This document shows, piece by piece, positions 1-64,000 of a DNA stretch of 64,000 bases (position 1 is the stretch's first letter; each line of letters opens with the position of its first letter). The position numbers were made by a program, and so were the translations under genes. This DNA is from Fistulifera solaris (Eukaryota): assembly GCA_030295235.1 (NCBI GenBank), contig AP026141.1, positions 124,001 through 188,000 on the forward strand, given 5' to 3'. The notes below the pieces were generated by a model. It was not told the origin of the DNA. It searched no databases and saw only the letters and a list, made by a program, of their open reading frames with translations.

Positions 1-823
1 TTTCTGATATCAGTTGGGGCGATGAGTCGACGGGAGAACTTTTGTTTATTGCACGGTCCGGGCATTTGACACAATTCGATATCGAAACACAACAATCCAT
101 TCGAACACTACCACTGGAATCACCATCGTCGTCGTTACCCCGTCTGCAATGGGATCCCCACGCGAATGGCCACGCGGTGGCCGTCTCGGCCGGGAAACGG
201 GTGCATCTTTTGGATTGGCGGACCGATACCTCCATTCCGACCGGGACAGTCGATGCCTTTGTGGCACATCGACGACCGGGATGTGTCACGGCCTTGGATT
301 ACAATCCCAATAAACCCTACGTGTTGGCGACTGGAGGGCAAGATGGATTAGTGCAATTTTGGGATTTGCGTTTAACGAATCGGCCTTTGTTGGTGGCGCG
401 GGGAGGGTACGTTCTTTGTCCTGTTGTGTTTGAAAGCCGGTATACGCGTCGACGATGACTCACTTTCTTTAACTCTGGTTGCCGTTTGAATTCAGCCACT
501 CGCACTGGATATCATCTTTGCAATACAATCCATTTCACGATCAGTTGGTTCTTTCGTCCGGAACCGATTCAATCGCCAATTTGTGGCGCATGAGTACCAT
601 TTCCAGTGCACCCTTATTGACCAACGATGCCGATGTTCCCGACGACGACGCATCGGAAACGGCGGGACCCAATGCTCGGATCGCCCGACACGAACACGTG
701 GATGCCATCTACAGTTCTTGCTGGTCCGCGGCGGATGCGTGGGTGTATCTGTCGTTGGGGTATGATGGAAAAGTGCAATGTCATTCGGTGCCGAGTAAAG
801 AGAAGTACAAAATTCTGCTTTAA
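1..823 (+). CDS. EIPR1: 3' part of WD40 protein EIPR1/TSSC1 (EARP/GARP-interacting protein); intron 407-495
   Basis: WD40 repeats (LDYNPNKPYVLATGGQDGLVQFWD, GHSHWISSLQYNPFHDQLVLSSGTD) and the C-terminal VPSKEKYKILL typical of this family. A GT...AG intron joins the two ORFs in frame. Confidence 0.8.
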
Positions 824-1894
824 TAATTAAAAAAAAGAATAGCTGCTAAACGACAACAGAAACAGTTTACTGCTTGTAGGGGGTTATAATAAAATGTGTC
901 GCTAGTATTGGTGAGCTCTCTGGAGAGGAATTTCGACGTGCATGCCTTATCAAATGCTAAGCAACGTTTTCCTTCCAGTTGACTGAAATGCCAAAAAAGA
1001 AGATGACAGGAAGCGTTAGTATCAGTACGACGATGTTGTCAATTATTAGAATCGATCGAAAGGAACTTCGAACACAATTGAATTTTCCATTTGCTCCGAT
1101 TGCAGTTAAAAAGCTTAATTTTGGTAACCCTCATGGAAAAGGTCAGGCCGAATCAATGGTTTTACCGTTTCGTCCTTGCAAAGAAAAAATACAGAATTGC
1201 TTCGATCGTTCCTTTCAAAGACGATGCATTCTTCGAAAAAAAAGGCGTACCTGTGGCGTTCCTTTTCTTCGATTTTGCTTGTAGTAGATTAGACTCTTCT
1301 CTCTCTTCTAACACGAAGCGGAATTCCGGAGAAACAAATTCATTCCCACGTAATGAATCGAACTCAAAATAAGTACAACGATGACTTGTAATGGCCATTG
1401 AAATTGTCCCGTTACAACGGAGAAAAGCAGCGATAACAAAAAGAAGGCAGACGCAACGACGCCGGCTGCCGTCTGAATTTCCTTCATTCTGTTGTCGTTT
1501 CTACCCTTTGTTTTCGTTTGGTAAATTAAATCGAATTAAATCATATTAGCTAAATTTAACTGATGCGAAGAGGAGGGCAACTCGCATCAAAGCAAAGCAA
1601 TAATCGAATGGGGGTTGTGTTATGCGTTATTTTGCATGTGGTGGTCGCGTCGCTGGTCGCTGCGTTATGGTTAGTTCCGCGACTTGAAATCAATGAGTCG
1701 TGGAAACTCTTTCTGCTTATAGATACCGTAAGTATGCCAAAATGCCGGTTTTACCTGCCACCACGCCTCGAGATGGCGTATAATTTCATTCCTTTTTTCT
1801 TCCCTATCCAACAAGTCATTTGAACGTATATCCTCGGAAACGACTGCGATGAAAAGTGGCCGAAGATGATTGCATACAACGACGAAATCAATGG

Positions 1895-2370
1895 TTCGTG
1901 ACTGATGCAGTCGTGAAAAAGGTAATATACATTTTGGATGATAGTAAAATCAAGCTGAACGATCCGCATGGCTTTTGGATGTGAAAGACAGAAGATTCCA
2001 TTTCAATTGGTATTGTAGACATTGGAAGGGTGATAAAGATATAAAAAATAAAAAAAACAGGTTCGGTGAAGGTATGGCTCGACATATTTACTTCATGACT
2101 GAATTGCAGTCTCGGAGAAAAACCGACGACACATTGGACGATAGTAAATGATGAAGAATACAATCATCAATGCGTATTGATGTAAATTGGCAAAAAATCC
2201 ATATCAAATGCTCGCTGATTTCATTTCATTGACCCATCAACTAATGTAGCCTATCAATCATTTAGAACAAACAGATGGCTTGGTGGCAGTTTGACACGGA
2301 AAATTCATGACTCGTGACTGAATTGCAGTCATGGTTTGCCTGAACCAACACTTTTAGCCTATAGTAAAAT
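1895..2370 (+). repeat. Three diverged copies of a ~58-nt dispersed motif (TTCRTGACTGAAWTGCAGTC...ACAYWTTGGA..ATAGTAAA)
   Basis: Copies at 1895-1950, 2092-2149 and 2312-2370. The ATAGTAAA anchors sit at 1941, 2141 and 2361. Confidence 0.7.
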
Positions 2371-2555
2371 TGGAAGTGAACTATGAGCCGTCGGAAATAA
2401 CCTACAAGCTGCGAAAAAGGCAAAAAGCTGGATTCGATAAGCTCATGCAAGTAGAATAGAAACCACATTTATAATCAGCTACAAAAACGGTAGTATATTC
2501 ATTATGATCAATGCGACAAAACGTTATTTAGAGCCAAAAAGCGTGTTAATCTTCG

Positions 2556-3561
2556 CTAGGAACACGGCAGACAAACGACGGGATACGATCGCACCAGTTC
2601 GTACAACCAATCCAAATTCACTTCATCTTCTGTTGTTCGTGATGACGCGTACAGCAACGCCGGTGGCAGTTGAGTGACGGGATCGATGACATCGTACGAG
2701 ACGGTCACTAGTTGTTTCATGTCGGATTCATTTGTGCTGTGCTGCAACGCGTAATGCAAGGGCAGTCGCTGGTGTCGATGGTCCCGCGTCGTTCTTTGTT
2801 GGTCCACGCGCTGTAACAGATAAGATATCAGTGTCGGCCATGGTGTTCCTTCGTGCCAACGGGGAGGCCGACACGAAGCCGTGGCTTGTGCCGCCGCATG
2901 CAAGAGAAAAGGATACCGTTCTTGTAACACACGGTCATCCAACTTTTTGAACAATATCCGCAACACCAGCGGTGGACACTCGGGCGATTGACACATCGTG
3001 TACACATCGCCTGTCTGCAACAACAGTAACGCGTATTCCAAAAATTGCTGCGGCGATATAATCGTCAACCACGATTGTTGGGTGTCATGGCGAGGCGGTA
3101 GATCGTACAATTCCCAATTCCGGGCCCACTGAAAGCGCAACACATTGTGATAAAGAAGCGTGATGGGTCGATCGCCGTGTTGTGACAAGGCATTGTCGGG
3201 CGTCAGCAGCAATTGCAAGACCTTCCGATCCATGGTCATGGCGTGTTGTAAATAAATGTGCAGTGGCAAATTGCCGTCGAGCATGGGCATTTCCCGCAAA
3301 GACGGCTCAATTTCGAGTAACGCCTGTAGCACGGAAAGAACATGATACGAATTGCGAAAGACGGCGACATGCAGTGGCGTGACACCCGTACTCGGTATTT
3401 GCCATTTAACTGAGTGTTGTTTATGATAATCACGAATGGAATCTCCTGTCGTCGAATGTCGACCTACCAAATGATGCAATTCATAAAGGCTCTCGGAGGC
3501 CCGTTGTCGTACAGCCGTTTCGCTCAAAAAAAGGCGACAATATTCGTTCGCTTGTCAACAT
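2556..3561 (-). CDS. Ankyrin-repeat-like protein
   Basis: 323-aa ORF with GVTPLHVAV, GNLPLHIYL and RLPLHYAL ankyrin-like motifs and a diatom-type C-terminus (LYELVRSYP). Probable ATG at 3561, separated by a homopolymer frameshift. Confidence 0.65.
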
Positions 3562-4374
3562 GGTGTATTGTTTCTATGAGTTAATGGCAATGATTCTATG
3601 TACATGAGCTGCTTTTGTTTGTTGCGTGTACAATGAGCTAATGATGGAGTAGGTGTTTGTTATGTTTTACGAGGATGCAAAGAACAAAGAATAAGAATGA
3701 GTCACATCCGATGATCCGAATGTTTCCCCATGACGCGCGATCTTGAAACATGAGAAGCCTCTATAGGCGTTCAAGCTTTCCCTTACCTTATTCAATGAGA
3801 ACGAAGAAAAATGCTAGCTAGAGCATCAACAATGTCAGAACCAAGACACTTTTTTTCTCTTTGGTGTGATTGCCGTGATGTTTTGTGGGATGATGAGAAT
3901 CCATCACCCAAATTCGCGACGAAAGACAACGGAAAACGAGAAAATGACGTCAACGACATGTGTATCGCCTTATAGAGTACACAAGAACCACGTCACCATG
4001 GCAAAAACATCCTTTCGCACTTGGAACGAGCAACGTCGCTCGGTCGACACCGATGCGACCAAACGTTGATTTTAAGTCAGTCATGAGCAGGAATGCGGGG
4101 TCATTCGTTTTGTACACGTGGAACGCACAGACTTGCAACCCCGTTTTTTTTCGTGATGGACCGCGAAAGGAACGTCACAGCCGCTCATTGCATTGTTTGT
4201 TGCATCGCATGATTGGTTGCTTTGCTAACTGTCTCTTTTATTTGGCGCTTCCAGTCTCTAGTTATTAATAAAGATCTGTTGTAGCAGCGATAATAACAGC
4301 AAAAAACGGGATTTTGCAACGACTGACTTTAGAAAAAAGCCTTGACTCCGAAACTGAGAAAATCGGCAACAACA

Positions 4375-7347
4375 ATGTGGAGAATCACGTGGCTTTTATT
4401 AGCGCCTCTGTTACTACTGGGCCAAGCCGAAGCACGCGCAATATTGGGCATTGATTTGGGCAGTGTCTATATGAAAGTCGCCTTGGTGCAATCGGGAAGT
4501 CCGCTCGAAATTGTCACCAATTTACATTCGAAACGAAAAACGGAACAAATGATTCTCTTTGATGGAAAAGATCAGCAACGATTTTATGGAGCCGATGCGG
4601 ATGCTTTGTTGGCACGGAAAGCCGCCAGTACACCCACCAGTATGAGTGTCATGTTGGGACGGGAGGAACAACATCCGGCCGTCAAAGTACGTCTGTTGTT
4701 ACTATATTATAGTATGTTGCGTCGATCTTTCGTTCCTTCTTTCTCACACCATGCCCCCTTTAGGTCCTCGCGGAACGATATTTACCCGTTACGCCCTATT
4801 ACAACGAAACGCGGTTGGGTTTGTCGGTGCAACTCGGCAAGAAAGAGACAGATCCTATCTACACACCCGAAGAATTAGTGGCCATGGTGTTACAACATGC
4901 CGTGGACATTAGTACCGCGTACGCGGCCGAACAGGGTCACGCCAGCATGTTGCCTCCGAAAGATATTGTCATTACCGTTCCATCTTTTGCGACGCAGCGG
5001 GAGCGTATGGCCTTGTTGGATGCCGCGGCGTTGGTGGATTTGAATGTCTTGCTCTTAATTGATGACAATACGGCGGCCGCATTACAATACAGTATGGACA
5101 AGACGTTCGCGGATGCGACCAACGAGCATTCGGAAGATCAGTGGATTCTGTTTTACAATGTGGGAGCGACTTCGGTGCAAGCCACATTGGTGCACTTTTA
5201 TTCGTATTTGCAGCCACAAAAGTACGGAAAGCCGAAGCGTGTCCCCACCGCTGAAGTTGTCGCCAAAGCGTGGGATGCCACCGCCGGTGGCTTGGCCTTG
5301 GATCATGTTTTGGTAGAACATTTGGCCAACGCCTTTGAACAGCAAAATCCGCAAATGCAGGGTCTCCGTGAGAATGTCCGGGCCATGACCAAGTTGCGCA
5401 TTCAAGCCAATAAGATCAAGCACGTATTGAGCGCCAATGCGGATATTCCCATTACTTTGGACGCCTTGCACAATGATGCCCCGTTGCAGCAACACATGAC
5501 GCGTGCGGAATTGGAGACTCTGGCGGCTCCTTTGATTCAACGGGCCGTGCAACCCGCCTTGGATTGTTTGAAGCGCGCGAATAAGACCATTGCGGATTTG
5601 ACGGCCGTCGAATTGATTGGTGGAGGTATGCGTGTTCCAGCCATTCAGAGTGGTTTGCAGGCAGCGTTGGGAGTGGAGGAACTTGGTTTGCATATGAATT
5701 CGGATGAAAGTATGGCCTTGGGAGCGGCGTTTGCGGGTGCCAATCACAGCACAGCGTTCCGTGTACGACACATTGGTCTGGTGGACGTGTGTCCCTTTGC
5801 TTATCAAGTTACTCTCACGGATCTAAACCCTGATAAAAAAAGCCGACGAGTGGAAGAAGCAGACCACCATGTTCAAATCCTTTGGGAAATTGGGCATCAA
5901 AAAGACGATTACCTTCACTCACGAGGCGGATTGTCTGTGCCAGTTGGACTATGCCGAGGATGCGGAGCATGTTGGTTTGCTACCGGAAGGAACGGAGCGT
6001 TCGTTAGTTGAATACTCTATCACGGGCATTGCTGACTTTGCGACCAAAATGAAAGAAAAGGGAGCTCCCAAGGTTTCGTTGCAGTTTGAGTTGACCGCGT
6101 CGGGTATCGCGCACCTCGTCAAGGCGGAGGCGTCTGTCGAGGAAACGTACATGGCACAAGAAGAAATCGAAGTGGACGATGAAGAGGCCGCAACGGAGGA
6201 GGAAGCTGCCGAACCGGCCAAAGACAAGGCCGAAAACGCTGCATCAGGTAAAGATGAAGCTTCGGAAAGTACTTCTGAGAATAAAGATGCCGAAAAAGCG
6301 GACGAGACTGACAAAAGACCGAGGATGATAAGAACAAAGAAAAGTCTAAGGACAAAAAACCAAAAGCAAAGCCTAAGAAACGCATTACAGTAGAAAAGGT
6401 ACGTTCGTATCATGGCAACAATATCTACTCGCTGTGCTCACTGTTTTGACTCACGCACTTAGTTGTTCGGTACCTTCCACAAACCACCCGCCTTTGTTTC
6501 CAAAGGAAAAAACGCGCATCATCAAAGAAACTCTGACCGTGACAGCGCGAAACAAGGGCAAAGTCCAACCCTTGACTCCGGAACTCATGGAAGCGTCGCG
6601 CGCCAAACTCGCGGCTCTGGCCGAAAAGACAAGCTTCGCATCCTCCGAGAGGAAACTCGCAACAAATTAGAATCGTATATTTACAAAATCAAAAATACTA
6701 TCCAAGATGTGGAGGGAATCAAAGAGGTTGCCACCGAAGAACAACTGCAGGAGTGCATGGATTTGGCCTTGGCTGCACAAGAATGGATGGATGACGATGG
6801 GTACGGTGCGGACATTGCTTCGATGGAGCAAAAGTACACGACTGTTTCGGATCCGTTCGAAAAGATTTTGTTTCGATACAAAGAGAAAGAAGCTAGACCA
6901 GCGGCAGTGGCTGCCTTACAAAAGCAACTAACGGATATCGAAAAACTGATGGAAAACTGGTCGACCAGCAAACCCCAAGTAACGGAGGCTGAACGGGCCG
7001 AGGTCTTGGAAGAGGTGGAACTGGTCAAAAAGTGGTTAGCCGAGAAAGAATCGGAACAATCCTCGAAACAACCTCATGAAGAGCCTGCCTTCACAAGCGC
7101 GGAGGTTCCCAAAATGATTCGAACGGCCGAAAAGAAGATTTTACTGCTGAGCAAGAAGCCGAAACCGAAGCCACCAAAGAAAGAGAAGAATGAAACCAAA
7201 GCGGAAAATGAAACCGCCACGGAAGGAGAAAGTTCTGAATCATCCGCCGACGGTTCGGCCGAACAACCAGTGGACGAAAAACCTTCGGAGGATGCTGGTG
7301 AGCCAAAGGCGGACTCGACCGAGGCAGATCCCAGTGATGAACTATAA
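4375..7347 (+). CDS. HYOU1: ER-luminal Hsp70-family nucleotide exchange factor GRP170/HYOU1
   Basis: Signal peptide, ILGIDLG, ELIGGGMRVP, NSDESMALGAA, RNKLESYIY and a C-terminal SDEL ER-retention signal. Introns at ~4687-4763 and ~6399-6505; several 1-nt frameshifts. Confidence 0.9.
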
Positions 7348-8716
7348 TCGATAAAAATAATCAATGCTCTTACTATTCTTTTTAGACTTTGTGAATGTGT
7401 TTGTTATCTTTGTCTTTCTAAAGAGATTGTCTCGTCTCCCTTTTGTCGACTATGATGGCAATGGCAAGTGTTTGAGACGTGCAGCGTGCAGTAGCGGAAA
7501 GTCAAGTCTTGTTTACATAGGGATAGCTGACGTAAGTATAGGTAACGGTTGGAAAGCTCGCTATCTTTGGACAGTTTCCGTTGTGTTATCGTGTGTTTAA
7601 ATACGCAAAAAAAGGTTGTTCTATAGCTAATGAAATTGTTCATTTCGACCTAGTGTTCAATGGACTATAGATGGACGTTGTAGTCGTGTTTGTTCCGTTG
7701 AAGAGAAACAAAGAAATTTCCAGAGAGCGTTCTTTCCCACCCCTCATTCCCACTCAAACTCCGCCATTCACCGACGACCTCATCGAGAAACCCCTCCACT
7801 TTCTTTTTCAAGACGACATTTGTCATCGCTTATCATTTGTTTTCAAAGTGTAAGTTTTATTGAATCAATAAATAATCTTTTGAACGACAACGTGCCTTGT
7901 GAAAGAGTGCTGCCATGCTTCAAATCTCGGCTCATCGTGGACGACGGAGGAGTTTGGGTAGGCCGTTGTGAGTACCGTATAAAAATTCATCACTATGGGA
8001 CCGCCGATCCGTTGTTCCAACTAGTCTAAGTAAAAAACGTGGCAACCGATGGAGCCCTCCGATTTTGAAATCGACCATGACGATATTCATCGCGTTTGAC
8101 GCAACTATCCGACCTTTTCATCCAATTCGATTGCAAAAAGCTACACGTGATACATTTGGATAACTCTTGGGCGCTTTACCTTTCGAGTTCATCATTTTTT
8201 CGTCGTATTTTCGTTGTTTCTGCACCCGTGACTAACATTGACCCTCTTTAACCTTTTTTCATCTCTTAATCAACGTTTCCTTCCGTTTTGTCTCTCTCTT
8301 CCGATATTGTATGTGACATAATATTTCACAAAATGAATGGTGGTTTCGTTTGTTTCCGTGGAACTTGTCAACCCACTTTCGATCATGTGTGATTGTTTTC
8401 ACGCGGCGCGGTTTTGAATTTCTACGTGACGGCTGGTACATTTTCTACGACACAACAATGCTACCGTTTCGCAACCGACACACGCTCTGCTGCTCGAAAC
8501 TATTATCACAATTCACATCGCTATCACTTTCATTTATACATTTCCATCCAGTTCTATCCACCCGCCTCATCACCACAACAATCCCTGTCTCTCTTTGGCT
8601 CTCATAATCATTCGGAAAACGCAATTCCTGCTATCATATCAAACAAAACATCATGCAGACGAAGAATCAGCCCTCGCCCTGTCGTGGCTTTTTCTCTTTC
8701 GGCTCCCCCCGGATTC

Positions 8717-10736
8717 ATGGTTCCTCCCTGCTTAGCCACGGATCCTCTGCAAGGATCACCGGAAAAGCCGATTCGAAATCTCACTGAAGCCTTTGAAGCA
8801 TTGTACAGTGACGACTCGATGGTCTCTCCGACGGGAGTCACCGATGATTTGGAGCAAACAGAGACGAAAGCTTTAACATTTCGACTGCATCCCGATTTGC
8901 AGCGTGATTTGACGGAACATCATTTACAACGAGTTTCCCTTTATAGTCTCGTGCATGATATTAATAAGGAAGCTGCCGCAATGTATGCGCAAGATCCTTT
9001 GTACAGCTCAACGAATCATCCTCCCGAGGAAGGCGTGGATTCTCCTTTGATTCAGTACATCAACGGCGGTACCTATGAACCGAAACAGGATTCGAATCCT
9101 AAGTTTGCCATTATCGACGAAGAGCAATGGCTGCTTTCCACGATAGCACAACGTTCCTCCGAAGAAGTGGCCACTCTCAGTGTCTCGCAGTGTCCTTCAA
9201 CCTTTTACAAGCCATGGGGGAACGAGAATACGAGAATACTCTGGCAACTACTCGAACACAACTGTGGAAACCGAGTCGATCGTGGTGGGAAGCCAAATCG
9301 GGCAAGAATCCTTGGATTGAACCCATTAGTCACAACAAGCGCTGGCGGTACGTTGGCAGGTAGTGTGTATTTCAATCTACATTGTTGACTCTGTTTTCTC
9401 ACTTTTATCAACGCAGATATTTATGGCCGTTGATTCATTACCACAAATTTCTAGCAAAATGCATCAAGAAACTGAGGCGAAACGGTATTGATGTCAAACA
9501 GGCAACCTCTCCGCTGGCGGTCTTTTTGAGGGAGGAAGTTTGTGCCATTTCCGATCATCTGGCCGCAGTTTCTTTGTTTGGTTCGGAAGAATGGATGGCT
9601 TGTCTGGTTCATTTCACGGGATGGATCAATACATCGGAAGAGGTGGAACACCAATATCGAAAACTTGTCTCGAAGATGCCGCTTCGTTCGATCGAGGAAC
9701 CAGGAGATATCAAAAGTCCACTGCTGCGCAGTCAAATTGAGGATCATTTTCTGCGAGCCATCATTGCACATCGAGAACAAATACGTGAGTCTTTCAAGCC
9801 GGAAAAGTCAAAGAATGGAACGGAAAGCACGGTCGAGCCAACATTAGGGGACTCGGCAGTACCCCCACCTCGGGGAGGTTCCATTCCCACACAAATTCAT
9901 GGCGTCCGACGTCCTCGCTATTACACCTGGTGGAATGGGAGTAAATGGGAACAATCCATGCCGGCACCCGACAATTCATCGGTCCACTCGGCGTTGTCGA
10001 GTGATAGTTTTGTACACAATGGCCATTCAACGCAAATGTACGGACTTTATCCCATGCCCCCCTACGCCTACGGTCCTCCACCACCCCACGGGTCGGAGTC
10101 GCAATGGTCCGATGGAACGGACCCGATGGCGTATCCTCCGCCCATGGAGGGCTATTATCCTGTGTACGGACCTGGTTACTATCATCCACACTTTTTGGCC
10201 GCTACACCCCTCACGGAGGAACCTCCCCATTCGCCGGATCAGAGCGATTCCGCATCAACGCCGGAGGAAGCAGTGCTGTATGCTTCGCCCTATTGGGCCC
10301 ACCTGGATCAAGCCACGCTTTCCATGGGACTGGCGACTCCGGGAAAAGCTTCTCCTGCGACACCACGTCGCAAGAATGAAAGTAACGAAAAGCGAGCTGT
10401 CCAAGTTCAAGGGCCACTCATCCGACAGCACTACTATGCTTATGCACCGGTAAGTTATCGTCATAACGATTTTCAACTTATTCTGTCCAGCCTTGCCTAA
10501 CAAAGTCTTTCCAGTATGCTCCGCCTAACGCGTACGGACCGCCCTCTCCCGCCACTCAGTTCATGATGACGCCACAAGCGAGCTTTGCTTATAAGTATGG
10601 TTACGGTACGCCACACCGGCCTCGCTCCACACCTCGTCGTAAGGGGAAATCAAACACGTCACCCAGAGTTGCGTCTCCCTCCGCGGTTCCCACTCCGGAG
10701 AACGTAAAGACTGGATCTGAATCGGAAACGATATAA
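8717..10736 (+). CDS. Uncharacterised protein with conserved core (LWKPSRSWWEAKSGKNPWIEP...WRYLWPLIHYHKFL) and Pro/Tyr-rich tail
   Basis: Consecutive ORFs joined by introns 9360-9416 and 10450-10514 and one frameshift near 9204. Confidence 0.7.
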
Positions 10737-10829
10737 GTTTCCACTAGAATAGGATCGATAGTAAATTTTGAAATAGAGTTATAAGAACATAATTGATGGC
10801 TAACAGTTGTATACATTTCTGGAACACGC

Positions 10830-11980
10830 TTAGATAGCGGGCGGTAAACGTGGCTTTTTGTGATGATAACAGCAGCGCTGCCAATGGTGAATCGTTTCGT
10901 TGAGAGCGGGAACCAGTGTCTCGTAGATAGATTCAATCGGTACGCAGACGTGTTGGGCACGTGCCTTTTGTCGTTGTTCCAATGTATCATGCCACAGATC
11001 TTGTACTCCAGTGTCAACGGCATGATAAAAGAGTCCGGCTGCCCCGGTGAGAGATCCATAAAAGCGAGGAACAAAGTAATGTTGCGGAAATATTTCATAC
11101 ACGTGCGCACATTTGGGCAGAAAGGGGATACTGACCAGCTGTGCACCATGAGGACTGATCAATACATCGGTCTGTTGCATGGTTTGTATTTGCTGTTCGA
11201 ACGACGCTCCGTCAAAGGAATCGACCAATTGAACACGCGCGTGCAATTGCGATGCCAGTAATTCTTGCAAGGCCACGGCGTTGTACAAATGCCGACCACT
11301 GGAGACTTCTCGATTCAAAATGGTAATGCGCGGTTGTGGCAATTTCGACAAGTGACCGTGCGGGCCTTGACAACCGGCCATGGCGGGCCATTCGGGATGG
11401 CGTTCGCGGATGATCTCTTGCAGGTAGGCGAAATCACCCGGACTACGAACTTGATAGCCACCGGTAAAGTCCTCAGCATCAAAGGAATAATTCACCAAAG
11501 GATATACAATCGAATGTCCCTCTCGCGTGTCAACAAACTCGACACGAAAGACTTGTTGGAGTGTTTGTAAAAAGCCCGTGACAAAAGGAGATGTATTTTC
11601 GACTGGTGGCCAGAGAAAAATAGTGCGGTTTTTCCGGATTCCGTAACCACCACGAGAAGCATCGATAGATTTGCTGCATAATGTGCGGTAAATGCTTGGC
11701 GTCTTTGGAATGGCGTAAAAATCGGCATGTCGCATCTGTGTCAAGTTTATCATGCCAGTGCTGTAGACCGGGTCCTTCTACGAAATTAGGAACGGGCGAC
11801 GCTCGGGGAAAGTGGAATTCTTCTATTATGGGTTTGCGGTTGCTTTGCTGACAAACTGGTTGTTTATCTTCGTTTTGGGAAAGGGAAACACGTTTGTTGG
11901 GGTTCTGTGGACGGCTCAGCCAATACAATGTTATTATCAAAAGCCGCCGAAACGAAAGATAACTTTCGTTTCAGCGGCAT
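10830..11980 (-). CDS. Glycosyltransferase family 61 (DUF563)-like type II membrane protein
   Basis: PRITILNR...FEQQIQTMQQTDVLISPHGAQL...EIFP GT61 motifs and an N-terminal hydrophobic anchor. Frameshifts in the 5' part make the start approximate. Confidence 0.75.
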
Positions 11981-12199
11981 GGCATGGATAATGGAGTTGT
12001 TTCTTGGCATACTCTGATCTTGTGTTGTAATATATTTGACGTTATCAAATTACTTTCATCTTCTATAAAGCCTGATGCCACTAAGGAAAATAGAAGTGCG
12101 CGAAGAATCGATCCCGATGACTTGATTTTGATTGCCTAGGATGACCTTTTATATAAGGAAGATATAATACCGTTGCGATGTATTCTTTATTAAGTGCTG

Positions 12200-12463
12200 A
12201 TAAGTATACGTCAAAGTGTATGCGACCTTTTTCACGACTGCATTTCAGTCATGAATCATGATTTTGTCTAGCCAAAGTGCTCCCGAAAATCCTGTTCATC
12301 TTTCTGGCACGAGAAGCCTTTGATGGCTCTATACGATACTCTTACATCCTCATCAAATGCCTCGGTCACTGATGTCGAGACGACTTGCTAGTCGTAATCT
12401 GTATTTTCTATAAACGAAAGTGTTGATTCTACTAGACCACGACTGCATTTCAGTCATGAATCA
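12200..12463 (-). repeat. Two copies of the ~58-nt dispersed motif (inverted relative to the 1.9-2.4 kb copies)
   Basis: Identical 26-mer CACGACTGCATTTCAGTCATGAATCA at 12233 and 12438. Its reverse complement matches the motif at 1895-2370. Confidence 0.75.
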
Positions 12464-12616
12464 CCGTGTTCAACGGGATTGATATATCCGATGTTCGCAC
12501 CAAATTTATTCTTTACAATGAACATGACATAATCAGTACGAATGTCAGTTGATATTGTTAACGCTAGTATCAAAGATCTCTTGGTTGAGGGCGGTTTGTC
12601 ACGGTGTGGACAACTG

Positions 12617-13010
12617 CACAGATTTTCTGTGGTCTTTTATTTCCATCTGTCCAGATTTTCTGGGAGCGTGAAAACACAACTCGCCCAGATTTTTTGGACA
12701 AGTGAAAACAACAGTCGCCAAGATTTTCTGGACAAGTTAAAACCCAAACCCCCAGATTTTCTGTAAAGTAAAAACACAACTCGCCCAGATTTTCTGGACA
12801 AGTGAAAAACCCACACGCCCAAATATTTAAAAGCCCACCAGCCCAACACTCTCCCAGATTGTCTGGAGAAGTGAGAACACACACCCACAAATTTTTTTGT
12901 GGAGGCGAAATAATCACGCGCAAAGATTTTCCGCTGACGTGAAAACACACTCGCACATAATTCTGTGCACGTGAAAACATCACAAACACAGATTAACTGG
13001 ACAAATGAAA
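12617..13010 (+). repeat. Degenerate ~34-bp tandem repeat (CCCAGATTTTCTGGACAAGTGAAAACACAACTCG), ~11 units
   Basis: Recurring CCAGATTTTCTGG...GTGAAAA at ~33-35 bp period. Confidence 0.85.
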
Positions 13011-13114
13011 CATTGTTTTGGGTCGTAGCGAAATGCTGGACAAAGTGTTATTGGTCATGCTGCAATTCTTTGGAAGCTCAAGAAATTCTACAGAAGACAT
13101 AATTTCTGTATGAT

Positions 13115-13452
13115 TGAAATACAACTTGTCCAGAATTTCCGGACTAGCTCAGATTTTCTGTAAGAATCAAATATTACTGGTCCAGAATTTCTGGAGCAGC
13201 CCAGATTTTCCGTATGAATGAAATACAACTGGTCCAGAATTTCTGGACCAGCCCAGATTTTCTGTGTGAATCAAATATTACTGGTCCAGAATTCCTGGAC
13301 CTGCCCAGATTTTCCGTATTCCGTATTAATGAAATACAACTGGTCCAGAATTTCTGGACCAGCCCAGATTTTACAACTGGTCCAGAATTTCTGGACCAGC
13401 CCAGAATGAAATACAACTGGTCCAGAATTTCTGGATTTGCTCAGATTTTCTG
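13115..13452. repeat. ~51-bp tandem repeat with 23-bp palindrome CTGGTCCAGAA-T-TTCTGGACCAG, ~7 units
   Basis: Read directly; GAAATACAAC and CAAATATTAC unit variants alternate. Confidence 0.9.
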
Positions 13453-13719
13453 CAATGTTGCCATTTATTATAGGCCGTCTTTGAGTGAAAACTCCACACC
13501 CCGGATTTTTAGGGCAACTCTATGCGATCATGATGTTATTTTCAATTCATTACCTGCCCTACGTTATTTGTTACACAATACAATAATAAACGTCAGCTAT
13601 CATCGCGGCAAACGACAGCGGAAAGTCTGTTATCTTGTAAACGCGATACAGAGAGCACGGTTGCCTTTGGCACTGGGACTGAGCTTCCTACTTTGTCTCT
13701 CCTCAAGACGTAGACTGGT

Positions 13720-14460
13720 GACTTTCAAACTATTTCGTGCCTTTTTCTACACAATCCAAACAATGTCGACGCCGCGCCGAAGGTAGACACAGCAACATCG
13801 TAACTCTTTCCCTCCATAGACGACCGGGTCATAAAAATCAAGGCACCGAATTCGAACGCGCTCTGTTAACGCACTCGACAGATCCTCTGGTTTTTACTAC
13901 TGTCATGATAACATCCACTTTCTCATTGATCGACAAGAAATGAGCACGAAAGCAAACAAGGACTTGCGGTTCGACACTGAAAATCTTTACCGCGCACTCA
14001 AAGCGGCAGGGTCGGGGCGGACACACGCACTTCTCAGCTCCGTTGGCGAAGGATAGATAAGACCATTCACTCAGTGATCCGCGACGTGCATTCGTGCGTC
14101 ATCGACGACATTGCCAAAATCTGTCACACGATCGTTGGAACAAAAACTCTTGTTGATTTGCAAGGCCAATTTACCGTGTCTTTCATGCCGTCGCGATTGA
14201 AAGCGACAAGGTGAAAACTCTCCCAGGCCACTTATTGGCAAAGACGATTCGGACCTCCCGATCGAGGCACTTGAGAGTTGGATATTTGATTGCGAAACTG
14301 CAAGCAAGCAATCCAGGATAGAATAGGCCATCGGGCGTCGATCCGACCACAATATTCGTCTCAGTATCAAACAATTCCGATGGTTTCTGTCGCATCTGCT
14401 GCTCCGTTGCCTCCTTGCATGCAACTGGAACCTCCCCTTCGTTCCACCGCAGCAGTTTTT
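13720..14460 (-). pseudogene. Degenerate duplicate of the 3' part (~15060-15960) of the neighbouring repeat-domain surface protein gene
   Basis: IVVGSTPDGLFYPG vs LVVGSTSAGLFYPG; VDVIMTVVKTRGSVECVNRARS vs VDVSVTVVKGACGSVECIEGARS. Reading frames are broken. Confidence 0.7.
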
Positions 14461-14883
14461 AATCAAGGACGATATGTTTCGCCTAGCTCGGTTTTCATGA
14501 AGAAGCATTTCAAGTTATCACATTTTCCTTTCAGCCCTATAGCTTGGGGCCTCACTCACACTATGATCACCGCAAAAGAATTGTTCCATCAACCTCTGAA
14601 ACGAACGAGATGGCATGATGCGTGATTTGAAGAGAAACCCGCCCAACAGGCTTTCTGAATTCCACCAGAAGCAGAATAGAGTGTTTATTCTTATTAACGC
14701 ACGACTTTTGATGCACTTAATCAAGGATATGATCTATGAATTTGCATTGACAGATGAAATACTATTGTCTAGGTGAAGCAATTTAACTCTTTAGAGTGTC
14801 TATGGCGTTTTTTGTTTCGTGTATTGCAATTTGTATCTCATTCATTACGCTGCGATCACCTGCCTTTGATGGCACTTCGTTGA

Positions 14884-17800
14884 TTAGAAATAGAATGCTA
14901 AAATCATCGCAAAACCGGCCAAGAGAGAAATTCCTCGAATTGCGCCAACACCCGAGTTTGCCTGAAGCGCACGAACTCTTCGTCCTGGGCTTGGCGTGGG
15001 GACCGAGGTCGATGATGCATCACCCTCTAGTGGGTACACCGGATAACCGTAACCAAACATTTTCGTGCCGTCTTCGTACACCATCAGCACAAATTCGTCA
15101 TCGGATTCCGAGCAGCATGTAGACACAACAATATCATACGTTTCTCCCGCTACAGACGGCCAGGTGAGTGACCTGGGGGAGTAAGATTCAGAACGTGCTC
15201 CTTCAATGCATTCGACGGATCCGCAAGCTCCTTTGACGACTGTTACAGAAACGTCCACCAATTGATTCATTGTCGACTGTGAAATGAAAGTGGAAGCAAC
15301 TAAGGATTTGCCGTTTCCGACGACGCTGAACACCTTCGACCGTGCCCCAGAAACGACGTAGTGTCCTTCGTACTCACAGATGGTTTCGTTACCGTCGGTT
15401 CCGTTACCAGATGATAAATATGACCAACCGTTTAAGGATCCGACGTGCATCAGTCCGTCCTCTGTGACATTGCCGAGAGCTTTCACGTCATTGCACGGAT
15501 CGCCAGAATTTGAACTCTTGCTGAATCGCACAGCAAAGTCGCCGACAGCATTCATGTCACAGCAACCGTGAACGACTAGGTAGAGATTCTGCCCTTCCTT
15601 TCCTTCCCAAGTTACTTGTCGGTAGTCATGTCTTCCATAACATTCGATGCCGCCCGAACCATCGGCTTGGAAAGGGACAACTGAGCCTCGAATCCAAACC
15701 CGGACACGCGAGCAGTAAAGAAGCCTGCTCCTGTGTCAAGTTTGTACACGGTAGCTGGAGAATCGACTGGAGCGTTACAAATGGGCGATCCAGGATAGAA
15801 GAGTCCAGCTGAAGTCGATCCTACCACAAGTTTCGTCTCATTTCCAACGGATTCGATCATTTCTGTTGCGTCTGCTGTTACGTTTCCAGCAACAACTTTC
15901 TTGGCGTGCAGGTTGAACGTCCCTCCACTTCCCCCCGGCACTGCAACAGTCTCCGATTAGAATGGTGTACGTCTCGCCTAATTCGGTTCCCACCAAGAAG
16001 CTGCCTGTATAGGCGTTCGTGGGCAAGCATTCCAAATTATCGCAACCGCCCATTACCACGGTCGCTTGGGGGCTAAAATTGTAAGCTTCACTCACGCTAA
16101 ACATGTATGCACTTCCATCACCAGTTAGAGTGAACGTTGCGGCACGGGTTACCACAGAGGAATATCCATATTCTTGATTACATGAGGTGGGAAGTGAATA
16201 CAAAGGAGCAGAGACCGTACTGCCCTCAAACATCGCGCCCTCGTCTGGAATTGTTCCCAAATCAACTGCGCTTTCATTTTCGCATATCTGCGCCGTATCC
16301 AAAGGCTTCACGTCAACTTGGAAGTTTCCGGTTGAGTACCAGTCATAACTATTGCCAATCAGAACGTGATAGGTGACTCCAGATTTGGCATTCCAGACGG
16401 AAGCGGGAACCATGGGTTCGATCTCATAGCTGCTTGCGCCAGTAAGGCAATCGATGGTATCGCAATCTGTTAAAACTGTCACCTGAGGGTAGAAATTCGA
16501 TTGATCGGCCTTGACCGTGGCCATCATTGGTCCGTCAACCTCTGAAACGAACGAAAAGACACGAGCACGCGAAAAGGCCGAATAAAAGTTGCAGAAGTTC
16601 AACTCCCTGTAAAAGGCAGCTGCTACCATTGTACCGTTGACCGTTCGACCTGCACTACCTACTGTTCCTAGATCAGTTGCATCGGCGCACGGAGTCTTGC
16701 TGGACACAGGGGATAATTTCAAGTTGAAAGACTCCCGATTTTCTGGGTAATCATTGTAGACTGCCAGGTAGTACGTCTCACCGGCCACCGTATCGATTGC
16801 GAGATAGCTATTGTAGTTGTCACCCTGAAGGCATTGTGGCGTCTCGTCGCATGAACCAACATTAAAAAGGGCCAACCTGACTTGTCCGATGTACACATTT
16901 GGGTTTGCATGAACAGCGTAGGCAACATAGGTATTTCCGTCACCTGTAATCTTGTAGATCATCGCCGGGCTATTGATAGGACCTGTCACCGCAACAGAGG
17001 ACGACGAGATCGATGAAGTCTGTTGATCTGGCGCCGACACGGTATAGGTTTCTTCGTAGTAAACCTCCGAGTGGCAAGCAAATAGATCCTTGTACACTTT
17101 CCCTTTCGAAAGGTCGATGGCCGTCGAAAACTCGCCGGAAGAGAGATCCGCCTCTGCAGAGTCTTCGCAAAAATCGCCATACCCGGTAGTATTCACCGTC
17201 AAGCGAAAGTCCGAAACATCGGCAGAGCAGCACGAGTAGACAGAAATGAGATAGGTACTACCGGCTTCCTCGTTGTGGAAGGTAAGCACGTTATTGCTGC
17301 TTCGAGGCATGGATAGATAGTCTCCTCCCGGGACTTCCGTCGGGACTTGGGTAGGATCGGTGACTAAGCCAGCGTCGCCATATACTACCTCCCCGGCTGC
17401 ATTCACGGAATCTTCCGCGTACATTGGGGGATAGCCATATCCGTTGTTCATCGGAGCGGTGCAGGTGTAATTGCTCGCGCAACTTCCTTGATACACCGTG
17501 ACATAGGAATCCCCACCTTCCACAATTACTGAAACAGAAACATCCGGCTCACCAACAGTAACCTTGTACAGTACTGAAGCCGATTGTGACTGGTAGTCAC
17601 ACTGCGGAAGATCCGTGACAAAAACGCTGTTCTCGGGTCCGCCCAGTTTCTGCAAGGAGCCTGTGGTGGAGTTGACCGTCCCGAGATCAATGGGAAGGAC
17701 CGCGCTGTCACCGCCGCAAATGGGATTCGTTTCCACTGTTTCCAGCTGGAGAATAAAGTCGCTAGCCGACAAGCTCATGAACGAATACACAACAATGGTG

Positions 17801-18390
17801 TACAACTGCCCCGCCTTTGCGTGCCAACGGGCGCCCTGATAGTACTGACCGGCAACGCAATTGCTGGACATTGCGGGGTCGATGACCACGCTCTTGCTAT
17901 TCCCATTGCCGTTGTTATTGTTGTTATTATTGTTCCCACTGCCGTTGCCATTGTTTCCACTGTTACCGTTGCCGTTGTTACCCGAACCATCGGTAGCGCC
18001 AGCAGCGGCACCTGTTTCACCGGGGCACCCTTCAAACACAGCCATTTCACTGGCGGATCCGAACGGACCGGAAAGCAAGAAGACATCCAACATCGCCCCT
18101 GTGCCTTCAATCTGGTACACGCTGGCTGGGACGGGGGTTTGCTGATAGAACGAGCAATCCGAGAAGGAGAACATCTTGGAATGAGTTCCGGTAGCAATCT
18201 TGGGATTGCCGTCCGTGGGGACCGTAAGCGCAGTTGTATCTTCACAGAGAGAACCCACTTCGGTGAGAGGGATTCCCACAGGGGCATCAAGAGGCGGCTC
18301 CGTCGAAATCACTTCTTCGGCAGCAGCCGAAGAAAGGACACCACAGAGGATGATCATCGACGCCTTGAGCGAGCGTACGTTGAGAATCAT
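14884..18390 (-). CDS. Large secreted/cell-surface protein with multiple Cys-containing beta-rich repeat domains and hydrophobic C-terminus
   Basis: Signal peptide, repeated modules (..V.V..G.C....C...W....G.TY.I.V..CC....F.L), a GN-rich insert and C-terminal GISLLAGFAMILAFYF. Three ORFs are joined across apparent frameshifts (~15935, ~15650). Confidence 0.7.
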
Positions 18391-20252
18391 GATCTCTGTT
18401 GCAAACTTAGAGGTAAGGTTACTGTGAACAAAGAACGATTTGTTGGGTGAGAGTCTTGCTTCGACGATGATTATTCTCGCTCGTCTCTCAACGTTCTGCA
18501 ACGTCGTTCTCTCTTTCTTTGCGTACCTTTAAGAAACTGTCGAACAAGCGAGCCGTATATTTATGATTATTTGTTTGGTGAAGAAACAGCAACGCAAAGA
18601 TTTGTGAGATTGTGTGAAAAAGGATAAGAACTTGATCAACAGCGCGTGCTTCTTGTGTTTTGTTGCTTTCGAAGGCTTCACATTTTTTTCACGAGGGCAC
18701 GACACGAGTTAAACTCGTTAAGATTTGCAAGTAACGGTCTCTCACTCAATTGTCCTAAGTGTAAAATATCAAATATCACAATGTCTCATTCAGTTGGGTC
18801 ATTTTTTGTGTAGAATTTTAAGGAAATCAGTAAGTACTAGATCCAAACGTGCTTCGAAAATGACTTGATTTGGTATCGATTTCACTTCCGAGTGTCGGCT
18901 TCCGCATCGCTCATAATTTCGGTGCCACGATTGATTTGAAAGTTAGAAAATCTTCAGCTACGAAAAAGACCTAACGGGGTATTTGATTTTAAACAATTTT
19001 GAATGCACCTTTCAAAACACAAGCACAGATGAGTGCTTTCTTAACCGCAATCGTAATGCTTTTGGTTGACGCCGTGGCTTATACGATACCCGCACCTACG
19101 TCATACCCTTGCCCCCACGCCAACAATAAGCTGAATTTCTACAGAATTTCTGTAAGTTCCAGCTGTAACTCAAATTCCTGACGACGGCGCGCGACGGGCA
19201 TCGGCTTGAGTCGTGACGGCTGATCGAAAGCGAATAAAAGAGCTCTCTAGATCGATTCCACTGGCGGGACTTTTCGATGGGCGTAAAAAATCAAGGCTAA
19301 CGGCATACTTTAAATCTCAGATCAGAGAATTAGAAGTAATGTTGACGATTCGAACTTTTCGACTTGTATCGAGGAATTTCAGCCCCTCTGGCTTTGACAC
19401 CTTGTCAATCGCAGCTTCATTAGGTCTACCTTTCCTTCTTGCGTTGTCCTTTCTTGTTCAATCTTGACTCCTCGCAGAATATTCCTCTAATTTAGAATTA
19501 GCGCATTCTCTGCTTTCAATTTAAAATGGAATATCAATCGTACAACCTTGATAGTTTTCACCTTTCATAGTCCATGGCTCAGCTCGCCTGAGAGTTCGTG
19601 ACAGGGCGGTCATTCGTGCGGTGTGCGGTGTGCGCCATGCGCCATGCTCCATACCTGGTACCAGTACCGGTACTTCTTTTCTGTTCTCTTGTTTTGTTTT
19701 ACGTGTCAAAGTGACGTATGCTACTGGGATGTCAACGTTTTCCACGTGTTCTTCCGTGGATTCGCAGGTTGGGGTTGGGGATAGGGGATAGGGTTTCTCT
19801 GTTTCTCTTGTTCAATATTATTTCGTCGTAGTCACGGAGTCACGGTATTTCTTTCCTGGAAGGACGTTAAAATTCTGCCTGTCAGTACAAGTTTCTACGT
19901 AGATCCTACGGCGAGGCAGAATTTTAACGTCGTTTCCTGAAGTTTCCAGTTTTCAAAGGTGCGACCGTAAGTTCGGAAGTTCTTTGTCGCAGACAGCGTA
20001 ATTGAGAAAAGTGTATTTGTAGTGACTATAGATTACATTGTACGAGGTACGAGGTCCAGCTTCCAAACAAGAATAGGATGTACTGTAGGGAGCGGGGCTA
20101 CTCCTACATTTTTTCCTCTTTGAGAAGTTCCTCATGTGGCTTGCAAAACGCTTTTGAGAGGTCCGAGACCTCTTATTTTCAAAATAAAAAGCTCTTTGCG
20201 AATGCATGCCATTGACACAAAGTTTACAAAAGTTATGTTGCTAAGCAAGGAA

Positions 20253-21481
20253 ATGGCCAATAGCCCGGAAACAACTGGTTTAATTAACCAAACAGTAGAA
20301 GGGAAGGATAGGATTATGTCGCAACCTTGCGTTACCGAGAGGGAAAACCATGAAAATGGCCCTCAAAGTCACGCGGACCTCGTCTCTCACGCATCGTCCA
20401 CTGTCAACGCTGTGGGGGCCCAGAAGACAGCCAACGACGAACCAGCTGCGAAGCGACAGCGCTTGGATGTAGAAACGGGTACCGAACCGGCACCTGCTCA
20501 AGCTGTCGAGACGAGTACAAGTCAAGAGCAACAACGAGGTAAGTTCCGATGGAAAACTATTTTTGCTTATTCATGCCAAGTAACACTAACAATCTACCAT
20601 CTCCCGATCTTTGCAACACACCTACAAAGATGATCATTCCCTTGAGACGCAACAGGCTCTTCTTCGTCAACTATTGGGAAATGGAAATCAAGCCCCATCC
20701 GCTCAAGACCTCGCGAGTGCCGAGATGGCTGCCAATCTTCGCACTATCATGATTCAGCAGCAACTTCTGCTCAGCGGCGGTTACTTTCCGCCTCAATTTG
20801 GAGCGGCGCCTCCATTTCCTCCCCATTGGAACGTTAGATGCTCTGTCTCGATTGGCGTCCTTGTCGGGTTTTGGGTATCCACCGGCTACGATGGTCGATC
20901 CTCTCACTCGATTGCAACTCTTGCAGCAAATGACTTCACAAGTTACCGAGAGTAGCAGAGCAAGTGCAGCCGCAGGAGGTGTTCTTGGTAGTTTGGCAGC
21001 GCCCAGTGTACCCTCTTTGACGCCTCAGTTAACAGGGCGTCCGGCGGTGCCTCTCGCCATTGAAGCGGATCAACGAACTTTGTCCGAGTTTCAGCGTTTG
21101 GTTCGAAAGCATATTGAGCTTTTTGAAGCCAAACAGGAAGACGTCGAATCGAATGCTCAAGGAAGAAACCGCCCAATTGTACTAGGACAGGTAGGCATTC
21201 GGTGCTGCCATTGCGCGCACCTGCCTCCAAAGTTACGCTGTCGAGGATCTACCTATTACCCTACAACTCTTCAAGGACTCTACCAAGCCGCTCAGAACAT
21301 GGCTACCGGTCACCTTTGCAAGCGATGTAACCACATACCATCGGATCTCCGCGAAGAACTCGTTCGACTAAAAGAATGCAAGTCTTCCGCTGGAGGAGGA
21401 AAAACCTATTGGGGTGACGGAGTTCGTTCGTTGGGTGTATTTGAGGCTCCTACTGGGCTTCGTTTTCTTCCTTTACCCTAA
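20253..21481 (+). CDS. Probable nuclear regulator with diatom-type Cys/His domain
   Basis: NLS-like PAAKRQR, Q-rich region, then LSEFQRLVRKHIELFEA...GRNRPIVLGQVGIRCCHC...YQAAQNMATGHL. Intron at ~20539-20627; frameshift in poly-C near 20820. Confidence 0.65.
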
Positions 21482-21911
21482 ATGCGCATTGACTCAGGCG
21501 TGTTTGATTGCAATAATTCAACGCATGAAAGAGTGAATGAGAGATTCACTTTGTAATCATTGTCGTGGGTCATGCGCGGCGGGCCAAACAATAAGTGCGG
21601 AGAAGAATTAATTACGGCAATCGCATTCAGCAACATTTTTCCGTGAGGGACGTAGCGCCTTGCTGACGTCATTTCCGCCTAAAAATTATTCATCATCTTC
21701 ACAGGATCGATTATTGATAACACGCGCAGGCAATATCAAAGTGCAGATTAGTAAATCAGTTATTTTCATACCCGGTACAATGCATTTCATCCCAAATCCA
21801 CTGAAACTACGATAAACCACAGCAAAAGAATGCTAGGTCCATAGTCTAGAGATATACAAACAATATAAACCCAACGTATCGCTTCACCCAGCTTACAACT
21901 TGATTAACTAT

Positions 21912-23072
21912 CTAACCCTCGTAAGTGCAAGCCGATTCCAGAGTGGTACCCGACACTTGAATGATTTGACGGGCCGCCCAGTGGCCAGCCTTGACACAAG
22001 CTTCCATGTCCTTGCCTTGCACTAACTGAGCCAAGAATCCACCAACAAAAGCATCACCCGCTCCGTTGGTATCGACCAACTGTTCCTTGGGCAAGGCCTC
22101 GACCGCATATTCCGTAACGACACCGTTGTGTGCGACCAAAGTCGATTGACTGCCTTGCGTGAAGATGACGGTGCGAGGACGGCCGTTGTCTTTCTTGGGC
22201 AAGGCCGCGACCGCCAAAGCCACTTGTTTCAAGTCCTCCCCGAGTCCGTTCTTCTTGCCGTAGGCCGCTGCTTCACTTTCGTTTCCAAACAAGAAATCGG
22301 CATATTCCATGGCCGTGGCCAACTGATCTCCAAAGAAATCCACAATGAACGGCGCCGACAAATTCAAGCAAAAGACTTTTTTCTCCGCCACGGCATGTTC
22401 GGCGACTTGCACCAACGATTCGACCGAAACGGTCAAAAAGAATCCGGCGCAGTAATAATATTGTGCCGCTTGCACAATGGCTTTGGCGGGTTCCGTCTCC
22501 AAATGCGTCGGTTTGAAATTGTTGGCGGCCGCCAAGTTGGCCACCAACGCCCGTTCACCGCCCAAAATCAAGGCGGCACACGTTCCGGTCGGCGTCGTCG
22601 CATCTTTCATGTAATGCACCGTGACACCATCTTTGGAAGCACAGGCTTCCAACTGTTCTCCGTACGCGTCATTCCCCACACAGCCCAGAAAGGCGACACG
22701 GTTCGGTTGTTGCGCCGCTTTCAACATCCACTGCGCGACCCGCATTGAATTTTGTGTCGCGCCTCCGGCAATGTATTGCACCTCATAGTTTTGCACCAAT
22801 TCTTGATAGAGGGGTTGATGGGGCTCTTCCGCCAAAATGGCTGTATCGAGTTTGACTTGGTATTTGTCGAGCAAATCTTGACCGACATTGGCGCTGATGT
22901 CGAGTAGTGGGTTTCCCATGCCCATTAAAATGATATCTGTTGATTATAGCAAAAGTTATTTGAAACGAGGAGGCGTTTGGGTGCAAAATGATCGTCGAGT
23001 GAGGCAAATTATTCAATACTTTTCGGCCAAACGAGAGTTGCGAGGACAAGGCTTACCCGAATATTGCGACAT
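21912..23072 (-). CDS. ADK: Adenosine kinase (pfkB family); intron 22937-23056
   Basis: MGNPLLD, AGGATQNS, DTNGAGDAFVGGF. A 16-nt first exon (ATG TCG CAA TAT TCG G|gtaag) splices in frame. Confidence 0.95.
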
Positions 23073-23392
23073 GATAACAGTAAGGTAAAGTATTCAGAAG
23101 AGGAATGAGTGAATCTGAGTAGATTTAATATCAAGTAAGAAAGAGGAAAGTGAAAACGACTTCGAAAATGACGATAGATGCGAAAAAAGGTGAAGAAAAC
23201 GCATTGGCGCGACGATGGTGCGTGGTGGCCAATGGCCAATGGATCGCGGATTCTACACAAAAAGCCTATAGTCACGTTCATACATACGGGTTTCTTTAAC
23301 TTTTCCAACCCAACGAGCATTTGGCGACCTAGCCTAGCATTCTTGGCAACATAAAACAATAGTCATCTTATAGCCATCATCACCAGTTCATT

Positions 23393-24736
23393 CTATCGAG
23401 CGGCTTCTCTTTGATACACATAAACGCCCCGTATTTTCCAATAGGCTTCTTCCAGTGCCTCGGGCTCGGACGCCACGTAAGCATTGCAGGTTGCCACCAC
23501 GTCGTCGGGGACGGCAAACTGTGCCGCCAAATCCGGACAATCCTGCACAAAACGATTGCCCGCCACCGTCCCACAAAAGGCCAAGTTGAAAATAAGTCGC
23601 ATATTCGAGAAATGATCCGACGAACACGAACTGTTGGCCCCAATCGCAAAGTAAGCGTACGGCGCTTCGTGCCAGTCGTCGGGATTAGGTGCCACTGGAG
23701 CATCGGAACCCGCCGACACTAGAGCGTGTTCCAAATTCGCGGGATAACCTTGGGATTGTGGAAAGACCCACGATTTTATGTATCCGTGATCGGGATCCCA
23801 GTCGAGTACGTAGATACCACCCCCTTGCTCGTTAAAGCGTGCTCCCAACGTATTGTTATGAGGATGTGTCACGACACAACCTTGATTGCTCCACTGATGC
23901 GGTGCCAGTACCCAACAATTGTCGGCCGGAACACTGGTATTGTGATCCAATAGACCCGTAAATGTGTTCGGAATCCCCGTCGAACGATCCCAATCTCCCG
24001 TTTGAGCGTACGGCGGCACTTGGGCGTACATACTGCACGACTCGGACGTGTGGAGGGCCGTCTTGGCGTAGCTTTGATTGTTGACGCCTTCCACAATATC
24101 AATTTCGCCGTTATAGGGCCAGTGGTCCTCGTCCGTCAACCAAAAGGCCGGCCATGTTCCGCATCCAGCCGGTATGTGGTCGACGTGTAACACAAAAAGA
24201 CCCCGATCAAATCGCCGTTTTCCTTCCAAACGGATCGAAAAGCGCTGTTTGCCGGCATTGGGCGCGGATTTCATGATGAGGGCACCGTCGGAATGGATCT
24301 GAAGTAATTTTAGTTGATGCGCTCGTTTTCGACTCACGTACGTTTGGAAGCCGGCGGAACCGGCGGAATCGGGGCCGTCCAAGAAATCGTAGTAGTTTAA
24401 CAAATCTTCTCCTTGTTGCAATTCGATTAATCGAAAAGGGCCCGTGTAGTGTGTATTGTTATTGTGTGAATGTGTTTTAGGGTTCGATGCCTGTTGTTGC
24501 TGATTCCGAGCATACCATCCGAGCAGAAATGTGGCAATACTCATGAATAAAAATCCTATAGCTCGACTACTACAGAGAACGAGCGTTTGACGATGACGCT
24601 GTTGCGACTTTCGATTGTCTTGACTGTCGATTGACAGATGAATGTCACGATCACATGACGTCGAATCATCGGCTTCTTCTTCGTCCCTCTCATTCTTATT
24701 ACGAGACAGCAGTGCTGTTGATTCGTGTGGTGACAT
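23393..24736 (-). CDS. GH16 beta-1,3-glucanase/transglycosylase, membrane-anchored
   Basis: GCGTWPAFW...WPYNGEIDIVEGVN catalytic motif, FNLAFCG, N-terminal TM segment. Confidence 0.9.
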   Translation of the reverse strand: MSPHESTALLSRNKNERDEEEADDSTSCDRDIHLSIDSQDNRKSQQRHRQTLVLCSSRAIGFLFMSIATFLLGWYARNQQQQASNPKTHSHNNNTHYTGPFRLIELQQGEDLLNYYDFLDGPDSAGSAGFQTYVSRKRAHQLKLLQIHSDGALIMKSAPNAGKQRFSIRLEGKRRFDRGLFVLHVDHIPAGCGTWPAFWLTDEDHWPYNGEIDIVEGVNNQSYAKTALHTSESCSMYAQVPPYAQTGDWDRSTGIPNTFTGLLDHNTSVPADNCWVLAPHQWSNQGCVVTHPHNNTLGARFNEQGGGIYVLDWDPDHGYIKSWVFPQSQGYPANLEHALVSAGSDAPVAPNPDDWHEAPYAYFAIGANSSCSSDHFSNMRLIFNLAFCGTVAGNRFVQDCPDLAAQFAVPDDVVATCNAYVASEPEALEEAYWKIRGVYVYQREAAR

Positions 24737-24854
24737 TCTGTTCCTTTTTTGGGTATGTTGATTAATAATGTTATTTATTGCAATAAAGAAAAAGAAATAC
24801 GATAATGTTTCATCTTCCTTATCACCATCGACAAACGCGTGTTGCGATAAAAGT

Positions 24855-25020
24855 GTTCACGTCTCCAGAAAAAATGTGGGCGTGTGCTTTTTTCACATCT
24901 CCAGAAAATGTGTAAATGTTTTATTTTCACTTTCCCAGAAATGTGGGCGAGTGCTTTTTCGCGTTCCCAGAAAATGTGGGCGGGTCTTTGTTTCGCGTGT
25001 CCAGAAAATGTGGGAGTGTG
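24855..25020 (-). repeat. Five units of the ~34-bp repeat family (reverse orientation)
   Basis: (T/C)CCAGAAAATGTGGGCG...TTTCAC/CGC units; the reverse complement matches the 12.6-13.0 kb unit. Confidence 0.8.
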
Positions 25021-25191
25021 ATTGAGGTATCCTGAAAGACCGCAATTTTGCTTGTGTGCGACAAAAAGAGTCATTTTCGACACGAGACTCTTTTTGTTAT
25101 CATCACCTGTCCTTATCGCATGCTATAATTACTCGTCTTTACCCTTGTTGTGTTTTGCAGAGCATAATCGAAGAATACTTTGTGAAAACGA

Positions 25192-26997
25192 ATGAGACGC
25201 ACGATACCGACACGGCGGACCGCGACACGCGGCTCCTTGCCGAGCCCCAATACACAAGTCGTTCAGTTGCTTGTGACGGCATCGTTCTGTTTAATTGTCA
25301 TGAGTTTCTTACCCATGATTGTATTGGAAGTATCGGAAGTCAATCACGAAGTCAGTGCTTTGTTAACGCACATGACTGGAGCGAACAATCACGAGGAACA
25401 TCATTCTCCGGTCACGATGAGTTCCGAAGGCGATAGCAAAGTCAGCAAAAGTCGCACAATCCCCAAACAACCACCACCCATGAAAACAACCAAAGACGGA
25501 CGTCACATTTTCGATTTAACACTCGACGATTTAATTCCCGATCCACCGCAATGGGATCAAAAACCCGTCGCACGTGGAATCGCGGGGCGACCTCTTTCTC
25601 AAACGCCACACGTGGCGACCGCCAAGCGGGCTCATTTAGACTGCGGCGACCTGGCGATGGATTCTTTGGCGTACTGGAATGTCGGTGGTGAAATACTCCG
25701 ATCACCCTTTTCGACCAAGAAACCCCATCAATACGTAACATTCAGTCCCGATCGAGGGGGGATGGAACAATGTACGCATGTCGTTGGAAATCATTTTTGT
25801 CATTGCGGCCGCGACGGGACGGACTTTGGTGTTACCACCCAAAGAACCACTGTATTTGATGCATCACGACAAGGCGAATCGGTATCGTGGCTTTGGTGAT
25901 TTCTTTCCTCTCGAACAGTTGCATCCCGTCGTGCCCGTCCTGTCGTTTCAAGACTTTTTTGAGAGTCCGCACCGTCCGCCCGTACCGTCGCACATCGACG
26001 AGGCGGCCATTCAAAAAGCTGCCGATCATTGTGACAAACGAGATGCTTCCGAAAATGCGTGTCGGCATGTCTTTGATTATTTGGAAGCCACGGGGGTTCA
26101 TCAAAATATCAGTGCCGTCCACACGTGTATGATTTTTGACGAAACGGCCTACGTGACGGGGAAGCCACCGACCAATGCGACGATACTGGAACACGTCCAA
26201 CAAGTCTGTGGCCCGACACGGGATCAAGTGTACTTTACCCAAGAAATGAATGATCCGGATATTCTCTTCTTCGCGGCGGGCAACAAAACCTTTCGTTTGT
26301 TGACACATTTCTATGGCATGATTCATTTTACCAATCCAGTTTATGACAACTACTTTCGAAGATTTGTGCGTGATTATTTGCATTATCATGAAGCTATTTA
26401 TTGTGCGGCGGGGAAGATTGTCAAGGCAATTCAAAAAGAGGCGGCCTTGTTGAATGCGAATATCACGGACCCCAAATACGCGGTGCGTGGTGAAGATGGT
26501 TCGGGTGGATATTCGGCGTTACACGTGCGGCGGGGTGATTTGCAGTACAAGAAAGTAAAAATCCCCGCGCAGGAATGGTACGACAATACCAAAGATGTGT
26601 GGTATCCGAAGGAGTTGTTGTATATCGCAACCGACGAACGGGACAAGTCGTTCTTTAATGATATCAAGAAACATCACGAACTGCGCTTCTTGGATGATTA
26701 TTGGGATCTGGCAAATCTGAGTTCCTTAGACCCCAACTACATGGGCATGATTGATACTATTGTGGCCAGTCGGGGGAGGGCTTACGCGGGGACGTGGTTT
26801 AGTACGTTTTCGGGGTATATTAATCGATTACGGGGATATCATGGCTTGAGTATGCAGATTCATGGTACGGCTTCTTGCCCAAGAAAGAAGCCGTCCACGA
26901 GTGGAAATTGGTGAACGAATTCGCCTATGCCTATGAGTGGCCAGATGGTTGGATTGGAATTGATGCCGATGTTTGGCCAGATAGAGATAAGTTTTAA
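25192..26997 (+). CDS. GDP-fucose O-fucosyltransferase-like type II membrane protein
   Basis: DRGGWNNVRM (across a poly-G frameshift at ~25757), ATGRTLVLPP, ALHVRRGD, LYIATDE, GTWFSTFSGYINRLRG. Confidence 0.85.
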
Positions 26998-27793
26998 ATA
27001 ACAAATCAACTGCGGGTTTGTACAGTACTTCAAGGTGAATGCATTTGATTTGCTTATGTGTGGTCTACCAACAATTGTAGCATACTCCGTAATGGATTGG
27101 AGCTCTACGGAAATTCCATCGATTTTATCGCTGTGGTCAATAAAATCAACAAAAGTGGTTGAATTCGACGTAAGTCCCAAAAGGGAGGAGGATTTTGAGG
27201 AATGAGCTACGAATTGTTATGGTTTATGATCGAAGGTAGTTCTTAAGTCCTCACCGTAATTTTTTGCATTGCAATGTTTGGAATATTAACGAATCCGGGA
27301 TTGAAAAGAAATTTGAGTCGTTGAAAAAGTAATCTACTCTTTACAGCAGTGTCCAAGCATGTCTTGGGTCTTGGGTCACGCAATTGACGCAATTCATCGC
27401 TACGATGTCGTCGGAACCAACAGCACCTTTCAAACTAAGATAATGAAGTGAGATACTTGCATCGATTGGTCAAAATATCTCAGAATGTGGTTTGTTGCAT
27501 TGCCATGAATTTTTACCACTCGGGCCGCCGACACCTTATCAGTCTTGTTTTTATTTTAAAAATCATAGACTAGTGATTCACGCTCATAACCTGTTGCGTG
27601 CAAAACCGTCCATCGGTGGTCTGCCCGACGCACGGAAAGTGGTGGGGAAAACGCGCTTGCTCGATCCTTGCATTTCTTCCCTCTCACATCTCATGCTTCG
27701 AAAGTAGCTGCGATAGTTGCATTACAAGTACATTATAGGAGCAAAAAGGACCATTCCTTATAAACATAATTAACGAAAAGAACAAAAAATAAC

Positions 27794-30700
27794 ATGGCTT
27801 CGAAATTCTGGGCAGCAGACGGCAGCTCCGACTCGGAAAGCGACGCCTCCAGCGGATCCAGCTCGGGCTACAGCTCGGACGGGCAGCGCGGAAACAACGA
27901 CAACCGACTGGCTTATGTGTTCAGTGACAGCGACTCGAGTGACGATGAAGGACGCGTCGTCAAGTCGGGCAAGGAACGTGCGTTAGAAAGCTTTCAGACC
28001 CATGGCAAAAATTTGCGAAAGCACATGAAGGACTCGGATTATTGGGAAATTCAACAAGAGTTTGATTTGTTGATGAAAACTATGATCAAAGCAAAGCAGT
28101 ATCTTGCGGAGGGTGTCCCGCGGCCTTTGGTTAAGATCCTCGTTGATTTGGAAGATTATGTCACGGAAAAACTCAAAGATAAAGCCGCTTTCAAAAGTTG
28201 TCTGCTCGCCAAGGTCGTGCTTTGAACCGCATGAAATTGACGCTGAAGAAACACAACAAAGCTTACGAAGTTGTCATTCAAGCGTACCGTCAAAATCCCA
28301 TGGTTTCGGACGACGAAGAGGCGGATGATGATTCCTCGAAGAGTAGTGGCAGCAGTAGTAGCAGTAGCAGCAGCTCCAGTAGTAGTTCCAGCAGCTCGAG
28401 CTCCGACTCGAGCGCGAAGAAAAAGGAAGCGACAAGGACAGCGATTCGGTAAGTTCCCTATTTCGTGCGTTTCAATTGATCCGGCTATACCACAAGGATG
28501 CCCTTCACCTCGCTCGAGGTCGAATTCCTCGTTTCCGATGTCGCGTGGACACGTTCTTGAGCTCGCTGTCAAAGCGATGCGAAGGATCTGTGTCCACGAT
28601 GAATGAGACTAATTCTGTGTAACGAACAGCTACTTTGAGTGATGATTTGCAGTCGAAACATGCTTCTTCTTTATTTCTTGTCGCTCACTTACGTCTTGCT
28701 TTCTACCTTTCCAGGACTCGGATGATGAATCGGATGATAGCGACGTGGATTGGGATGCCGATAGTTCTTCGTCCTCGTCCAGCGACGATGAAGCGGAAGG
28801 AGGTCTTTCTCAGCTCAAGGGACGAGCACTGTGGTTGAAGAAAACAGTCAGCACCAAAAAGAAGGAAAATAAGGTCAAGAGTGACAAGCCGAAAGCTTCA
28901 CAGGACTTGAAAAAAGCAGCGAGGTTGGCAGCGGAAGCATTGACTGCAACCAAGTCAGTAATTCCGGCAGAAGGTCTAACACCCAGTATCTTGGACCGCA
29001 AAGTTAAAGAGCTTGCGGCTCAACGCGGACGTCGTGGCAAAGATAATCGTCAGTTGCTCCGTGAATTGGAAGCGTTGTCGCGCCTTTCCCTCAAATTTGG
29101 ACCACGCGTTGAGGTCCCCATTCTTATGTATGTAATTTCGGCTCAGTTCGGACTCCAGCGTACTATGGAGGATTTCATGGATACGCTAACTTGGAAAGCT
29201 TGCGCTGGATACTTGCAACGTATTGCTGATGTCGTCGATGAAGGATATACTCTTAGCAATGAGGCTGTTGACGAAAGTGACTTGTTCCTCAGTTCAGGGG
29301 GTCACACGAAGATGAAGGCTGCGGCTAATGCGGCCGACGGCGCCATGGCTGCAGTCGCAGCCGATGAGAAGTTGGTCAACCCGCATACTGGTGAGTCTGA
29401 GACTCAAGATGAACGGGCTGAACGATTGCGCTTGGAAAAGAGAAGGCGATGACTGCCGAAGAAAAGAAAGTCATACCTGTAGTGGGTTCTCTTGCTCTAC
29501 ATCTTAGCCGTCTGGAGGAAGAGTACACCAAAAGCTTGCAGAGGACGTCACATCACTCGCAAGAATATATTGCGCGCCTGAGAGACGAATCAAAGTTGGT
29601 GGAGCTTTTGGCTCGATTCCAGTCTTACTTTGAGCAGCAAAATATGCCCAGTGAAGCAGCTGCACTTGCTCAGCTACGAGTTGAACATTTGTATTATCGT
29701 CACGACTCCATTGCACGCGAAGTCGACAAAGCCGCACTTTTCAACGAGCGATTTGGAGACGTCGCTATGCTGCACCCATCGTGTCATGTGGTTGAGGAAG
29801 CCTTCACTGGTCCGCACGATTTCAGCAAAATCCATCCAGGTGCCGTTCAAGGAAAGCCTTCCATTCAAAGTGAATCTGAGACCGATTTTGCAGGGCTTAT
29901 ATCGGATCTTTGCAAGTATGTTTACAAACATGGGACCGATCAGGCTAAAATGCGTGCTGTTATATGCCACGTTTACCACCATGCTATTCACGACAGATTT
30001 TTGGATGCCAGAGATTTGTTGCTTATGTCGCATTTGCAAGACAAGATTCATGACTGCGGCGATACGTCCACGATGATCATGTTCAACAGAATGATGGTGA
30101 ACATTGGCATGTGTGCGTTCCGCCTGGGTCGCATTTACGACGCTCATCAATGTCTTGCCGACATTTGCTCTGTCCGTGTCCGCGAATTGTTGGCTCAGGG
30201 AGTGACTATGGGCAGGTTTAACGAAAAAAGTGCGGAACAAGAAAAAGCAGAGAAGCGTCGTCAGGTGCCTTATCATCAGCATATCAATCTCGATTTGCTT
30301 GAGGCATGCCATTTGATCAGTGCAATGCTGTTGGAGGTTCCTAACATGGCTGGCGAAGCCTCCAATCGCCGTGGACGCGTTATTTCGCGAACCTTCCGTA
30401 AATATCACGATCAATACAACCACCAAGTCTTTACGGGTCCTCCTGAGCAGACACGCGATTTTGTGATGTGTGCGGCAAAGCATCTCATGAAGGGCGAATG
30501 GCAAACATGTGCTGAGCTTGTGTCCAATCTTGATGTGTGGCAGCTCGTTCCAGGAGAAGATGCGGCCAAGAAGATTGGAAAGATGTTGACGGAAAAGGTA
30601 AAGCTAGAAGGTCTCCGCACGTATTTGTTCGCCTTCTCTACGCAATACGATTCGATGTCGCTAGCCCAGCTTTGTGCCATGTTTGAAATGACAAAGAATG

Positions 30701-31127
30701 AAGTGCATAGTGTTGTTTCGAAGATGATGATTAATCGCGAACTGTACGCTAGCTGGGATCAGCCTACGGAGACGATTGTCTTGCAGCGTGTGGAGCCTAC
30801 GGCACTACAAGTCATGGCTCTCCAATTTGCGGAGAAAGCAGGTGTTCTTATGGAAACCAACGAGAGACTACTAGACGCTCAGACCGGAGGACATGGATTC
30901 AAAGACGATCACTGGAAAATGGCGATGGCGATGACCGTTGGCAAGGACGTGGAGGAAATCAACGGGGCCATCAACGTGGAGGCCGCGGCGGGCGCGGCGG
31001 TGGAAACCAACGCGGCCGAGGAGGAGGAGGTTTCCAACGTGGCAAAGATCGTAACCAGGGACGTCGCACAGGTGGTGGCCGCGGTGGCGGCCGTGGTGGT
31101 GACAAGAATCGAGATCGCCGTAATTAG
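27794..31127 (+). CDS. EIF3C: Eukaryotic translation initiation factor 3 subunit C
   Basis: Acidic SDSD N-terminus, RVVKSGKER, LLLMSHLQ, RRQVPYHQHINLDLLEA, GPPEQTRD, PCI domain, RGG tail. Intron at ~28449-28714; several frameshifts. Confidence 0.95.
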
Positions 31128-31703
31128 ATATAATTGGTGCTTACGTCAATTACATCATCTAATCATTCTTGCTACGTTGAGTTGTTTGTGTGATTTGTGA
31201 TCTGTTATGGTACTACCAGCTAAAATAGACCGACCCATCTCTACGGTCTTTATTATTATTTGGGGCAAACGTAGACTCTAGCCAAAAGCTCTCTCGATCG
31301 GATAAGGTTTGGAATGCCGTGCCCGTCTATTGAACGAGGTTGGATTCGATTTAGATGTAGGTCGCCTAACAAATTTTCTGATCCATTATATCCACAATAT
31401 TTTGAAAATGTAATTAGGTAATGAATTAAATCAACGGAAATGAAGGCACGGTTTGAATTGTTTCGTCCTCCTATGATCTCTAATTCCAAATACTCTGAAC
31501 CGAGTAGTATGCGCGGAACTGTAGTCGGGGGGAAGGCGCTTTCCCTCCGAGCCTCCAAGGTTCTTATGCGGCCGCGGTGGGTCTTTTGCAGGTTTGGTGC
31601 AACGAGGTAAGAGTGAGAGTGTATCATCCTTCATTCCAATTGCTTCATTCTTTTCCATTGTATTTTTATTCATTCGCACGCACCGGGAGTACACAAGCAC
31701 AAG

Positions 31704-34368
31704 ATGATAGTGCGTGCGATTACTGCGGTCTCTTTGCTCGCGCTCGTATCCAGTACGGACGTAAGGCGAAGACGGCGCGTCTCGTTTTTGGATGTCGATC
31801 CGCATGTGGGTGAAGTACTGCATCACCAACAGGATATGTTTTTCGCGATGGAAGAAAGACAACAATTTTTAGACATGTTTCAGTCGAATTCGTTCGGTAG
31901 TTTTTCCATGCCGGTTACGAAAGCGCCAGCGGTAGTTGCACCGACTCCCATTGTTGTACCTACAATCCCTTCTTCTCCTACTCCGTCGACTCCTTCCGTA
32001 ATTGCGCCATCCGCTCCTTCTCCAGTAACAGAGCCGTCGGTTCCGACGATCATTGCGCCGTCGGTGCCTTCTGTACCGACTCCTATAATCACTCCCTCGG
32101 TGCCTTCGGCTCCGACTCCGGATATTACGCCCACTGCTCCGGTAGCAATCCCCACCGTTCCGTCGGCTCCATCGATTATCACCCCGTCGGCTCCTTCGGT
32201 GATTGCACCGACGTCGGATATTACGCCCACAATTCCTTCCGTGCCGACGCCGGATGTTACACCGACCGTCCCTTCGGTGGTAGCCCCCACGCCGGTAGCC
32301 GCGCCCACAGTTCCTTCTCCCGTGATTGCACCTGCAACTCCTTCGGTAATTACGCCGACAACCCCTTCGGTAATTGCACCTACAACACCTTCCGTGATTG
32401 CCCCTGCAACACCTTCTGTAGTTGCTCCGACAGCGCCTTCAGTCATTACACCGACAACACCTTCAGTCGTTGCACCGACCGCTCCTTCAGGTGTCATGCC
32501 CACCGTTCCTACGTCTCCGGCCGTACCGACAATTATCGTTCCGGTGACGGGATCGCCCGTCGTTGCACGCACCGAAGCACCCAGCGATTTTGATTCTCAA
32601 GTACCCAGTGGAAGTGGTAGTTCCGACGTGCCCAATGCCAGCATCGAAACGCTGGTACCCAGTACCAGCACGGGATCGCCGGGAATCTCCGATGCTCCCG
32701 CGCAAGAACGCACCGAAGCGCCCGTGGCGTGCCCGACGTCCCGTCAAGAAGCCTTGTTACAGACACTCAATGGCACGACCAGTACGACATTGCTGCTCAA
32801 TGCATCGTCATCGCAAGGACAAGCCTTTGCGTGGTTGTTGAACAATGATACCACTTACAGTCCTTGCGCAGAAAATATTCCGCAACGGTACGCACTGGCC
32901 GTTTTGAATTATGAATGGCAAAATTTTGCCACTCGCAACAATACCGGGTGGTTGTTGGCGTCTTCGGAATGTGAATGGCAGTATGTCGAGTGTGATCCCA
33001 GTTCGAAGGTCGTGGTGGAATTGGTATTTAGTAAGTTAAATGGAGATGGCATATCGTGCGAATGATCAGGAAACAAGGACATTGGACTAACCCATTCTCT
33101 TATCCTATTTTGCATTACAGATAACTTGGGCTTGACAGGAACGATCCCTCCAGAAATCATTGTATTGTCGAGCTTGCGAACATTGTACCTGTTTGGTAAC
33201 AATCTCAACGGCGCGTTCCCATCGGAATTCGGATCGATGCAAGAACTCACGGAACTCGATGTAGAAGAAAACTCGTTACAGGGCAATCCATGGAGTGTAT
33301 TGAATCCTTTGACCAATTTACGGCGTTTGCGATTGAGTTCCAACATGTTTACCGGTACCCTTCCGAACACGATTGGGGATATGGTAGAGTTGCGTGAACT
33401 GTGGGTTGCCGACAATATGTTTATGGGAACGCTGCCGACGCAACTGGCTCTCTTGTCTTCTCTTCGTAAGTGTATGCAGTGTGGCATTCACTGCGAATCC
33501 CATCATCCAAAAAACTCACCGTATTCGTCTTTACGCATTTGCTCTTTGATTGCAGAATCGCTCATCGTATTCGAAAATAGCTTTACTGGAACATTACCGA
33601 AAGAGCTGGCCAGCTTGGATCTTCTGGAATTCCGTGCTAATCAAAACCAACTCATGGGTACTATACCGACGGAAATAACGCAGAACAGCACCATGCAATT
33701 CCTCAGACTGGACAGTAATCAATTTACTGGTACCATCCCCTCAACAATTGGCGATATGACGGGATTAGTGGATCTTCGTCTGAACAACAACACACTGACG
33801 GGTCCCATTCCTTTCACATTTTACGGGCTCAACCAACTGCGTAAGTCTCATATATTTGCGTCTGTTGTAACAGAGAATGATCTGGTCTGTTTTTACTCAC
33901 ACTTTGAAAATCCCAGTTGTCGTGGACCTCAGTTTTAACGCCCTGACAGGTTCCATTCGTGATAATTTCGGTTTGTTTGAACAGCTGACACACTTTGACG
34001 TGTCAAACAATCAATTAACTGGTGTCATTCCAGCGTCTTTGTTTGACGTCCCCACGATTCGGCTGCTGTATTTGGCCCGCAACCAACTTTTCGGCCCCAT
34101 TCCGAGCAACTACGGTTCCGCCATGTCATTGCGCGATCTGTATATACAAGGTAATCAGTTGCAGGGTACCGTGCCTCCCATTTCCGCTGGAGGTCTAGCT
34201 TCCTTGACGGAATTTTTACTGCATGACAACAATATTGAAGGTCAAATGCCGGCGTCCGTCTGCGCCTTGCTTTCAACGCGGGCACTAGAAGATTTATGGG
34301 CCGATTGCGATGTGGGAGGCCTCATCGAGTGTTCTTGTTGCACTCAATGCAGCAATTTCCCGCTATAG
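31704..34368 (+). CDS. Secreted LRR protein with Pro/Thr/Ser-rich (mucin-like) repeat stalk
   Basis: Signal peptide, (A/T)PSV(I/V)(A/T)PT repeats, QRYALAV...ECEW cap, plant-type LRRs (LTGTIP), C-terminal ADC...ECSCCTQC. Three introns. Confidence 0.85.
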
Positions 34369-34637
34369 GTTATGAAACAGAGAGACACTGAATGCCAGGC
34401 TTAATTTTATGTTGAAGTAGAGATTATTTTTATTACTCCTTTTGATTTCTTTCTGGAAGCAACGATATGATCGTAAATAGTAAATATTAGAAACAAATGT
34501 GAGCCGTACCGCTTAGCAATGAGCACGGATACTTGAAGAAGAATGGCAAGCAGCGTAAAGCAATCTCAAGCTACACCGTCATCTATCATTATCGAGTACG
34601 AACGTCAGTGACTCCGTACTATCTTGTATTGTCTACG

Positions 34638-36707
34638 TCAATGATGAAATGATTCCTGATAGCTCATTGACTCGGTATCATTGAAATCGTTGCCCAGCAT
34701 CACCGCTCGGGGCACGCGGCTACTACTTCCACTCGGAGACGTTTCGTCCGTATCACTCGTTTTACTCCGGTCACTTTCATAGCGTCGGACCGCTCGAACG
34801 GGCTCACGGTTTCCCGGTGATGCTGGGTACGAACTGCCATGCTTTTCCAAATCCATCGAGTTTTGCATGCGCAGGTTCGGTGTCCGGGTCAGAACGCGTC
34901 GTTGCGCCGAAGGTGTCACAACTTCCGGTGGAGTTTCGATATCATTGCCCATCAGAGATCTCCTGCGAACAAAGACGGGGTTTCCGGAGGGACTTGTATG
35001 AGTGTCGGACGGGTCTACCAACCGTATGGCATTGTGTTGTCTGTCGGATGATGAAAGACCTCGACCGACGGTCTCCTTGATTGCCGTGGATGTACCCGGT
35101 GACAAGAATATTGGAGCAGGTGATAGCTGTCGCGTCGATGTGTTGATTCCGGATCTGCTACTGGTGGCTTGTGAGTGGTCATCACGATTGATCATCATTC
35201 TCCTTCGACTGCCATCCGACCCAGCCGAAGACAGTATGGAACCACGCGAATTGGGAACTCCCAACGAAGCAGACTCGGACTGTGGCGTACTTGGTTCATA
35301 CAACGACCGCGAGCGAGGTGGAATGCGGAAACTGCCACTACGGTCGGAACCATGTCGGGATAAGCCGAATCGTTCTTCAATGCGGGCAATGCTTTCCACC
35401 ATGCGTTGATGCTCTTCCACTTGTCGTGAAACACCCATAATGGAGAATGCCTGTATCAATGTACTTCGCTCCATTCTCAGCGTTTTGCACTCGTTTTGCA
35501 ATTTTCGTATTTCTTCATTCATTGCGGCGTTTTCGGTGGTAAGAGTTTGAATTTTGTTTTCGTAATGGGCTTTTTGCTTAGTATCTCCATCACTGGAGTC
35601 TCGTCTCAATAGATCCAAAGCAATCTGCTGAAAATCAATCCGATGCGAGTCGAACCGCAAGTCAATTTCGACCATGGGACCGAAAGCTTCTAACAAGACG
35701 CGTGCCGACTCGGACGAAATTGGATTGCGTTCTAGAGACACCACATCCAATACACTGACGATTTTCTCCACGAGCGCCAAATCGGCAATACAACTCGCAT
35801 CTTCAATCTGATTACCATTCAATTCGAGCCATTCCAAGGGCGGACGAGCACTTTTCAATGCCGCGACGACTCCTTTCACTCCATTGTCGCGCAAACCCAC
35901 GTCGCGCAATTTGAGGGTGCGCAATTGCCCCAATTGTCGTAAGGCACCACACAAACCGTCGTCTCCCAACTCACTGACACTGATCATAGATCCATCCAGT
36001 ATTAAATGGCGCAATTGCAACGACTGTGTGGCGAGCATCTTCAATCCGGCCCAGGGCAACGTCCCCGAGGCCCATCGCAAGGAGAGTAATTGCGTGCATT
36101 TGGCGACAAAGTCACACGCTTCCATGGCCGATTCTTCTCCGGGGGAACGGACAAAGACTAAATACAAGTCTTCTAATGCATGGAGGGGAACGTGCGTCGT
36201 GAATTCCTTCATACTGCGCGGATCCATGGAAACATGATCCAACAACAACTTGCGGAGACAGGAACAATGTCTGACATGGCGCCATAGGCTTGCGGGTAAC
36301 GTATTTTGACTCAAATTGAGAACTTCCACAGAACTCGTCGTCGTTTTGGGTAATAACGACGATAACAAGATTTCCAGTGACTCGGCATCGATCGGGTTAT
36401 TGCTGTTGTCTTCCGAAGTACAAATATCTTTTAGGGACAATTGCACGACGGATGTCGCAAATTGCGACAAGAACGCGGCCAAACTGCGTGCCGCATCGCG
36501 ATCGCGAAAACGGACGTGAACGACCTTTAAACGATCCGGTTGAATGTTTAGTTCTTGTTCAATGAAATGCGCTGCCGCCCAATTCGCACATTCGGCATCC
36601 ACGAAGCGAGGCAATCGAACCGAAATAATGTTGTCGTGACGATCAATTGTCACGACGTCGACATCGGCACTGCCTTCGACGGCCAATGTTACAGTTCGTG
36701 ATGTCAT
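34638..36707 (-). CDS. RNI-like LRR protein with coiled coil and Ser/Arg-rich tail
   Basis: VEVLNLSQN, LRTLKLRDVGL, LEWLELNGNQI and heptad repeats in a 734-aa ORF; start taken at MTSRT. Confidence 0.7.
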   Translation of the reverse strand: MTSRTVTLAVEGSADVDVVTIDRHDNIISVRLPRFVDAECANWAAAHFIEQELNIQPDRLKVVHVRFRDRDAARSLAAFLSQFATSVVQLSLKDICTSEDNSNNPIDAESLEILLSSLLPKTTTSSVEVLNLSQNTLPASLWRHVRHCSCLRKLLLDHVSMDPRSMKEFTTHVPLHALEDLYLVFVRSPGEESAMEACDFVAKCTQLLSLRWASGTLPWAGLKMLATQSLQLRHLILDGSMISVSELGDDGLCGALRQLGQLRTLKLRDVGLRDNGVKGVVAALKSARPPLEWLELNGNQIEDASCIADLALVEKIVSVLDVVSLERNPISSESARVLLEAFGPMVEIDLRFDSHRIDFQQIALDLLRRDSSDGDTKQKAHYENKIQTLTTENAAMNEEIRKLQNECKTLRMERSTLIQAFSIMGVSRQVEEHQRMVESIARIEERFGLSRHGSDRSGSFRIPPRSRSLYEPSTPQSESASLGVPNSRGSILSSAGSDGSRRRMMINRDDHSQATSSRSGINTSTRQLSPAPIFLSPGTSTAIKETVGRGLSSSDRQHNAIRLVDPSDTHTSPSGNPVFVRRRSLMGNDIETPPEVVTPSAQRRVLTRTPNLRMQNSMDLEKHGSSYPASPGNREPVRAVRRYESDRSKTSDTDETSPSGSSSRVPRAVMLGNDFNDTESMSYQESFHH

Positions 36708-37143
36708 TGTTGTTAATTGTGCGTGTATGATTATTTTTAAATGATATAGAAGATCGTTGCATCCTTGAGAATGATTTTTTGATGCGATGACGAAGTAGTG
36801 ATTTTTTTTTTCACGTTTGCCCACGCATTTTCTTGCATCCAACTCCGCTTCTTGTTTTTGTGTCTTGCTTCATCTTGGAGTATGGCGTAAGAAGTTAGTT
36901 TACGGCAGGTAAGACGTTTTGTACTTAGCTAAACGTTTGGCAAGTGACATCATGTAGGACGAAGTATAAGGTTTTGAGTGGAGAAGGACTATGGATGGAC
37001 ATTTTGGCAACCCACGAGTCAGCATGCAGTTCCCGTAAACCTATCGTTTGGTTGAGCATTGAGCATTCCTGAATAGCCATATGGTGTCACGTATTCTATC
37101 TTATTTTCATTATGTTAGCTTACTAAAGTGCCTAACTCTCGTT

Positions 37144-38472
37144 CTAGCAATCCTCGTCGTCGTCATCCAGATCATCGTAATCGGGAACGAGCATACTTGT
37201 GGTGGGTGCTTTGTGAAAGAATTCGCGCTGTATCGCCCGCACGTCTTCCATGACGGCCAACATGGCAAATCGGGCAATGCAATGCTTCCACCGTGTCATG
37301 ACACTTTGTGCCAAACCATCACCGGGAGCTTCCAACACGAGCAGTTCGGCACTTTCGGCGGTGCGCAACGTCCAACAACGATGCGGTCGGGCGTACGGGT
37401 ATTGGGAAAAACGCCTTGGCAACGCAACAATCCGACAGATATTCAACAACCGCAACCGCCGTGGTCGACTCTCGTTCGGTTTCTTCCACATCAGCGAAGG
37501 TTCCAACATGTCGTGAGGAAGAATGGTGCCCTTTTCGAGCCAGGCACGAATCACCACGGGATGTCCACCGTCGGAAGGATGTAGCTTTAAATCCCAAGTC
37601 ATATTGAAGGATTCTTGTACAATGGCCGCAGTATCCATATTGAGGGACGGTTCGGTCGAAATGTCATTTTCCATGACAACAGGAGTATCGTTTGAAGCAG
37701 AAGTCGCGGTGAAACACACGTCTTCGGGGTCACTATCGTACCCCAAGTCGCTCTTGGAAGGAGCAACAAGGGATTGTTGACGCAGCACATTGATATCAAA
37801 CGACCGCGTTTGCAACACGGAAATGGGCGATGCCCGCAAATCGCCTCGTGCTTCTCGCAAGCGCCGCACTTTCTTCGCGCGTTGACGAAACGTACGATGT
37901 TGTGGACGTCGTTGCGGTGTTGCAACCTGTTGCTGCACCAGACAGAAACATCCGTTCCAGAGGTATTGCAGTTCGCAAGTCGAAGGTTGCGTCACACAAG
38001 CGAGAATATCAAAGACATCGGACTGCACTTGCTCGGATAAATGATCTTCTTCCGCCGACGAGGAAGGTGATATGGAAGGAGAACGCTGTAAATTAGGTAC
38101 GTCACTTTTGTCGTGTTCCCTCGATGGAGTAAAGCAAAAGGAGTCCATGAACTTTCTCCGTCACTCGATCGAGCATCGAGTGTTGTGGAATAATGGCGTT
38201 ATTTTGTGTTTTGAAGCAAGGCCGACAGAGAGGATGAGAAGGAGGAGTTGGAGGGCGTTCGTCACTTCTCTCTATCACTACGATTCTGGTATTATTATGC
38301 AAGAGTTCCTCTTCTTCTTCGTCCTCTTCGTCTTCGTCAGCCATAATATTGAGTAACGACGTGTGCGTGTTGATGGTGATTCTCGATGTTTCCACGCAAC
38401 CGCTTTCGTCGGCGTCTTGCGTGAACAGTATTCCTTCGCTACTCCTCATTTTCCGCACTTCTTCCTCATCCA
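37144..38472 (-). CDS. Uncharacterised protein (C-terminal PH-like fold possible)
   Basis: Two overlapping ORFs (129 and 334 aa) with one frameshift; conserved-looking C-terminal block (LGYDSDPE...AWLEKG...EPSLMW). Confidence 0.6.
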
Positions 38473-38819
38473 TTCGAGGAATTCTCTGCAACAGTCTGTA
38501 TGATAGTTATGATTAGAAACAATAAATGAAACCCTTCGTCGTTTTGCCCCACCGATTTTGAGCGGTTCGGAATTTCCATCCACGAAACAGAGCGGCTGGC
38601 GTTCTAAATTTTCGTCCCCATTCGAACGAACAGTGTTGGGTCCCGTCTTGCTATGTGTGATGAATTTGACACTCTAAGTATGTTGCTTACTATTACTTGT
38701 TTTGTACATTTGAAAACTGGCTGGCTCGCACAGCGCGCGCTCGACGTCAGGAGTCAGGACTTGCTGCCGAAAATTTGACTCCGTTCGGTCAACCGTTTAG
38801 ATTCAAGCGGTAAATGCCG

Positions 38820-40150
38820 TTCAAGAAATTCTAAAAGTAAGGTGTCTACGGTCTGACAGAAATCCTGTGAAATTTCCAGAAAAACTGGAAAATCGGTGAG
38901 CCAACAAAACTTCAGTGAGCGTTCCAGAAAATCTGAATTCATCGGTGTTCCAACTTATGTACGACCCAACAATACACCTGGTCCAGAATTTCTGGACCAT
39001 CCACAGAATTTCTGTTTGACAGAATACCGATTCCAGAATTTCTGGAATATGGGAATATGTTTTCTCAAACCCAAAACACCGATTCCAGAATTTCCGGATT
39101 GTGCACAAACCCTCTATGCGACGCAAAGCACTTTAATCCAAAATATCTGGAAGTCTCGCAGAATTGCTGCACGACCCAAAACACCGATTCCAGAATTTCT
39201 GGAAAATGCACAAAACCCTTGTCAGACGGGGAAGCCCCGATCCCGAAATTTCTGAAACGTGCACAGAATCACTGTCTCGCCTCAATCACCGGATCGAAAA
39301 TATCTGGAAGTCTCGCTGAACTTCTGTACGACCCAATACACCTGGTCCAGAATTTCTGGACCATCCACAGAATTTCTGTTTGACAGAATACCGATTCCAG
39401 AATTTCTGGAATATGGGAATATGTTATCTAAAAACACAAACCCCGATTCCAGAATTTCTGGATTGTGCACAGAAGCTCTATGCGACGCAAAGCACTTTAA
39501 TCAAAATATTTGGAAGTCTCGCAGAATTGCTGCACGACCCAAAACACCGATTCCAGAATTTCTGGAAAATGCACAAAACCCTTGTCTGACGGGAAGCCCC
39601 GATCCGGAAATATCTGAAGCATGCACACAATCACTGTCTCGCCTCAATCACCGGATCGAAAATATCTGGAAGTCTCGCAGGCACTCTGTGGCCCAATGGT
39701 AACCCCAAGGCTCCCGTCGTCGGGGGCTTGGGAGTTCAAGTCGGATGAAAGAAACTGATATCGAATCCTCCCTCGCCACCGCCATCACACGTGGCAAATG
39801 TGGTGTTTCTGAATTTTTTTCCGCCGTTTAGACACCGCTTCTACTTCTACTGGGTTGAGGATCTGCTGTCTGCTGGGAGATGGGCGATCGGAATCTGTAG
39901 TAATGTAGAATAATCAATTAGTAGAAATGCGGCTAGATGGGTCTATAATGTCAGATTGCCGACATCCGGCATCCCCGGTTGGAGCCAGATTGACGCACAC
40001 TCATTCAGAAATTCCGCGGACGTTCCAAACGATCTGGAATCGGTGTTTGGCGTGAGACAGAAATCCTGTGTATTCTGAAAACTCTGGATTTCGTAATATA
40101 GAAATTCTGTTGAAGTTTCAGAAAATCTAGAAATGGTGTTTTGGGTCGTC
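38820..40150. repeat. Satellite of ~52-bp TCCAGAATTTCTGGA-palindrome units, including a 364-bp higher-order duplication and inverted degenerate arms
   Basis: CCTGGTCCAGAATTTCTGGACC at 38977 and 39341 (offset 364). Reverse-orientation units (GGAATCGGTG) at ~38820-38950 and ~40000-40150. Confidence 0.85.
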
Positions 40151-40392
40151 TCTAAGGTTGCCAGTCGCCGTGAAAAGGCACCTGAATAGTATAAACCCGA
40201 GTGCAATGATTGAGAAAGTTTGGCAATGACTTCGTTTACCCCGCTCAATGAGTTCAAATTATCAGTGAGAAGTTCAACGGCAAGAACCCATTGCTATGTA
40301 GTATAACGTAATACTGATTATAAGAATAGGCCGTTTTGCGCATAGCCGCAACTGCGCGATTTATTGCAACTTCTTAATTTATTTGAATAACT

Positions 40393-41358
40393 TTACGGAC
40401 TTGCCGCATGGAGCGAGTTGGCTGTCACTGTGCCACTCGTGAATACGGAGGCTACCATCGACATGATGGCTCCCCAGCGACACAGCTGGAACTGCAGATC
40501 AATATCTTTTTTCTGTACCGAAAGCTTCTTGTCGAGGGACCACTTCTGCAGGGTATCCGCACACGCGAACAAGGCCCACGAAATGACCGCGCCAAACAAA
40601 GGGGCTTGGCGCGCGACCGTACAAATCAGTCCCAAACCACTAGCTAAAACAGCCGATCCGTGTCCGAGCCAGCGAAGTATTGCCACTGCCTCTTCTCCTT
40701 TCTTTTTCCTGGGATTATTTCGGAACAAAACAGCGTAGACACTACCATTCCAGTTGAGAAGGGATGCCGCACACATCCAGCCAAAATGCAGCGTTAATGG
40801 TAGCCCAAATAACAAATAAGCCGCAACACCCAAAGGGCGCGATAGACTGTACGCTCGATGGGCACGACTCAAGGCATACGCCGTCATGGTTAAGAAAAGT
40901 GGAGCGATCACGGCAGAGGATGCATTCGCCATGTACTTTTTCCGAAATGCCGCGGTCCACAGAATCTGACAGATTTGCGCGACCATAAACGCCGGCCAAA
41001 TCTTGGACAAAGAAAGCGCCGTTCGGGATCTGGATTTCACAAACAATGCTCCTACCGAGGACATAAATTCACCCGCAAAGATCGGTCCCCAAATCGCAAA
41101 GGCCCAACCGGCGGGAAACACCAAGGGTCGCACTCTCGGCAGCATCTTGAGATCCGTAGACTCCCCATCGAGACGTCCGGGTCGAGATGTCGCCAACACA
41201 TTGAGAAGAAAGAGTAACGCATTGCTGGTTTTCAAAACAGACCAGGGAATGCGACCGGACAAACAGGCCTGCTCGAAGGCCGGCAAGACGGAAACAGCGG
41301 CGGCGCCGGCCGAAACGACCAGAGCCGGATTGTTCAACGTTTCGAGAGCAGCCGTCAT
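40393..41358 (-). CDS. Multi-pass membrane protein, TspO/tryptophan-rich sensory protein-like
   Basis: PAGWAFAIWGPIF and LHFGWMCAASLLN motifs; ~7-8 hydrophobic segments. Confidence 0.6.
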   Translation of the reverse strand: MTAALETLNNPALVVSAGAAAVSVLPAFEQACLSGRIPWSVLKTSNALLFLLNVLATSRPGRLDGESTDLKMLPRVRPLVFPAGWAFAIWGPIFAGEFMSSVGALFVKSRSRTALSLSKIWPAFMVAQICQILWTAAFRKKYMANASSAVIAPLFLTMTAYALSRAHRAYSLSRPLGVAAYLLFGLPLTLHFGWMCAASLLNWNGSVYAVLFRNNPRKKKGEEAVAILRWLGHGSAVLASGLGLICTVARQAPLFGAVISWALFACADTLQKWSLDKKLSVQKKDIDLQFQLCRWGAIMSMVASVFTSGTVTANSLHAASP

Positions 41359-41561
41359 TGATAGTAGGAGAATTAACGTTTATTTGGTTCCAATGGCAGA
41401 CAACAAAATCTTGACGAAAAAAATGACGTTGGTTGTTGTAGTTTATTTCGACGCGCAGTTTAGCGTTTGGGATACCGAAACCACCAAAACGCATGGAATG
41501 AATCGACTTTCCCACATTTTCTGGGAACGTGAAATAATAGCACTTCCTTTTTCGTTGACCT

Positions 41562-42541
41562 TGAATTTTCACTATGAAACGGAGTGTTAGTTTACAACAT
41601 CCAAGACTGAATGATACAGTAGTCATGAACCGAACAGCAAAGGATTCCGTTTTACGTCTCGCGCATCCGTCCATTCTCATTCAACTGCGAATATAATTAT
41701 GATTACGGCCGAATAAAGTCACAATGATGACTCTGAACTACATGTTAAGAGTTTTTATTTCACGTCGAAATAATCCGAGGATCGACAGCATGAATTTTCA
41801 CTATTAAACGGAGTGTTGGTTTACAACATCCAAGACTGGATTGTACAGTAGTCATGAACCGAACAACAAAGGGTTCCGTTTTGCGTCTCTCGCATCCGTC
41901 CATTCTCATTCATCTGCGAATATAATTATGATTACGGGTGAATAAAGTCGCAATGATGATTCTGAACTACTTGTTAAGATTTTTTTATTTCACGTCGAAA
42001 TAATCCGAGGATTGACACCATGAATTTTTCACTATGAAACGGAGTGTCAGTTTACAACATCCAAGACTAAATGGTACAGTAGTCATGAACCGAACAACAA
42101 AGGGTTCCGTTTTGCGTCTCTCGCATCCGTCCATTCTCATTCAACTGCGAATATAATTATGATTACGGCTGAATAAAGTCACAATGATGATTCTGAACTA
42201 CTTGTTAAAAGTTTCTTTTATTTCCACGTCGAAAATATTCGAAGATCGACACCTTGAATTTTCACTATGAAACGGAGTGTTGGTTTACGCCAGCCAAGAC
42301 TGGATTGTACAGTAGTCATGAACCGAACAACAAAGGGTTCCGTTTTGCGTCTCTCGCATCCGTCCATTCTCATTCAACTGCAAAAATAATACTAATTATA
42401 GATAAATAAAGTTGCAACAATGATGATTCTAAACTACTTGTTAAGAGTTTCTTTTAATTTCACGTCGAAAAATTGGAGGATTGACACCCTGAATTTTTCA
42501 CTATGAAACGGAGTGTTGGTTTACACCATCCAAGACTGGAT
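41562..42541. repeat. ~230-bp tandem repeat, 4.2 copies
   Basis: TGAATTTT(T)CACTAT unit starts at 41562, 41791, 42021, 42255 and 42490; units are highly similar. Confidence 0.95.
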
Positions 42542-42549
42542 GTTTCGAG

Positions 42550-42825
42550 TCAGACACAGATTCTAGAGGATTTCCAGAAGATCTGGAACCGGGCGTTTCT
42601 TGTCAAATAAATTAGAGATTTTGTAGCTGTTTCAGAAAATCTGGAATGGATCGTTGTTATGTGGGTCATAGAGAGAATTTGTGGTCGTTCTTGAAATTCT
42701 ACTAGTAATTTTTTTTGAGTCATGCAGAAATTCCACATTTCTTCCAGAAAATCTGGATTTGGTGTAATGGTGATACCTGGTACAGAGATTTAGTGGAAGT
42801 TTTAGAAGTTCTGGAATCGTTGTGG
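42550..42825. repeat. Degenerate ~52-bp palindrome-family units
   Basis: TTCCAGAAGATCTGGAA, TTTCAGAAAATCTGGAA, TTCCAGAAAATCTGGAT and TTTAGAAGTTCTGGAATCG. Confidence 0.7.
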
Positions 42826-43237
42826 ACCCGCGAGCATGGAGCATGGATGGGCATTTATTATGAATACCTGTTTTGTAACTGCTGTTGAGCGCAATTAACA
42901 CCACACCAATGACAAAGAATTGATATAGTCCGATGTTCCCCTCGCAATGCGGAGTTTTCCCTAAAAAATTGCCTAGAGCGGGATTGAAATCGGACGGAGA
43001 GAAAAATTTTGTCAACGATGTATTGAAACCATTGTTGTTCAATCAACAAGATTCTCAGATAGCTTATGCTGGCCATCGCATCTGGAGAGTTTTCGTTTGG
43101 TTCGGCCTGCATGTTGTATCAGATAGTAATAGCGTTCCTTCTCACTTCACGGTTTTCTAGCGCACAGACGCGCTGTTTGCCAAACCAGTCTTCTGTGACC
43201 TGTGTTCATTTTCTTTACAAGTCCTTCGTGTTGGCAT

Positions 43238-44044
43238 TCAATCGACAAATGAGAATGTCTTTTCTTCCTCGGAAAGATCCTCCTTCACCAGATTACGAGC
43301 GACTTCCATGACGCCGGCCACACTTCTTCCATAGTCGATAATGGTCCTTCGTAGCACGTTTTCTCTCAGTCGGACACCTTGAATCGACTTTGCTGTCACC
43401 ACGATTTCGTCAATCTCTTCGTTCGACAGGATGCGATTGCCATCTTTGTCCATAGCCAATGCAACAGTGACGAGATTGTGCAGTAACTCTGCTTTCCTAT
43501 TGCAAGCCATTTCCCTTAACACTTGCTTGGACTCTTCCAAATGTGTTTGAATCTCGTCGAGCGACGCTATATTTAAAGTTTTGACGTCTTCGAGTGTGTG
43601 TTCTAGCTGTGGTAGACTAGAGAAAGGAAAACGTTTAAGAAGTACCTCCTTGCACTCGAAACTGACCATCGTATTGACTTACTGTGAAGCAGAGGCACTC
43701 AATTCCTCCTCCTGGTGCTGCAATCGCGTGTTTTCCACTTGTAGTCTCCCTACCTCATCTTGCATTCGCACATTCGTTTCGGCCAAAACGCGAACTTGCA
43801 CGAGCTTTCGTTGTTGAAACAGAGCGTACGGCGCTAGCAGCATTCCAAATACACTGGACCAGAACACCGATGCTTGTGACGAAAATAGAACTAACAGCAA
43901 ATTTGTTCCGAATCCAAGACCAGCCAATGCTGTAACGATCTTTTCTTTGGACGTAGAACCTTCGGGTATCTCCGGAAGCGGTTCTTGCACAAGCGGGGTT
44001 CCTTCTCCGACCTCTACTCGGTAAAGAACATCTACTGATGGCAT
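43238..44044 (-). CDS. Uncharacterised membrane protein with coiled coil and EF-hand-like loop
   Basis: Two TM segments, heptads, MDKDGNRILSNEEI. An intron at ~43608-43682 joins the two ORFs. Confidence 0.65.
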
Positions 44045-44401
44045 TTTCTTTATGTGGAGTGAAAAAGAATCTGTTGGCAAAGACGCAATGAAGTGGGGTA
44101 ACGATGAACGTTGACAAACAATAAAAATGAGCGCAGCTATCGTCGTATATCGCGTTGCGGGTGCGAGTCACGCTTTCAGTCCCGTACAGTGTATCAGTTA
44201 TCAATAATTATTCATTCGCTGCAGCTATGTACCAGGTATGCACTTATTATTCGCAAAACACTATTCGCGTAGCCACTTAAAAGCCCATCGTAAGATAAAA
44301 GCCCATCTTAAGATAATCGGTATAGTACGGTGTAGCATGAACAAAAGGAACATCGCAAAAGCTGTAGCTCTTTTATAGCATTTATCTTATCAAAATTTCA
44401 G

Positions 44402-47400
44402 CTAAATTCGAGACGTTAACGTCATAGCAACAACAATGTTCGACAATCCGTCTTCTTTCGTTTGGTATTTAACATTGAGATGGCAAGGATTTCGGTCGTC
44501 ACTGTTCATTAATACATATTCCTGGATGGATGGCTCTGTTTCAGATACTTTTCCTCGATTATTTTGATCGTTTGCATCGGATGCAAGAATTATTTCCTGT
44601 ATTTTCTTGTCGCTTATTTCAATTTGTGATCCTGGTGGCTTCGTCATGATGCTTTCTACGAGACGTACTTGATGCGGTAGTTTGTTTAACAAGGATCTGG
44701 CTCGTGCTACTTGGACTTCCGCTTCACCAAGTGCTAGACAGGCCCGCCCACAAGCGGCCAAAGATTCGATACTAACGACACTCATCAAGTTTGTAGAATC
44801 CGCCGTCGTTCGGTCTCCAAACGTGGCATCGTGCGCAAGATGGCCCAACGCAGAAACGACGTGCTCTCGAAAGCGTACCAAGCTAGATCGAACCACACTA
44901 ACTGTAACGGCCTCGCCAGCGGAAACAACCAACGTGAAGTACGACATGGCCAAGTTCACTGCCATAACTTGGCAAAGCAAACTCGCCGGGTGAATTGTTT
45001 CTAAGTAATCAATTGCCATCTCAACGGAGGTCGACGCATCAAAAAGTGGAGCCTGGTCGACTGCTGGGATAGGTTTCGCCTCATCCCACGTTCGCGCCCA
45101 AAACTTGCGGATGTCATCGATCACACGAATGGCTTCTGCTGCTTTGTCTGAGTTCATGCCTGGTGACATCGCGGATTCACCATCTAATTTACCGGTAAAA
45201 AAGTCCTTTTGATCAAAGCCTTCAAGCGGATTATCAGGATTGCCGTACCTTAATTTGAATACTTTGAGTCGCAGATCAAAAGAACAAAGTAAAAGAAAGA
45301 GGTTTTGACTTACCAGTTCACAAAATCCTCAAAGACAGCCCCAGGATTAGCTGCCTTAAATGCTTGCATGTCACTTAGAAGTTTAGGATGCTGTAGACGT
45401 TGGGCCACTTCGATACGGTGCTTCATTGTCGAACTTCCTTTGACGTTTTTCTGGCGAGACATCATCGCCCGACGTTGTGCCACTACGTCGTCTGTTAGAG
45501 GCATTGGTCTTTGGAGGTAAGGAGCGTATACCTGATCAGCTCTTCGAATCAAAGTCGACCCCATGACTGGACACCGAACGCCTTTGCGAGCCCCAACTGT
45601 CGCATCTCCATTCGGCTCGACATAACTACCTTCCTCTGCGTCAAAAAACATGGACATCCTTGACATGTGACTCCGATAGGTTGACTGACTACGTGCTGTA
45701 CCATGGCTCCTAACTGTGGAGTCGTCAGCATCCCTCATCGAAGGGAAGTTTTTTCCAGGTAGAGAGTCTACGATAGTATCCTTCATGTAATTACCACCAA
45801 AGCTAATTGTTTGCATAAAAGAATTCTCCGAAATGTCGTCATCATCGTCATCCATTCCTTCATCTAGGTCTTCTATTTCATTCATCTCTTTGTTTATCAT
45901 ACTTTCCACGCAAATATTGAACACCTGGTTGACAATGCCATAGATATGTTGAGGAAACAGAACATGGTTTGCTAGAAGAACCATAATGCAAACGCACGAC
46001 GTACCTGTAGCTTTTGTCCAATCAGGCAATGTAAATCGTCCGGATCTGGTTCAAAACTGTTTATTAATGCAGCAAGCTTCGCACCACTTCCGACCGCAGA
46101 AAAGCATTTCTTTTTATACGACGAATCGAACGGAGGATCGAGTCCAGGCACGAAATTCATATTTGGTAAGTTCTCCCGTCTTTCCCACCGCTGCCTTAGT
46201 TCTTCAATGAATACTTTCCATACAAGGACCATTGATGGTGGAGAATGAACATTTGCCATGCGAACAAAAAGTAAAGACACAAGTCGTCCAGGTGGAGCTG
46301 ACTTTTGCAATGCAGTCCAATCTTCAGTTTGCAGCTCAAACAAATTTCTGGTTGGGGGCGTCGGAAATGACAAGGCTATTCGACCATCTAGAACTTCCCT
46401 GACGATGGCTTCTGCTTGGTCTCGGTCAATCATACTCTCGATAGCATTCTTCCAATCCATTGCAGTAACTTTTTTAATTGAGAAGAAACAAAATGAGAAA
46501 CTTTTTAGCCCCTGCTCCATCCGCGTGTTCGGTTCCACTTACCCAAAGCTTTCGTCGAATCGTCAACGCTCGCGCGAACCGCCACGGAATGTGCGATTCG
46601 ATTTCCCGCCTCAATATCCCAATTGGAAATCACTGATTCGGTTATTAAATGCGTCAGTAGAGTCTCTCGCGGCAACGTCGAAGCGCGGATAAGGGCAGCG
46701 AGGACACAGCGCTGTGTGGCCGCCAATGACGCTTCGGAAGTCTCTGCGTCGTAAAATACCTTGAAGTGAAACGTGGTCGGCCGACTTTTATCGAGAACAC
46801 TCTGTTCAATGGATCGTTCCATTTCTAAACGGTCATCCCGAGTCACAGTTGATCTTGTCTTCAACGGTAAAGTCACTAATGGTATGCGGTCACCCGATAC
46901 ATCCCGGCTTTTGGAACTAGAAAATGGCGAAGGACTGTTCCACGTAATAATTGCATGCATTGATCCTATTGGATCATCTCTGGGTCCCCAACTTGGATTT
47001 GTACCCGACGAACCCGAAAAGCGCTCCAGCAGACGAAGCGCCGTCAATCTAGACTCATGTCGGTAGGATTCAATCGGCTCTCGGGGAAGTGAGTCGGGAG
47101 GTTGCTCTCGCCATGACTGTACGTCTCGAAAGCGATCCCCCAACCCTGCGAGAAAGCTCTGAGACTTTTTGGTGGCTGGTTTGTACCACGAATAAATATG
47201 CCGCGCCGCCCACAATTGCACCGTGTCATCGGCACGACAGTGTTGGAGGAGTACAGAACCCCATGTCGTCCACCGTATATCATCGAGCCATTTCTTTTCT
47301 CGATCGAGTGATGTGCACCAAAAGGTCGCCATACACTCGTTGGATCGCACTTGTCCCGATACCATCGGTGGCATTTGACGCTCATTGCAGTGCGCCGTTA

Positions 47401-48157
47401 GCTGTCGTCCTTTGGGAAGGTATGGCTCCACGGTCTTGCACGGCAATGAATGCATCCAAGTCGGTAATATGGACAATACCGGAGTGGTGTGTACTACCGG
47501 TGGCAGCATGGCGTCATGCGATGCTCGAGAAGGGTTGTAGGAGCCCCACACCCCAATCAAAGGAAAGCAACAATGACAGAAACTCGCCGCAATATTCAGT
47601 GCCGATTGCAACCAACCCGACAGAATACTCTGCAAAATATCCTGACTCGTTCTCGACTTTTCGTGTCGTTGCAATATGGATTGATACAAATGAATCAACA
47701 AATCTTCGGGAAGTTGTTCCGGGTTGACTGGTGCTAACGTAATGTGTTGTCCAATGCCAAAGACGTGAGAAAAATTCTCCATACTATCGAGTGGCAGATC
47801 GATGCCGGCCGTGACACGTTGCAGTGAAAACGGAAGATGATCGTGTTCATCATTGGCTGGCACGGATCGTGATTGGGGTGCATCCCAGAGACACAATTCT
47901 AAATTGATTTGGGTGGCAATTCTTTGACCGGAGAGTAAATGAAAGGACAAGGCCCACACAATGGAGTCCGATCGAATCAATGCGACACGGTGTCGATCTT
48001 CTTTGCTTTCAGAGGTTTTGGAATGTACGGAAACGTGTCGATCACTGCCCTGATCGACATGCCACGCCCGCAATCGCGTTTCAACATCCCGAGCAAGGCG
48101 TTCGAGTGATGTGGAACACGAATAGTCAATGTATTCGTCATGAGCGTTCGATTGCAT
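44402..48157 (-). CDS. RAB3GAP1: Rab3 GTPase-activating protein catalytic subunit
   Basis: N-terminal DYSCSTSLERLARDVE, KSAPPG, CLIGQKLQ, VYAPYLQ, LLSDMQAFKAANPGAVFEDFVNWY; multi-exon. Confidence 0.85.
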
Positions 48158-48713
48158 TTTTGCTGCTTCTGCTTTGAGTTGTCAAGTTCGTTTTTGAAGG
48201 AAGAGCACCGTTATTATTTCGAAAATGGCTTTCGAACGCAAAACAGGAAAGAATGCTTTTCTTTTTTCTTATCGAGAAACGTTAACGCTCTGGATTCTTC
48301 TTCAGATTCATCGACCGCCGCAGCCCTTCCCTGATGCGACAATTGCGTTCCTTTTATTGTAAACAGTGGTTTGTCGACGCTCTTTCTGTTTCAATCAAAC
48401 AAAAACAGTAGTTGAAGGCAAAACGTCATCGATCATTATCGATCCTATCTTCATTCATTCAAGCGTTCAAGCGCAACAAACTCACGTTGCTGGAAAACCC
48501 CGCACCGGTTTTTGTGCATTAGTCAAGAAACATCATTCTTTAGATACGGGATTTAGTACCGAACGACACAGTATTTCTAGAGCGTAGGCTCTACCGCCAT
48601 GTTTCTCGCGAAACAAAAAACAACAATTAACAATTACACGGAGTAATAACGTCAACACCTTTCATCATCTCTTATGCTTCCTGTTCTTCTTCACTTTATC
48701 ATTTGCTAAAACA

Positions 48714-49206
48714 ATGAACTCATTTTCAATAATATCAGTAATAACACTTTGTTTTTTTTGGTGAAATCGCCACTGCACACGACAGCTGCACCGTCCTCGA
48801 ATCGTGTCATCGCTGTACGGACGGAGATCGACGCGATCATCCCGAATGTCAATCGACCGGTATTATTTCCATTACGAAGTGCTCTACGGAAGAAGAGGAA
48901 TCGGTCATATATCAAGTATGCCAACGAACGAAAGCGGATGATGAATTTTTAATGATTCAATTGCAAATGTTCTGTTTGCTGTTGGGCGTGGTGTCCTTCC
49001 TCTCGGTCCGGCGACAACGAACGACCGCATCGAGTTTATTTGATCAGCGGCAGCGCATGAAAACTCCCAGGGCTGCTACTGCAGGTACCATTGAATTAGG
49101 AACGGCGAGTAAGACGCGAAATAATAATCATGAGGGCGTTCTTTCGCGCATGAATTCGCGAGACGAAGAAAAAGTGCCTCTCACACAACCCGTTGATGTA
49201 ATTTAG
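48714..49206 (+). CDS. Small type I membrane protein, JTB (jumping translocation breakpoint)-like; only its 3' end appears in the ORF track
   Basis: Signal peptide from ATG 48714, with a frameshift in the poly-T at ~48752-48759. Then CTVLESCHRC...ECQSTG...KC...VCQRT (6 Cys), a TM helix and VRRQR. Confidence 0.6.
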
Positions 49207-49314
49207 CTCGAATGTATACATTTATTATAGAAACCACCATGGCAGTACAAGAAGATATTTGCAAGTAAGGATATGCTTTGAAGCCAACAAAATATACTAT
49301 TGATTTTTAACGAG

Positions 49315-50952
49315 TTATTTAAAGCAATACGCGGCCGCTTCTTTTAGCTGTTGCAGACTTGATTCTTCATTTTCATTCAGAATAGTAAACTCAAAGACAC
49401 CACTGGAAATACCATATTCGACTTCTTTCACGACTTCACGAATTTTGTTGCGAATGGTGCTTTCCCGGGTTTCCTCTTCGTCAATCACAATGGCTCCAGA
49501 ATCAATCGCGTCCCCCAAACGTTTCTCAAATTCATCCACACTGTTCAAACCTACCCATACTCCAATAATACGAAGACCCGGAATTCGTGTCAGTTTCTTG
49601 GATAACTCGACGCTGGCATCCACAATGACAACCGATTGGTTTTGCGCCGCGGCCGCCGCCGAAGAAAGAAGTCCTTCTTTCGTCATGCCTCCTTCCGTCA
49701 AGAGCTCACCCCGTTGTGCCAGTCGCTCATAGGTGGCGGGATCGGACATGGGATCGATTTTGCTCGGCTCCACAAAACGACCTTCTCCTTCGGCCAAAAG
49801 ACGCTTCACTAATTCGCTGCGACCCGTCGCTTGCGGGCCCGATACCAAAAGAATGGTGGGCAAGCCAGCATTGGAGGTAGTTTCTACAGCTCTCGTGGAG
49901 GATTGCGCCAACTGGAGCGCCATTCCGACACTTCCGGGTACTTGCAGTCCTGTATCATTCTGATTGGTAGTGTCTGTGAACGCTTCCTGCAGCTGAACAG
50001 CAAAGAGTGGTAAACGGTACGTCAAGAAACCCAACATCGCCGCACCAAACTGTTCGGCCGTCACATAATCAAACGTTCCTTTCCCGGCGACCGGACTCGC
50101 TGCTCCACGACTCTGATTGTACAAGGCTACGCCGACCAACACAATCAAGGGCATGGCAAATCGCAAATTCGATATCCCTTTGCCCATTTTCGCTTCGGGG
50201 GAAGCAATCGTGTCTGTCTTGACCGACAGTAAAAAGAGATACACTAAACTACTAAGCGCACCCGCACAATAAATGGCCGCATCTTCCGTGCCTTTTACGA
50301 AATCGACGACGACCGTGCCGGCGGCACCCGTGAGAGCGACAAATTTGAATATTTTGGTTTTGATCGATCCGTACAGTTCCCAATCTTGCGCCACCACATC
50401 GGTGTTAACAATCCGGACCGGTCCCGTATAATCGTCCAGGTCGTAGGTTTCGGCCCGCACTTTGGGCACTCGATTGGGGCCCATGGGCAATTTGAAGGCA
50501 TTTTCACTTTGCACGAAACTGGCTAAAATGGGACTCACGGCATCAATGTCACGCAATACCTTTTTTCCTCTCCGTTGTTGGGACGAATATTCGGCAAAAT
50601 ATCCGTCTCCGACATCTTCAAGAGGCGTCACTTCAATCAACCATCCAGTTGTGCCTCCGGGTTGAATGAAGGAAATCTTCCCCACCAACGCTTGTCCATC
50701 GACACGACCGCCATCGAGATCGTAATAACGCACAATATCCCCAATTGCTGGATGTAATGACTTTTTGGCAGTTTTTGTTGCTTGGCTACTTTCTTCTCGT
50801 TGCGGAACGTACGCCGCGTAAATGACGCGTGGCTTTCGAAACGTTTCAACAATGGTGACGGCTGTTTTTGTCAACAGTGGCGATAGGGTAAAGGCAAGGC
50901 ACGATGGCGCCCATAACAGAGAAAGGATCCAGCAGTGTCGTATAGCTGTCAT
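49315..50952 (-). CDS. Plastid-targeted CGL160/AtpI-like membrane domain fused to guanylate-kinase-like domain
   Basis: Signal peptide plus CLA|FTL; four TM segments ending LRFAMP...LGFLTYRLPL; then LLVSGPQATGRSELVKRLL...FEFTILNEN. Confidence 0.7.
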   Translation of the reverse strand: MTAIRHCWILSLLWAPSCLAFTLSPLLTKTAVTIVETFRKPRVIYAAYVPQREESSQATKTAKKSLHPAIGDIVRYYDLDGGRVDGQALVGKISFIQPGGTTGWLIEVTPLEDVGDGYFAEYSSQQRRGKKVLRDIDAVSPILASFVQSENAFKLPMGPNRVPKVRAETYDLDDYTGPVRIVNTDVVAQDWELYGSIKTKIFKFVALTGAAGTVVVDFVKGTEDAAIYCAGALSSLVYLFLLSVKTDTIASPEAKMGKGISNLRFAMPLIVLVGVALYNQSRGAASPVAGKGTFDYVTAEQFGAAMLGFLTYRLPLFAVQLQEAFTDTTNQNDTGLQVPGSVGMALQLAQSSTRAVETTSNAGLPTILLVSGPQATGRSELVKRLLAEGEGRFVEPSKIDPMSDPATYERLAQRGELLTEGGMTKEGLLSSAAAAAQNQSVVIVDASVELSKKLTRIPGLRIIGVWVGLNSVDEFEKRLGDAIDSGAIVIDEEETRESTIRNKIREVVKEVEYGISSGVFEFTILNENEESSLQQLKEAAAYCFK

Positions 50953-51440
50953 GATTTGTGGCAGGAGTTGCAGAGTAGTTTGCAAAAATAACACCTGCTG
51001 ATGATAAAATAAATAATGAAATGAAGTGAGATGCGTGTCATAACACGCAAAAAAAAAAAAGCGGTGAGTTTTTTATTGAGGCGTTATTCAGTGATGCATT
51101 AGGGTTCGATGTAACAACATGACTCAATCCAGTCTTGTCGAATCGAAAAACGGACAACACTTTGGACCACAGTAAACTCGTAGCCTTCAATACGGAGTGT
51201 GAAAGATAGCTGTCATGATGAATTTCAGGAGTTGAGTGACAGCTTTTGATTAATAACGGAATGAGTGAGATGTCAACAAAATAAAAGCTGTGCGTTTCGA
51301 AGCGATCGTTCCGAGCTGCAATAAGGTTCAGTGTACATCATGTACAAACTCATGATTGAAATCCAGTCTCGGTGAAAACGGACAACATTTTGGACCATAG
51401 TAAGCGTTTGGGTCCCCAATACGAAGTATACGAAAGACTT
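50942..51440. repeat. Diverged tandem duplication (~235-265 bp) containing two copies of the ~58-nt motif
   Basis: ATAGCTGTCATGAT...CAGGAGTTG at 50942 and 51206. AATCCAGTCT...AAAACGGACAACA.TTTGGACCA.AGTAA at ~51126 and ~51360. Confidence 0.7.
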
Positions 51441-51561
51441 GGACGTAGTTTGAATTGATATTTGAATTGTAGACATAGCGTTTCATTGAATACAGGATAA
51501 GAAATTGTTCCTAAGTGCGGCATTCACAATCTCAGGCTTTAACTACCGTGCTGCCTCATCA

Positions 51562-52452
51562 TCACGACGTTCCGTCCCACCAAATGGCGACATTCCTCCC
51601 GTCAAATGGCAGAATTGACTGCTGAATGCGGGGATGTTTGTTCATCAAATATTGACAAAATTGTTCGTACGAACGAACGGGTACTTCCCGTTCGTTGCCT
51701 TCCTCGTCGCGGACTCGAATGGTCCGCGTATGAAATAATGTGGGAAAGACACAACACGGCACCACACAAAATGGCTTCTTGTAACGAAGAGCCGTGTCTA
51801 CAATGGCTTCCGTGGCTCCATCGGCGTGCATTCCGACCAGTAATGCAGCTTTTTCAATCAAGGCTCCCACTTCGGGATGCGTCGCCGCCGTATCGTCTTG
51901 GAAATACATTTGATACTGCTGAAATCGTTCTTGAAACGTCTTTTCCAATATGTGGGCGTCTTCTTGTTGACGTCGCTGGAAGCGACATCGCCACACGGCG
52001 GGTAATTTGGGTAACACGGTCTTTTCAAAACACAACGGCACGTCTGATTCCCGAGGATCAATCATCACCACGCGGAGTCGTTGACAAACAATGAGCCGTG
52101 CCGCCAGTTCACCTTTGCCTCCGGCAATGTCTATCACTAAAGGTGTTGACTCAAGTGGCGTCTCTGTAGGTTGTCGATGCAGTGTTCCGTCGGGTTGAAT
52201 GTCTTGTGATTGCGTACGGGGAACGTGGAGTTGCGGAAACGTTTGCAGAAGCCAATTGATAAAGTATTTTGTTTTGTGTTGATTCTTGACCCCACTATAT
52301 GATCGATTCTTTTTTGAAGAAGAAGACGCGATGGTTGCATCTTGTTGCTTTTCATCGAATGGTTCTTGGTTGTCTTTGTGGATTGAGGAGCCTCTCTCGT
52401 CGTTTAATTCTTCGCCGATAATTCGACAATCCCCTCCGGCCAGAATTGTCAT
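51562..52452 (-). CDS. Class I SAM-dependent methyltransferase-like protein
   Basis: VIDIAGGKGEL, MIDPR, GMHADGATEAIVD, PFCVVPCCVFP. Confidence 0.75.
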   Translation of the reverse strand: MTILAGGDCRIIGEELNDERGSSIHKDNQEPFDEKQQDATIASSSSKKNRSYSGVKNQHKTKYFINWLLQTFPQLHVPRTQSQDIQPDGTLHRQPTETPLESTPLVIDIAGGKGELAARLIVCQRLRVVMIDPRESDVPLCFEKTVLPKLPAVWRCRFQRRQQEDAHILEKTFQERFQQYQMYFQDDTAATHPEVGALIEKAALLVGMHADGATEAIVDTALRYKKPFCVVPCCVFPTLFHTRTIRVRDEEGNEREVPVRSYEQFCQYLMNKHPRIQQSILPFDGRNVAIWWDGTS

Positions 52453-53080
52453 ACCTAATTATGCGGCAATTTTTTTAACTTGTTAGAGGGGATGACAGTG
52501 TGGGAGCTAACTAGTTCACTCATTCAACACTTTTATTGGACGACAAAGAACGGCGGAGGAGAATTAACGAAAATGCGACGCGGGTGTGCGGCGGTGGATG
52601 GCGATTATTTTGGCTGGTTTGATTTCCCGTCCTACCGTGAATGAATAATCGTAAGTACTTAATTCTTTAGTCTAACAAGGGTTATTCCTTTTCTGTACCA
52701 GGTATTGTTGATTGTTGATCTCACATCTCACAGCGTTTTTTAGAGAACGTCTCGTTTCTCGTTTCTCATCTGTTTTTATAGTCGATGTAGTCTACGTCAT
52801 TCTTTACGGTCATATGATGAGTATTGTGTCTAAAGTGAAGGATAGCTTCGCCATTCATATCATTTCCGGTCATTGGTCATTTACCGGATTCGTCAGATAC
52901 TGAATTCATCACAGTAGACAGTATCGCGTGTCGTAGGTGACATCTCATGCCGCAGGCCGTCGGCCGTCGGCCGTCGACGTTTTTCTCGGTCGCCGTCGTT
53001 GAAGGAGAAGGAGTGGATGATCATGACTATGATGTAATAATTTTATTCGTTCGACCATTTGAACTCTTTCATGCTTGTTC

Positions 53081-55976
53081 ATGATTATGAATGTTGACCT
53101 CCCTTTGGAAACAATGACGAAGGAAGAGGTAGTTGAAGAAGAAGCGGCAGAGCAACTAAAGCGGGAAGATATTGCAGAAGAACAGAGCCAGCAAAATGAG
53201 AGCAATACGAAAGCTGATGATGCATGGGATGCGGCGTCAGTCGACGCATTATTTCCAAAAGCCGCCGCTCTTTCTATTGTAATATGGCTCCTTCTTGTTG
53301 TTCTTGTTTTGACACAAACACCGCCCGAGTATCATGAAGTACTGCGGGAGGAAGAACGAGTCGCAACATTTCTGGCGGCCGTCGTCATGTTTGTGACGCT
53401 TCTGGCGTTGTTGATGCCCTCATTACTCTTCAAAACGTCCTATCCCAGTGGGATTGTCATCGCCGGTACGGCCGTCTGCTTTGTCGCCATGTGCACCAAT
53501 CTAATCCTGTGTTTGCGTCCCACGGTGGTCGTGGTCGATCCGGTCACCAAAGCGCGCGTCTTTCTGCTCCGTTGGTGCGAATGGATCCCACTCGGTGGTC
53601 TCATGACGTTCCTCTCCGAAGCCGTCTATGTCAGTGACGACACGGGAGGCATGGAGGGAGCGTTGTTCTCGACACTGTGCCAAACGCTGTCCATTGTTAA
53701 TGGTATGATCCTGCCCCTCTGCAAGGATGTGGTGGTCTGGCGGTGCGTATTTGCCTTTAGTTTCTTGTCCTATACCGATATATTCCGTCGTGTATATATC
53801 AAACGAAAAGCCTATTTAAAAAAGCATTCAAAAGAGTGACGGCGTTCAGGATCAAAAGCTTCAAGATCAAGTCAAGTTCGCTTATTTCCTTCTATTGGCT
53901 TGCAGTATTGTGTGGTCGGTACTGGTGGTTTTATATTGTATCAATGTATGGATCCACACCCTGTCGGATTTGGAAACTAAGTGGTACTACCGGGAGTCTC
54001 TTGCCATGATCGTAGATACGTCTTTTGATGTGCTGGCCAAATCCATCTACATGAAGTTGATTACCGATATTCATCAAGCGCTCTTTGATGAAACGTATCA
54101 ATGGAGAAAGCAGCTCACGGAAATGCGGCAACTGATCAGTGTCATGTGGGATTCGAGTTCCGATGTCATTCTCATTTCCATTCGAACCAACCAAGGGTTA
54201 TCGGCCATCTTATCACCGGCTTTCTTTCCGCTAGTGGGCGCCAAGCTGCCAGAATCGTTGCATCGAGAGGGCTCCGAAGTGGCGTTAATGTGTTCCGTCA
54301 GTAGTTCGGGGAAAATCAAATGCGATTATGTCGAGACAAATGATATACTCGTGGATCCACATCGCAATCATAAAATACTACAGAGTGCCGAAAATCGAGA
54401 ATCGGTATTGAAAGGGGCGCAAGAGCTTTTGGAAATGACTTGGAATAATACGGTAGCCAAGGGAGTGTCCACGCCATTGTTAGAACACCCGCTTCACGGA
54501 GAAGACGGTACTATTCGACAATCGGAGATAAAAATCTCATACTATTCCGAATCTGCCCGAGTAGGAGTTATTCGGGATGTTTCCGAACGGTATCTTCGGT
54601 TGGAAGCGGAACGAAAGGCGCACATGGAAATGGTGGCGCGACAAAAGGACGCTCAAGCTGTCAATCGCTTCACCCGGCATGAGGTAAAAAACGGTTTATT
54701 GGAAGGGATTGAGCTGTGTGATAGCCTTCGTTCGGCTGTAGAAGATCTTGTCGCTCAGTCTTCTTTGGCGCCAAGTCCGTCCAACCCATCCCAGAGGAAA
54801 AGAAATGGCAGCGTTGGAGAAGAGTCCGATCGCGAAGTTGGTAGTCGCGCGGTCAGTGCTCTGACACGACGTTTTATCGAGGATCTTGATTACAATCTGC
54901 ATAGCGTATTGGACTGTGTTCTCGCGGAGGCGATGGCAAGAGACGTGATCCATGGTGATTACAAACCGAGGCATGAACGGATTGATGTAAAGGGAGTGCT
55001 TTCACATCCTGGACTTGGGATTGGATTTACAGACAAATTCCCGATTGAAGTTTTGGGCGGGTCATTACCGTACGTAAGCTTGGATGCCCAACTGCTACGG
55101 CACATTCACCGAAATGCGCTGTCAAATGCATGCAAGTATGGCAAGGCAGGAGGAAAGGTTGTGACACAACTATCGTTTGATTCACTGAGTAAGACGTTCA
55201 CTATCAACGTGATCAACGAGCCGGGAGAAATGCATTCGAAGCTCGTCAGCATGGGAGAATCTGCAAAGGCGGCCGTCTTTCAACAAGGTGCTAGATTACA
55301 TTCTCACTTGAATCTTGAAACTGGTCATATTTCTTCTGGCGATGGCGCATGGATTATGCAAAAATGTGCCAAAACACTCGACGGGGAATGTCAGATTGAG
55401 TTTTTGGAAGACAAGACAGTATTCACATTTTCTTGTCCAGCTCAGCCGCTTGTAGTTACGGATTGGAGCAAAACACAAGACTTTGAGGTTCCATCCAACA
55501 CTTGGGGGATTGCGATTGATGATTCAAAAATTCAAAGACGGCTGCTGTCACGTATCTTTTTGTTCGCTGGCGTTCAGGAATCTAAAACTGTTGTTCTGGG
55601 GGAATCGTATTCGGAAGTAGCAGAATTCAAAGAGAAGGTCCTTTCAGTCGTTAAAGAATATCCCGACGATAGGATATTGATTTTGGTCGATGAAAACCTG
55701 GACTTTGGAAAAAGCAACGAAAAGCCTCACGTCATGTCTGGGTCATTGCTGATGCAAGATATCTTGAAACTAATGTCACCAACCGAGGAGCAGCATGTTC
55801 TTGCTCTTGTTCGGTCAGCAAACGATTCGGCAGAAGAAACCGAACTATATTGCGCACGGACGCATGGTTTCTTCCCCAAGGGCCCCTTACAACGCGATCG
55901 AGTACGAGAGATTCTGGCCCCTCTCTGGGCCGACCGATTTATGAGAACCGACCTACTAACCGCATCATCGTCGTAG
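53081..55976 (+). CDS. Histidine kinase rhodopsin-like hybrid sensor: 8-TM microbial rhodopsin + PAS-like + HisKA/HATPase + receiver
   Basis: Helix C LRWCEW and helix G FDVLAK; H-box RHEVKNG, N-box NALSNACKYG, G-box SGDGAWI; REC AIDDSKIQR...VDENL...RSAND. Removing one A from the run at 53818-53823 joins the two ORFs. Confidence 0.85.
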
Positions 55977-56344
55977 ACTTCAGCACTGTGCGATAGGGCG
56001 TACAAGCTGTAAGTGTTCGAACGATCGAACGTTGCCTCCAGTGGATACATGGAAGTTTCTTCCTTGCTCGTTTCGAGAAATCGAATTAGCAAGGGAATCT
56101 TTTCTCCCGCAATTTTTGCAGTTTTTGTTTAAGATTCCGCCAGTCGCTGTTCACCTTTCGTAAATGAAACACAGGCAATGCGCTCCATGGCGGGACCTGA
56201 ACCTTTGTGCAGCAGCACGATAAAGCGTAATTAATAATTAAAGTATGATCCTGTTATCAGTTTGTTATTTGTTTATTTCTGATACATCATCAATTCTTCT
56301 TCATTCAGAATCCAGATTGGCCAAGTTGTGTCGCTCCAACAAAA

Positions 56345-56436
56345 TCAGATCTGGCTTGTCGTCAAAAATGGACCTACGCCGCTCGAGCGGGTGATCTCCA
56401 TTTCGTCATTCCTCCAAAAAAAAGGTAAATCTAGAT
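56345..56436 (-). promoter_or_regulatory. Candidate SECIS element in selenoprotein 3' UTR
   Basis: Minus strand: AUGA-C-GAAAUGGA...CCGC-UCGA-GCGG...UCCAUUUU-UGAC, core 56361-56409, 70 nt after the stop codon. Confidence 0.7.
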
Positions 56437-56478
56437 CGTATCCAATTATCAGCAACGAGGTCAATAATTCACTCCTTC

Positions 56479-56836
56479 TTATTCCTCCAAAATCTCTACG
56501 AGTCGCGTGACAATGGCTTCCCGCTCTCGCAACGATTCCGCTTTTCCTTGTCCTCCGTGTTTCTTCGAATGCACGACTTCACCCGTCTCGATGACGGTCA
56601 CTTCGAAATTTCCCGTCACCATGGGATCTTCCTTTCCGATCACAGCGACGCGATCGATTAATTTGGGTTGTTTCGAAAGATAATCTTTCAACGCCCGGAA
56701 CTGTTTCCCGTAGCCTGCATGGAAACAGGAACGGCGCGCGGTCATGAGATTAAAATGAACATATTTCGCAACGAATTTGTCTTATCTTACCTCATCCGCC
56801 TCAATACTGCACTTGAATAGTAATAGTAGAGGTCAT
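56479..56836 (-). CDS. SELENOW: SelW/Rdx-family selenoprotein, 93 aa, two in-frame UGA codons (YUGGUGY); intron 56715-56790
   Basis: Exon 1 ATG...CAG TAT TGA GGC GGA TGA G|gtaag; exon 2 cag|GC TAC...GNFEVTVIETGEVVHSKKHGGQG (SelW signature). Confidence 0.85.
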
Positions 56837-56871
56837 TGTCTAATGAACGATGGTAATATTATGAGTGTTTA

Positions 56872-57951
56872 GGGCCTTTATTATCGGGCAGAATTACCGT
56901 CCATTAGAGCGTCCATTAGAATTTTTCGTCTGTTCTCGTCCGGATAATAATTTTTCGAGCGTTGACGTGAACAGGACCAACGTTCACGTGAACGAATTCG
57001 TTCATTTCGTTTTTTGATGTCCATTATGACGTTTTGGCGCCCAAAGGCGAAAAAACTCCACCCCTTCGCATTTTGTCGCGGTAACAAACATTTGTTTCAC
57101 ACTTCTTCTTTGCACAAATACAAGTGAAACTATTCAAATACAAGTCTAATTCATTCCATTATGACAGATAGTAACAAAGAAAACAGCGACTGTGACAGCG
57201 TGAACACCGCAATCCTCGAAGCGATTGCGAATGGCGATATAATCATGTCGACAAAAGGCAACGTGTCGTCTGTTACCGCGACATCTCCCGTTGAAGTCGC
57301 GCTTCCTGCTCCAGCACCTCCCACGCCTCTTGCAACAACCATTTCCGGCGGAATGTAAAGCATCGGGTCGCCAGTTGAATTGAAAGATTTCGTTTCGTCA
57401 ATGACGATTTTTTCTCCAAGATGATGTACCAGATATTGAAATGACGAGTACGTCATATGATATCTGTTCGCGAAGCCAGAATCACGACATTCGTAAAGGT
57501 GTGTATTGAATATCTTTCGGGCGATGTGACGCTTTGGGTCTCGCCTCTTTGGTTGTCGCTGACGTCGTCGACGAAGTCTCCGCACCGCCAAAACATTCAT
57601 TTAAATCTGCAGTTGAACTATTTGCAACAACACTAAGTCTTCCATTGTTTCAACAGGATGAGATATCAAGAAACAAATGAATGACCTGTTCTGGGCGACG
57701 AATGATTGATGAAATGATATAACGAATGAATGCTTTCGATTGCAAAAAAATGATGCCATTTTTCAAGGCATTGGTAAGGGAAAAAAGAAGATTTATACTT
57801 AGCATCCTTTGATGTCGTAGAGATATTGCTCTAATGAACACGTAACCAAAATGGACGCAACACCTTTCGGTAATATTGTCCGTTCATTTGGGTGTGTCCA
57901 TTTTGAAATGAACGCTCTAATGGACAGTAAAAATTTCGATAATATGAGGCC
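56872..57951. mobile_element. Non-autonomous (internally deleted) PIF/Harbinger DNA transposon, ~1.08 kb
   Basis: Imperfect ~45-bp TIRs (GGGCCTTTATTATCG...GTCCATTAGAGCGT vs the reverse complement of 57905-57951) and a TTA TSD on both sides. Minus-strand ORF 57151-57600 contains FANRYHMTYSSFQYLV...IPPEMVVA, resembling the Harbinger transposase N-terminus. Confidence 0.8.
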
Positions 57952-58016
57952 TTACGCAAAAGAGGTTTGCAATACAACAAGAAGAAAAAGCAAAGGACGA
58001 CGACGAAAGAAACTCG

Positions 58017-58256
58017 TTCACGACTACATTCGAAGCCCAGTCACCGATCTACATTTAAGCACTATATACTTCTATTAGCTATAAGATATAAAGTAGTGAT
58101 TCACGACTACATTCAAAACCCAGTCACGCGAAAAGTAATCTACATTTAAGCACTATATATCTCTATTGGCTATAAGCTATAAACTAGTCACGCAAAAAAG
58201 TAATTTACATTTAAGCACTATATACTTATATTGGCTATAAGATATAAAGTACTGAT
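58017..58256. repeat. Three-copy 65-91 bp AT-rich tandem repeat related to the ~58-nt motif
   Basis: TACATTTAAGCACTATATA...TATT.GCTATAAG at 58050, 58141 and 58206. Confidence 0.85.
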
Positions 58257-58987
58257 GTTGTCGCAGTTTATTGTTACTGCGAGAGTTTTGACTTTTGACC
58301 ATGGCGACGACGACGAGATGCATCCGACCTGAAACAGCGTGAAATGGCAGCAATAATGAAAGTACCAGGGTAAATCGATATTGATTCGATTTCTCCGATA
58401 AACTATTTCTCTCCTCGTTATGTAAGAGCAGAATAGTTACGGCATATTGCCGCTGCGACGAAAAATATCTTGCAATGCATGCCTTTTAAATCTTTACGAG
58501 ATCAATCGATCTTATTCTTTCAATTAAAAAAAGCTTTTTCTGGCCTTTTGAGATACTATATGTATTGTCTGGCGCTGAGCTTTTTACTTGCGAGTGTTTA
58601 TTTGATCATGCTACCTCGAAAATTGATGGTTGTCAGACGCGTCTATTTGAGCCGTCAACAACTCCGTGAACGCCGTTTGCATGCATTTGTGCATCACCTT
58701 TGAGACAGTGAGGCGGAAAAGGAACTGCTATATGATGCCGGATCCAAGGCCGGATCACTTTTTTTACCGTCGATTATGCCAACCTGTACCGGGTTTCTGA
58801 TCTCCATTATTTATTTTAAACTATGAGAACCCTCTCCAGGAGCCGCGAAGTCGTCAAATTCGAAAAAAGATTCTCGCGACGAAGGAAATGGCCGCGGAAT
58901 TCCATCGACGAGAAGTCCATATGTTGATTTAAGTGAACTAAAATTTCGTTCATGCGTCAAGTTTGCACAAAGAAAATGAAATCCATC

Positions 58988-61135
58988 ATGCCGTCGTTTG
59001 AATTGAAATGCATCAACACCATTCGGGCTCTGTCCGCGGATCAGGCGGAAACGGCGGCGGCGGGACATCCCGGCGCACCAATGGGCTGTGCCCCCATTGC
59101 GTATCTGCTTTGGAGTGAGGTCATGAAGTATTCGTCGAAAGATCCGAATTGGATGGATCGTGATCGCTTCGTGTTGAGCAATGGTCATGCCTGTGCGTTG
59201 CAATACTCGATGCTGCATTTGACGGGTTACGATCTGTCGATTGAGGATCTGAAGCATTTTCGAAGCATCGATTCCAAGACTCCCGGACATCCCGAATCCT
59301 TCCAGACACCTGGTGAGTATGGTGGCTGTGAACTGGCATGTGCATGCTTGTCATCCTGTCAGGTACGGCACCTAACACGCTTTATTTTGTCTTTCCGATG
59401 AATATGCTAGGCGTCGAGCTTACGACTGGACCGTTGGGCCAAGGGATATCCAATGCGGTTGGTCTAGCCATTGCCGAGAGACACTTGGCCTCGCACTTCA
59501 ACGAATCAGACCTGCCTATCTTTGATCATTATACCTATGTTCTTTGTGGGGACGGATGTCTACAGGAAGGAATTAGCGGAGAATCGGGATCATTGGCGGG
59601 TCACCTAGGTCTGGGAAAGTTAATTGTCTTGTACGACGACAATCAGATCACCATTGACGGTGATACAGCTCTCAGTTTCACGGAAGATGTACTGAAACGA
59701 TACGAAGCCTATGGATGGCACACACAAACAGTTACCGATGTTGAAGAAACGGTTGGGAGTCTCCGAAAAGCTATTGAAACGGCAAGGAGTGTAACGGATA
59801 AGCCGTCCATTATCAAAATCAAGACGATCATTGGTTATGGAAGTCCGGGTAAACAGGGTACGAAAGGAGTTCACGGTGCTCCGCTTGGAAAAGATGAGCT
59901 AAGAAAGGCCAAAGAATTTTATGAACTTCCCCCCGGATGAGATGTTTTACGTCCCGGAAGATGTCCAGAACTTTTTCAATGATGTCGCTGCAAAAGGAGA
60001 CACAAAGCGTAAAGACTGGGAAGACATGTTTTCGAAATACTCTTCCAAATTTCCCGACAAAGCCTCTGAGATCTCACGCCGCATGGCTCGAAAGCTTCCT
60101 GAAGGTCTGTTCGATAAGCTTCCCACTTTTAAAGCCGGAAAGGACAAGGACCTAGCGACTCGAAAACACAGCCACCAGATATTGGGTGCCATTGCTCCCA
60201 ACATGCCTGAGTTGATTGGTGGCTCAGCGGATTTGACGCCGTCCAACTTGACCGATTATGATGATGCTGTTGATTTTCAAAAGGACACCCCAGAAGGTCG
60301 TTACATCCGCTTTGGTGTACGTGAGCACGCCATGGTGGCCATCTCGAATGGAATATTCGCTCATGGTGGTCTGCGTCCGTACTGCGCAACATTCCTAAAC
60401 TTTGCCGGCTATTGCGCAGGAGCTATCCGTTTGTCTGCACTTTCCAAGTTCGGCGTAATTTTCGTCATGACCCACGACTCGATCGGTCTCGGTGAAGACG
60501 GACCAACGCATCAACCGATTGAAACGCTAGAAATGTTGCGTGCTACACCTAATTTGAACGTCTACCGACCGGGTGATGGGAACGAGACATCGGCAGCGTA
60601 CAAGAGCGCGTTGGAGCACACTGATACCCCAACGGTGATTCTCTATCTCGGTCGACAGTCAAGGCAATTCCAAACAGTTCAATTGAAAAAAGCCTGCAAG
60701 GGAGCCTATGTTGCCCAAGATGTCGATAACCCTTCTCTGATTATCATTGCCACCGGATCGGAGGTGGGACCATCACTCGAAGCTGCTTCTCATCTATCTG
60801 CCGAAGGTGTCCCCACGCGAGTCGTTTCAATGCCCTGTCAGGAGGTGTTCCTGACTCAGCCAGAATCCTACCAACGCGAGGTCCTTCCTGGAAATATTCC
60901 TACGTTAGCTGTTGAGGCTTCGGCCGTGCACGGTTGGCATCGCTTTTCGCATACTTCCGTTAGTATAAGTACCTTCGGCATGAGCGGCCCAGGAGAGAAA
61001 GTTATGAAATTGTACGGTTATTCTGCAGAAAACATAGCAGAGAAAGGGAAGAAGCTCGATCAGTTCTACAAGGACAACCCCGTTCCCTCTTTGCACAACC
61101 ATCCAGACCCGTTCATTGTTAATGTACGCGAGTAA
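58988..61135 (+). CDS. TKT: Transketolase (no evident plastid presequence, likely cytosolic)
   Basis: [59 protein letters not shown]. Intron at ~59313-59410; frameshift at poly-C ~59930. Confidence 0.95.
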
Positions 61136-61359
61136 GATCTTAACATCCATTCACTGTACAATCAGTAAAATCTTTTTCGTCGCATAATGAGAAAGCGATA
61201 ATTCCGTACTATCTCCGTTTGATACGTTATTGCTTACATATAGCCTTTAATTGCACTACAAATATCAACAAGCCAGCCAGACCTAGTTTTCTTATCAGCA
61301 ACAGAAGAGCAATTGTTTAAACCATCGCCCTTCGATACCTTTAAGATTTTATATCTAGA

Positions 61360-62302
61360 TCAACAAAAGGGAAACAAAGCACCTTTGACTTGACCTTTCC
61401 ATTGTTGATACTTTGCCTGCTTGCCATACTTTTCAGCTTGTCGCACTTCTAGTTTCCTTGTAGCGCCTTGCATGATCGTGAAGATGCCATACAAACCGAC
61501 GGAACTTGCCGCCCAGCCTGCAATAGAATCACCAAAGCAACTCGCTCCCGCCAAATATAGACCCAACCAAAACAAAACCTCTCCCGTATAATTGGGGTGG
61601 CGGGTAATCTGATACACTCCCGAGGTCGGTCCTTCGAAGATTCCCGATAGCGCTTCGCCCTGCTTTTGCTTCACTGCATACTTCTGGAAATCAGCAATGG
61701 CTTCCACGATTGCTCCCACCCATGCCAAAAAAGACACCAGCCTGAGACAATGGAACAAGAATCGATGTTTCGGAAAAGTTGCTCATGACGTAAAGCAGTG
61801 GTGTCGTCAAAAACGCGTAGAAGATAGCCAGGCTAATGGCGAAAGGGACACGTTGCAAGCGATCCCCCGACTCGTCCGGTGGTAACTTCTTATAGCTCGT
61901 CTGGTCTCGAAGGAGAAGAAAGCTACCTAAGCGAAGTCCATAGAAGACGGTAGCATAGGCCAGGGACGTCGGAAGAGCCGAAGACGTCTCTCCATACGTA
62001 GTCAACAACGTAACTCCAATGGCCGCCACCGAGAAGCCGTAGGCAACACCAATTCCGTACAGTTTCTTGATCTGCGTCAAGGGAACGCAAACGGCACTGG
62101 CAATACACGTCAATGAGAGAACGCCATAAGGACCTGGTTGCAAATTTTCCATGACCATGGAACTGATCTCGGCCGGAGACATCAAATAGAGTGACGATGT
62201 ACCCCCGCGGACGTGCAACGCAGCTGTGTTGGGTGCTTTACTGACAAAAGCATTCCCCAATGGAGCGCAAAGTAGTAGCAGCAGTAGCTTCGTGGCATGC
62301 AT
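61360..62302 (-). CDS. DUF1295 (steroid 5-alpha-reductase-like) membrane protein, plastid-type presequence
   Basis: GNA|FVS presequence, YGLRLG, EAIADFQK, TRHPNYTGEVLFW; frameshift near 61730. Confidence 0.8.
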
Positions 62303-62631
62303 GTTATCGTTTTGAGGTCCTCTCTGGTTTTTATGGCTCGATAAATGTGATGTTCGACGACGTTTTCGCGATGTTGATGTTCAACGAACTACTTCGAAGA
62401 AACGCGATGTCGGGGTTCTCATTCACCGCGTCGTTGCGGTTTTGCGATAAAACCCCTCATTGCTGCAATCTGCAATGGAGAAAGCCAATATTTTAGTATT
62501 GTTTAGAATTCACGTTAACCAAATAGCACTCTCTAGTAGATCATTATCTGACAAGTTCATGAATTGCATTTCACAAACACATCAAGCCATCAGAAATCAA
62601 CCATCCGAGACTGGGTTGCATTTCCGCCTCC

Positions 62632-63951
62632 TTACTTGATCAACCAAGGATGTTGTAGCACTAGCTGAATACTGGGACGCATATCTGGATTGGGGTTTAG
62701 CATATATACAATCAAGTCACGCGATTCGCGGCTCGACTTGGAGGGGAAGAACCAGTGCGGCCCCAGAAAGTTCTTTTCCTCGGCATCCGTAATGTTGGGA
62801 TTCAAGGCACCCATCAAAGTACTGCGGCGGCTACGGCCGGAGGACTTTTGAGTTTCTTCATACCATTTGTGATAAGATTGGAACCGAGGGCATCGCAACA
62901 AGTCCTCACCGAAAGGGAGAGATCGAAATAGCATGGCGTACAATATCACCCCGGCACTCCATACGTCGGCCTTAGTGCCGTCGTAACCCTTTATTACTTC
63001 TCGTTTCTCTCGTTTATTTTCGCTCTGCAAAATGATTTCGGGTGCGACATAATGTGGAGATCCTACAATTGAGGTCATGCGTCGCAAGGGAGAAGGTCCT
63101 CCCCGTCCGCACCATCTATTCGCGGTCTGCACATGATGTCCTCCACAGAACCACAGGTCAAAAATGACAAAGCATTTCCGCCCGCCACGAGGAATCGATC
63201 CATCTGCACTTTAATCGGCGACGGGCTTGGCGGGACGCCCTCTCTTTCTCGATCGCGTAATCTCGCGGAGTCTGGCGTGTTTAAAACAGAATTTGGTGGG
63301 CCGCCGACAAGCGATTCGACGACGGTATCATTATCGTTTGGGGCACTGGTTCCAAATTCAGCAGAAAGACCAAAATCGGCAATTTTCAAAACGCAGTCTC
63401 CATTTGGGCTGTTGTGAACAAGGAGGTTCTCCGGTTTCAAGTCACGGTGCGCAATGCCGTTACAGTGACAATAATGTATTCCACTCGCCAGCTCTAAGAA
63501 AAACTTCCTCATCACCGTCTCGGACTCTGTGAATCCTTCGGGTATCCGATCTGACTGAGAGATTTTCGCTGAGTTACTGCTAATCAGATCAAAGAGTTCT
63601 CCGCCACGAACTAACTCGAGAATGAGGAACATCGTTGACTTGTTCTCTTGAATCAGTTCGAGAACTTCGAACAAATGAACGACATTTCTGTGGCGTCCAA
63701 TCATCATCATGTTACGGATCTCCTTCGTTGCTGCTCGCCGTTGTCTTAACCATTTCAAATATTTAGACGGAACAGCAGGGATTGCGATGTATGCTTTGAG
63801 CTCCTCGCAAAAGACACTTTGTCTTTCTGTATACGCGGCTCTGTAAATTCCACTAGTAAATAACTCAAAATGTTAGTGATTTCTCGGCAACACGAATTGT
63901 TAGGGGGACCAACGATGACTCACGTTCGTTTCGCATTCATTGGCGTAGGAT
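62632..63951 (-). CDS. Ser/Thr protein kinase (CAMK/SnRK-like), 5' end probably outside window
   Basis: ELVRGGELFD, HRDLKPEN, ADFGLS, GSPHYVAPE, ADVWSAGVILY; long activation-segment insert; frameshift near 63110. Confidence 0.9.
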
Positions 63952-64000
63952 CCGAAATACTTATTTCTTCGAGACTGTCCATCTGAAAATCACGCGGTTC

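Follow-up and report, generated by a model that had tools for sequence, protein, structure and literature searches.

A gene on the minus strand of the 64-kb stretch of Fistulifera solaris DNA analyzed here (the window) very probably encodes a 93-residue selenoprotein W (SelW)-like thiol/selenol oxidoreductase of the Rdx family, with the redox motif U-G-G-U where C-x-x-U is usual. We consider it just as probable that the locus is a real nuclear gene with two exons, from a raphid pennate diatom, in which two in-frame UGAs serve as selenocysteine (Sec) codons. The gene is transcribed, its mRNA is spliced in the predicted way, and both UGA codons are on it. New here are the retention of the UGGU motif across at least three diverged sequences, the spliced transcript that carries it, and the absence of the exon encoding it from public annotation.

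Gene structure and transcription

The coding part of exon 1 (56791..56836; this and all other features of the gene are on the minus strand) specifies MTSTITIQVQY-U-G-G-U and contributes the opening base of the next codon, for Gly. From 56836 to 56791 it reads ATG ACC TCT ACT ATT ACT ATT CAA GTG CAG TAT TGA GGC GGA TGA G. The start codon is the ATG at 56836-56834, which places the 11 codons of MTSTITIQVQY ahead of the first TGA; a longer reading frame is impossible, because an in-frame TAG lies 6 nt upstream of this ATG. The first in-frame TGA (56801..56803; residue 12) occupies the site where relatives have Cys, and the second (56792..56794; residue 15) occupies the canonical Sec position of SelW. 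Between the redox motif and the following GY lies a 76-nt GT..AG intron of phase 1 (56715..56790), recognized in the sequence and in spliced contigs, which reads GTAAGA...TGCAG from 56790 to 56715 and splits the Gly codon after its first base. The coding part of exon 2 (56479..56714) encodes the 77 residues (G)YGKQFRALKDYLSKQPKLIDRVAVIGKEDPMVTGNFEVTVIETGEVVHSKKHGGQGKAESLREREAIVTRLVEILEE, designated P0001, which follow the pattern (G)YGKQF...FEV...VHSKK...ILEE and end at the TAA stop codon at 56481-56479. Scripted splicing of the two exons produced a CDS of 282 nt and a protein of 93 aa with two U residues and zero other internal stops. In the preliminary description, exon 1 had been read as MTSTITIQVQY-UGA-GG-UGA-G, which is present exactly, and exon 2 as YGKQF...FEV...VHSKK, which is read in frame at 56714-56479; every coordinate given there is correct.

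Expression was assessed in four public runs (X1-X4) from one study with one organism label, whose kind we took to be RNA by guess only, none being registered as RNA. The run data are assembled contigs instead of raw reads; the strain behind them may be the one used for the genome assembly, but they are separate data. Contigs were compared over 56150-57000, and stretches uncovered in X2-X4 are uninformative. The X2 (524 nt) and X3 (525 nt) contigs each span 56258-56713 plus 56790-56857/8 without a single differing letter, and the gap between the two blocks ends in CT..AC on the plus strand, corresponding to GT..AG on the gene strand. Because both contigs omit exactly 76 nt with these ends, the splice is real, and the clean 76-nt GT-AG intron that had been proposed to join the exons in frame is both in the sequence and removed from these transcripts. 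The spliced form in X2 and X3 carries both TGAs together with a SECIS-like element in the 3' untranslated region (3'UTR; see below). The X4 contig spans 56244-56712. The X1 contig (674 nt; 56165-56837) is unspliced, with no substitutions, one extra T after 56203, and both TGAs intact; it could be DNA or pre-mRNA. Taken together, contigs from three runs (X1, X2, and X3) cover both TGAs with 0 differing letters, and two of these three contigs are spliced as predicted. An RNA check of the splice and of both UGAs had been proposed, and at the contig level it gave X2 and X3 as spliced and the TGAs as unchanged. TGC or TGT at 56801-56803, or an untranscribed locus, had been named as contrary to the proposal; the contigs show TGA, and the locus is transcribed.

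The 5' untranslated part (56837..56858) extends as far as the spliced X2 and X3 contigs, which reach 56857 and 56858 but need not coincide with the actual start of the RNA. The extent of the 3'UTR (56244..56478) is likewise the reach of the transcript contigs, and it contains an AATAAA at 56277-56272. Contig ends fall 14-28 nt past this AATAAA, which is a weak hint of an RNA end.

The window also contains a neighboring transketolase ORF (59921-61135), whose best match is a 657-aa transketolase of Fistulifera solaris (91% identical); further matches come from the raphid pennate diatoms Mayamaea, Epithemia, Seminavis, Cylindrotheca, and Nitzschia. No tRNA gene was found within the 64-kb window.

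Assignment to the SelW family

The exon 2 protein P0001 matched the solved mouse selenoprotein W (PDB 2npb, chain 2npb_A) with an E value of 6e-4. Taken alone, this exon 2 part scored 15.7 bits against Pfam Rdx (PF10262; cut-off 22.6) and 22.4 bits against TIGR02174 (CXXU_selWTH; cut-off 34.2), where the match begins at profile position 11. Profile position 11 is just after the redox motif, which exon 2 alone does not include. The Pfam search returned only Rdx and a weak OB_YrrC match for P0001, and only Rdx for its relatives. Full-length relatives from the metagenome scan described below scored above the same cut-offs, with 31.9, 44, and 46.4 bits for L005, L009, and L006, respectively, against Pfam Rdx, and 37.7 and 45.2 bits for L005 and L009 against TIGR02174. 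Moreover, L005 matched 2npb_A over residues 8-94 (E 4.7e-6), with its YCGGUG lying on the YSGACG of this C10S/U13C-type construct. The spliced window protein aligned end to end with L005, L006, and L009 at 40-49% identity (pairwise BLAST E values of 1.5e-21 to 3e-29). The motif QVQY-U-G-G-U-G-Y stands directly after the first beta strand, and its second U corresponds, through L005, to the U13C position of 2npb. Membership of the window protein in the Rdx/SelW family, as the preliminary description had it, is supported by the 2npb match and by the end-to-end alignment to relatives that lie above the Rdx and TIGR02174 cut-offs.

The window protein resembles SelW/Rdx proteins in its length of about 90 aa, in a motif directly after the first strand (..VxY-x-G-x-U-G-Y/F) with Sec at the second position, and in the retained TGxFEV and HSK(K/R) blocks. 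Decoding would also proceed through a 3'UTR SECIS, represented here by a SECIS-like candidate. By contrast, the first motif position is UGA in the window gene and Cys in SelW, only the diatom group has this C-terminal part (HGGQGKAES...acidic helix), and exon 2 alone scores under the family cut-offs.

Relatives and conservation of the two UGA codons

A protein search with P0001 yielded six relatives, one of which is named and comes from the diatom Seminavis robusta. A metagenome scan with alignment gave 10 loci (L001-L010), and the motif exon was readable in seven of them. It was not found in L004, L007, and L008; the matches of L004 and L008 begin at the contig edge, and L007 probably has a further intron. 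L001 reads ..LVIQVQY TGA GGA GGA TGA G|GTACGA and L002 reads ..LQIQVQY TGA GGC GGA TGA G|GTGCGT, with introns of 158 and 182 nt, respectively, in the same phase as in the window. In L003, the two sites are TGT and TGA, respectively, and its intron also follows 'TGA G' in this phase. In L005, L006, L009, and L010, TGT or TGC is followed by TGA, and no intron interrupts L005, L006, and L009 at this point. The IQVQY that precedes the first site is kept in L001, L002, L003, L005, and L006.

Thus, the second site is TGA in all seven metagenome relatives with a readable motif exon, and the first site is TGA in two (L001 and L002) and TGT or TGC in five (L003, L005, L006, L009, and L010); this is the comparison of U and C in homologs that had been proposed as a check. 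In three of three pairwise BLAST alignments (with L005, L006, and L009), U12 of the window protein falls on Cys and U15 falls on Sec. Together with the TGA-GGx-GGA-TGA of L001 and L002, these alignments bear out the earlier placement of both UGAs at the Rdx redox positions. Exon 2 of L001 and L002 is 49% and 55% identical to that of the window, respectively. Among the window, L001, and L002, the flanking codons vary synonymously (GTG/GTC, CAG/CAA, TAT/TAC, and GGC/GGA), and both TGAs are unchanged. Retention of the first TGA amid synonymous change is the standard comparative signature of a Sec codon, as at the second position. The comparison supports persistence of the UGGU state in no fewer than three diverged sequences (the window, L001, and L002).

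A maximum-likelihood tree was built from 16 short sequences over a 77-residue part, with no rows dropped and with 7 of 13 inner branches open. The sole grouping of the window in this tree is with P0003 and P0004 (96/98). Neither a single UGGU clade nor independent UGGU origins are visible in this 16-sequence tree of the 77-residue part.

Public gene models

The public model P0008 is identical to the read-through ORF of the window, and P0002 differs from it by one residue. Both begin with MTARRSCFHAG, which is the translated 3' part of the intron, from an ATG at 56745-56743. Since P0008 and P0002 start inside the intron, the public models miss the catalytic exon. The N-termini of P0003, P0005, and P0007 upstream of '..GY' are mutually unrelated, as would be expected if each model translates an intron located where the window gene has its own; apparently, P0003, P0005, P0006, and P0007 also start in the intron and are without the catalytic exon. 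F. solaris is allodiploid, from which the near-identical P0002 and the divergent X1 contigs would, hypothetically, follow.

A SECIS-like element in the 3'UTR

A candidate SECIS-like element of form-2-like type (56348..56421), with an AUGA/GA quartet and an 8-bp helix, lies in the 3'UTR 70 nt past the stop codon and reads GGAGGAAUGAC-GAAAUGGA...UCCAUUUU-UGAC. The quartet consists of AUGA at 56409-56406 and the 3' GA at 56363-56362, and the arms of helix II are 56404-56397 and 56372-56365. Eight contiguous pairs directly follow the quartet, beyond them lie an internal loop and, at the apex, a small stem, and an outer helix I closes the element. A search of 128 kb (both strands of the 64-kb window) with a SECIS rule set at ≥7 bp gave five matches, and only the element at 56348..56421 reaches 8 bp. 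We judged the other matches (plus strand, 6791-6860; minus strand, 62460-62410, 48454-48395, and 5306-5260) to be chance occurrences. The plus-strand match at 6791-6860 falls within a long coding ORF (6463-7347).

When the rule was set at ≥5 pairs and applied to 11 3'UTRs (the window and the 10 loci), five passed, namely those of the window, L001, L002, L006, and L007. The passing elements lie 55-167 nt after the stop codon and share a GGAAUGA(C/U) context with entirely different helix sequences. In a fixed register, 34 of 35 helix II positions are paired, compared to 11-18 of 35 after shifting the 3' partner by 1-3, where the high pairing is partly by construction, as the five elements were chosen by a pairing rule. 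Helix II covaries across the five elements, each position showing two to three pair types. Among the six 3'UTRs that fail the rule, that of L009 ends at the contig end, that of L003 has an uncertain 3' end, and those of L004, L005, L008, and L010 contain an AAUGA motif without an uninterrupted helix as defined by the rule.

An Rfam scan of 55500-57500 at E values up to 10 returned no SECIS family and four chance-level snoRNA or lncRNA matches. The free fold of the window candidate was not more stable than those of shuffled sequences (z = -0.58), and constrained folds of the window element and its relatives displayed no clear canonical unpaired AA at the usual apical distance. MAFFT plus RNAalifold gave no consensus structure for the five candidates, because their 3' arms are out of register; the register-fixed count was used instead. 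Overall, the comparison supports the designation of 56348..56421 as a SECIS-like element, the arrangement of which recurs in four relatives.

Alternative explanations

The first UGA could act mostly or always as a stop codon, giving an 11-residue peptide or traces of full-length protein, so that UGGU would be a recent, decaying, or regulatory Cys-to-stop change. With only 11 codons ahead of it and a second UGA following 3 codons later, this UGA is demanding for the Sec machinery. However, L001 and L002 keep the first TGA at 49-55% exon 2 identity, along with intact frames, introns, and SECIS-like elements, and a null allele would not last for so long with the rest of the gene constrained. UxxU motifs served by one SECIS are also known in SELENOL (PMC13134290), and a GUGUU motif is described for algal PDI_e (PMC7539508). 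We therefore regard termination at the first UGA as improbable. A related idea, that a near-cognate Cys or Trp tRNA instead of Sec-tRNA reads the first UGA and produces a CxxU-like or WxxU protein, draws on the low-level Cys or Trp found at UGA in other systems under selenium limitation. The presence of a conserved SECIS-like element, together with Cys at this site in relatives, which is a classic Sec/Cys pair signature, makes such decoding very improbable. We prefer the reading of both UGAs as Sec.

Errors of assembly or sequencing could have turned TGC or TGT into one or both TGAs of what would be an ordinary CxxU or CxxC SelW, and there are signs of indels elsewhere, including the transketolase split over two frames and the extra T in a contig after 56203. 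The TGAs, however, would need substitutions and not indels, a point made in the preliminary description that holds up, as the contigs of three runs match the window at both codons and the two diverged relatives L001 and L002 have the same TGA. An error at these codons is hardly credible. The public model could instead be right, in which case an intron-retaining transcript would be translated from the ATG at 56745-56743 into a Sec-less 88-residue protein without the redox motif. P0008 and P0002 are indeed annotated in this way, and one contig, in X1, is unspliced (although it could be DNA or pre-mRNA). Yet spliced contigs occur in two runs (X2 and X3), the intron-encoded N-terminus is not kept in P0003, P0005, and P0007, whereas exon 1 is kept, and the product would have neither beta-1 nor the family-defining motif. 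We consider translation from the intron extremely improbable, and we continue with the spliced, two-Sec reading.

Discussion

Proteins of the SelW family with two Sec residues have rare precedents. Lobanov et al. (2007) described a SelW-like protein of Ostreococcus lucimarinus for which two Sec were predicted (PMC2375036), Jiang et al. (2012) found a two-Sec SelW in amphioxus (PMC3473315), and Jiang et al. (2020) named both 'UxxU-type SELENOW' and read them as Cys-to-Sec events (PMC7539508). The preliminary description had called UxxU the hallmark of SELENOL; that the window motif U-G-G-U is a UxxU, as in SELENOL, stands, but the statement was incomplete in view of these two SelW proteins. The finding is accordingly much less surprising than that description held, because two-Sec SelW was already known in two species. 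The survey of Jiang et al. (2020) covered 137 algal species, 36 with genomes and four diatoms included, and its main text names only O. lucimarinus for an algal UxxU SELENOW, mentions Fistulifera only for PDI_e, and gives 20-44 selenoprotein genes for diatoms generally (PMC7539508). Full-text literature searches turned up no UxxU SelW from a diatom; the supplements or SPDB of PMC7539508 might include one.

The comparison supports the window gene as a further example of the already described UxxU-type SELENOW. Like the O. lucimarinus and amphioxus proteins, its product would belong to the SelW family and have a UxxU motif made of two predicted Sec, and all three can be explained by replacement of Cys with Sec in a gene that already had a SECIS downstream. 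Those two cases, compared here by published description only, are each from a single species, a green alga and a cephalochordate, whereas the window case is from a diatom, with UGGU in at least three diverged sequences and spliced-transcript support. SELENOL has two Sec two residues apart, one SECIS, and the capacity for a diselenide (PMC13134290). Membership in SELENOL was rejected, because Pfam places the window protein in the fold family Rdx, with zero matches to AhpC/Prx families (AhpC/TSA and Redoxin), whereas SELENOL is peroxiredoxin-like.

In the proposed mechanism, a single SECIS would recruit the Sec-specific elongation machinery, and both UGAs, three codons apart, would be read as Sec. 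Shchedrina and colleagues reportedly observed in 2007 that the UxxU of SELENOL is decoded with one SECIS. The two selenols would occupy the CxxU sites of SelW, just past the first beta strand, and would alternate between the diselenide and the free selenols or, alternatively, pass through a mixed selenenylsulfide with glutathione or with a thiol of a target or client. A UGGU site would be more nucleophilic and have a lower redox potential than CxxU. We infer Sec insertion at both UGAs, above all at the first, as well as the Se-Se bond; the predicted diselenide chemistry is plausible. As to origin, the first Sec most likely replaced a Cys, through mutation of TGT or TGC to TGA, at a time when the SECIS of the gene would already have been working. 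The gene would be a clear case of Sec gained from Cys, the less common direction in selenoprotein evolution.

Because the catalytic exon is missing from the public models, standard pipelines undercount diatom selenoproteomes. Natural diselenide (UxxU) sites are extremely uncommon, and it is not settled what they gain chemically over CxxU. The expressed UGGU protein and its close CGGU relatives form a natural matched pair in which redox potential and resistance to over-oxidation could be compared, and which would also let the cost of two close UGAs with one SECIS be measured, in a host that is a genetically tractable, oil-producing diatom. The broader proposition, that the diatom UGGU SelW constitutes a conserved lineage, of an origin independent of Ostreococcus and amphioxus, kept by selection at about 50% identity, and using a diselenide/diselenol couple, is in all its parts taken jointly finely balanced and, if anything, slightly doubtful. 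If true, this conserved diatom UGGU lineage would follow SELENOL as the second protein family of eukaryotes to maintain a diselenide active site.

Public gene models and relatives of the SelW gene

In the public protein models of the SelW-type gene or its near-identical copy (P0008 and P0002) and of its relatives (P0003, P0005, and P0007), the start is placed at an ATG within the intron, or the acceptor is otherwise read through; in the window gene this intronic start ATG lies at 56743-56745 on the minus strand. The Sec-containing exon is absent from all of these models. Annotation of this diatom SelW group systematically misses the Sec exon.

In one of the metagenome relatives with a UGGU motif (L001, 268-382), an in-frame ATG lies upstream of the MSNDK start. 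With this ATG as the start, the protein would gain a hydrophobic N-terminal extension rich in Asn (MKLARLFLFALASS...), possibly a signal or targeting peptide. The window gene lacks such an extension. In one of the CGGU relatives (L003, 1401-1500), the precise start of exon 2 is uncertain; with the acceptor ..TGCAG, followed by GT CAC ACA TAC, the motif Gly would be separated from the conserved Tyr by two inserted residues, His-Thr.

Other genes in the window

A large gene for an Hsp70-superfamily-like ER chaperone ending in ..SDEL (4342-7347, plus strand) is split among several ORFs and frames (4342-4878, 4815-6251, 5869-6393, and 6463-7347). The match at 6791-6860 to our SECIS rule (AUGA...GA plus contiguous helix pairs, both strands) falls within this coding sequence and was judged to be a chance match. 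Likewise on the plus strand, transketolase (59338-61135) is split between two ORFs, 59338-59940 and 59921-61135, which overlap but differ in frame. The Pfam Transketolase_N match runs on across the break between them, which looks like an assembly indel error or a very short intron. The second ORF shows 91% identity to the public F. solaris transketolase model (657 aa).

Sequences flanking the SelW gene

Contigs from the public run X1 differ from the window by several substitutions within 56908-56966, which suggests a second, diverged copy (homeolog). One X1 contig also carries an extra T after 56203, just downstream of the SelW 3'UTR and past the points where the transcript contigs stop on their 3' side (56244-56258). 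An error in homopolymer length could account for this T, as could a difference between alleles or homeologs.

Upstream of the SelW ATG by 125-160 nt, two copies of GTTCACGT(G/C)AACG (56960-56993, minus-strand reading) are spaced about 20 nt apart, the first containing a G-box-like CACGTG palindrome. The pair may act as a promoter element. Higher-depth X1 contigs (56871-57000, minus strand) lie immediately upstream of the 5' end of SelW and may mark where the minus-strand gene upstream of it terminates (ORF 57151-57600, which has no Pfam match). If so, SelW and this upstream gene would be very tightly spaced.
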